58,874 nucleotides of DNA from Pelomyxa schiedti (GCA_020536535.1 JAHLWZ010000239.1:1-58874), one strand, 5' to 3'. Shown: positions 1 to 58,874, counted from the stretch's first letter. Notes: generated from the letters alone by a model not told the origin. Program-made: numbers and translations.

Positions 1-282
1 CCAGGCGGGGCTGGGCCGGCCGGCGTGCATGTCGCTGCGCGTCCCGACCACGCTCAGCAGCAGGGAGCGCACGCGCGCCGGGTCCGTGGCCGCGACTACG
101 AGGGACCAGAGGAGCCTCCCCACTGTGTGCCCGTGGCGGCTCAGCGTAGTGCCGCCCGTCGCGGCTGCTGCTGCGGCAGCACGCGGCGACGTTGATGCCA
201 CGAGTGCGAGGACTTGGTCGCTGGCACGCAGTACCGACGCGACTTCCCACTCACGAGGGGGCAAGGCATCCCGACGCTGCAT
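1..282 (-). CDS. 5' part of an uncharacterised lineage-specific protein (intact paralog of 27210-28518); runs off the window start
   Basis: ATG at 282 gives an open frame MQRRDALPPREWEVASVLRASDQVLALVASTSPRAAAAAATGG...DPARVRSLLLSVVGTRSDMHAGRPSPAW, matching both broken halves of the copy at 27210-28518. Confidence 0.6.
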   Translation of the reverse strand, partial: MQRRDALPPREWEVASVLRASDQVLALVASTSPRAAAAAAATGGTTLSRHGHTVGRLLWSLVVAATDPARVRSLLLSVVGTRSDMHAGRPSPAW

Positions 283-334
283 GAGTTTCCTTATGAAAAT
301 GAAATTGAGGCGACATTGAAACACAAAAAACCTC

Positions 335-2155
335 TTAGAGGGAAAAGAGCAGGTCAGGGGGTAGGGAAGGATCTGGCACGGAGGAAGCTGTTCCCTTGTG
401 CATGTGTATTACTGGAACCAGTCCTGTTGTTTTGATGTTGGCAATGCCGCCAATTGGTTGTTTGTTGAGGAAGAATCTGATGGATCCATTTGTTGCATGT
501 GGGACAACTAACACTCCAACAACTGAGCCTGCATCCCACAGGGTGATGCCTTTCTTGAATGCCTCTGTACCGTGGCATAAGCCCTCTTGGTTGCGAGAGT
601 AGCAAACTGGTGAGCCTGGGAGCTTGTGGGGATACACATTTAGGTTAGTGGCAGCCTTTATCACGTCGATTGCTGCCAGCCCAATGCCCCCGCAGCATTC
701 TCTCCTTTCAATCTTCACCTCAAAGTAGGTGGGCACATCGATTTCCCGTGCGGACGAGACGATGCTGTGGTTGCCAGGATCGGTCCAGTCCACAGTGTGT
801 CCAGTGTTGGTGATGCTGCAGTAGCCTCCATTCCTGCCATCCCATGCAACAGTCACGACTGTTGGAGCACAACTGATAACAAATGGGGAGCCCGTGATGT
901 GTGCGAATGTGGCGCCATTGTCAACGGTGCCTTCAATGCTCACGTTGCACCACCCACCTACATTTTGTGAGGATAGAGTGAGAATGTGCTCCACAGAATC
1001 CACAGATGCTGCCATTTGCCCTTGGGGGCTTATACCAGGAGTTGGTCCGACAGTTGCTTTCCACTGTATATGACCCTGTGCAACCTGGTTTTTATCAACG
1101 GGCTGCCCTTGCTGGTCAAAAAGCTATAATGGTGCCTGACAGTTAGACTAGCAATGCACAATCACAGAAACCGTACCTGCAGTTGTAGTTTGGAGGTCGA
1201 ATTGAGTGTAATATAGCCAGGAAAGTCTTTGATTGTGCACTTTGAAATGTCCACCTGTGTGGCCAAGAGCCGAACAGGGGATCCACAAATTGGGATGAAT
1301 TTTTGGCCAAGCTTGTGTTTTCCCTCGATATACAAGAAATGGGGACCTGGCTGAGATAGACAGAATGAAACTGACACCACACTCTGGCTCAGATTCCATT
1401 GATTATCACTCACAGTACCTTCCTGTGTAAGAAGTGCACATCTCACAAGGATCAAATCTGATAAGAGCTGGAAATACTCTTCAGGTACTTTTTCTCCCGT
1501 AACAAATTTGGGCTGTGGAAGTGTGAGTTGGTTCTTTTTATATGTAACTAATATAATTTGTGTACTTATGTGATTTGAATGAGAGGTTGTTAGTTGGTGT
1601 TGGGATACTTCAATTTTGATGGCTGTCCATGATCCAACATTGCAGCAAGCTGGGGCACTTGAAATTACAGATTTACTGAAGTCGATATCTTGGTTTCGTT
1701 AATGCACAGAGCGAATACAATCGAGGAAACCTTGGACATTTACAGCTGCAATTGTGGAGGAACCGAGGTTTATTGAATAGCGTCCAGCTGTCTGGGGTAC
1801 CCATTGTATTTGGGCTTCAGCCGAAGCTGAAGCATCTTTTGGAATGTTTCGCCATTTGAATTGAAGGGAATCAGCTCCTGGAAAATGTTGTGAATTGTTG
1901 GTTACAGAAATATTTTCATACCAGAAGGAATGTTGTCAGAATCTGAACAAATAGTGAAAGTTAGTCGTTGGAGTGAAGGAATAAGCAGAAACTCTGGAAT
2001 CGGTGATCCACTCAGGTCGGGGAGATGTAGAACGGTTACTGTCACCTTCATTGGTAGTCCGACAAGAGGAATGGAGGGGTGGATGACGGTTGACCATCTA
2101 GCTTTCCCCAAATCAACTCCTGACACATTTAAAGTCACAAGGAGACATTTCCTGC
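335..2155 (-). CDS. 3' part of TRIM-like gene copy 1 (filamin-type Ig repeats + SPRY domain); truncated by the gap at 2156
   Basis: Near-identical to 28540-30365. Last exon has HITGSPF (filamin repeat end) and SPRY motifs YFEVKI...GIGLA...WDAGSVVGVLV...IRFFLN...GLVPVI. Confidence 0.7.
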
Positions 2156-2255
2156 NNNNNNNNNNNNNNNNNNNNNNNNNNNNNNNNNNNNNNNNNNNNN
2201 NNNNNNNNNNNNNNNNNNNNNNNNNNNNNNNNNNNNNNNNNNNNNNNNNNNNNNN
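2156..2255. other. Scaffold gap (100 N)
   Basis: N run. Confidence 1.
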
Positions 2256-2529
2256 AAAATTCCTTTCTCCCTTCAGGGCACAGAGACTGCTGCAGGACCA
2301 AGCACATTTTCTGGTCCACCCTTTGGGCCAGCTAAATCCAAAAGAGCAGATTTTTCCATCCACTCCCGACTGAGAACAACACTCTGATGCATCAAAACGA
2401 ATTTTTTAAAAAAATGTGTGAGTGCTAAATTTGCTTTTGTGATTTCTGTGTTGGTTTCTCCAGTTCAATTTGGGAGGCAATGGGAATGGGAAACAGAGAT
2501 CGGTTTGAGGGCAGCACACTTTTCTAAAG

Positions 2530-2715
2530 AAAAGAAAGCCGCCGCAGCACCTCCCGCTCTTGCTCGATGGCCCTCTCGCCGTCAGCAAAATAAACTTGCA
2601 GCGGTCAATCTGTGTTCGAAAAGAAAGCCGCAGCGGTCAATCCGTGTTCGAAAAGAAAGCCGCCGCGGCACCTCCCGCTCTTGCTCGATGGCCCTCTCGC
2701 CGTCAACAAAATAAA
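2530..2715. repeat. Intergenic compound direct repeat (A-B-B'-A')
   Basis: About 65-nt unit aaaagaaagccgccgc(a/g)gcacctcccgctcttgctcgatggccctctcgccgtca(g/a)caaaataaa occurs twice, flanking two copies of an about 32-nt unit gcagcggtcaatc(t/c)gtgttcgaaaagaaagcc. Confidence 0.9.
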
Positions 2716-2783
2716 TCACAAAACCAAACCATTCATTTTATTATTGGTGAGCTTGTTGCCAAGGGGTTTTTTTTTCCTTAAGC

Positions 2784-3947
2784 TTATGGCCACGTTGTTG
2801 GGTCCCAGCCAGTTGTTGCTTCCAAGTCCAAGGAGTCTAGGTCAATCATGTCTGATTGTGTGAGGGAGAAGTCAAACACCCTTATGTTCTCTGCAATGCG
2901 ATTGGGGTGCACTGACTTGGGGAGCACTATCAGGCCCTTCTGGAGGCCCCAACGCAGCATTACTTGTGCTGGTGTTACAAAGTTTGGTTCTGAGGGTTGT
3001 GACTGTGCGTGGTTGTGGGATCCAGCAATTCTGCAGAGAGTCTTGTCCGACATGAACCTCCCCTTTGCAAGAGGTGAAAATGCTTCAACTACCACACCAT
3101 GGGATTGGCAGTAGTTCACTAATTCTGGTCTGGCACAGAAAGGGTGAACTTCTATCTGATTAACTACAAACTTTGTATGAGCCTTGTGTGAAAATTAAAA
3201 ATTGAATAATGCCGCACCCAAGGGAGGAATCTTGCAGAAGCCGAGTAGTTCTTTCATATGATGCAGGCCAAAGTTGCTTACTCCTATCTCTCTTACCATT
3301 CCCTCTCGTTTGGCATGCTCCATTGCCTATTGTATGTTATTCCTTTAAAGGTGTTCAACTTTACTTGAACATTGTTAGTAGATTTTACCTGCCAAGTCCG
3401 TCTCCTCTCACGTGGCTCAGGGGGACAATGAAGCAGCATTAGATCGATATATGACAGACCTAAATTTTGCCCAGTGAACTGGAGATTGTGGGAATTGACA
3501 GCTGAGCACTGGACTGACCTAGGAACCTGAGGCGCGTGGATATGCACTCCAGGAGGGGATCAAATCCATAAGAGTCCCGCCATATTTTAGTAGTAACCCA
3601 GATATCCGATCTCGGGGCGCCGCACTCGCGCACGGCACGGCCAACAGACCCCTCGTTTTGGTACATCTGGACCCATAATTTAATCGTTGCGTTGTGCGGA
3701 TGATGTCAGATAGAGGGTGGCACAGGCTGTGCAACGGCAATGGACTGTGGCAGTGTAGTACTACCTGGGCAGTGTCGATGTGCCTGTAGCCACAAGACAG
3801 GGCGGCCCTCGACGAAACCAGCGCCTCGTCGTCGGTCTGCTGGAAAGTGCCGAATCCGATCCTGGGAGGCATCACTTCCCTGCCCGGTGTGCCTGCTCCC
3901 CCGTCGATCGTGCTCACAAGCAGGGGAGTGCTGTTAATGTCACTCAT
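2784..3947 (-). CDS. Aldo/keto reductase (AKR5/2,5-DKG reductase-like), multi-exon
   Basis: IGFGTFQ...GYRHIDTAQ / MYQNEGSVG...IWVTTKIW / YIDLMLLH / IGVSNF / AFSPLAKG...AQVMLRWGLQKGLIVLPKSVHPNRIAEN. Confidence 0.93.
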
Positions 3948-4020
3948 TGCTTTACACTAAAGCTCGTTTCCGTTTGTTTTGTGAAGAGGAAGAGATCACA
4001 ACAGAAAAAAAATAAACAAA

Positions 4021-5158
4021 ATGAGTGTGGGTGGGACGTTCACCGCGGTTACGTTCAATATGCTTGCGGACGGGTACACGGACAGTGCAGTGTATGTGAT
4101 GGGTTTGACTATGACAAACTGAGCGAAAAACCAGGACGTACTGCAACCCCGCGCACTTGTGTTGGGAATACCGCCTCCCCTTGATCTTGAAGGCCATTTG
4201 CGATTACGATGTCGTGTGCTTGCAAGGTTGCCGTGCTTGCACGATTTAAATGCGACTGTAACACTTGGAAGAATGCGACAGATTCCGTGACCTGCAACCA
4301 CAAATGACGTCGCGCGGCTACTCTGGCGTATTTGTGCCAAAGGGGACAAAAAAAGAAGGGGAAGCTACTTTCTGGCGAGACTCTGTTTTCCCTACCGTTA
4401 TTTCTCATCATGCAGTGCAGTTGTCGGCTCACCCTTCAGGTTGGTTACTTTTTTCCCATATTATCCTACTTATTTCTTTAAAGGTTTTGGCAAAGGGCAC
4501 TTTCAGGTAGCTTCGGTACTTTTCTTGCAGCATGCTGTTACATCCAAAGTTATTTGTGTTGTTAACACTCATTTGAAAGCACCAGACAATATGGAAACCA
4601 TGAGGTAACCTTTCAATTTACAAATACCTACCACTGATCCTTGTAAGGTCATTCCAAGGTGCATACATTTTAGAAACACTTGATCTTCTCATAAAATCGT
4701 ACCCCAGCTGCCCTGTGCTGATAATGGGAGACTTCAACACCACTCCTGAGAGGCACTTCCTCTAATATTCCAATTGACAAATGACCAGCCAAGCAAAATA
4801 GCGTCATATTACCGGCACCAAATACCCGACATATCCATCACAGGATCTCTATCCTTTCACAGATCGGATTCACTTGGGCCATTATCTAACGTCACCGACT
4901 CCCCGAGTTGTTTCACCGATCATCATTACACAATAAGAATTCCCTGGCGCACAGATGTGAGAACATTCCCTCCCACTCCAATACAACTTCTTACACTTCG
5001 AACAGGTCATAGACTTGATGTGGTACAACCAAGAGCTCACTGTATCACAGTATTTCCCTATTCCGGGTCTATCTTGGGCACAGGAGCACAGATACCTACC
5101 TTCCGTGAAACACCCCTCAGACCACCTCCCAGTCGCCGCTAAATTCACATTCAATTAA
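4021..5158 (+). CDS. Endonuclease/exonuclease/phosphatase (CCR4/nocturnin/angel-like), multi-exon
   Basis: Spliced motifs VTFNMLADG, LCWEYRLPLILKAICDYDVVCLQ-E, EGEATFW, NTHLKA, IMGDFN and C-terminal PSDHLPVAAKF; stop TAA at 5156-5158. Confidence 0.85.
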
Positions 5159-5432
5159 CAAGCCCTTAATGACAAAGGCTCCCCTCAGGAGCCCTTCATT
5201 CCTCAGTCTCCAAAAACCGAGAATGTTGTGGTTGTTTCCTGTTTTATCATTTTTTTGCGAAAGTTGGCCAAGGGAAGGAAAAAAAATAGAAACCCGATGA
5301 AACGAACCGAACTGGTGCCGTAACAACGCAAACACAAACTCCGACTAATAAAAATTTCGTAAAAACAAACACCCGACCAACCCACAATTTATAAACCATA
5401 AATCCCAACCACTACACACACAGACCGAGGTC

Positions 5433-8400
5433 ATGTCCAACATCGGGGCTATCTTCCACTCACCCAAGACACACCACCAGACCCCTGTGCCTCAGTCTCA
5501 GCCCCACCAGCACCATCACCACGGCGCCACGCCCTCGAGGCAGCAGGGGCTGCAGGCCGCATACCCCTCGACGACAACAACAACTACAACGACTACGGCG
5601 ACGACGCTTACGCCGGCGACGCCGTCGCCGATGGGCCACAGGCACCGCAGCAACCAGCCACATCAGCAGCAGATGCAGCACGACGGGACGGCGCCGCGGC
5701 GCAGCCACTCGTCCACGCAGTCGCCCAACCCGCCCGAGCTCGCTCGGCCCGGCACGCCGTCGTCGCACCACGCGACGGCCGCGGCGCTCGCGGCCAGCGG
5801 GGGCCTCAGGAACAACGCGTCGCTGCTGTGCCAGGAAGCCCCGAGGGATACGGACAGGCTAAGACGGCACGGTAAGTTTGGGGATAGATAAAATTATGGG
5901 ACCGGGAAGGGGGAGGGGACTTGGGAATGAAGTTTTATGTGAATAACACTAATGCATGTGAATGTAGAGGAGGGAGTCAGGAATGCGTACTTGGATACTC
6001 CGTATTTGAGTGCACAGTATGCTATCACCCCAAGTCATCCATCAAGCCGACTGCATCATAAAAGGCACACACATTCCAAGCGTACGGCATCGGATTCAAA
6101 CAGCAACAGTAGTACATCAAGTACTGGCAAAAATGTGATTCTGGGACACAAGTCCGCAAAGATATCCTCGGATAGCAGCAGTAACAGTAAAAGCAAAACT
6201 ATTCTGAACAAACGAAATAAAAGTGGTGAGGGTGGTGGCAGTTGGAGCGGGAGAAAGAGCTGGAAAAGTACCAGTAGAAGCCGAAGCAGAACTAGGAGTA
6301 GCAGCAGGAGCAGAAGCAAGAGTAAGAGCAGAAGTAAAAGTAGCGCTAGCGAAAGTGCAAGTAGAAGTAGGAGTCGCGGAAAAAGAAAACATAAAAGGAG
6401 ACGTCCCCCTGCCACTGATGGTCATGGAAAACAACGTCACTCCAGACAACCTTGTGCCTTTGATGAGATGCAATCTCCAAATGCACCCCTGTTACCAATA
6501 CATAGTCACTCGCTTTCTCCCGAGAGTCATATGCGTTCTCAAATGGGCATTCCCCTCAACCCTGTAGTCCCACCCTTTCACATGCTCTCCACACCCAAAT
6601 GGCAAGTGAATAAGCGCAATACGAGTGTCTACGCACCAACCTTCAACTCTATGCAGCTGTCATCTCCTGCTCCCCCAAACCTACATGCAGCACATCAAGC
6701 ATATGGAACCCCTTACTTCCCAATGTCTCACTTGCTTACGGCAGCAAATCCCGTAACGCCAATGCATTCTATGATTTATCCCGCTACTCCAGCCTCAACC
6801 CCAAGGCACCGCCATAAGCACCATCATAAACACGAGTCCAAAGCACTCAACTCACCTTATCAGGCAGCCTCTGTGCCATACACACCAGTGGGGTATGGGC
6901 CAGGTGACAGAAGACAGCAAGTTGGAGTTCCCCTTTCGGTGGGTAAACGCCATTCTTCCTCCAACATTTCTGTTGCAGAGCCCCCACATACTGCTCCATC
7001 ACGGAAGAAAACATCACACCACCACCGCATTTCTGACCAAAATGAAACCTTGCCACCACATGCTCCTGAGTACCAGGGCACTGGTATTCGCATTACTCCT
7101 CCCTCTCCACATCTACCTGTCCCAGTAACACCAACACAACCTTCTGGTGTCTCCACTTTCGTACCAATTCCACCCTTTTTAAATACGCAATCGAAATCGC
7201 CTTCTCCAAGTCTACCCACAGAAATACTTAGTGACGCCGTATCTAACACTAACAAGGTAGTAAATAGTGAAGAGGCTTCAACTACATTGAACATCACCTC
7301 ATCGACAACCTCTAACCTCCCACCAACGGCAACAGGGCCCGCATCGAGCCAAAACTCTCAAGAAACTATTTCAACACAACTGGCTCCCTCACATATCAAA
7401 TCAAAAAAATCATCTTCCTCAACCTCTTCCTCTACCTCAACCATTTCTACTAATCCTCCTGCGACACCACAATTTTCAACTCCCACTTCCTCCGCAACAG
7501 CGGTAGAAGCATTAACTTCAACAGCGGAGCAAAACCCTTCTCCAACAGGAGTGTTAAATGACAAAGTGTCACCAAACACTTCCCCAAGCCTCTCCGGTAG
7601 TGCGGCCAAAATCGGCAGCTCTGAACCAAGTACCAGTGCTGCAAAGAAAGCTATTGACTTTGAAAGCTATGACGACATGTTTGATGATTTACCCCTCGGC
7701 ACAGCCAATTTCTTTAATAAGGCACGTGTGATGCAAAATGTACAAGAGAACCTGTCTGATGACGAACCTGATTTCGGGGATAGTTCTGCCAGTGGTAGTG
7801 AGAGTGAGAGTACAACAACTGGTTTCAGTGATAGCACTAGTGAAATAGGGAGCGAGAAACAAACTGAAGATAAGAAAAAGAAGACAAGAAAACTGCAACA
7901 TACGAAGTCTGTTCCCGCGGATATGGACAAACTAACGGGGCCAAAATTCTTGGAACTGAGGGATTATGCTTCAAACAAAGTATGACACTCTTTTTCTGTA
8001 CTCCCATTTCTTAAGTATACTTTAGTTTATGGAAATAGGAAGTGTGACCGCCACAGCGGCCCAAAACCGGACACAGTTAAATCTTCTCTGTATGTAGTTT
8101 CATGATGTGTATTTATCACTAAAGAGACTAGTTAATCCTCGTTTTGCACGGGCACTTTTTGAAATTCTTGGTGCCAAGCAGCAACAAATCAACACGGCGT
8201 TCAAGCAAACCCTGATAACTGAGGAAGATTGCAAACATTTAATTCAAAGTCTTGATTCGGCCAGATGTGAAATCGCTCGAATGGCCAAGATAAACACTTT
8301 GAAGGCTATTGACTTGTTCATTCACCCACATAAATTTACATCATCCTTATTGCAACAAAATTGGATGCTAATGTATGACTTCAACTCTACTTTTTTTCTT

Positions 8401-8964
8401 ACTCTTAACAAAATTAAAAAGGAAGAAAGAAATGAACTCGTACCACGAAGTGTACAACACAGACAACTACCTGAAGCTATGCATACTTGAAGCTGTTGAT
8501 TCGCACATTAGGCACCTGCGCGTGCAGCTTATCAAAACCGTTGTCCGCGAACGACCATCCTTAGCACAGTGGATAGTAACTGCTTGGGTATGAATTCTTC
8601 ACTTGTGACACACAAATATCCAACCACAACAATACAGGTCGGAATCCAGGCTGTTAACAAAATGTCCTTCAAGCAACTCATGAAGCAAACCCATTTCCTC
8701 TACGACCTGCTGTCCTCTCTTGACGAGTACACAGATTGCATCAGTTTGCGCCAGAAGCCAATGCTTCTTGTACGAAGTGCAGTATGCTACCCGTTCCATT
8801 TTTTAACACACCATTCCACTCTTGATAAGTTAACGTTTGTTCCACCAGTCCATATTCTAAAACTTTTTTTTCAGGTAACTGAATGGAGAGTGTCTCTGGA
8901 ATTACTGGATTCGTTAGTGCACCGGAACAAGCCCGTAAAGCCACCAAGACCATCTCTACACTGA
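5433..8964 (+). CDS. Large uncharacterised protein with His/Ser/Arg/Pro-rich disordered regions and a helical C-terminus
   Basis: ORFs 5433-5891 and 5952-7985 (677 aa, RS-rich stretch) plus short downstream exons with GT-AG boundaries; no family recognised; 3' end approximate. Confidence 0.6.
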
Positions 8965-9152
8965 GGAGGTCTATTTAAATGTTGCACACTGCACATATGC
9001 ATTTTATCGTTCTGTACAGACTATCTAACTCCTTTTTGCTGTAAAAACAAAATTTTATTCTTTTGGCTAAGTTTCTATTCCCACCAACTTGTTTGCAGGC
9101 TTGGAGATTCCGGTTGGAAAACAAGAAACAAAAACAGAAAGAAAACCGCAGC

Positions 9153-12014
9153 ATGTCGCGTGCGAGTGCGTCCGTTTCGAGTTCACGTGTTGGGCGTTTC
9201 TATACGAAGAAGATCCAGCTATATGAAGATGGTGACATGACGTGCGTGTTTATGTTGCTTTTTTTCATTTTTTGGATTTTTCTTTCATTTTTTTTTTTGT
9301 TTTTTTTTTTTTCCCCTGTGCATGCTTGTTGGTACACCATTGTTCATGAAATTGTCGTGTGTAGGAAGACGCCAAGCTTGTACACTAAATCACATCATAA
9401 GCAATGGTTGATGGGAAATGAGTACGACCTCATTTTGAAAGTGTGCATAACTACTGGCAATCTATTGCTGGGTTACAACGTTCCTGGTTTGTTTTTATTA
9501 AAGTACGATATTGGATTAATTTTTTTGATTTTTGATCAGAGAACCCTTTTGACATAGCCTACGAGTTCCTTTTTAAACATGGCCACACCCCTGGTGATAG
9601 CATCACTGAAACTTTGGTTCAGCAAGTGGCCACGTTGATAAAGTCTTCAATAGCGTTACCTGTGCAGTTTAACTCTAGTTCATGTGCTCCAGAGGAGTTA
9701 TATGCGTGTAAGCCTCACATCAACTATTGCCATACATTCACCTCATTCAGTATGGTTGAGTCGGCAAAATGACCCCGTTTGTTTCTCTCGCCTTTGGAGT
9801 TTCATTTGTTAAATGCAATTCATTCCAGTCAGTGGACCAAGTTGCAGAAGTACCTGGCCCAGCAAAAATATCTGTTGATTTGCACTCTGAGGAGGATAAT
9901 TTTTACCTAGGTGATGAGGTTGACCAATTGTACACAGGTTTTTTTTTTTTCAATAAGGGTGAAAGTGTCAGCAGTTAACTTTTTTCAGGGGAGACCATTA
10001 CCACAGGACCAAAAAGAGTCGAAAGGGAAACTCCTCTACAGGATATTGCACCAGGGACTAGAACGTGAATCATCGCGATTTAATACTCCTCTATTGATAC
10101 CCACTTAGGAGCACGCCTGGTCCTTGTGATTGTGGCTTTAAGCACTTCCTAAATGGAAAGGAGTATGACTTTATTCTTCAGTGGGGTCCTCAGAAACATC
10201 TATTTGGTTTTAATCTTGCTGGTATGCTAAATTTGACTTCGACTCCTCACGGTTCCTAGATGATAATCTTTATAACGATGTTGATGATTTCATTATAAAG
10301 AACAACATAAATCCTGGCTCTTTAGATAACACTGCTATTGTTAGCAAGGATATGTCTTTTTCTTCGTATAATCGTTTTCCAGCGGGCAGCTATTGTCGCT
10401 GAAACAACGAAACTTATTGATGCCGCCCTGTCTCGTCAAACTACAAGCAAGCTACATACAAAACCCTCTGCTGAGCCAGAATTCTCTGACTCTGGATTTG
10501 ATCAATATACCCGTAATTACTCCTACACTCACCTGTCTCTAATCCTACACTGTGAAATAATCTTAAGCCACTGTGAATTTTCCCACTTCTGGTGCCCGGT
10601 GGAATAAAGTAACAGGAGGAATGGAGATCATTACCCCAACAATAAAGAAACCACGGACGTGCGTTTATACCCGTCCTTGTCTTTGCTCAATGAGTGTAGA
10701 GCTGATCCTGTAAGAGATGCCATTCTTGCACAAATGAAAAATGATAGAAAAGAGATACATGACCAAATTGATACCAGTAGCAAGCCTATGTTCCCTCCAA
10801 CTAAAACAGTGAGAAAATCTGAAGAAAAGTAAATCTTACTATAATAAGGAAGGAAAAGTTCCACGAATGATCAATGGAGAACTGCGTTATGTGGACCCGA
10901 AGACAGTTCCCTCTACAACCAACCAGATTACTGACGACGATAACGATGACGATGACGATAGTGATGCTACCCCAGCACCTCGTATTCCGGCAATGGGGGG
11001 ACCACCTCTTCCAGGGACATCACAACCAGAAGCTATAATGAAATTTTTACTGTATCTGTGCTTTCTACCTTTATCAACCTCATCAGTGCTTAGGATTATG
11101 GAACATTACCTTAAAATCTGTTCAGAAAAAGGCTGGCCAGTTGTTGAAGCACTTCTTTCTAAATCCTACCCAAAGGACAAAGTTCAGATTATCAAAGCAA
11201 ATTTCCATGTATGTTTGATTTATCGACATACATATGCCATTAAGTCTTGTTTTGTGCAGGAGAAAATGGTAAAGTGTGGTTGCCAAAATTGCATTGAAAT
11301 GCTAAAAACTTTTGGGGAAATTTCTCCTACATCCAAATCACTCACAAGTGGAATTCATTCACTTTTCACAATGCCTGCAGCAGAAACTCCAGCATCTCCC
11401 ACCTCCACGTCTCACCAGTGGTTGGGAGGCTTTCAGTTGAACTCTGAACAGCCATCACCCCAGCAGGGAATACCCCAGACATCAACAACCGAACCAACAA
11501 CACCCAAAACAGAACCACAATCACCAATCACGGCAGATATGCAACCGTCACCGACTCAAACGCCAACACCAGTACCACCAACACCAATCTCAGCACAAGC
11601 ACCGACCCAAACACAACCGCAAACCTCAACACCACTCTCTCCATCAGTTGAACCGGCCATGCCTGACACAGTTGCTCCAACACCACCCAAACTGCAGCAA
11701 CTCCTTGTTGACAATAGCAAAGGGGTTTGTCGTATCCGAATCAAACTGTTCTCTGGCAGACCCTTGGACGCCATTTTTAACCTCTGCCACACTGTTCCTG
11801 ACATCAGGCATCATATTGACTGGTACTGCCAAGAGAACAATGTCTCCACCCGCGAATACTCCCTAGTACAAGGCGTATGCATGCCGTTACCTTTGGCCTT
11901 TTTATTAACTTCATTGAAAAGGTACCTCCAAAACCACTCGCAGAAACAAACTCCACTCTTCAGGAGCTGGGACTTGCAAATTGTGTGGTTAGTCAAGTTG
12001 CTAAGAAGTCATAG
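9153..12014 (+). CDS. UBX-domain protein (p47-like C-terminal UBX), multi-exon
   Basis: C-terminus CRIRIKLFSGRPLDAIFNLCHTVPDIRHHI...LVQG|VPPKPLAETNSTLQELGLANCVVSQV is UBX-like. The 5' exon structure, and whether 9153-10850 belongs to the same gene, are uncertain. Confidence 0.6.
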
Positions 12015-12101
12015 AAGAAGACAGCAAATTTGGCAATTTTTGATTTAAGGCAGTGTGTTGCTGCCACCTTTTTTCTTTTATTATTATCGCGTGATTTGAT
12101 T

Positions 12102-14421
12102 TCACATGTCAAAGTACTGTATTTTCGAGGAGCACATTCCCCCGTCGGGATTTATGCACTCTATCAAATGCACCCCGGGGTTGTACATCGCAGGTGCAGT
12201 TGTTGTGATTGTGGTGAGGTTGGGTGAGATTGTTGATGGCACGTCCACGCCACCCACGCGGACTTTGACGTTGGCGTCGAACCGGAGTCCCACAATTTTA
12301 ACTTGGGCACCAGCCAGAGGGCAAATTGCAGGCGTGATGATGGCTGTGTGGAGGGAAACAGTGGGCGTTAGTTCCTTGATTTACAGTTGTTGGATTGTTG
12401 TTTTTTTTTTTTTTTGCATTGTGGGTTTTATGATGTTTCATATTTTTTTTCGGAATAGCGAGTTGTATGTTGCTTTTTGTGTTTCTTATTTTGTATTTTG
12501 TGAGGAGAGAAATTACATATTTCTGGTGGCCTGGAGGTAGCTGTCACTGGTATGCTGAGGTACTGTAGTATGTCACGTAGTTCTGCCTTGGATCCATCTG
12601 GGTTCTTTACAGTAACCACCTTGGGGCCAAGCGGCAGAGGTGGACTGTCGAATGACAGCTTGGTGAGTGGCTCCACAACGGTAAATGGAACCACTGCTGA
12701 ATCGATTGTGAGGGTGAGGTTTGGGTGCAGGTTGCTTCCAGTGAGTGTCATGTGCATTCCACCTTCGGGTGGTGACAATACCGGTACAAGTTGTTGAATT
12801 GTGGGTTTGCCTGTGGGCATTGGTGTTGGGGGTGGAGGTGGCGTGTGGCTGGGTGTGACTCTGTGTATTTGCTGCAGTAGGTGCCTTTTTGAGGTATTGC
12901 CCAGTGAAGATAGAGTTGAAGCGACTGCGGCAACCGGGTTGGATTCGGATGCGGAAGTCATTGCTGGGCCCATTTTGGCGTATGTAAGCACACCAGCAAG
13001 GGTTCCTTGTGTTCCATCTTGATTACGAACAGTCACATCAACAGTCCCCTCTTTAGTCTCAGGGGGAACAGTAACATGAATTTCTTGTGCCGAGGTCATT
13101 GTATGCTCACACCTTATTAGTGGGTGAGGTGAATTGGTAAAGTGAGCGGAACTAACTTTTTTCCAGCTATTAGGACTTCAGCATCAGGTTTGAAATTTGT
13201 TCCAGATATTGTTACAGTTGCCCCCTCCAGAGGGACAAAAACCGGATTCAATGACTTTATAAAGACTTGAGATGAAGTGGTGGTGGTTGCCACTGCTATG
13301 GGAGAGCCAGGTCGTGCAGCTATGTATGGTGTAGATGCGGCTTCTTGAATATTCTGGGAGGTATCAGAAAATAGCCTAAAGAATGAATACACATACTTTT
13401 TCGAGCTGAGAAATACGGGGATATATCGCCTGGAGTTGAAGTGCGATAGTTGTGCGTATTGCATTTTGTAATTTTTGATTATATGGTTTCTTGAATTTGA
13501 AAGCTGATAATTCACGGACCCCCTTGTGAAGTGAGCCATACAGTTGCATAACTCCGAGTGCAAAGTCTTGGGCTTCCTGAAGCAATTTATTGGCTCAAAA
13601 CATCTTCAGGAGTAGTCACATCACCTGTAAAGAAAGTGGTCCATCAATCTGTTTGGTAAGAGCAGCAAGTTTGTCTGTTCTTCTTTGTAGGAGTTCCCAA
13701 GAGTAGATAATATTGTCGTACAACTGAACAAAAGGCTGCTTGGGAGCAGACTCGATCTTTGAGACCAACTTTTTTTGTCTTCTGTTCGATACTACAGCCT
13801 TATGACAAGGCGGGCATATAACAACATCCCCTTAAAGAACATGACTTGTTGAATTAGATAAAAGCAGTAATACCAGGAGTTACTTTGGGGTTCGTTACAT
13901 TCAACCGCACTCTTATGCAACAACAATCAGGGCACATTACAGTCTTGCAGTTAGGGCATTGCACTCTCTTCACAAAAAATCCCTTGAGAGGATTTTTGCT
14001 ATTTTAGTTTTTGAGATGAAGTTAGTGAGTAGAAATGTGAGAGTGAGGTTAAAATGATTTGTGATGTGATTTGTTTTGGCAGTGTGTAATTGACTAATTG
14101 GTGGTTGGTTGGTTTACTTGCACACAGGACACAAGTTCAATTGCGCGACGTTGACCAAGTCAGCGGATTTGAAAGTGCTTCTACTTTCAGGTGGCAGATT
14201 CAGCTCGAATGAAAGCTATTCAAACAAGCCAACAAAACAAGAGACTTTGAGCGAACAAACAAACCCAACACAGTGCGCAACAGTAAAAAAAGCGAATTAA
14301 CAGATAGTACCATGTCGAACATGTTGGCAAGTCTGGCGGTTTCCTTGTCACGCAACGGCTTGACAGCCTTACGTTCGTGCACGAACGTAAGAGTGAGATC
14401 CCGGCTGTTGGCGCGATTCAT
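12102..14421 (-). CDS. Rabenosyn-5/Vac1-like FYVE-type zinc finger protein with three C-terminal IPT/TIG domains
   Basis: Spliced: MNRANSRDLTLTFVHERKAVK...LCPVC...GFFVKRVQCPNCKTVMCPDC...VICPPC...PFVQLYDNI. Three repeats of the I..l.P...P..G...vTl.G.Nf...v.vtvp...G...VtV.NpDG pattern follow. Confidence 0.72.
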
Positions 14422-14572
14422 CCCACGAACTACACCCACGGGGCTTTCCCCGATCAAAAGGACAAAAGAAACAAAAAAAGGAAAGACTTTTCTCTTGATC
14501 ATTTTCTCAGGAAACTGCGTCCGAAAGCGAAATTTCTTGCTGGGCATCGACACACCACAATACACTGTTTCG

Positions 14573-16056
14573 ATGGGTAAGCAGCAACACCACACGCATG
14601 TTCGTAGACCCAGAGAGAAGCTACCACCTCAACATCAACAGCAACGACGAGGAAATTGTGGGTCCTGGTTGCTAGTTGCAGCCGTAACGGTCATTGTTGC
14701 TTTTGGAGTAGCGTGGATCGTGCGGCGTCACAGAGATTTCGAAGAAGCCCGAAGGGCACAACAGATAGAGTTGGAAGAAGCACAAAAAGATGCTCTGCGG
14801 ATCGTTGACTCCAAATTGCAATTGCTCCATGACAGTTTGTTGCGGCAGGTAATTGTTTTGCCAATTATGTTACACCCTTAACTTGGGTTTTCTTTCCCCA
14901 CAGTATTCGGAGGACGTCGTTCGCAAGTTTGAAGAGAACGAGCGATGGAGGGCCGCAGAATTCGTTCGTTTGTACCGCAAAGCAACTGATGAAGATTTGG
15001 CGAGTGGGGGAATTTGGGAGGATTACCAGCTTCCCTTTGATACTTACAGTACTTGAAATTTCCCCCTGTTTCTCCTACTGACTTATAACAAAAAAGAGAG
15101 AAGCTGTTTGGGGCAACACAACCGTGCTTCACAGGAAAATATAAGCAGCTTTGTGTTAGGGCTAAAAGAGTGGAACCACTTGACTTCCACTGCACGAGAA
15201 AAGGCGTTTGAATTGATCCTTGTAAATATGACCCATCACTCCAACGCTATTGAGGGTAGGGCATTGGTCTCTTTTCATTTCAAAGATAATGTAACCACTT
15301 GTTTAGGAAACAAACTTTCACTCAGTGACACTATGCGAGTTATTTCTGGTCTACAACCACTGGAGCATGGTGAGCTCTTTTACCTGGTTGTGGCTTTCAT
15401 ATTTCAAATAAACAGTTGACGAAAAGGATGTGGTTGAAACAACAAACCACGTTGAGGTTGTCAAGTGGCTTCTTGGTTGTGAGGACAAGCAAATTACAGC
15501 ATCTCTCGTTCAGGATATTCATTACATTCTGTTACGTGGTCTGAATTTATACAATGGTTTGGTTCACAAGCTAAATTGTAGAAGACACTCATGACTTCAA
15601 AGGTGAATACCGGCCCCACCCAGTTGGAGTTGGTACAGCTCAAGTGCTGTTCTGAATAAAGCAGTTCAAACGGTGAACGCCTTGATCTCTGCAACCCTCA
15701 GCAAAGCGGGGAAGCTTAGTGAGTCTCAGTATGTGGAAGAGGCTCTTTCTGCAGCATGCCATGCACACTACCTATTGGTATATTACCCTCCAACTAACCT
15801 TTCATTCACCAAATTTCGCCAGGTGCACATCCACCCGTTCGCTGATGGAAACGGCCGCATTGCCCGTGTGGTTGACAACCTGCTTCTTCGTATTTTTGGG
15901 TTCCCACCTGTGGCCATATTCCCCATTGAAAACCGCATTGGTTACATCAGTGCTATGAACAGTGCCATGGAGACACACTACCACGCTCCCTTGTGCCGGC
16001 TTCATGCAGAGGTGGCTTGCACAACCCTCCATTCTTTGTTAAGCCAAATACAATAA
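14573..16056 (+). CDS. Fic/Doc-domain AMPylase with N-terminal transmembrane helix (FICD/HYPE-like, class II)
   Basis: Fic motif HPFADGNGRIAR; inhibitory motif SNAIEG|N; hydrophobic segment WLLVAAVTVIVAFGVAWIV followed by a coiled coil. Confidence 0.9.
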
Positions 16057-16304
16057 CACTAAGTGCATGAACACAACTGGATTTTTCAGATAGTTGGGGT
16101 GAGGGGAAGAAGTCCTTGTGGGATAGAATGATGATTCCAGAATCCACCCACACTGGCGAGACACGATTCAGTAGTACAACTGGTGCGCACATGACTCGCT
16201 TCAGGAACGATCTTTTCGGTTACAGAAAACTCTTCCCATCACCATCATAGCACCCCGTTTAAGGAAAACGGTTTAACTGACGTTTGTTGACAACACGGAG
16301 TACG

Positions 16305-19300
16305 ATGTCGTTTTCCTTCAAGATCGTTTTTGATGGGGCCGCTGGCGTGGGTAAGGCATGGAAAGAATGATCTTTTGTTTTCACTCCACAAAACTCTCTT
16401 TCCACCCCATAATAACGGCTTTTCGTGTGTTGAATAGTCGTGTTTGCAACACTATTTTGTCTTTGGAGAACCTTTGGTTGACCCACAAGCTAGAGTCGGG
16501 GCTTGCTTTCAAGTCAAAAAGGCCATGACTCCAATGGGTATTAATCACTCTATCTGTGAAATATGGAGAGTTACTTTTCTTTGTGTCTTGGCAGTTTTTA
16601 TTTATCGTGTGCTTGGGTTTGGGTTTTTTCTTGTTTGTTCATTTCCTTGTAGGTGAATTCAAGTTTGAGATATGGGGTAGGTATCAACCTTTTCCCCTTT
16701 ATCTGCTCATATCCAACCAGATATCCAGTCAAGGGACCGCACTTGGAGACCTCCTTCTCCAATGATGTATCGACGAGCCGCGATTATAGTTCAGATTTTC
16801 GCACTAAATGATCCTGAGACTCTGGAACGTAGTGCTGAGGTAACATCTCTCCCACAGATTTCTGAGAGTGTAGTTTTACCTATTTACCAACTTTAGATCT
16901 TCTCTGAGTCGTATGGACGGTGTGACATTTGGTCTCAAACTATTTTGGTAGGGACAAAGCTTGATCTTATTGAAAAAAACGGTCCAACTCCCAAGGACAA
17001 ACGTGTTCCATATGACAAAGCCGTGCAAGTACTATTTTTTTGTTGTTCCAGCAAACTACTTTAGTTTACTACAGTCAGATGGCTAAAAATATGGGAGCAA
17101 TTGGTTATGTTGAACTAAGCAGCACCACTGGGAAGAATCACGAATGTTTGTTCAATCTTATCGTGGAGGCTGCAAGTATTATTCTTCCGGATCTACCTGC
17201 ATCCTCCCGCGCACCACCTGCTGCACCCACTCCACCCCCAAAGCCAGGTTTCTCTATTATATGTCTGATTTTGCACCAACCGTGCTGTAAATTTGGCAGG
17301 CTTCTTCGCATCTCTTTTCTCCTGGGCTTCTTCTCCAAAACCAATTCCAGAGGCGACCCCTCCTTCAAATACAAGTAGTGTGACGACAATTAGCACTATT
17401 CCCAGTACAAGCTTAGTCACACCGATTACTATCAAACCTATAATTAAGAGTCCATCCTGGCAAGTGTTATTGGGGCAGGAGTCTGGACCAGCAGCACATC
17501 CAAGGTCTCAAACATAAACATGCCATGCCTCTAACTAAATTACTTTTCTTTACATCTAGCCATGGGCATGTTTCCGCAGAGTTCAGAGGCAGTCTATACA
17601 TTTTTGGGGGAGCAGGGGACACTGATTTTTGTGAAACAATGAGATTTGATCTTAAATCAAAAAAATGGCTATCACCACTGCCGTCTCCCACTATTGGGAA
17701 ATTTGCAGCAATGGCGAAGGATATGTCTCATATATACCTGTTTGGTGGCGATATCGGCGGAATTCCAACCAACAATCTCTTCCACTTCAATTTTGAGACA
17801 CGGAAATGGGAAAAACTCTACCCAACAGATGAGAGTCCTGATGCAAACGCCCCAAGCCCCCGCTATGGAGCCTCAATTATCAAGTACTCTTTCTGCATTA
17901 TTTTTGATCTAATCTTTACTTCTAGGTATTGTGACACCTTAATAATTTTTGGAGGCAGTTCTGGCGATGCCTATTTTATGGATGTTAAGCGTTAGTTACC
18001 TTTTTGTAGTTGGCACCAGCTCACTCTAGGTCAGGGTTTAATCTAAATACCAAAAAATGGGAACCTGTTCTCTTAGCAGAAGGCTCGCCTGTCCCTCCTC
18101 CTCGTTGTCACCATACAGCATTTAGAATAAGGTGACTTAACTGCTATCGCTGAATACACTAACCTTTAGGGAGTAATCAAGAGGCCATTTTCTATGTATT
18201 TGGGGGTTTGTCTGAAGCCAGAGTGAAGCTTTCTGACCTGTGGGAGTTGTGCCCCACATCTCCCCCGATATGGAGGCAACACACTATGACAGGGGATATC
18301 CCTACCCCTCAACGTGGGCATGTGGGCTGCGTTATTGACAATTCTCTTCTCATGTTTGGTTCCTCCAATGACAATCCACATTGTGAAATATCACAGTAAG
18401 TCTAAGTGGCCACTCTCTTCTTGAAAAACTCCTTTATTTTCAAGGCTTAATTTCGATTCCCGAAATTGGACCAGAATATCTCCAACTGGTCAAACACCAA
18501 GTGCAAGAGAGGTTTGATCACCATTTATTATACCAGTGACATACTAACACTCCTAGTTTCATTCTGTAGCTTCTTCCTGTGACAACCAAGTTATTGTCTT
18601 CGGTGGTTTGTTACGACAAGTTACTTCGGATCTTCTTGGAGATGCCTTCGTATTGAACATTCCTACAATGCAGTCACTCTCCCTTCTGGCCTTACCGTTG
18701 TCTCCATACTGCTGGATGCATATTTGCTCATTTTTGCCACCAGAATCGATTGCTTTCTTGGGCATGGTATCTGTTTCATGTGTTCTAGCACTCCCTTTCT
18801 CACAAAAGAAAATAAATATTAGTGCTGCAAAGGGTTGTATATATTATGCAATGATAACGAGGTATGGCGGCCACTGTTACCACCCGAAGAACAAATAGGG
18901 ACCAATCTAAAGCAAAAATGTTTGCGTGTCCCTCCAACCTCTCTTACAATGCAAAAGATGTTGAGTACCATGCCCGAAAACCTCTGTGGCGGAACCCTCA
19001 GCCGAAAGTTGTAGATGAAGAATTTCCTAAATCCCACATTAGGTACTATTCCAGCCCGGGGTGTTTTCTCGGTGATGGGATTGTCCATTTGGCAAACTGC
19101 ACAACCAAGTGAGCCTCACTACCTGCTTTTATTTGCTGTTTTGTAATTCTATCTGTTTCTTGGTTGGCAACTAACCTCTTCTTATCTGAAGGTATGTGTC
19201 TGATATAGTGCCAGGGGACTTTGTACTCACAGAATCATTGAATGCAAGAGAAGTAGCAAGAGTTCTCACAAGGGATGTCAACAAGGACTATAATTTGGTC

Positions 19301-19677
19301 TTTCTAAATGGCCTGGGGCTCACAACCGGACATCCAGTGCTTGTTAATGGCAAGTGGATGCACCCAAAGGATATCACGTCACCAACTAGGCTGTTTGTAA
19401 CGAAACTGTACGATTTTGAACTTGTTGGGGGCACAAAGGTACAGACTCAAATTCTAGGTTTCGCAAAACTAATTAAAACTAACAAAGGTGCAAGACCACA
19501 GTGTGATTATCAATGGATTGGTTGTATGCACCTTGGGCAAAGACTGTGGAATGGAACTGAATGAAAGATTCCCTGATTTGAACAACAAGTTCCTGGCTTT
19601 CTTTCCTTTTAATGCTGATTTTGTTACAAAGGTATGGCACTGGGTATTGGAATACTTTTAAGTACATGAAGGCGTAG
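16305..19677 (+). CDS. Multidomain protein: Ras/Rho-like GTPase + Kelch repeats + F-box + Vint-like Hint domain
   Basis: KIVFDGAAGVGK|S, FEIW|D, LVGTKLDL, YVELSS; about five Kelch blades (LYIFGG, IYLFGG, LIIFGG, FYVFGG, VIVFGG); F-box LLALPLSPYCWMHICSFLPPESIAFLGM|CCKGLYILCNDNEVW; Hint GCFLGDGIVHLANCTTK|YVSDIVPGDFV...LTTGHPV...LYDFEL...HSVIINGLVVCTLG. All exons join in frame. Confidence 0.82.
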
Positions 19678-20286
19678 AGAGCCTCAGCACCCTAAAACAA
19701 TTCCAAAATAATGGAGTGATGGCCCATGATTCTTTTCTTGTCGATGGTTCCAAGCGGAGTTACGAGGGCGTTGTTTTGCATTCCGCTCTAACGAATAGAA
19801 TTAGATCGAGAGGCAAGTTATTTTCGAAGTTCCGAGAACCACCAATTAAAAGCGCGCGACTTTTCTCGCGCGGTGGTGCGGTGTTTCGTGGTGATCAACT
19901 TGTGGATTCCGGCGCATTAGCTTCGCGGCCATCTAAAGTTCTATTTCTATCCGTACCACTAACAGCATCCACGCTTCCCTTTTGTGTAGCGCTTTTTGGC
20001 AAGAAAAAGTATTCCTTTCATGAAGGTGGATACACAGCCGTGTCTCTGGCTATCTTCTTAGAGTCATTCCAAGCACAAGTTAAACAGACACGGTTGTGGA
20101 ACCACCACCAAGTGAACGAGGCACCTCAACGCTGCTTTCTGCCCATTGAACCTGCCTGTAACTAAATTGTGGGGCACAGTTTCCTTTCCCCTGCTGTACG
20201 TGCCTTGTTTAGTTGTAGGTAGGTACTGTTTGTTTATAAACATATTGTTTGTTTGTGTAGGGGTTTATGTTTGGTTGTGGGTGGTG

Positions 20287-23200
20287 CTACACATCGTCCT
20301 GAACTTCCTCGGGCACAACAAGATCTGCTTCCTCAGGTTCCCCTTCGCCATTGTTCTGTGGGTTATCTTGTATCTCTTCTTCAACATCACCAGTGTTGTT
20401 GGAAAAGCCTTGGGGTGGAGTGTGTCCAAGTGCCGCGTAAACTTGCTTCTGTTTTTACATTAGAAAGGGTGCTCAATTGGCAGGGTCTGAGAATTAGGGA
20501 TTGAATAGAGAGGGGTTCACTCACAACTAGTGCTGGGTCGACAAAGGATTCGACTGGGATGTTCCGCTTCCGCATCTGTTCAAAGTAATTGAAAGCTTGC
20601 TGAAAGTCGCCGGCTCGTGCGAGTTGCTGAATAAGAGTTGAATAAACATCCCCGGTTTGAAGAATGTTCTACCAAACGAGTTAGTGGAATGCAGAAGGAA
20701 TTGGTGTTTTGTCATTTAATTGAATTACCTCCACTTGTTGTGAGGGCAACTCCAGAATTTGCTTGAGCAAGGCCATGCTTTGAGCAGAATTATCTGCGCT
20801 ATCAGCCTCGGCAAGGCTTCGTGCTCTGAGAAATTGATCCAGAATATTCAGCTGTTGTTGGAGCTCTTGGTGCAGTGTAACTTTGTCAGGTGATGATGAC
20901 TTAGAAAGACAGCTTTGAGCCTCGATGAGTGCTTTTCTTGCCTAATTGTCCATATTACTAACAATGATAGTTCAGTTCTTCCCGTCATACTTTGGAATAG
21001 TCGCTCCAGTCATCAATTTCTGACCTTGCACAGGACTGGAAATATCTTGCTAATGATTCCCATGCTTGCGCCTGGTTTTGTGTTTTGTTCCATTTTTTTT
21101 GAACTCAGGAGTGACATACTTTTCGGTAGAACTGAATGATATTCTTTACAATCTTCGGCTCGTTTCTCTGTGGAAGAGTCTGCAGATAATTGGCAGCAAG
21201 CACATAAACAAGTGGCTTCTGAGATATAGCTGCGTTTTGGAGAAGGAGAATGAGTGGTATGTTTAGTCCGTGTCTTGCCACACACAAGCATAAAGAATGA
21301 TTTTATCAATATCTCCAGATTTAATAAGTACTTTGATTGCCTTTTTGAGATCTCCAGCCTTAATAAATCACTGAGAAATGGCACAGCGGGTTTTTTTACT
21401 CAACCTGGCTGTACTTTCTGCAAGCGAGATGATATGCGCGCTGTTGCTCAAAACAGGAAGCTATATCACGCAACACTGCAACTTTCTTTTCAGGTTTCTC
21501 TGCCGCCGGAGGTGTCATGCGCTCTCCTTGCTCCTCTGTTAGTGAAACGTGATACTTTTTACAAATTCGGAGTGCCTGAATGTGAAATTAATTCTCAAAG
21601 GGTGGTTAACTCCAAAAAGACTGGTTTACCTCAGAGACTTGACCTGCTGCACAGAATAGCTGAACTGCTTTTGCATACTGCTCTTTCTCTAAAAATAGTT
21701 GTGCACACTTTAAAGCTATTGATGGATCCGCCTGTTCACCCAGTGAGTCAGCTGTACTTTGTATAACATATAGTTAGTCATCTTGAAGTACAAAGGCGCC
21801 TGTACGAACCAATTTCTGCCAGCGGTTCAAATAACTGACACTGGAAGCACAAGGTGATTGCTTTGCTAAGATTTCCTCCTTTGTGGTACAGAAGAACAGC
21901 CTATCAAGAACACAATCAGATTTGGTGATGAGCCAGTAAAAGGATAAGCTGACTTTGTCAATAGCGCCCTTTGATTCCAAGTGCTGTGCTGCAGCTATCT
22001 TTTGAGATGAGGTGCCTTGCAGTGCAATGCTAAAAACGTCAGCATCAAGATCTTGATCAATAGCAAGTCGAAGTGCATGATTGACATTTTTGGACTGGAT
22101 GAAGAAGTGGAGAGCTTCTCGTATCTGGCACGGTTAAATGAAAGAATGCACCCTCCAAGTTTACCGATTCTTCAGATTCAGTGTCACTTTCGTAGTGGCA
22201 TGCCAGGACATAGGCCGCAGCAAGGTCACCACTTTCCTCTACAATTTGCTTGGCCTATTCCGAGTCAAATAAATACTCAGATTAAGAATGGCTATGAGAA
22301 AACCTGAGAAAGTTTGTTTTGCAAACAGTAAATTCGCACAATATATTCATAATCCTTCGCCTTCTCATAGTACATGAGGGCCTCATCAAGTTCACCATTA
22401 CTTTCTGCAAATCGGGCTTTCCAAACATGGAGTTTCTTTTAAGAAAAAAAAAAAAAATTAGAACACTTCAATGTGTCCTCGCAGCAACCAGGTCTTTTGT
22501 GTTATCAATATAAGCATTGAGAGCTGGAATGTGACCAGCTTCATGAAGCATTCGAGGTATTTCAAATCTTTTTATTTTTTCTTCAATTTCTTCAAAAGGA
22601 AAATTAAAATACCTATGGGTCTCTGATTTCTCATATTCTTCCATTGCACGGTCATATTGTCCCATCGATTCTAGGAATTTGGCATAGGCATAGTGCGTAC
22701 TTTTTAAATGTATCCTATCATGACTTTCAGCAATGGATATGGCTCGATCCCACATCCCACAAGCCTGAATTAGAGTTAGTTGTATGCTTTAGTTAAGGGC
22801 TTGGTGACCTGAAGCAACTTATTTAATAAATCGTAGTGCCCACCTTTGGTATATAGTTGAATTGCATCTTCAATCATTCCTTTGCAAATGTTATGAAAAG
22901 GCTTGGATTTCAATCTGTAATACCAAGCTGTATAGCGACAGCGGCGAGCTGAGCTTCCTGGGGTAAGTCTCTTGATTCACGCAGTGTACTAGCAGCTCTG
23001 GCATGTGCCATATTTCCTATGCACACAGATAATGTATCTATCATATCCACACGTTTGGTTTTGATAATCATCTGAACAGTGTAAAGGGAAGTTTTTTCTG
23101 ATGGGGAGGGACCTGAGCCATGTTTGCCCAAACTTTTGGATTCTGTACAACCTTCACAGCCTATAAAAATATTAATTAATCCAAACAAAAACGTATTTAG

Positions 23201-26200
23201 GAAAACCTTGTATGCTTCATCCATGTTTCCCAGTGCTAAGTTGTAGGAAAACGTGAGAATGGCATCTCTTATGGTCACGTCAACAGACTCCATCCCAGTA
23301 AAATCTCGTAGAGTGAATGCCACAATAGTGGGAGTAACAGTGACAGGTTCCCCAGGTGACTCACTTGGAAGTGTGTGTTGCCGACTTGCGAAGAAAAGAT
23401 ACGGCACGTGAACTCCAAGTAAACAACCTGTCCCAGGAGGAAATGTTACAGTATCACTGTGCAGTATTGCGCTGCTTGTTGGAGACTGCAAGTCAGACTC
23501 CAATGCGACGAATTGAACAAGAACCTAGCAGTAACCTCAGTGAAGTCGTCATGTTAAAGAGGACTACTTGATTTTGAGTGGAGTTATCCCCTTGGTGCTC
23601 CTCACCAGGTTTTTTTATTCCTAAGGTTTCGTAGACTAACATCCTTGGATAGATTGGATCCCAAAAGTGATTCACAATCTTCAAGTGTTTTATTTCAATA
23701 GGCAGGCAAGGCTATCAACAAACCTGACGTGATTGCTCTATGTCATTCCATTTATGAATTTTATTCGCATCAACTGTGTAGACAACGGCAGACGTACTTG
23801 GTGCTTAAAAGATGTGGGTGGATCTTCACTTACAACCATCCATACAGTTTTGGCTGGAGGAAAATAAAACACTCACATGTGTGCCCAACTTGTTGCATCT
23901 AATGGAGGAAATTGTTCCATACTCCCTTTTGCAATAATATGTGAGGGTGCAAAGCAGAGGGATGACCTTACAGTACATCAAATGTGACGGTAGCACCATG
24001 CCTTCTTACATCTCTTCTTTCCATGTCAAAAATGCACAGTGAATTGGATGTTGTGGCCTAGAGAAAGTAAAAAGGAAAGGTTTATCAGGTTGAACATACC
24101 ACTGCAAGGAAATTTCCACACACATCAGCTAATAGAACCTCCCCCTCACTTAAGCTGAGTCGAAGGGTCTGCTTTGGTACTCCTTTTAGACTACATATGT
24201 GTACATTTGATTGTTCACACAAAATTAAGGATTTGTTGTCATGTGCAGCCACAATAGTGCTGCGGCTCTCGACTACACCAAGTGTTTCCACTTTTAAAAG
24301 TAGTTTAAGCACATTGCTAAGTGTTATATTTGTGGCTCACCATTGGCATCAGCTAATACTTGGTAAAGAGCAACTTGTTGCCCATTCCACACGCAAATAG
24401 TTTGCTCAAATACTTTTGCACACTTGATCCTCATATCTAATGCTATTACAGAAGACTTCTGCTTGCTTTGCTGTTTGGCACTTGACATAAATCAAAAAAC
24501 ATGCAGGACATACTCGTGGCTCGTGCTTCTCAATTTTGAGCTCTTTTGGGGAGAGTTGGAACAATCCAATTCTCGTGGAAGCACACATGCTCCACTCCAT
24601 TGAAGTTGCAACCAGTACCTCGACGTGATCATGAAGTGTCACTACAAGTGCACTATCAGATTCTGCACAACATTTGAATAAGAATATGCCCGTATGTTAT
24701 GTACAAACCCCAATGTATATCCTGAATTTTTCCCTCAAGTCTAATTGGGTCACACATCTTCATTAAACAAGACTAAACAAGAAAAAGTGAGAAGAAAGCT
24801 GCATACATCCCAATTTCCGCTGTTATCATTGAGGCCTGTCCACATTAAAAGTGTCCCCATTTCAGTGGATGCTATAGAGTGTGACAAGTGAAGCAAGGTA
24901 GTAAAACGAACCGGCTAAAATGTTCTTGGCGCTACAAAAGGCTATGTGTGTCACTGGTTCAGTCAAAGGTGAATTGGATACTGGATCTGATTCATTCAGC
25001 CCAGGTAATGGAGAACGTTCATTATACCAATCATCGGTAATATGAAATTGCTTTGCTTATCTAAATTCCACAGCCTAATAATCGGGTCAACGCCTGTGCA
25101 AGAGGCAATGCTTCCTGCTCCTAACCATGCAGATTCCACAACTTTGTCTGTGCTGATTCCAGGTGTAAGTTTTACCTTTTGTAGTTTACCTGTTATACCA
25201 CACTAAAATTGTAAGGTCTCAAACCTGAATTGTTGGTTCAAATTTGCCACTTACAGATGTCGAAGATTGGAACAAGAATAATTGATTCGCTGAAGAAACA
25301 ACAGCAATGGCATCCTTTTCTGCACTATAGTATATTTGCCTAATGCAGGAACTGGGGACTGAACAACACTCTGATATAACGCCAGAACTATGATCTGCTT
25401 GAAATAATTTGCAGACAGATGGTGCTAACAGTGCATTGCTTTCATTGGTACCCTGAGGTTCAGTGGTTGATTGGTGGCGAAAATTAGATAACTGGCCCAT
25501 CTCAAGTCCAACTATAAATGGTGTGGTCTTGAACCTTGGTGTTTGTGGTAAGCTTAAAGTCTCTGAGACAAGAAATACCCATGACAGTTAGTTCGGAAAA
25601 TACACTTGGAAATTGAGCCTTGAAAGGATTGATGCATTACTTGTGTGGGATGGGCACCTTTCTCGTGTGTCCACACATATATATTGCCTGCCTTTCCCGA
25701 AATTACTTGACTTATCCTGCCTTACAAAGATTTGGGAATAATAACCTCGTCACATGATACCAGTCGAACTCCTGCATTTGGTTCCCACTCTAAAACAGTA
25801 ATGGGTGCTTTGTGCACCAGAAGTGACTCGATTGCCTGTCCATCAATCCATATATCAAGTTGTCCTGTTCGAATGAACGTTGGTACAATGGAGAGATTAG
25901 TCAGAAGTACCATCCATCCAACAAAAAGCGAGAACTTTAAAAATAGGGTGCCATCTAAGCATCTTGCAAACATTGGGGGGTCGTGAGATGATGGTGTCAA
26001 CAAATTCACCCTTTTCATAGTGAGATGTGAGTGACAAGTAAACCCGACGCGAACACAACATGGACGCATTATGGGGGGGAAAAAAAAAAAAAAGAAAGAG
26101 AGAGAGAAAGGAGCTTCAACAAGCAAACCTCCTTTGTATTCAGTAGAACTGAGCCAGAACCAGTTGCAACAGCCAACAAAGATTCCCGCGAATGAGACGT

Positions 26201-26797
26201 GGCGGCCACAACAAAATCCTCAGGCGATTCCGCCGCTGCAGATTTATCAGAGTCTTCCGGCGCCTCGCGCGGAGCTCGGCGCAGAGGCACGGTGAACCTC
26301 GCGAAGTTGGTTTTGTTCGTCAGCCGGGCTTTGGGGCCGCCGCCGTCGCCGCCCGCGGGGTCGTTCGCGGAATCGGCGGGGCCCAAGTCCAGGGCGCCTC
26401 CCACCTCGTCGCCAACGATCTCGCCGGTAGTGATAGCCGTCTGCACCGCGGGCGGCGAGTGGGACTTATGGGAGGCTCCGGTCGTTTCCTCAGCCACTTC
26501 CTCTTGTTGTTGCTGCTGCTGCTGTGGTGGGGGTTGTTGGTGCGAGTGGTGACTTGCTTTTGATTTGGTTGGTGAGGTAGAGGGAGGTGGTTCAGCATTG
26601 AGGTCGTTTGCTGGTGTTGTTGTTGAAGACCTTCCCGTTCCGGTTGGTTGCTGTTGGTCGCGCCTTCTAGGCGGCGTGGCCTGCGGCGTTGCAGCGGTCG
26701 TCGGTGCCTCTGATTGTTTCTTGTGTGAGTGGGCACGTCCAGGTTGTGGTCGGTCGTCAGAGGGAGCCGCTGCGCTACTGCCTTTTCTCCTATCCAT
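20287..26797 (-). CDS. IFT140: Intraflagellar transport protein 140 (WD40 + TPR), many introns
   Basis: WDRAISIAESHDRIHLKSTHYAYAKFLESMGQYDRAMEEYEKSETHR|FEIPRML; LRDFTGMESVDVTIRDAILTFSYNLALGNMDEAYK; NHFWDPIYPRMLVYET; WD40 segments near 25200-26000; acidic C-terminus ending EEVQDDV*. Confidence 0.92.
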
Positions 26798-26978
26798 CTT
26801 CAACGAAAAACGAAAAAATGTGGCGCCCTTCCTAAGTCTGAGTCTACTGGACTGATCCTGGGGCGGTTCCGCTGTCTCTGGCACAAGCAGCGTAAACCCA
26901 ACATCTTTCCTTTGTTCCTCCTTTCCATTTGGCACCCGCGAGTTGATAAAAGGCTATTACGGTAAGAGCCAGCTGAAG

Positions 26979-27067
26979 AAGGAAACCTGAGGTACCACAG
27001 ATTGGGGTTCCCCAGCCATCCAGGGGTTTTTTTGGCATTTGAATCAATTTTGTTGGATTTGGTGAGT
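26979..27067. repeat. Diverged local duplicate of 27339-27427
   Basis: aaggaaacctgagg...ccaggg(g/t)ttttttggcatttgaatcaattttg(t/c)tggatttggtgagt repeated at a 360-nt offset. Confidence 0.85.
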
Positions 27068-27209
27068 AACAGTGGTGGCAATATAGAGACATATTCCACG
27101 AGCAGTCACCTACGTTCTAGGGTAACTATGAGAGATATGCAGTCAATACGCTGCGTGCCAGGAACTTTCACTTGCAGAGAATTGTGGAGCAATGTCTTTT
27201 TCAAGTTAC

Positions 27210-28518
27210 TCAAGAGGCAAAGTGAACAATGGTATATGCGGGGACCCACAAAGGAAACAACAGAACCAGCACAGTGAATGGTGGTGTGGCTGTTACATCA
27301 ATAACAGTGACGCGGCACGCAGCAGTATCCACGTGAATAAGGAAACCTGAGGCACCTTTGATTGCGACTTCCCAGCTCTCCAGGGTTTTTTTTGGCATTT
27401 GAATCAATTTTGCTGGATTTGGTGAGTTGCCATGGTTGCAATTCCAGATTGGGACTTTTCCATCCTCTCGAACTCTGCCATCAAAGTACTCACAGTCACT
27501 TATAGGCCAGTAAGAACAGGAGGGAGTATGAAGCTCCCTTGCAACACCTGTTATCTCATCAACCTCATTGCAAGTCTTTTCAATACATCCTGTTTGAGTG
27601 ATGAAGGAGAGAGTCCCGTCATTCCTCTGCAATGGAAGCACGTCAAGATACTGGTGTTGTGGGGTAATACTGATCTGGGCGTGCGTGATGCTCAGAACTT
27701 CGAGAGAACCGCTTGCGTGTGTCTCCTTTATGTCAACAACAAGGAACATTGGGTTGAGTTCTCCTCGCCTCAGCACTACCATCAAGAGGTCATTTGGTCT
27801 TGACTGCAAAAACCTGGTGTCCGACATAGAGTAGCTGGACTGAACAAAAGCTGCGAGAGACGCAGTCTTGACATCACTTTCACTGAACTCCCACCTCCAA
27901 GTCCCCCTCTCGTCGAATTGCACGTTCAGGGGCATAGTTAGCATCACAGGCACCACCGGTTCATTTCCGGGTGGTTCCACAAAGATGTGTCCGCACCTGA
28001 CAATCCACTTGCTGTTCACCACCACACTGCTTTGGTAAAAGGCAGCCGGGTTGCCTGCCACTCCAATCTTCCTCTTCGAGCAGCCGCCGCCGACGTCATA
28101 CAGCCCGACGGAGCCGTCCCACAAGACATCCGCGCACACGCTGTCGTTCACCCACATGCAGTTGGCGCACGCCGGCGCGCTCTCCCCCACGCAGCCCACC
28201 ACGCTCCCCAGCAGCCGCGAGACCCTCACGCGGACCCAGGCGGGGCTGGGCCGGCCGGCGTGCATGTCGCTGCGCGTCCCGACCACGCTCAGCAGCAGGG
28301 AGCGCACGCGCCGGGTCCGTGGCCGCGACTACGAGGGACCAGAGGAGCCTCCCCACTGTGTGCCCGTGGCGGCTCAGCGTAGTGCCGCCCGTCGCGGCTG
28401 CTGCTGCTGCGGCAGCACGCGGCGACGTTGATGCCACGAGTGCGAGGACTTGGTCGCTGGCACGCAGTACCGACGCGACTTCCCACTCACGAGGGGGCAA
28501 GGGATCCCGACGCTGCAA
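27210..28518 (-). pseudogene. Frameshifted copy of an intronless lineage-specific gene, with the start codon lost
   Basis: Relative to the copy at 1-282: 2-nt deletion near 28308 (acgcgcgccggg vs acgcgccggg) splits the frame, and ATG is replaced by TTG at an about 32-nt deletion near 28518. A 365-aa downstream ORF remains open. Confidence 0.65.
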
Positions 28519-28539
28519 GGTTGAAACACAAAAAACCTC

Positions 28540-33343
<4,804 letters not shown>

Positions 33344-33830
33344 TGTAAAAACAAAAAAAAGGGCTTTTGGCTCAACCTCCACAACTGTAATAAAATCTTT
33401 GCTTTTTTCCCTGCACGGATTAAGCATCACTGAAAAGCACAAAAGGTTGGGGTGTGGTGCTTGAGCTTTGGTACCCAAAACACGTTCTCGTGCACTTCAA
33501 ACCCCTCATGATACAAGCAACCTCTGTTCCCTCGAACACCAGTCACGCAAGGATTGTGGGACCCAACGAGGACTACCTTGCAGTGCTAAACACCAACTAC
33601 ACAATGCCACCCACCAATCCATGAGGCAACAAAGGGCAAAGGGTCAAATAGCTATTCATTAACTTGTTCCACGATTACCTGTTTTTTGATTTTCCAAGGA
33701 AAAAACAGATTACTTCCCACTGAAGGGAAAAGTGCTCCTTTTTTGTTTGTATTTTAACAAATAACAAGGGAGGTGATTGGGAATGGTATTGGCTTCCTTT
33801 GGGGTGAATGGCAAGGTGCTCGAGGTATCC

Positions 33831-34481
33831 TCACGTGTCATCAGATTGTGCGTAGAGCTCCAGGTTGGCACGATGCAGGTCCGAGTTTTGTTTGTGGTTC
33901 TCCAGTTCTTGTGCTGTGGAAAATTTCCTGCAAGTGATGGTTGAGTGAGTTTGGCGAAAGCAAACAGGAGAGGTGAAAACACCTGCGGCATAGTGTGCAA
34001 ACAATAAGAATCGGCTCTGAACTTCCCTCAGGGAGATTTCGATTAGATTCGTAGGCCTCCCCATTCAGTGGATTGTGAACCGGCTCATCGTTCATTTCAC
34101 TTGCTGAAGTATCATTATTTGTCTCCGCAGGCGGTAGGACTGTGGAACTGGTTGTTGTGGTGGTTGATGTTGAGTCCGTGCTTGCAGATTTGCTTGATGT
34201 GGGGTTTGCTTCTGCAGCAGAGTTACCCACAAATGACGATGCACCTTCATCATGTACAACACCCACAGGAGGGCCAACAAACACTCTTGATACATTCTGC
34301 CTTTCTCTAGGTGGTGTTGCCACAGGAGGTATGAAGTGTTTCTTCGTTCTGGAAGCACTGGAACTTTTTTTCCCACCACTGGCACATTTTGTCCATGATG
34401 CCCAAGCAGCATAGTGAACATCAAGGGTTTCTTCAAGTCTCTCTTTTACACGCTCAAGACGAGCTTCATCTTTGGCTGCTT
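33831..34481 (-). CDS. 3' part of a paralog/allele of the J-domain + C2H2 gene; truncated by a gap
   Basis: Aligns to 42556-43200 with in-frame indels; ends CTLCR|RKFSTAQELENHKQNSDLHRANLELYAQSDDT*. Confidence 0.7.
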
Positions 34482-34581
34482 NNNNNNNNNNNNNNNNNNN
34501 NNNNNNNNNNNNNNNNNNNNNNNNNNNNNNNNNNNNNNNNNNNNNNNNNNNNNNNNNNNNNNNNNNNNNNNNNNNNNNNNN
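34482..34581. other. Scaffold gap (100 N)
   Basis: N run. Confidence 1.
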
Positions 34582-34970
34582 TGATCACTATCGGCAACGA
34601 GAGGTTCAGGTGCCCAGAGGCTTTGTTCCAGCCCTCATTCGTGGGAATGGAGGCTGCTGGAATCCACGAGACATGTTACAACTCCATCATGAAGTGCGAC
34701 GTTGATATCCGGCAGGACCTGTACAGCAACATAGTTCTTTCCGGAGGCACGTCGATGTTCCCAGGGATTGCTGACAGGATGAAGAAGGAGATGGCCACCC
34801 TCGCGCCAACAACAACCAACATCAAGATCATTGCACCACCTGAGCGCAAGTACTCAGTGTGGATAGGGGGATCGATCCTCGCCTCACTAAGCACATTCCA
34901 GCAGATGTGGATCAGCAAGGAGGAGTACGACGAGTCGGGACCCGCAATTGTCCACCGAAAGTGCTTCTAA
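34582..34970 (+). CDS. act: 3' part of a second actin copy
   Basis: [15 protein letters not shown]...AIVHRKCF*, protein-identical to 32956-33343 with a few synonymous SNPs and a different 3' flank. Confidence 0.85.
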
Positions 34971-37900
34971 TGTAAAAAGCACTCACTTATTTCACAGGGT
35001 TTCTACAAACCACACTGTGGCGAGGTCCTCTGTGCCACACACACATTTGTTTTAAAAAAAATTACACATAAAATTTTCCTTTCAATGAACTTCTTTCCTT
35101 TCTTAACCAATACATTACAATTGCCGGGTACGGAGTGGGGGGGCTGCAAAGAGTAAATATTACACAGCAAGTGGTGCACCACATACCAAAAGTAGGTAGG
35201 TAGTTCCAGTTCAGTTCTTCTTCAGTCTCAATGTAGTAAGTCCGCACAACAAAAAGTTCAGAGAGCAGCAAGCAGAGTTGTCAAGATACAACACCAAATA
35301 CCAGTCAATGGGGGGTATGGGGCTCTGCAAAAAGTATAAGAAGGGAAGAAATTTTACACACATTACATACCGCACTGCTGTGTGCAAAATGGAATCACTG
35401 TGATGACATCCCAAGAATGCCAAGTACATTGCCACAAGTCCACAACGATGAGACTTACGACGGTGTTCACAACGTGGATACACAACAATGCAACACGATG
35501 GTGGAGAGATCCATAGATTGACGTTGAGATCTGAGGTACGATAAGAGACCATCGTGTACATCTGGCACTGGGTTTTTTTTATTTATTTATTTATTTTTGT
35601 GACTTTTCATTCTTCTTGGGAAAAGGTCGAAAAAAAGGCACAACATTTTCGACAAGTTGGGTTTTGGGAGTGACTCTCTCCCGAGCTATTTCTAAACAAG
35701 CGTCGTTGTGGGCTGGGGCTCTGTGGCCTCCGATTCCCTTCCGGAAAGTTTGTCAAAAATGCAACCTGTGGGACTGGTTGAATGTTATTGGAGGAATGGT
35801 CTCCTGGAACGTCTACCAGAAAACACCTACTTGGCTTCATTGTTGGGTGGAATTACTCTTCAACTGGGATATTTCCTGAAATTCATTCGGGTTGGAATGG
35901 TTGTCTCTTTTGCTATGGTGGATGTAACCCTCTGGTGGGAACTTCTTGGAGAGTGAAGGTTTTATTGTGTGGTGTGATTCTTCTCTATTGTGCAGCAATT
36001 GCTTGCATTGCATGTGCTGGTACTTTTCAATAAATAATAGACTGTACTTTGTTCGGTTTTACTTCCCAAATGTAGTGACAGTATACCGACTGTAGACAAA
36101 AGTATCGCCAAAGGTTCCGAGATTGTCTGGAATAGTATGCTCATCACAGTAGTATGAGGCATCATAAGGCATGAGATAAACACTCCACCCGCTGTCATAT
36201 TCGGGCTACGGAATAGTAAAGCCCCAACTCGCTCCAAGTGGCAGAGGTGGAAGTGACAGTGTTGACCCAAGCAATAGGCTGCATGCCGACAACAGTGGGA
36301 GGCATGTATCCCACTGCCAGAAGTGGCACAAGTGTTTGTAGTGCAACTTTGTCTGTAGAATTGATGGCTTTTGAAAAATCTTGTTTTAGTGGTTGAGTGA
36401 TAGAAACACGGTGTGTATCTTCCAAGGGAATCGCCATTTGTACAACACAATTGCTGAAAGCAGAGAACGGGAAACAACTATGATATTCAAATCGAATCTG
36501 AGAAGAATGAGATAGGAAACATACCTGTGTGGAAGCAAAGATATACCCTAACAGTGACATCGAGGTTTCGTTATACGCCGGATCGAAAGGGGTAGGTAAA
36601 CAATTTAGGAACGAGGACTATATTCACTGTATGTACATCGCGGAGTACCAGTGAGGAGTGATCTCAACTCTTTTCTGCGGTATTCTTATGCCTTGCCTTC
36701 ATAATCAGGGGGTAAGGCATGCCAACCCCAACCCAAGATTGACATAGAACTGCCCTTGGAGTGGGAAATATCCTAAGAACTAGGAGATAAAGAATAGAAA
36801 TTATTTTCCAAAACCAAACCAAGAAGATAATAACCGCGCCGAAGAGATTACACTTCTAATACTTCCTTCAGATAAGAAGAGTTCGTGCTGAAACACTTCG
36901 AAATGGCAACAACAAACACACATTCTTGGAGAATAGAATAAACAGCATCCAGTCGTCACTCACTCAACCCGGCAACAAGTGTTGACTGTATCATCTCTTG
37001 ATTCCTTTAAATACGGGTTTGCATTGATGGGAAGAATGGTTTTCGCAGACTTGGAACGAAACCGAATAGAATCATCAATAACCGACAAGTCATCCACACC
37101 GCGAAATCTCGTACTCCGGTGCGTAATCGGGGCAAGTAACGTTACTTGCACCAACATTGGCGAGGAGTTTCTGCTTCTGTCTTGTGAAGTTGAGAAGTTC
37201 TCATTACGTGTGGTTGGTGGCAGCTACATCACATTGTACAACAGAACCAATCAATAAAGGCTGCCTACGAGTTGATGTGACATTTTATTGATTTAACAAT
37301 CAAATGTGCGTTTGCCACCGAAAATATAGGGTCAACCACAGTGCCCAAGGATTTTGTTTTTGTAGGAGTTGACTTTTATTCATGGCTCACAACTAAGCCA
37401 GACAGACCTCAATGATTTTCATCTCTACATCAGTCACCACTGAAGGCCAATGGCAATCTACCACTCAGACGGTCAGTGGGAATCTGAATGTTTCACCCAG
37501 AAGCTGAAAAGGTGAGAATGTGGAGCATGTGACACACTCACATGCAGAACGAATCTGTGAATGTGGAGATCACGAAGTTTGTGGTCTCAGTGCTTTTGGC
37601 ACAATGTTGAGCATGAATCACTCTCATCTTCATTGTGGGAACGAGACTTGCCAGGAAGACTTTCCTTGGCTGTTCGGACCTCCTTTGTTGTGGGGCATTT
37701 GTCTTAGCACCACCACCAACTGGTGGGTGTCACAGAATAGCTGTTCCACAGTACTTCCGAAAGTCAATGACGTTATCCCACTGCCCATTTCCTCTATGAT
37801 TCACAGTCTAATGAATGCCACCACAAGATACAACAAATAAATAGCCATGGGGCTGTCATATCACAGACCTCCTCAGCTTGATTCCCCCGATAATTGGCAT

Positions 37901-38280
37901 GCACAAACTGAGTGGATTCTAACAGATTAGAGTGGAAAACAATGAGAATAATGTACTGACACCCATTCTTGCAATGACTTTCCATGCACAGGTCCCTTCC
38001 CTTGCAACCCACCCCTTTTTGTGCGTGGGGATCTGCAGGGTACAACTGCGGTGGTAGTATTCCTGGAGAGAATTTGTCCAAACTACGTTTGGTGGGTCAC
38101 ATCTATCGGTGACCACCTGGAAAAAAAAAAGTTGGTTTTGGCTTCGAAGCTCTCCAGACTTTTCTCACTTAAACCCAAAAATTTTTTTCAAAACGCAATT
38201 CAAAAAAACCCAAAAAATCAAACAACCGCAAAAAACAAGAGACCAGACTGTACCACAAATATCCAAGCACGACGACAATC

Positions 38281-38938
38281 ATGTCTGCCACAACAACAAG
38301 GCCTGGCAAGGGTAAAGGTGGCGGTGATGGGGAAACCCCAAACAACGAGGCGCCTAATTCCACCACCACTGGGAGAGAGGTATGTGTTGTAATGTGTGAT
38401 TTTATGGCTGCTGTTGTTGTTGCTATTGTTATTATTCAATCACGCTAGCGGTTTGTTTGTGGTGCACTCACTATATCACGCACAGATTGTCGAACCCAAG
38501 AAGAAGGGCACCGGAAAGGCTCCTCCAAGGAAGAGAGCCGCCGCGCCGATTCACCGTGTGAAGCCACATAGGGCCGGCAACAAGCTCTACAAGACGGACA
38601 GCAAGATTCACGGTCACAAGAAGGTCGCTGTTCCTGAGGAGTACAGCTCCGACGAGAAGGACGACGAGGATGAAGAAGTTGCCACCCACGACGACGAAGA
38701 CGACGACGACGATTCTGCTGAAGGGAAGGAGGATGAGGAAAAGGTGACACCTGTTCAACAAGATAACGCTGTAACAACCTCCTCAACCTCTTCGAGGCCG
38801 GACAACAAAGCGGCTGTTTACACTAGCATCGGCAGGATAAAGAATATGCAAGGGCAACTCGCGAGGCTCCTTCCAAGGATCGATAGGGAGATCGAGGACT
38901 TGCACAAAAATTTCAGGAAGTACGTCGAGTATCACTGA
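38281..38938 (+). CDS. Small uncharacterised protein (basic region, acidic tract, C-terminal coiled coil)
   Basis: MSATTTRPGKGKGGG...TGRE|gtatgt...cag|IVEPKKKGTGKAPPRKRA...DDEDDDDD...IKNMQGQLARLLPRIDREIEDLHKNFRKYVEYH*. Confidence 0.6.
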
Positions 38939-40293
38939 CAGCTTTGCCTCCATCATCGCCATAAAAAAAATAAAAGAATTCCTTCGTTTGATCATTCTTT
39001 GTTTTGTTTCTTTCGTTGCGGTCCAAGGAGGATTATTCGTGTTGCTCACTTGACGGTGTTGTTTGCTTGGTGGTTCTTCCATCGTCGCAATCGCCCTCCA
39101 AGCACTCACATGAACTCGTCCCGCGTGGGGTGTCCAGCGACACTTTCAAAGAGTTTTTGGTATCCTTACTATGAGTGCCCAATCCAAGTAAGTATGATTC
39201 GTAGACACGTTCACGCTCTCACTTATTTCTAGCCTGCTATAATCGGTTTATATTCCAGTCCTCCCTGATTTCAGTAAGTGTGTCTTTTAGATGAGAGTTC
39301 CATAATTTTATGCATTTTAATCAAAATGCTACAGAGAGCATTTTGCCATCACGTAGCATATGAACAATTCAGAAGATTGACTGTGAGCAACCCCTGGAGC
39401 AGCACTCAGATCTGTAAAGCCTGGTAGAGTGATGCACTTTGTCTCAGAGACACTAACTTTTGACGTACAGCTTCTCCCTGACCCTATTCCACAAGAAATC
39501 CTGATGTCGTGTGGTTAATTTCATAACTGCTCCACCAATTCGAAATGAATACCCAAACAGAACTTCTGGGAGATTTTCATCATCATCTCATTTCAAAGGT
39601 GCTCTAGCTGATGATGAACCTTACCTCACTAACTTGACAACAGGTCGTTTTTAAACAAGAGGGTGACAGTGGATGTAGTTGCACAACTGCGCAGAAAATA
39701 GATGTATTCAAGACAGAAGAACGACTTTTTAGTAGGCGATTATTCATTGAAACAAGGAGGTGTGGAAAGTACCGATTCAAAGATGTTACTGGCTGTAGAG
39801 TACCACCAACAATAGATCCTTTCTTTTTTTTCTAAAAGCCACAAAAGGAATGATGAAGAGTGGGTGTCTTGACAACAGATAATAGCTGTCAGTGTTATGA
39901 AAGCCTCGAAGGCTGACCCGAGAAAAGCGGCATAGCCTTTTATAAGCTTGAACATTTTTTTTAAAAAAACTGGATGCTCTTTTTTTAAAAAAAAGAAGTA
40001 CCTCAAACGGCATTCATCAGATGAGAAGAAGAAAGAGCCAAGTCCTCCAGAGCAGAAGAGGAGTTTGGGGGAGTGGTGGCAGACACATGGGGGTCAGAGC
40101 ACCCACCTGCACCATCGCGGGAGGGACCCACAATCGCCACGTGAAACGCGGCAGAGGCGGAGGTGCCCGAACATCGCGCTGAGCGGCCTGCGGGGCGGCG
40201 GTGGGTGCCTGTCACAATAACCAGCGCCACTCATCCCCTGTACGATTCGAACAACTTCGCGAAAATAAAAATCGCACCGTCTGGAATTTTTTT

Positions 40294-42118
40294 TTATTCA
40301 GAGGGTGATGCACTGCTGTGGGGGAGTCGATTGATTCGGGAGGATGTTGTGCTGCTTGCAACGGAACTTGTGGTGCTGCTGGTAGTGAAGCTGCTCCCGC
40401 CGCTCTCGTAGTTGTTGCTTCTGCTTCTATGTAAAGTGTTAGCGATACACAGCAGACATTATTGGCCGCCTAGCGGCCATACATGATCTGTGTGATGTAC
40501 TCAAGCACGGTGGAGATGTCTGGCCTTGCCTTTGGGTCCATAGCCCAACATGACCGCAGTAGGGCAGACACATCAGACGGAAAAGTCTCATGAAGGGGTG
40601 GATGCCGGCCACTCATAATAGATGCTTGCACAGACCTTGGGTCAACGGTCCCATAAGGCCTGGTTCCAGAAAACAACTCCCACACGAAAACGGCAAAAGA
40701 GTATCTTGAGGGATAAGGAGTGAGTTAAAACACCCTATTCGGGGAGTGTTCCACACATATCAGAAGATGTGGAGGCCGGGGCTCCATGCAGCACCTCTGG
40801 TGCTGCATAGGCTATGGTTTTTTGATCCGGCCCACTTACAGTTCCCAGGTATTTGTCGTAATGCCTGCAAGATCCCATGTCACCCAACTAATTTTGTGTG
40901 TTAATAAAAACCAAGAAAAGTGTACGCACTACCTTAACATTCCAATTTTCATCTAGAAGTACGTTGTCGACTTTTATGTCCCTGGAAAAGAACAAAAACG
41001 AATGTTAAGGCGTGCAATAGGCATGAAAGTGAGGCACACCTGTGAACAACATGTGCGGTATTGTGCAAAAATTCAACACCACGTGCCTGATTGGTGATAT
41101 GGGGTGAAGGGCGTAAAATGTAAGTAAGGAATAGAATTGAAATAGCAACGAACCACTTCGCGAGCAATTGTAAGTCTTTTCAACTTGCTCAGTGGTAAGC
41201 CTCTCAGCATTGATCCTGGAACTCGGTCCGGTTGATGCAGGATATCATACAAGGTACATGGCATGAATTCAAGGATCAGCATTCTCTGAGAGGGGGCAGG
41301 ACCTTCCCCTACGGCTGTGAATTGATGGCGGTGCTCAGCCTTTCCCAGGGTACAACAACGATAACTACAACAAAAAAGGGAGCAGCATACCTAGCAAAGA
41401 TAACAAGTTCGGGTGATCAAAGGACCTCTTGCAGTTGAGAGAAGTCTTAAAAATACCACAAATAAACAGAAGCTTACATTTGAAGATCTGTTTTTCCACG
41501 GACTCCCTCGTTCAACACTTTAACAGCCACAGGTCTCCCCTCAAGTGCCCCTAGGTTTTGTTTTGTGTGCTTTTTTTAAAAAGATATGTAAGGCTGGGAT
41601 CTATACCTTGGTAAACTGACGAGTACGTCCCTTCCCCCAGGATTTTCTCAAAATTGACAACTAACTTTGGACTTCTATAGGGCAGCTGCGGCTTTTGAGC
41701 TGCCACAATACGTTTCGTCTTCTCGCACTTCTTCTGGTTTCCAGGTTTCTCCAAATGTACTCTTACTGAGTCATTTTCAGAGTCAGTGTAAGTGTAGTGG
41801 GGTAGTGCAAGGGCATTGCGGGCTTCTCCTCGGGTCTGAAACTTGACCATCGCGATGCCGCACTGTTTATGAAACTTTACCTTGCATCTGGGGATATGAT
41901 TGGATTGAATTGTGTTGCGATGGGGTTGGATTATGCAACAAAAGAAAAACAAAAAAAGCAAATGCACACCACCCGTACATTTTGTGGGGAAAGAAGGCAT
42001 CCCGGACGAGATCCTTTGTGACGGTGTCCATACAGTGTTCTAAACCACGAACGACATAGTAGTCCGGTGGGAACTCAAAGTCATGTTGGTCCTGAGGCTG
42101 AGCGGCTGCACTGGCCAT
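40294..42118 (-). CDS. Ser/Thr protein kinase (TKL-like) with an N-terminal RRM-like domain
   Basis: LGEGTYSSVYQG, VAVKVL, LILEFM, VHR|DIKVDNVLLD, LGDMG, YAAPE, VWELFSGTRPY, CWAMDPKARP; N-terminal YVVRGL...VTKDLVRDAF...GIAMVKFQTRGEARNAL; 3' end approximate. Confidence 0.85.
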
Positions 42119-42555
42119 TGTTTTGTAAGATCTTCCTTCTTCCCTCTTTACTCTCTGCCTCGAGGCAAAAAAAGTTCCGGCCAACAAACAACGCGCAACA
42201 ACTGACACCGCTCCCCTGCACACATTCGTTGATATTGGACGTTTCAGTCAAAAACCCACCACTTTTGGTATGTGGTGCACCACTTGCTGTGTAATATTTA
42301 AAATTTCTGAGACTCTTTGCAGCCCCCCCACTCCAGGCAATTGTAATGTATTATTACCTCTTTTGTGGCGGCGGACTTGAGAAGAACTACCTACTTACTT
42401 TGCCATTGGTACCCTCTTGCATCCTCTTTGGGAGATTAAACAGACAGTTTACGGCAGTCAATTACGGAATTGCCGCACCCATTTCGAAGTTACATTAAAA
42501 ACACAGTTGAGGTACGAACGGAATTACTGATTGGGAATGGTATGGGTGAAGGGCC

Positions 42556-43942
42556 TTACGTGTCTTCAGATTGTGCGTAGAGCTCCAGGTTGGCACGGTG
42601 CAGGTCCGAGTTTTGTTGGTGGTTCTCCAATTCTTGTGCTGTGGAAAATTTCCTGCAAATGATGGTTTTGTTGGGTGAGTTTCGCGAAAGAAAAAGAGGA
42701 GAGGTGAAAACACCTGCGGCATAGTGTGCAGCAAACAATAAGAATCGGTTCCGAACTTCCATCAGGGAGATTTCGATTAGATTCGTAGGCCTCCCCATTC
42801 AGTGGATTGTGAACCGGCTCATCGTTCATTTCACTTGCTGATGGGTCATTATTTGACTCTGCTGCAGGGGGTGGTGGTAGGACTGTGGAACTGGTTGTTG
42901 TGGTTGATGTTGAGTTGGTGCTTGCAGATTTGCTTGAAGTGGGGTTTGCTTCTGAAGATGCACCTTCATCATGTACAACTCCCACAGGAGGGCCTACGAA
43001 CACTCTTGGTACATTCTGCCTTTCTCTCGGTGATGTTGCCACAGGAGGTATGAAGTGTTTCTTCGTTCTGGAAGCACCAGAACTTTTTTTCCCACCACTG
43101 GCACATTTTGTCCATGATGCCCAAGCAGCATAGTGAACATCAAGGGTTTCTTCAAGTCTCTCTTTTACACGCTCAAGACGAGCTTCATCTTTGGCTGCTT
43201 NNNNNNNNNNNNNNNNNNNNNNNNNNNNNNNNNNNNNNNNNNNNNNNNNNNNNNNNNNNNNNNNNNNNNNNNNNNNNNNNNNNNNNNNNNNNNNNNNNNN
43301 GAACTTTTTTTCCCACCACTGGCACATTTTGTCCATGATGCCCAAGCAGCATAGTGAACATCAAGGGTTTCTTCAAGTCTCTCTTTTACACGCTCAAGAC
43401 GAGCTTCATCTTTGGCTGCTTTACGTTCCGCTTTTGCTTTTTTCAGCTGCAGTCAAGTTAGAATTGATATGAGGAAGACAAAAAGAAGGGTATCAACTAT
43501 GGAGAGTTCAGCGGCACTCAGATTTCTCCCACCACGCCTAGAATTAAACCCTCCACCAGAGTGCTTTCCCAATAGGAGGTCAAGATACTTTGCTTGCAGA
43601 TCAGGGTCACTCAGTCTTTCATAGGCCTCCGTCAACTTTTTGAAAGCTTCCTCGGACTGTGATATTTTTTCAATTCGATTACTGTGTTGTCAGTCTATCA
43701 GTACTTCGATAAACAGCACAACGCTTTTCAAAAAACGACAACACAAAGTCACGACATCTCAAAAATAAAGAGGGAAAAAGAACCCGCAAACTCACCTGCG
43801 GCTCTTTGCATTTATCAGGATGAACCAGTCGCGCGATGGCCTTATATTGCTTCCTCACCACCTCTAACGTAGCCACCCCCAACGGTAATCCCAGCACCTC
43901 GTAAAAATCGCGACTACCTAGTACCCGGCCAACTTCGCCCAT
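42556..43942 (-). CDS. DnaJ (J-domain) protein with a C-terminal C2H2 zinc finger
   Basis: DFYEVLGL...VRKQYKAIARLVHPDK...AFKKLTEAYERLSDP; C-terminal CTLCR|RKFSTAQELENHQQNSDLHRANL; the gap at 43201-43300 has overlapping flanks. Confidence 0.85.
43201..43300. other. Scaffold gap with duplicated flanks (about 43080-43200 = 43301-43421)
   Basis: The same 120 nt appear on both sides of the N run. Confidence 0.95.
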
Positions 43943-44153
43943 GCCCAAGATCTCGTTTTTTATGTTGATTGTAGATAAAAACCAAAAAAAAGAAAGTTTT
44001 GGGTGCCTTCCAAAACAGCTAGCTGTTAGCTGACCAAAAACCTAGTGGTTCAGCTGGGGAGCACTGTAATTGCGCCTATTGTGGTGAATGGGATGACACG
44101 ATGGTTCGTTGAGCAAGTTCATTCAACGCTCTCGCAATACATTCTTTCAATTT

Positions 44154-46275
44154 TTATTCTTTCGTGTTGCTTTTTGACTGAAGACACCTCACATGGTCAG
44201 TTGCACCAACGTGGCCAAGGCCAGCTGCCCGCAGCCACAGTCTCATTGCCTGGTGAACATCCTTTTCAACACCAATGCCGCTTTTATAACACACACCAAG
44301 GTTGTTCATTGCCCATGCATTACCAGCATCGGCAGCCCTCTGATACAGTGACACTGCCTTGTGAATATCCTTGTCAACACCAGTGCCATTGACATAACAG
44401 CAACCAAGGTTGTACATTGCCTGGGATTGGCCAGAATCAGCTGCCATCTGATACAGTGACACTGCCTTGTGAATGTCCTTCTCAACACCATTGCCAGTGA
44501 CATAACAGCAACCAAGGTTGCTAATAGCTTCCGCATAACCAGCGTCAGCAGCCCTCTGATATAGAGTCACTGCCTTTCTGGCATCCCGGGCAACACCATC
44601 CCCATTTTCATAACACACGCCGAGGTTTAACATTGACTCCAAATTGCCGGCATCAGCAGATCTCTGGTACAATTCCAGTGCCTTGCTGGTATCCTGGTCA
44701 ACACCATCCCCATTTTCATGGCACACAGCAAGGTTAAACATTGCCATGACATTACCGGCATCAGTAGCCCGCTGAAACAGTGACACTGCCTTGTAAATGT
44801 CCTTCTCAACACCTTCTCCAGAATCATAACACGAAGCAAGGTTGAACATTGCAGTACCATTACCAGCATCAGCAGCCCTCTGATACAGTGTCACTGCCTT
44901 GTGGGTGTCCTTGTCAACACCACCAACACCATGATCATAACAGATGCCCAAATGTGTGACAGAGGAAACACACCAGCGAATCTGACCCACGGAACAAGTG
45001 ACAACGGTGGGATTGCTTCTCTCTTCAGCAGCACTGGTGGTGCTGGCGTAATGTGATGAACTCATGTCAGCAAAAATGTGTGCTGCTGTATAACCGTGGG
45101 CTTTTTGCTGGTTGTCTGAACGGCAATACAACATCCAGAGGGCAACAAATTACATGCAAGACCACGACTGTTCTCCTGAACTTGTTGGTACTGATTGTTG
45201 TTGAGGAGCAGTGATGTTGCCTCTCAATGATGCCGTTGATACAAAATCATCCCATTCAGAGTCAAGGTCCGTTTTGTTTGTTTCGTTTGTGACCTTCAAC
45301 ACACGCATGCAATGGGTTCTCATTCCCTCAAATGAGGAGAGGGCACGAGAGTAATACTGAGACAGGCACGCTGGAATGTGTTGATGAAGTGCCACGTGGT
45401 CATCAGTGACAGAACGGAGACAAAGAAGGAACAACAGAGCAGGGAGGTAATTGCACTGATGACGTGATGATACCCCTGAGTTGTGTGTTGGTGGGGATGA
45501 AAACGAAATGAAGAAAGGCACAAAGAGTGCATTCACACACACCACCGCGATTGATGCTGTTCATCTCAGATTCAAACAAGGAGAATGCGTTCGCAACAAG
45601 AGCAAGGGCAGGATCAATGTTTCCCACTTGCAACTGCAAAAGTGCTTCCATCATCATCTCGTTTCTTGTGCGATTCACACTCACACTCCTCTTCGATGTG
45701 GAACTTGGTGTTGTCTCATGTGTTTGGAGAGACTTTGTAAAGCTGTTAAAGACATACATTATAAACGCGAAGGTTAAGAGTTACCTCAAAGACATGTGTG
45801 TTCCCAACAACGCTATTATGAGGTGGGGTCACGAGTGATGTTCCTGTGGTTGTCACGAAAGCTATTCGCTCCACACGCGGTGGTGGTTGCAGTTGCTCCC
45901 GTTCTTGTTGGTTTTGGTGGTTTTGTTGTTGCTCCGCGCGTGGCTTCTTCGAGGAACAGCAGGACGGATTTGCTTCGGACGGAGGAGGCCTCTTACGACT
46001 AGATGGTTCCGTTTCAGGGGACCTTGTTGCTTTGTTGCTGCCCCTGTCTGCCATCAACCCTCCTGTCGTCNNNNNNNNNNNNNNNNNNNNNNNNNNNNNN
46101 NNNNNNNNNNNNNNNNNNNNNNNNNNNNNNNNNNNNNNNNNNNNNNNNNNNNNNNNNNNNNNNNNNNNNNCGAGGAACAGCAGGACGGATTTGCTTCGGA
46201 CGGAGGAGGCCTCTTACGACTAGATGGTTCCGTTTCAGGGGACCTTGTTGCTTTGTTGCTGCCCCTGTCTGCCAT
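44154..46275 (-). CDS. Sel1-like repeat (SLR) protein
   Basis: About seven 36-aa repeats AMxNLGxCYxNGxGVxKDxxKAVxLYQRAADAG in 44190-44960; upstream exons begin MADRGSNK (ATG at 46054 or its gap-duplicate at 46275). Confidence 0.88.
46071..46170. other. Scaffold gap with duplicated flanks (about 45950-46070 = 46171-46291)
   Basis: The same sequence appears on both sides of the N run. Confidence 0.95.
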
Positions 46276-46813
46276 CAACCCTCCTGTCGTCGTTAATTTC
46301 CGCTGACAGACTAAGGGGAAACCAGATGAAAAGAAGCAAATCACAGACCCAACATAATGTGTTAGTCTACTCACCTCTCAAAGAGCTCCTGTTGCCTCCC
46401 ACAAGTCTTCTTCGAAGGTAAGATCGCACATAAACTGAGGCATTGACCTTGCCAAGTCTGGAATCCAGTTAGTTTTGGTAATACTTGGAACTGTCTGAGC
46501 CTGGTTGTAGTCGGGTGTGATCCACCCAGTGATACCATTCCAAAGGGGGATTGAACATTTTTGGAGCTTGGTTTTTGTTTTCTGGCTCCAACAAACTCTA
46601 AGAGGGTCGACACAGGACACCAGGTATGGTCCTACACAAATTGTTGTCCCAGCACAGGCGGCCCAGTTCCTCATATGTATGGACTTAAATAGAACTCTAC
46701 AAATACGGAATTATTGATGCCAGTGTGGTCCTCCAAAATGGATTTTTTTTTGTATTTCACATGAGTTTTCACAGGGTGAGATTGAGGTGGCTGTAGCTTG
46801 CTGTTGGTTGTGT

Positions 46814-49800
46814 TTAGGAATTTCCTTGTTGCTGGAAATTAGTTTTGAGGATGCGTGCTATTCTCTGCATGTCAGGGTTGCTGTACACCATAATTTTGCT
46901 TCTGACCTGTGAAGAAGCCATTGCTTGGTTGTACACAATGTTGGGAGGGTTGTGCTGTTGTAGTTGTGATGGATCTTGCACTTGTGGTTGTGATCGTGGT
47001 TGCAGTTGGGGTTTTGGTTGTGGTTGTGATGGTATGTCGTGCTGTGAGTTCTGTGGTTTTTTTACAGTGTGTACCGACTCTTCAATTTCTGGTACTTTGG
47101 TGGTATTTTTAGAGGAGGTAGTTTCTCGATTAGTGTTGGAGTTGGTGTGTTGATGTACTTGCGGTGCCCTTGTATTTTTTCTGTCAGGTACATTGCTGCT
47201 GATGTCAGGCTTGTGGGAGGTATTTGACATTTTGGGTCTGACGAGTGCATCGTTGAAGAAACTGGGCAGCTTTGGTGGGGGAGGGACGTGCAGTAGATAA
47301 TCTTCTTCCTCGTTATATCTGTTGGTGCTGCCACAAACCCACTCACCAGAACTGGGTTCTTCAGAAATGTCACGCGGTGTATGTGCCTGCTCCTCGGGTA
47401 CCATAGGAACTTCACCGTCATTGTACTGGATATTGAAATCATCCTCAGGAGGTGCGGAATCCTGCGCCGGAAAGATGTCAGGAGAGTTCGTTCCCGAAAG
47501 GTTAGCTTCTTCAGCGTCACTGAGCAGAGGCGAATCCTCAGAAGTTGGATTGGGCGCTTGAAAATCGGAGTTCAGTTGCGGACTCGGAGATCGTGTTGAT
47601 GTGTGTTCAGAGTCAATAGTATCTGGTGCCATGGTATTGAAGCCCACTTTGATTGGTCGTGTGTTGAGGTTTACTGCTGACTGTGCCAACGGAATGAATT
47701 GTTCTCTTGGCGCACAATCTCTTTGTGAGGAAGATAGACGTGGCTGGTGTACTGTGCCGGTATCCGAGGTTTCTGATTGGAATTTTTGACTGTGTTGAAG
47801 TGGTTTATGGACTGTATGTGACAAGCGGTCACTTCTGTGCAAGAATAAGCAAATGCAAATGTTTTGGATTCAACTTAGATAGATCAAATATGTTCCCAGA
47901 AGTGACTGAACCTGGAATGGCATCACTCACTGAGGGTTGTCCTGTGTCTGTATGTGACACTATCGAACTACTGTGCTTCTACATGAAAATTTTACATCCG
48001 CAAACAAAAAAAAAAAGTTGATCAACCTGAATCGAAGTTGTCACAGAGAAAAGAGGTGAACCAATGACTTCTTCAGAAGACACACACACCTGGTTAATTC
48101 AGTCAAGGGAAGGTGTTTAGATTTCGCATTACCTCCAGCTGTCCTTGTATTTGTTTGTTGGAGTTGAACAAATTGTACCATCCATGAATTTCTTGCAGGT
48201 GATCAAGGTTGACCAAATTAACTTCTGCTGTACCAAGAAGCAATTCGCTTGGCGTTGTTCCCTTTTTTTTCTTTTGTTGAACATCTTCTCTAAAAATTCA
48301 TCAGACTTACAGATTTGTTTGTGTCCTTGTGCCAAACTTTGAAAATGGCATTTTTCCTCTATTTCACGGTTTCAGAGAGATTAGTTGTGGAAGGACAATA
48401 GATACCAGTAATGTATCTTCCGTGTATTGCACAACAGTTGTATGATGCCACACAGGAGAGAACCCGGTAACAATAGGGGTGGAGAATAAAGGAGTGCTTG
48501 AGATATTCCCACTCCATTCGAATGCTACATAAGCAGTAGGGCAGGCTGCATCGCCACTAACATGAGTTAGAGATAATTCACTTTCGACATGAAAACTACT
48601 GGGGTATGGGAAAAACAGCCGGGAGTCGTACAGCACGCTCAACCATAACCCTGATTCTTTTCTCTGAGTGGGGATGGTTGTCGAGTCTATCATCCACTTG
48701 TCGGTTGAGGGTGGGGACTTGTGGAACTCCAATGTTATTTGGAGCTCCATCTTCAGGTAGTTTCATATCCCTATGTGGGAGGTCTTGGGAGCCATCGGGT
48801 TTTCTGGTACTATTTGCACTTGTGGCCATCAGAGTGTCATTTGTTTTAGCAGGCAAAGCAGGCTTAACTTCAACTGGACTTTCATCGGAAGCAATAAGAG
48901 TTACTCGAACTTTTAACCGGAAGGAAGAAATATCCGACTTAGGGTTGATGACATTATAGGTGCCGCCAATGGATATTATGGTTCCTTTTGAGGAACTAGG
49001 AACCATCATAAGATTTGTGGATTAAAGGAGGAGGCACACCACAGAAGGGCATCTGACAGTGCAGTTAATGGAATAAATGCTGACCCAAGGTAGTCAGAGG
49101 ATTCCACGGTATCGCTTCCTCCCCAAACTTGTATTTCCAGCTGTTCCCCCAGTATAAACCTGTTGTAGGAGCATTTTAAAAAAACAATCCGACTTAATCT
49201 CCCTTACTGTAAAAATGTAGAATCGGCTTTTTGCTGGAAGGAGTGTGAATGTTGCACATCAAGGTGGGAACTCCCACTAAGTCCAACCGGGGAAGTCGAC
49301 ACAGAACCTCATTTGAAAAGTTCGTTAGTTGTTTCTTTACTGTTTTTGTAGTTACCATGCTTGAAGAAGGAGTATGTGAAGACATAGTAGTGGTGTTTTG
49401 GTGTTTGAGGAATAGTGAGTCCCTCTATTATAACAGCTGCTTCTGTACTTCCAGTGAGGCTGAAATCTGGTAACCCGACGATGCGAGGTGCTAACGGTTG
49501 TCAAGCCCACTTAAATGAAAATGGATATTACCAGTGTGCACAATTGGCTGGTCAGAAACAGTTTCTATTGACCCTAGCTTCAAAGACAATTGGACCGCAC
49601 CAACTACTGCCTCAGAGTGTGGAGATTGAATATTGAACCAACCAGATATTGCTGTGTATGAGGTAAGTGATCCAATTTGTTCCAGGAAAAAAAGGAACAA
49701 CTGTTGTGAAAAAGGAGAGGTGAAAGCTGGATAATTGCACGCCCAAGTAGAAAAGCTGTCTGCTTCCTAGATGAAACTGTCAACAAGGCAGTCTTACCAG

Positions 49801-52800
49801 ATGAATTTGGGACACGATGCCACACTTCAAAGACGGCTTTACCACTTTCAAAAGAAAATTAGACTAGAGTGAGCACAGAAGGAATTACTTGAGAAGGTGT
49901 TGCTCAAGGGAGTCATCTTCAAACGGGACTTCAACGGAGGAGTGGTACAAAAACTCGGGGCAAAATGTGTGCACAACTACAGGTGTGGAATTGGTGTCTG
50001 TACCAAAAATTGAGAACGCGACATATACGTTCAAGCCAACTTGTGCAGTGTATTGAAACGTGGAATTGGAAGCAAGGGAAGAAAGAGCTTCCTGAGAAGA
50101 ATATATAAGAAATGGTAGAAGATTTACTCTTGCTTGCCTGTAGTCCTGCGCAACGTAAGACAGATACAGATATAGCCATATTAGTAGGATTGGCTGGGGA
50201 TTCGATGAGTGGTGATGGTGAAGCAGTATACGTTAATGCTGACGATTCATTGTCACCGAGGAGCGAGTGATATTGGAATTCCACACAAAGAATGCAAGTG
50301 GTGGTGGAATTAGTTGCAATCCCTTGTACTTGAAGTGCTACAGGAAGTTGAAACTGCCCAGAGTGATGCCCCTTTGATGTGCCAGTGCTTGTAAGGTGGT
50401 GAAGTTGGGATGGCTGAATTGAAGCCATTCCAAATATATTGGATGCACTTCCAACATTGTTGAAGACGGTGAAGATAAGTGCCGATTTCAGAGTGTTGGA
50501 GAGTGAGGATGACATTGGGAGTATGATGTTGTGCTGTGAGTGAAATGTAAACTGGTATACAATTTCGCGTGAGTAGTTTTTTTCTGGATGAGCTACTTGT
50601 GTAGAGATGGGAGTACTTTTTGTTGGGAAAATATAGCTCACATAAGCATTAGAAAGAACTGAGAATACAATTAATTAATGCCCAACTCTACTGGGATTGA
50701 CATACATTGGGTGAGGTGAGAAGGTACTCGTAGTTGGAGGATTGTTACATCAAAAACGTGGTTGACGGTGGTCTGCTTAAGCTAAGTGTTCATAAAGCAA
50801 AATATAAAACGAATGTACAATATTTTTCTTGTTGGCTAACTTCAATGACTCTAGGGACCTTGTTTGTTTTACCCTTTTCTCTTTATGTATGGGAATGTGC
50901 ATTTTCTTCCGCACCAAATAACCACGATAATGGCGTTGTATACACAAAGCTGCCTTGTCATAAGTGGACAGGGCCCTTATCTGGGCATAGTGTTTGTGGT
51001 TTCCTTCATATAAAAAAAAGATACTTGAGTAAGACTTCCTGCAGCAAGGAGAACGTGCATATAGCCACCAGACACAAGCCTAGGCAGAAGGGAAATATTT
51101 ACGGCGTCATTGAAGACTACAGCAGCATATTTTCTCTCCTCCGACAGTACAGTACGACCCGTAGTTGAATTGGAAAGTGCTAGGTATAGCTTGTGAAGCG
51201 GTATCTTCCCAATACCTGGGGATTTCTCAGGTTCACTGAAATTGAGGGCAAACCTACCAAGTACTCTCTTGTTCGACCAAAGTTCCATAATGACATTATT
51301 GTGTTGGAGGTGCTGCAGAAGTTCTGCCGACAAATTGAGGGGAACAGACTCTGAGAAGTTGAAGTTGGCGCAGGTTGCATGTGTGAACTGTGGAGTTATG
51401 AGATCTAACCCTGGGGATAGGTGCACAACAATGTGTGCACTGCGCTGTGGAATTATTTGCCTTGATTGGGAGAGTGATATGTAACGAAGATGAAAATGAA
51501 GCAACAGGTTTTGTGAACTATTGTGAGGTTGGAGAAAATCTTTGGCAGGTGATAAGTGCACAGAACTGTCGTGAAAGGAGGTCGCACTTGAATTGGCAAC
51601 CTCAGCCGCTCGGTGACTCTTTGTTGCTGAAGCACCCACCGGATCTTTTTTTTTGTAAATCTTTGAGAGAAAGATGAAGGAATGCTAAATACCTTTTTTT
51701 TCTTTAGAATTAACTTGGGAGTTAGAAGGGTTGAAGAATATTTGCTCGAGAAGCATTTCTTCTTCAGCACTCACAGCGCCCTCTTTTTGGAGCACTTCTG
51801 TGACAAGAGAGTCTTGTCTTGCAGGCGCATTGTGTACAACTTTTATGCTGGGTGTTACATATGCTGGGGCTGGTCTTGTTCAGTAGTGGTGAAAAATCAG
51901 AAAGAACAAGACAAACAAGAAACATCAAGGAATAACCACGATATCCTACCTTGGGGAAAATTGAAGCGGAATCGACATTGGTGTTACTCTTGTTCTGTTT
52001 GAGGTTAGAAAGCAAAAAGATTCATGGTGAAAACCGAGGAGGGCAAGCTGTTTCGCTGGTGGCAGCTACCATTTTTTGCATTAAAGCCTTGCCTCTGAGA
52101 AGAATGTCATTTACGTGAACCTTTTCCTGCGAAGGAATCTGGGGCTGTGTGGGCTCTAGGAATATTGAGTACATGACATTATGGGGAGGTCAACAACTTG
52201 ACTCAGTGATCTGACGAGTCACCTTAGGAACAAGGCCTCCTTCTGTTACTTGCTTGCGTTGCACTGATGTATCCAGAGTATTTTCACGATGCGACTCCGA
52301 CTTTATTGGGCAATTATTCACGGGGAGACCATTCCCGTGGTCAACAGAAAAAAGAGCATCTGGATTTGATCTCACAGGCCTTTCTTCTGGCAGTACCATT
52401 TCCTCACCACCTATGCCACATGTTATGCCTTTCTTAACAGTTGGCATCCCAACCTTCATATAATAAAAAGAAAAAAGTGACCTTGATCAAAGAAATTCAA
52501 TGCAATGTTGGCTTGTATTGATCCTGTGGTGCGGCCTCTTGGATCAGATACTGGAACTGCTCCTTGAAACACTTTTCCACTAGTTCCAGCAAGTGGGATG
52601 ACAGCCTGACCTGCAATAACAAGGGTTTTGGCCCAGACTATATCTAATGCAAGCGCTGCAGCATCTGAATAAACTTGTAAGGAATACATACACACACAAA
52701 AAGGTAATTTGTGCTAATAAAGTGTGATATAAGTGACAGCTTGCAGGGCCACAATAAAACAATCACAGAATGACAAACCGTGGAAGTAGTTTTCCAAGAT

Positions 52801-53273
52801 ATGACGAGGGCATTTCACAGGGAACACCACAGTGCACACTGATGAAGGCCCGCGAATTGGCCCAGTCCCGGGCTTCAGACTGCCACCACCGGGCCTCTGC
52901 TGCTGTTCCGAGAAAAAAATTGCCCCTGGCCCCCGCTCACCCCACCACTTGCACCTCACGAGAATCTGGCGGTTCTGCAACGATGTATCAGTCCAGCGAG
53001 GCTGCCCGAGAGTGACGGAAACCTCCCCACTCACATCTGTAACCGCCTTGGTTAGTCCATGAAGTGAAAACCTTCACCCACTGCCAATGTGTGCTGGCAT
53101 GGTAGAAGGGATTACAAAAAGGGAAAAAAAGAAAAAAAAAAAAAGCGAGAGTGCTGTAGACCTCCGTTGACATCAGGAGGTAGGGAAATAGGGACCAAGT
53201 TGGAGGTGTCAGGCACAGGGATTTTCTTAACCAACGACGTTGTGCCACACGTCGACCCATTTCGCCGTGCCAT
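46814..53273 (-). CDS. C2CD3: C2 domain-containing protein 3-like (centriole distal-end protein), many introns
   Basis: N-terminus ISLPPDVNG|DVSGEVSVTLG...ILVRCKWWGERGPG...FPVKCPRHILENYFH|D resembles the C2CD3 SLPP..EG...VRLRWWGE...RCGPKQF..YL.D pattern as I recall it. Several C2-like segments follow (FEVWHRVP, VSVLRCAGL, VMVERAVRLP, PTAYVAFEW...SPVW) and the C-terminus has RIARIL. Confidence 0.78.
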
Positions 53274-53577
53274 TTTCGATCTTTTCCGCGAATGTAAAAT
53301 TTCAGAGAGTACTGGCCTCTAAGCTTCCGGAGAATTCCTTCCAGCCTGCTGCGTCTGATCTGAGTAGAAGATGGATCAGCTGCCTCGAGCTGGAAGAACT
53401 CATCAGCAGAACATTCTACCACGGAAATTGAATGAAAACGTGCCTCTTTTACAGCCACAGTGTTCCGGCATGTCCGGCATTACGGATTTCCTGGTCCAAG
53501 CAGAGAATAACATATTTTCTATCTATTTCTATTATATGGTATCAACAGGGGTAATCTCAGCGGATCGTAGTGTGAGG

Positions 53578-55721
53578 CTAGATGGAAGGTTTCAGCAGTA
53601 CACAGATTTGTTGCAGTATGAACTCTTGAATGACACTCGTGTGGCTATTTCCACCACAGCGGCTGTGCCTTGATAGAAGTAAAGCAACCGCTATCTGCTT
53701 CCAATGGCCCCACTGAAATGGGTTGTTGTTAGTTTTATTAGTCTGTTTCAGAAATAGGGTACTTATTTTTAAATATTTAAAGAGTACCAATATGGCGGAA
53801 GTGCATTTTTCGGTGTATGGAAAGGGACCAGTGACGAGAGCACCTTTTTTCATCATGAGGTCTACAACTACGCAGTGCTTACAATCGGTGGTACAGGAGG
53901 AATAGTGGCATCCGTGTACTGCGCAGCACAGAGAGGTATGTGAGGGCTTCACGCCCTTGGAAATCAGTAATTCGACCGTCGGCAGTTGGCCAAGTTCTGC
54001 TGCCACTGCCAGTGCACTGTATTGTTCTGAGCTGTAGATGTCACTGAAAAAGAATATATTGGAATCTGTTCTTGGCTTCCAGTGACCTGTAAGCACATGT
54101 GGGTACCGAGCTATTATGGACTCAACAACTTCTTGGTCCGGCCGTGTTGTGAGATATGCCAAAAAGGATTCCAGTATTATATCATCCAGTTCCAAGCTTC
54201 TATCATAGCCTTCCTGAGTTGCGAAGATGGCACCATTGGCGAGAAGTTCCAAGCAGATTTCTGATGCACCGTTGTGGAGGGCCAGCTGTAAAGGGTATAC
54301 TTTCAGGCACGACCTTGAAAGATGAGGAGCCATGTTTGTGTGGGGGTAAGTTGCTGGTAGGGAAAGTGCTCTTGGTGGAATTGGGTCTCGTGCTTTGTAG
54401 TGGGCAAACAGTGATGTAATGTTCCCTACGCGATTACTGCCTACCGCGGAGTTGACAAGCTCTGGACAGAGTGGAACATTCAAGTAGTTTATAACGGTGG
54501 GTAAGTTATCTGGAATGTAGAGAGCTGCACTACAGAACTGCTCTAAAGCAATACTGGCACCAATTTTCAATAATGACTCGACGAATTCAATATTCCTGGT
54601 AGATATGGCCAAACTGAGGATTTTTGCCATTTCTGAAGCATCCACTCCACCATGTTTCTGTAGCAGAGCAATTATACCAGTAAATGTCGACAGCTGGTAA
54701 AATGAAATCGACAGAACTTGATTGTAGAGGCCTGGTATATGTACATCAGCTCCCCTTTCTATCAAAAGTTCTGCTACTGGGGTACTGCATGTTTGAACTG
54801 CTTTTATCAGTGCCTTCCTGGTAGGGTCGAGCTGGGCCACAGAGCTCAAGGGAGGGCATTGAGTGTCCAAAAGCCACCGGACCATTTCCGGGTTGCGGCT
54901 TTCAGCGGCCTTGACAAGATCAGAAGAATAGTTCACCGGCAGCCTGCAGATAGATGCCAGGAACTTTGCGCAAGACACGGCCCCATATTCCAAAGCTTGG
55001 TTGTAGGTGAATGCAATGGCCGTGGTACCTTTGGATGCCAGAAATGTCGCAATCTTTTGCATGCTACTTTCCATGTGGCGCAGGCCGCAGTGTGCAGCAG
55101 CCAAAGTCAATCCCCCGCCCACACTTCCGGGAGTGAACTTCTTCGCATCAGAAAGGCTGATTCCAGCCATGGCAGATAGTGTTCCCTCACACACAGACTC
55201 CACACACATCTCACAGGACTGTGAACATGCCACCTGCAACGAAGTCCTGTCGTTTTCGTCCAGCTCAAGCAGCAAATTGTCCCTCTTCTCCGCATCGGGC
55301 ACAAATTCCAGTATCTTTCCCACAATTTGGGCACACGGGCACACGCCGCCACTTTTTGCCTCTCCCGATGCGGCAGATTCTGAAGGTGATGATGACGACG
55401 ACGATGAAGGAAGGTGATTCAGCCAAGGGCGGCAGGTGTCGAGGCTGTGGCAGGGAGCCTTGCAGCCACGAACGCAGCAGGCCAGCGGCCCGCGGCCAAA
55501 GTTCCTCCTGCCAAGCCCGCTGAAGTCGTCATTGGGGTCAAAGGCCTGTCCTGACGTCAGAATTTCCACGGCCTTGGTGACGTCGCCCTCCTCGCAGGCG
55601 TGTCTCAGCAACTAAAGCAAGTCAAAGCGAGAAAAAAGAAGTCGGTCGAGGGAAGGAGCACTTGGTAGGGTACGTCTAGTGGTGGAGGCTCTACTCGTTG
55701 TATCGCGGATGATTGCCCCAT
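53578..55721 (-). CDS. Ankyrin-repeat protein with a possible N-myristoylation start
   Basis: Exon 1 MGQSSAIQRVEPPPLD joins the 677-aa ORF; ankyrin-like units ALIKAVQTCSTPVAELLIERGADV, PLQLALHNGASEICLELLANGA, SALAVAAELGQLPTVELLISKGV. Confidence 0.8.
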
Positions 55722-55812
55722 AAGTTATGAAGACTCGTTGTGGCGTCGTGGTTCTAAGTACGGTTCTAATCACTGATGGATTTCTGGGAAATACCTGTAA
55801 AATAACATCCTC

Positions 55813-58499
55813 ATGTCATCCACCGTTGGTACGTGCCGTTCATGCGGTTGTCCATTTGCAGCTGCCACTACAGTCGACACCAATGAGGCCACTACTGTAT
55901 CATCGTCAACGTCGACATCATCGGGTGACCGTGAGCGTGAGTGTGGCACTCCGGTGTTGTTGGCACCGTGTGGCCATACTGTGTGTTCATCGTGTTGGTC
56001 CCGGTCGCCGTGCCAGTTTCCCACTTCGGTAGCTACGTCTCCGGCGACGTGTGGCTCATCTACGTCGCAGCAGCAACAGCAACAACCATTGGAGTGCCCG
56101 CCTGGAACAACGGCGTCACACAAAGTAATGGTGGTGGCAGCACCACCACCAGAAACCGGAACAACTCAGGCACAACAGCAACAACAACAACAACACTTAC
56201 AACAACAACAAGAGCAACATCAGCAACAGCAACAACTTGGGAAGGAGTGCCCACTGTGCAAGGCACTGGTGAGGGCACAGAAGGAAAACAAGGTACTGAT
56301 GGGATTATTGCAGTTACTGCAGGATTTGGGGTGCCCACTGCCAAAAGAGAATGAGGGGGTACTTGGTGGAGATGTTGCGACGCACACAGATCCTGTGGCG
56401 GTGACGATGTGCGCAGAGTGCCTGGAAAAGAAGGCTGTTGTGTGGTGTGAAAAGGACGAGGTGGCGTTGTGTGAGGAGTGCAACTCTGCACTTCACTCTA
56501 GCCGTGTCACAAAGTTACATGTGCGAGTGGCAATTGAAAAGAGGCCGCCATCATCAGCAACAACCCTGTGGAGAGAGCCAAAATGCAAATTACATCCTGG
56601 GAAAGATCTTGATATTTGGTGCACACAAGACCGAGTATGCTACTGTTACTTTTACACTTCAAAACAACAAACAACAAACAACAAACAACAAACAACAAAC
56701 AACAAAAAACAAAAAACAAAAAACAAAAAACAAAAAACAAAAAACAAAAAACAAAACAATCCCACCTGTTAGTTAGCTTAACACTATTTTCAGAGATTGT
56801 GTTGTTATCTATGCAAAGATTTTGGGAGTCACAAAGGCCACAGTGTCCTCTTTCGTGACGACGCCTGCTTGGCTGTCAAGCAAGAATTGCTTGATGCCTC
56901 GTGTGTAAATAAGACCCTCAGTGGCTCTGCTGAATCCCAAGTACAAGCATGGGAGAAGATGGTTAACGATTTGAGGTCAAATGCTGAGAAAACAAGAACT
57001 CAAATTCAAACTGCGTTCTCCACGATCTACAAGAGAGCCGCTGAACGTGAATCACAATTGCTTTCAGTTTTAGATGACGCAGAGGGCAAGTTACTTGGCG
57101 CCTTGCAGCATCAGATTGGTACCATAACACACTCTCTCAATCAACACTAACAACTCACAACAAAGATGACACTGTATTATCAATTCAAGAATCCCAAGAA
57201 ATCACTGACGCCACGACCCGCCTCACCAACTCCAACAACAGTTTTTCAATTTTGCAATCGCTCCCCACTCTCCAGAAATTCCTTAGTGAGGCAGCTTCCT
57301 CGACCAGGAAGTGCAGCATATCAGAACCACTGTTGGAAATAGGAGTGAATCTATCCTTCATTCATGACCTCGATGCAGCACAGAAGTTTGTTTCTGAGTT
57401 TGGTTCCATAGCAATTGTTCGTGATACCCCACTGAAACTTGAAGCTCTTTCTCTTTCAAACTCCAGTGCTACTCTGAAATGGGGCTTTGAAGAGACCACA
57501 TCATCAAGTAGCTCCCCACCTGTCAAACATAAGCGCCTTCAAGACATGTGTTTCAAGGTAGAACTGAGAACGCAGCCACCATCCAATTCTTCATCCACAG
57601 TCAACAACTTCAAACAAGTTTATTGTGGAAAAGAGATGCAATTCCAGTTAACTGCACTGCAACCAGCCACTGCATACTTGGTCAGGGTTGCAGGATCTCC
57701 CACATCAACAAGCGTTGACCAAAAGCACCCAATGGACCAGTTGCAAGCCTACTGTGAAACAGAGTTCAAGACCCTCTCTGCTCCCCAATCTGGGAGGAGG
57801 GATTTTCGTGAACCTGGGAAATTCACATTCACAGTTCCAGAAGGTGTCAGTGCCATCCACGCAATTGCTATTGGTGGCGGTGGTGCTGGTGGCTCATATG
57901 CAAGTCAGGCAGTGGGGGGAAGTGGTGGTGGTGATTCAGCAGTTGACGGGGTTGTGTTGGCAGGGGGAGGGAAGGGATCAGGCACAAGCAAAGGACACGG
58001 AGGTGATGGTGGGTATGGTTCAACGGCAAGTGGTGGGTGTGGTGGTGGGTCCGCCAGTAACGGTTATGGCTGGACACATGGAGGTGGTGGTGCATGTGGT
58101 GGTTCTGCTGGTGAGGACAGGTATGGCTCCTACACCTCAGGAGGTGGAGTTGGTGGATCCACAAGACTCAAATATGCTGGGCGTGGTGGAAACGGCGGGT
58201 TCCCAGCCCAGGAAAGCTCAACCCAAGGAACCTCTGGTGAAGCAGCCACTCCCCAAAGTGTGACTGTCACCAACATCCGTCAAGGCTGGTTGTATGGGGG
58301 AGGTGGAGGAGGTAGCTACAGCTGGGGTGGTGGAGGTGGTGGCTACTCTGTTGTCAAAGACCACCCTGTCACTCCTGGTCAGGTTCTCAACATCACAGTG
58401 GGTTCTGGTGGTGAACCACTCACAGGAAGCATTTCAGATTATACAGGAGGAACAGGAGGACACGGCCTGGTTGTGATTTCTTGGGGCCAAGACCCTTGA
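55813..58499 (+). CDS. TRIM-like protein: split RING, two B-boxes, coiled coil, FN3, glycine-rich domain
   Basis: CRSC...PVLLAPCGHTVCSSC...ECPLC; CAECLEKKAVVWCEKDEVALCEEC..H; CKLHPGKDLDIWCTQDR|.LCCYLCKDFGSHKGH; FN3 ATLKW...VYCG...LQPATAYLVRVAG; Gly-rich C-terminus. Confidence 0.85.
56661..56759. repeat. Intronic heptamer microsatellite (AACAACA)n then (AAAAAAC)n
   Basis: Visible tandem 7-mers inside the intron that splits B-box 2. Confidence 0.9.
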
Positions 58500-58874
58500 A
58501 AATCATTGTGTTGCTCTGTTCCCTGTTCTCTCCAACCTCAAGCCTTGGAATTCAAATTTGTTTGTGAAATGTTTTTTCCCATCCACTACTGTTGGTAACA
58601 GTACACAGTTGCGTAATAATAAATTATATAAATCAATTATAATCTCAAATATAAATATTACTTCTTCACATTCCGTGGGAGGAGTGTTAAACCCAAGGTT
58701 CCATTCTGAATCTTCACACAGCTGTGGAGTGATCCTGACCAGGAACGATTCGGATATCTCTTTGCCTACCCATGCATAATTTGACCGTTGCCGTTTAGCC
58801 TAACGGGGATGAAAAGTGGACGTTTTTTCACTATCGGCATGGATTTTTCTCGCCGTTCCCCCCTATCGGGGAAC

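Follow-up and report, generated by a model that had tools for sequence, protein, structure and literature searches.

The locus and its transcript

We analysed a stretch of 58,874 nucleotides from the anaerobic amoeba Pelomyxa schiedti (GCA_020536535.1, JAHLWZ010000239.1:1-58874), hereafter called the window. Between positions 16305 and 19677 it carries a gene whose predicted product combines a degenerate small G domain, a Kelch beta-propeller, an F-box and a C-terminal Hint domain of the Vint type. The features are as follows, with the evidence for each in brackets.

16305..19677, + strand: whole gene, 18 exons, 808 amino acids (open frame; RNA contigs; paralog introns)
16305..17180, + strand: degenerate small G domain, aa 1-176, of which the first two thirds resemble Rab5 (Pfam Ras, PDB matches, motifs, paralog model)
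16356..16437, + strand: first intron, GC-AG, immediately 3' of the P-loop Lys codon (of the donor/acceptor pairs tried, this one alone preserves GKS; GC donor the same in both closest paralogs)
17181..17454, + strand: Pro/Ser/Thr-rich disordered linker, aa 177-250 (pLDDT <50 in the paralog model; 43-46% identity to paralogs)
17455..18661, + strand: Kelch beta-propeller of about six blades, LZTR1/KLHDC/FBXO42 type, aa 251-560 (Pfam by exon and on P0068; Foldseek)
18695..18873, + strand: F-box, aa 572-612, split by the intron 18767-18822, with LS replacing the usual LP (PF00646, family profile, model, dN/dS)
18874..19061, + strand: spacer between F-box and Hint, aa 613-662, with the motif WxNPxP and then a variable disordered stretch to Gly662 (alignment; pLDDT <50; contains a 38-nt intron)
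19062..19535, + strand: Vint-type Hint core, aa 663-776, with Cys663, T722-x-x-H725 and Thr775 (Vint profile, fold, conservation, dN/dS)
19536..19674, + strand: helical tail, aa 777-808, with the signature GKDCG..P..YGxGYW, a candidate adduct-recognition region (conservation, high pLDDT, dN/dS)

A first-pass annotation, made by manual splicing of the sequence, had proposed one continuous frame leading from the GTPase via Kelch blades and F-box into the Hint domain. This is borne out by the 17-intron model, which yields a single open frame of 808 amino acids from the ATG at 16305 to the stop at 19677 (frame check), and by matching domain profiles. The joined model was used for the frame check, the coordinates and dN/dS, and domain searches of the window were run exon by exon. 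Whole-protein scans and folds were performed on the paralog P0001 and on P0068, the NCBI model of the locus, which equals the 808-aa model from aa 60 on and has identical exons from 16723 onward.

Splicing of 12 of the 17 introns is seen in RNA contigs assembled from three single-cell RNA runs; this evidence consists of contigs, not reads, and the three runs represent one sample from one study. The 38-nt intron at 18920-18957 is spliced in all three runs. One spliced contig of 1,695 nt, reaching from 17332 to about 19520, joins linker, Kelch, F-box and Hint, and a second contig spans 16788-17028 and ends exactly at the next donor. No joint was found in the RNA contigs for five 5' introns (16356-16437 with its GC donor, 16538-16652, 16677-16720, 17029-17078 and 17248-17299), and hence the link of GTPase to Kelch is not shown by RNA. 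It is supported by homology, since the 17 introns recur in both closest paralogs (P0001 and P0069) with identical positions and phases, including the donor AAG|GCATG. The single transcript that had been proposed is thus seen in RNA from the Kelch domain through the F-box and the 38-nt intron into the Hint domain, while its GTPase-Kelch joint lies outside RNA cover.

The RNA-contig introns and the conservation of 17 intron positions in two paralogs rule out an artefact of manual splicing. A transcript that terminates near 19014, at the stop of the unspliced frame, was rejected as well, given that all three runs splice the 38-nt intron and that no retaining contig is among those listed. A separate Kelch-F-box-Hint transcript starting at 17332 was considered, but this start is probably a truncated cDNA: template-switch remnants are found at 17332 and also at 16788, both starts are mid-exon, and the first in-frame ATG after 17332 would cut into Kelch blade 1.

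Two details of splicing may be recorded here. The GC-AG intron is kept in three paralogs at one site, directly 3' of the P-loop lysine codon. At 18132-18173 the RNA takes the acceptor GGGAG rather than a TTTAG that lies four bases further upstream and whose use would disrupt the frame.

Upstream on the same strand (14598-16056, +) lies a gene with a Fic domain and an intact HPFxDGNGRxxR motif near 15830-15865. The NCBI model P0068 misses the GC-AG first intron and joins this gene at 16723, which would give a Fic-GTPase-Kelch-F-box-Hint fusion. We judge this joint a probable annotation error, because exons 1-3, conserved in both paralogs, are left out, because the Fic frame runs into a stop of its own near 16056, and because the paralogs lack Fic (no Fic motif within 2.5 kb upstream of the two closest ones). 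A Fic gene adjoining a small-GTPase-like gene is suggestive in itself; the paralogs have no such neighbour. At 15652, inside the Fic gene, a contig of run X4 has 28 bases more than the window, due to either an assembly error or an allele, and this would change the Fic gene model; the type of run X4 is not on record, and it covers the whole stretch evenly, like DNA. On the other side, at 20218-20600 (minus strand), a neighbouring gene is expressed and spliced, with an intron at 20449-20524 (RNA contigs).

The G domain

Pfam Ras matches the two closest paralogs with 68 and 82 bits, and P0068 with 35 bits on the part of the domain that it holds. The secondary structure of the domain is present in the full-length paralog model. 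Motif G1 (GxxxxGK[ST], here GAAGVGKS, which hinges on the GC-AG intron conserved in the paralogs) and motif G4 ([NT]KxD, here TKLD) are present. The switch-I (G2) threonine is lost, with PQARVG in place of STIG in P0069 and TTIG in Rab5a, and so is the glycine of the G3 motif DxxG, with DIQS in place of DPAG in P0069 and DTAG in Rab5a. P0001 likewise lacks both residues and P0069 keeps both. In most of the distant paralogs the P-loop or the G3 motif is broken, and G motifs are eroded across the family. With a dN/dS of 0.33-0.41 (two pairwise paralog comparisons), selection on the G domain is the loosest among the folded domains.

These data speak against the "GTPase-gated" adaptor of the first-pass annotation. 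With the two residues lost here and the distant copies eroded, a cycling GTP switch is unlikely for this copy, and binding of a nucleotide is possible. Most likely, the G domain is a non-cycling interaction module or an autoinhibitory module. One might speculate that it could serve as an intramolecular lid or decoy for the propeller, as propellers of the LZTR1 type bind GDP-RAS (PDB titles).

As to its origin, the best PDB matches of the P0069 G domain are Rab5, and the G domain of the distant paralog P0015 matches Rac. A Rab5-like domain in the three closest copies and a Rac-like one in a distant copy, on the same Kelch-F-box-Vint body, may reflect a GTPase swap or a mosaic.

Kelch propeller and F-box

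Kelch repeats are matched by Pfam on single exons and strongly in P0068. The top propeller matches in Foldseek are LZTR1, ESP (plant specifier proteins), KLHDC10/3 and FBXO42, with scores that are nearly tied, and the dN/dS of the domain is 0.2 (two pairwise paralog comparisons). Within blades 5-6 (about 18300-18640), the loop motifs PTPQRG..GC, NxNPxCE and REF and one arginine are invariant or nearly so among paralogs that are about 33% identical. Such near-invariance at this level of identity suggests one ligand common to all propellers of the family.

The F-box is borderline in this gene (PF00646 on P0068, 20.8 bits against a cut-off of 20.5). Its assignment is upheld by the paralogs, which score 25-43 bits on F-box-like, and by the family profile, which matches the solved F-boxes of KDM2B, FBXW7 and SKP2. 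The model displays four helices, and dN/dS is 0.07-0.12. In place of the LP proline of P0001 and most paralogs, this copy has LS; the role of this proline in Cul1 binding is disputed (PMC3098594). Genes for Skp1 and cullin were found in the Pelomyxa schiedti genome.

The Vint-type Hint domain and its tail

The profile Vint (PF14623) scores 69 bits on P0068 against a cut-off of 27, and 40.5 bits on one exon. Cys1 is located at 19062, TTGH at 19322-19333, YD at 19409-19414 and HSV..CT at 19497-19532, and the tail extends to 19674. Hence Cys1 (C663), the block-B TxxH (T722, H725) and the absence of an intein terminal Asn are as first described, and the presumed membership in the Hint/Vint class holds by profile and by fold. 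Every one of the 54 aligned homologs that span these sites has Cys1 and the block-B Thr and His. The block-F YD was also seen correctly, but it is not a conserved feature, as the Asp position is Asn in 44 of the 54 homologs. A simple count in the homolog alignment found no conserved acidic residue near the position of Hedgehog D46.

The best match of the family profile is the Tetrahymena Vint structure 8R2C (E 6.6e-33). The same structure is the best match of the F-box-Hint model (pLDDT 84; Z 17.3, rmsd 2.7 over 139 residues; Foldseek, VIA), ahead of BIL2, inteins and Hedgehog. With a crystal structure at hand, Vint is better known than the first-pass annotation implied. In the full-length paralog model, G domain, disordered linker, propeller, F-box and Hint appear with no confident packing (pTM 0.48).

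Hint core (dN/dS 0.08-0.09) and tail (aa 777-800, 0.08-0.11) are among the most constrained parts of the protein in two pairwise paralog comparisons. The tail is conserved across F-box-linked Vints, differs from the tail of VWA-Vints, and aligns along 8R2C past the Hint core; beyond these 32 amino acids there is nothing on the C-terminal side of the Hint. The residue before Cys1 varies (G, E, A, S, P, T, I) in a region that is disordered in the model, and is Gly in the three closest copies.

Thr775 (model residue 207) falls at the position of the intein terminal Asn and of Hedgehog 400 / C143 (structural alignment ranges), and 47 of 53 homologs have T, S or C at this site. Where an intein would have (His)-Asn followed by a +1 Cys/Ser/Thr, the sequence reads C774-T775-L776. 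Protein splicing is therefore excluded: Thr stands in place of the terminal Asn, and the next residue is Leu, which is no +1 nucleophile.

Family and distribution

The protein is not the one-off it had been taken for. The Pelomyxa schiedti genome has 47 Vint matches and 9 Vwaint matches, the latter all on other contigs, and the Kelch-F-box-Vint paralogs number at least 13. A G-like N-terminus is present in 12 of these (independently detected by Pfam Ras in 8); the paralog counts do not include 16 further Vint loci of the genome. In the tree, the Hints of the Kelch-F-box-Vint proteins form one branch (99/95) outside the VWA-Vint branch (98/94). F-box-Vint proteins with other N-termini occur here and in other protists. 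WWE-F-box-Vint proteins of Pelomyxa and Mastigella eilhardi carry the same Hint tail, with weak F-box scores and a clear motif. An F-box-Vint of Trimastix marina, which shares this tail, has an F-box of 26 bits, above the cut-off, in a transcriptome sequence for which contamination is possible, and its Hint is also outside the VWA-Vint branch. The same Hint and tail are also retained by F-box-Vint proteins that lack a GTPase match, and canonical VWA-Vint proteins carry a U-box in 5 of the 7 scanned. P0077, considered as a Hint-less relative that could serve as CAAX control, was discarded as it carries a truncated Hint.

Searches limited in length and word found the full GTPase-Kelch-F-box-Vint architecture in Pelomyxa only (with the N-terminal 625 aa as query), and the Trimastix Hint as query found only itself; equally limited searches of Atlas returned nothing by features and no F-box-Vint cluster by shape. 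The view that the architecture is undescribed agrees with the literature searched, in which few subscription journals are covered and no paper on F-box-Vint was found. The GTPase-Kelch-F-box-Vint gene is thus real, spliced and apparently undescribed.

Another set of proteins (P0009, P0012, P0022, P0025, P0036 and P0075 of Pelomyxa, P0017 of Mastigella) displays the same Vint tail behind a different conserved upstream region, which has an LCGxHxRxG motif followed by a helical domain that ends in Lys before Cys1, with no Pfam match. The VWA-Vint-type loci of the genome (L001-L008) are long intron-free frames (up to about 760 aa), as opposed to the intron-rich F-box-Vint genes.

Comparison with known systems

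In RhoBTB and Rab40, as in the Pelomyxa protein, a cullin adaptor motif is fused to a small G domain of atypical kind. Their adaptor parts are BTB/Cul3 or SOCS/Cul5, and any anchoring is by prenylation, whereas the Pelomyxa protein has F-box/Skp1 together with Kelch and Vint and no CAAX. The propeller is of the same class (Pfam, Foldseek) as those of the Kelch cullin receptors LZTR1, KLHDC2/3/10 and FBXO42, none of which has a Hint or a fused G domain. At about 20% identity and with nearly tied scores, the ligand cannot be assigned from this likeness; a small GTPase is plausible by analogy, as LZTR1 has been solved bound to GDP-RAS. In FBXO42 the F-box precedes the propeller, whereas in the Pelomyxa protein it follows.

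Vint proteins have been described as VWA-Vwaint-Vint, some with a U-box (Burglin 2008, PMC2362128). The present protein shares with them the Hint subtype PF14623, the best fold match (Z 17.3), the C-terminal position, Cys1 and TxxH, the lack of a splicing Asn and of any signal peptide seen, and a ubiquitin-ligase module in the same protein. It differs in that P0068 has no VWA or Vwaint, with F-box, Kelch and G domain upstream instead, and in its shorter and distinct tail (GKDCG..YGxGYW as compared to GH..HxYFG..DL in VWA-Vint). Hedgehog/Hog proteins likewise have a C-terminal Hint behind Gly|Cys, no splicing, a conserved helical tail and a nucleophilic residue at the C143 position; unlike these, the Pelomyxa protein has Thr at that position, no similarity to SRR, no secretion signal and a G domain as N-terminus. 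The Hedgehog-related profile comparison by PF01079 (Hint) gave no match in P0068 and only matches below the cut-off in the paralogs and genome-wide. In Tetrahymena BUBL/BIL2 (6Y75, 6TMM), a Hint fold (Z 12.9) also stands beside parts of the ubiquitin system, and BIL2 performs ATP-independent ligation to protein lysines. A terminal Asn and flanking ubiquitin-like domains set BIL2 apart; the Pelomyxa protein has neither.

Proposed mechanism and alternatives

We propose that the gene product may be the precursor of a Skp1-binding substrate receptor (Kelch plus F-box) with its own C-terminal single-turnover ligase. By analogy to Hint chemistry, Cys663 would attack the G662-C663 bond and form a thioester, which may be passed on to Thr775, at the place of the branch-forming Hedgehog C143. 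More tentatively, a nucleophile selected by the conserved tail would then resolve the thioester and free the 146-aa Hint, and the adaptor would keep an adduct bound covalently to its C-terminus, at the end of a flexible tether some 50 residues long. A small molecule, a lipid-like anchor and a protein amine are candidates for this adduct, which would determine the place where the SCF acts. We assign a probability of roughly 0.5 to this reading, namely that the precursor cuts at G662|C663 and ligates a nucleophile onto the new C-terminus of the adaptor.

The conserved T/S/C at position 775 suggests a relay as in Hedgehog, where C143 forms a branched thioester (PMC12054796). For ligation to proteins by a Hint domain, Tetrahymena BIL2 is a precedent (PMC8616854). 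In favour of ligation we count the invariant Cys1/Thr/His, strong purifying selection, the conservation of the tail, the Thr775 position, the BIL2 precedent, the pairing of Vint with U-box and the presence of Skp1/cullin genes; counted against it are the block-F Asp that is mostly Asn, the lack of a D46-like acid, the borderline F-box with no LP proline, and packing that is not predicted. A self-made sterol is unlikely as the adduct, since an exon-wise search of the genome, a weak negative, found no squalene/oxidosqualene (sterol/hopanoid) cyclase domain.

A less probable, though serious, competitor is a triggered hydrolytic release, in which the Hint serves as a sensor or as a cap to be removed, a tail ligand, a redox change or a metal licenses the cut, and water resolves the thioester to leave no adduct; loss of the Hint would activate, relocate or destabilise the F-box adaptor. 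This would need Cys1/Thr/His alone, all of which are invariant, and the study of 8R2C reportedly proposed that the Vint tail regulates cleavage upon ligand binding. The three closest copies would moreover end in Gly, and the propeller resembles the C-degron readers KLHDC2/3/10. However, the new C-terminal residue is not conserved across the paralogs, and as the residue before Cys1 varies freely, a bare new C-terminus is unlikely as a shared signal. Hydrolysis would also leave the conserved Thr at the branch-point position unexplained, and a spacer of some 50 residues, partly disordered, separates the Hint from the F-box, with no contact predicted between the two. With only a 32-aa tail behind the Hint, the cut would free no second functional domain. 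That nothing functional follows the Hint, that the new terminus is unconserved and that the tail is as constrained as the core leads us to favour ligation over hydrolysis. We consider it improbable that the Vint does not cut in vivo and instead lets the intact adaptor bind a ligand or a protein, given a catalytic trio that is invariant in 54 divergent homologs and a Vint that is always C-terminal behind a flexible spacer in the family.

Similarly low is the likelihood we give to the original version, in which the adaptor is under the control of a functional GTP/GDP switch and is anchored by a lipid that the Hint attaches in place of a CAAX prenyl group. RhoBTB and Rab40 are precedents for joining a GTPase to a cullin adaptor, P-loop and G4 are intact, P0069 keeps STIG and DPAG, and none of 19 family proteins ends in a CAAX motif, be it as precursor or as predicted cleavage product. 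On the other hand, the switch-I Thr and the G3 Gly are missing from this copy and P0001, and most distant paralogs are broken in P-loop or G3. Genes for prenyltransferases are present in the Pelomyxa schiedti genome, and F-box-Vint proteins that have no GTPase keep the same Hint and tail, which argues against a Hint that evolved as an anchor for a GTPase.

Implications

Known since 2008, Vint domains occur widely among protists and fungi, and our literature search found no paper that names their product or purpose. In Pelomyxa and Mastigella, and in one case in Trimastix, a Vint whose catalytic residues and distinct tail are under strong selection has been recruited onto several kinds of F-box proteins. 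Together with the U-box that canonical Vints often carry, this recruitment suggests that Vint chemistry serves ubiquitin ligases as a general accessory. As a bolder and rather doubtful extension, this Vint subfamily, so far mainly of anaerobic protists, may be a built-in ATP-independent ligase that joins SCF receptors to a small molecule or a protein via a Thr-branched intermediate.

The compact F-box-Hint unit (about 240 aa) makes cutting and attachment directly testable. A new adduct, if true, would represent a rare natural Hint-driven ligation besides Hedgehog cholesterolysis and BIL2, and may provide a tool for protein labelling. Thr-branched ligation of an SCF receptor, if true, would be a new post-translational way to anchor or commit ubiquitin ligases.
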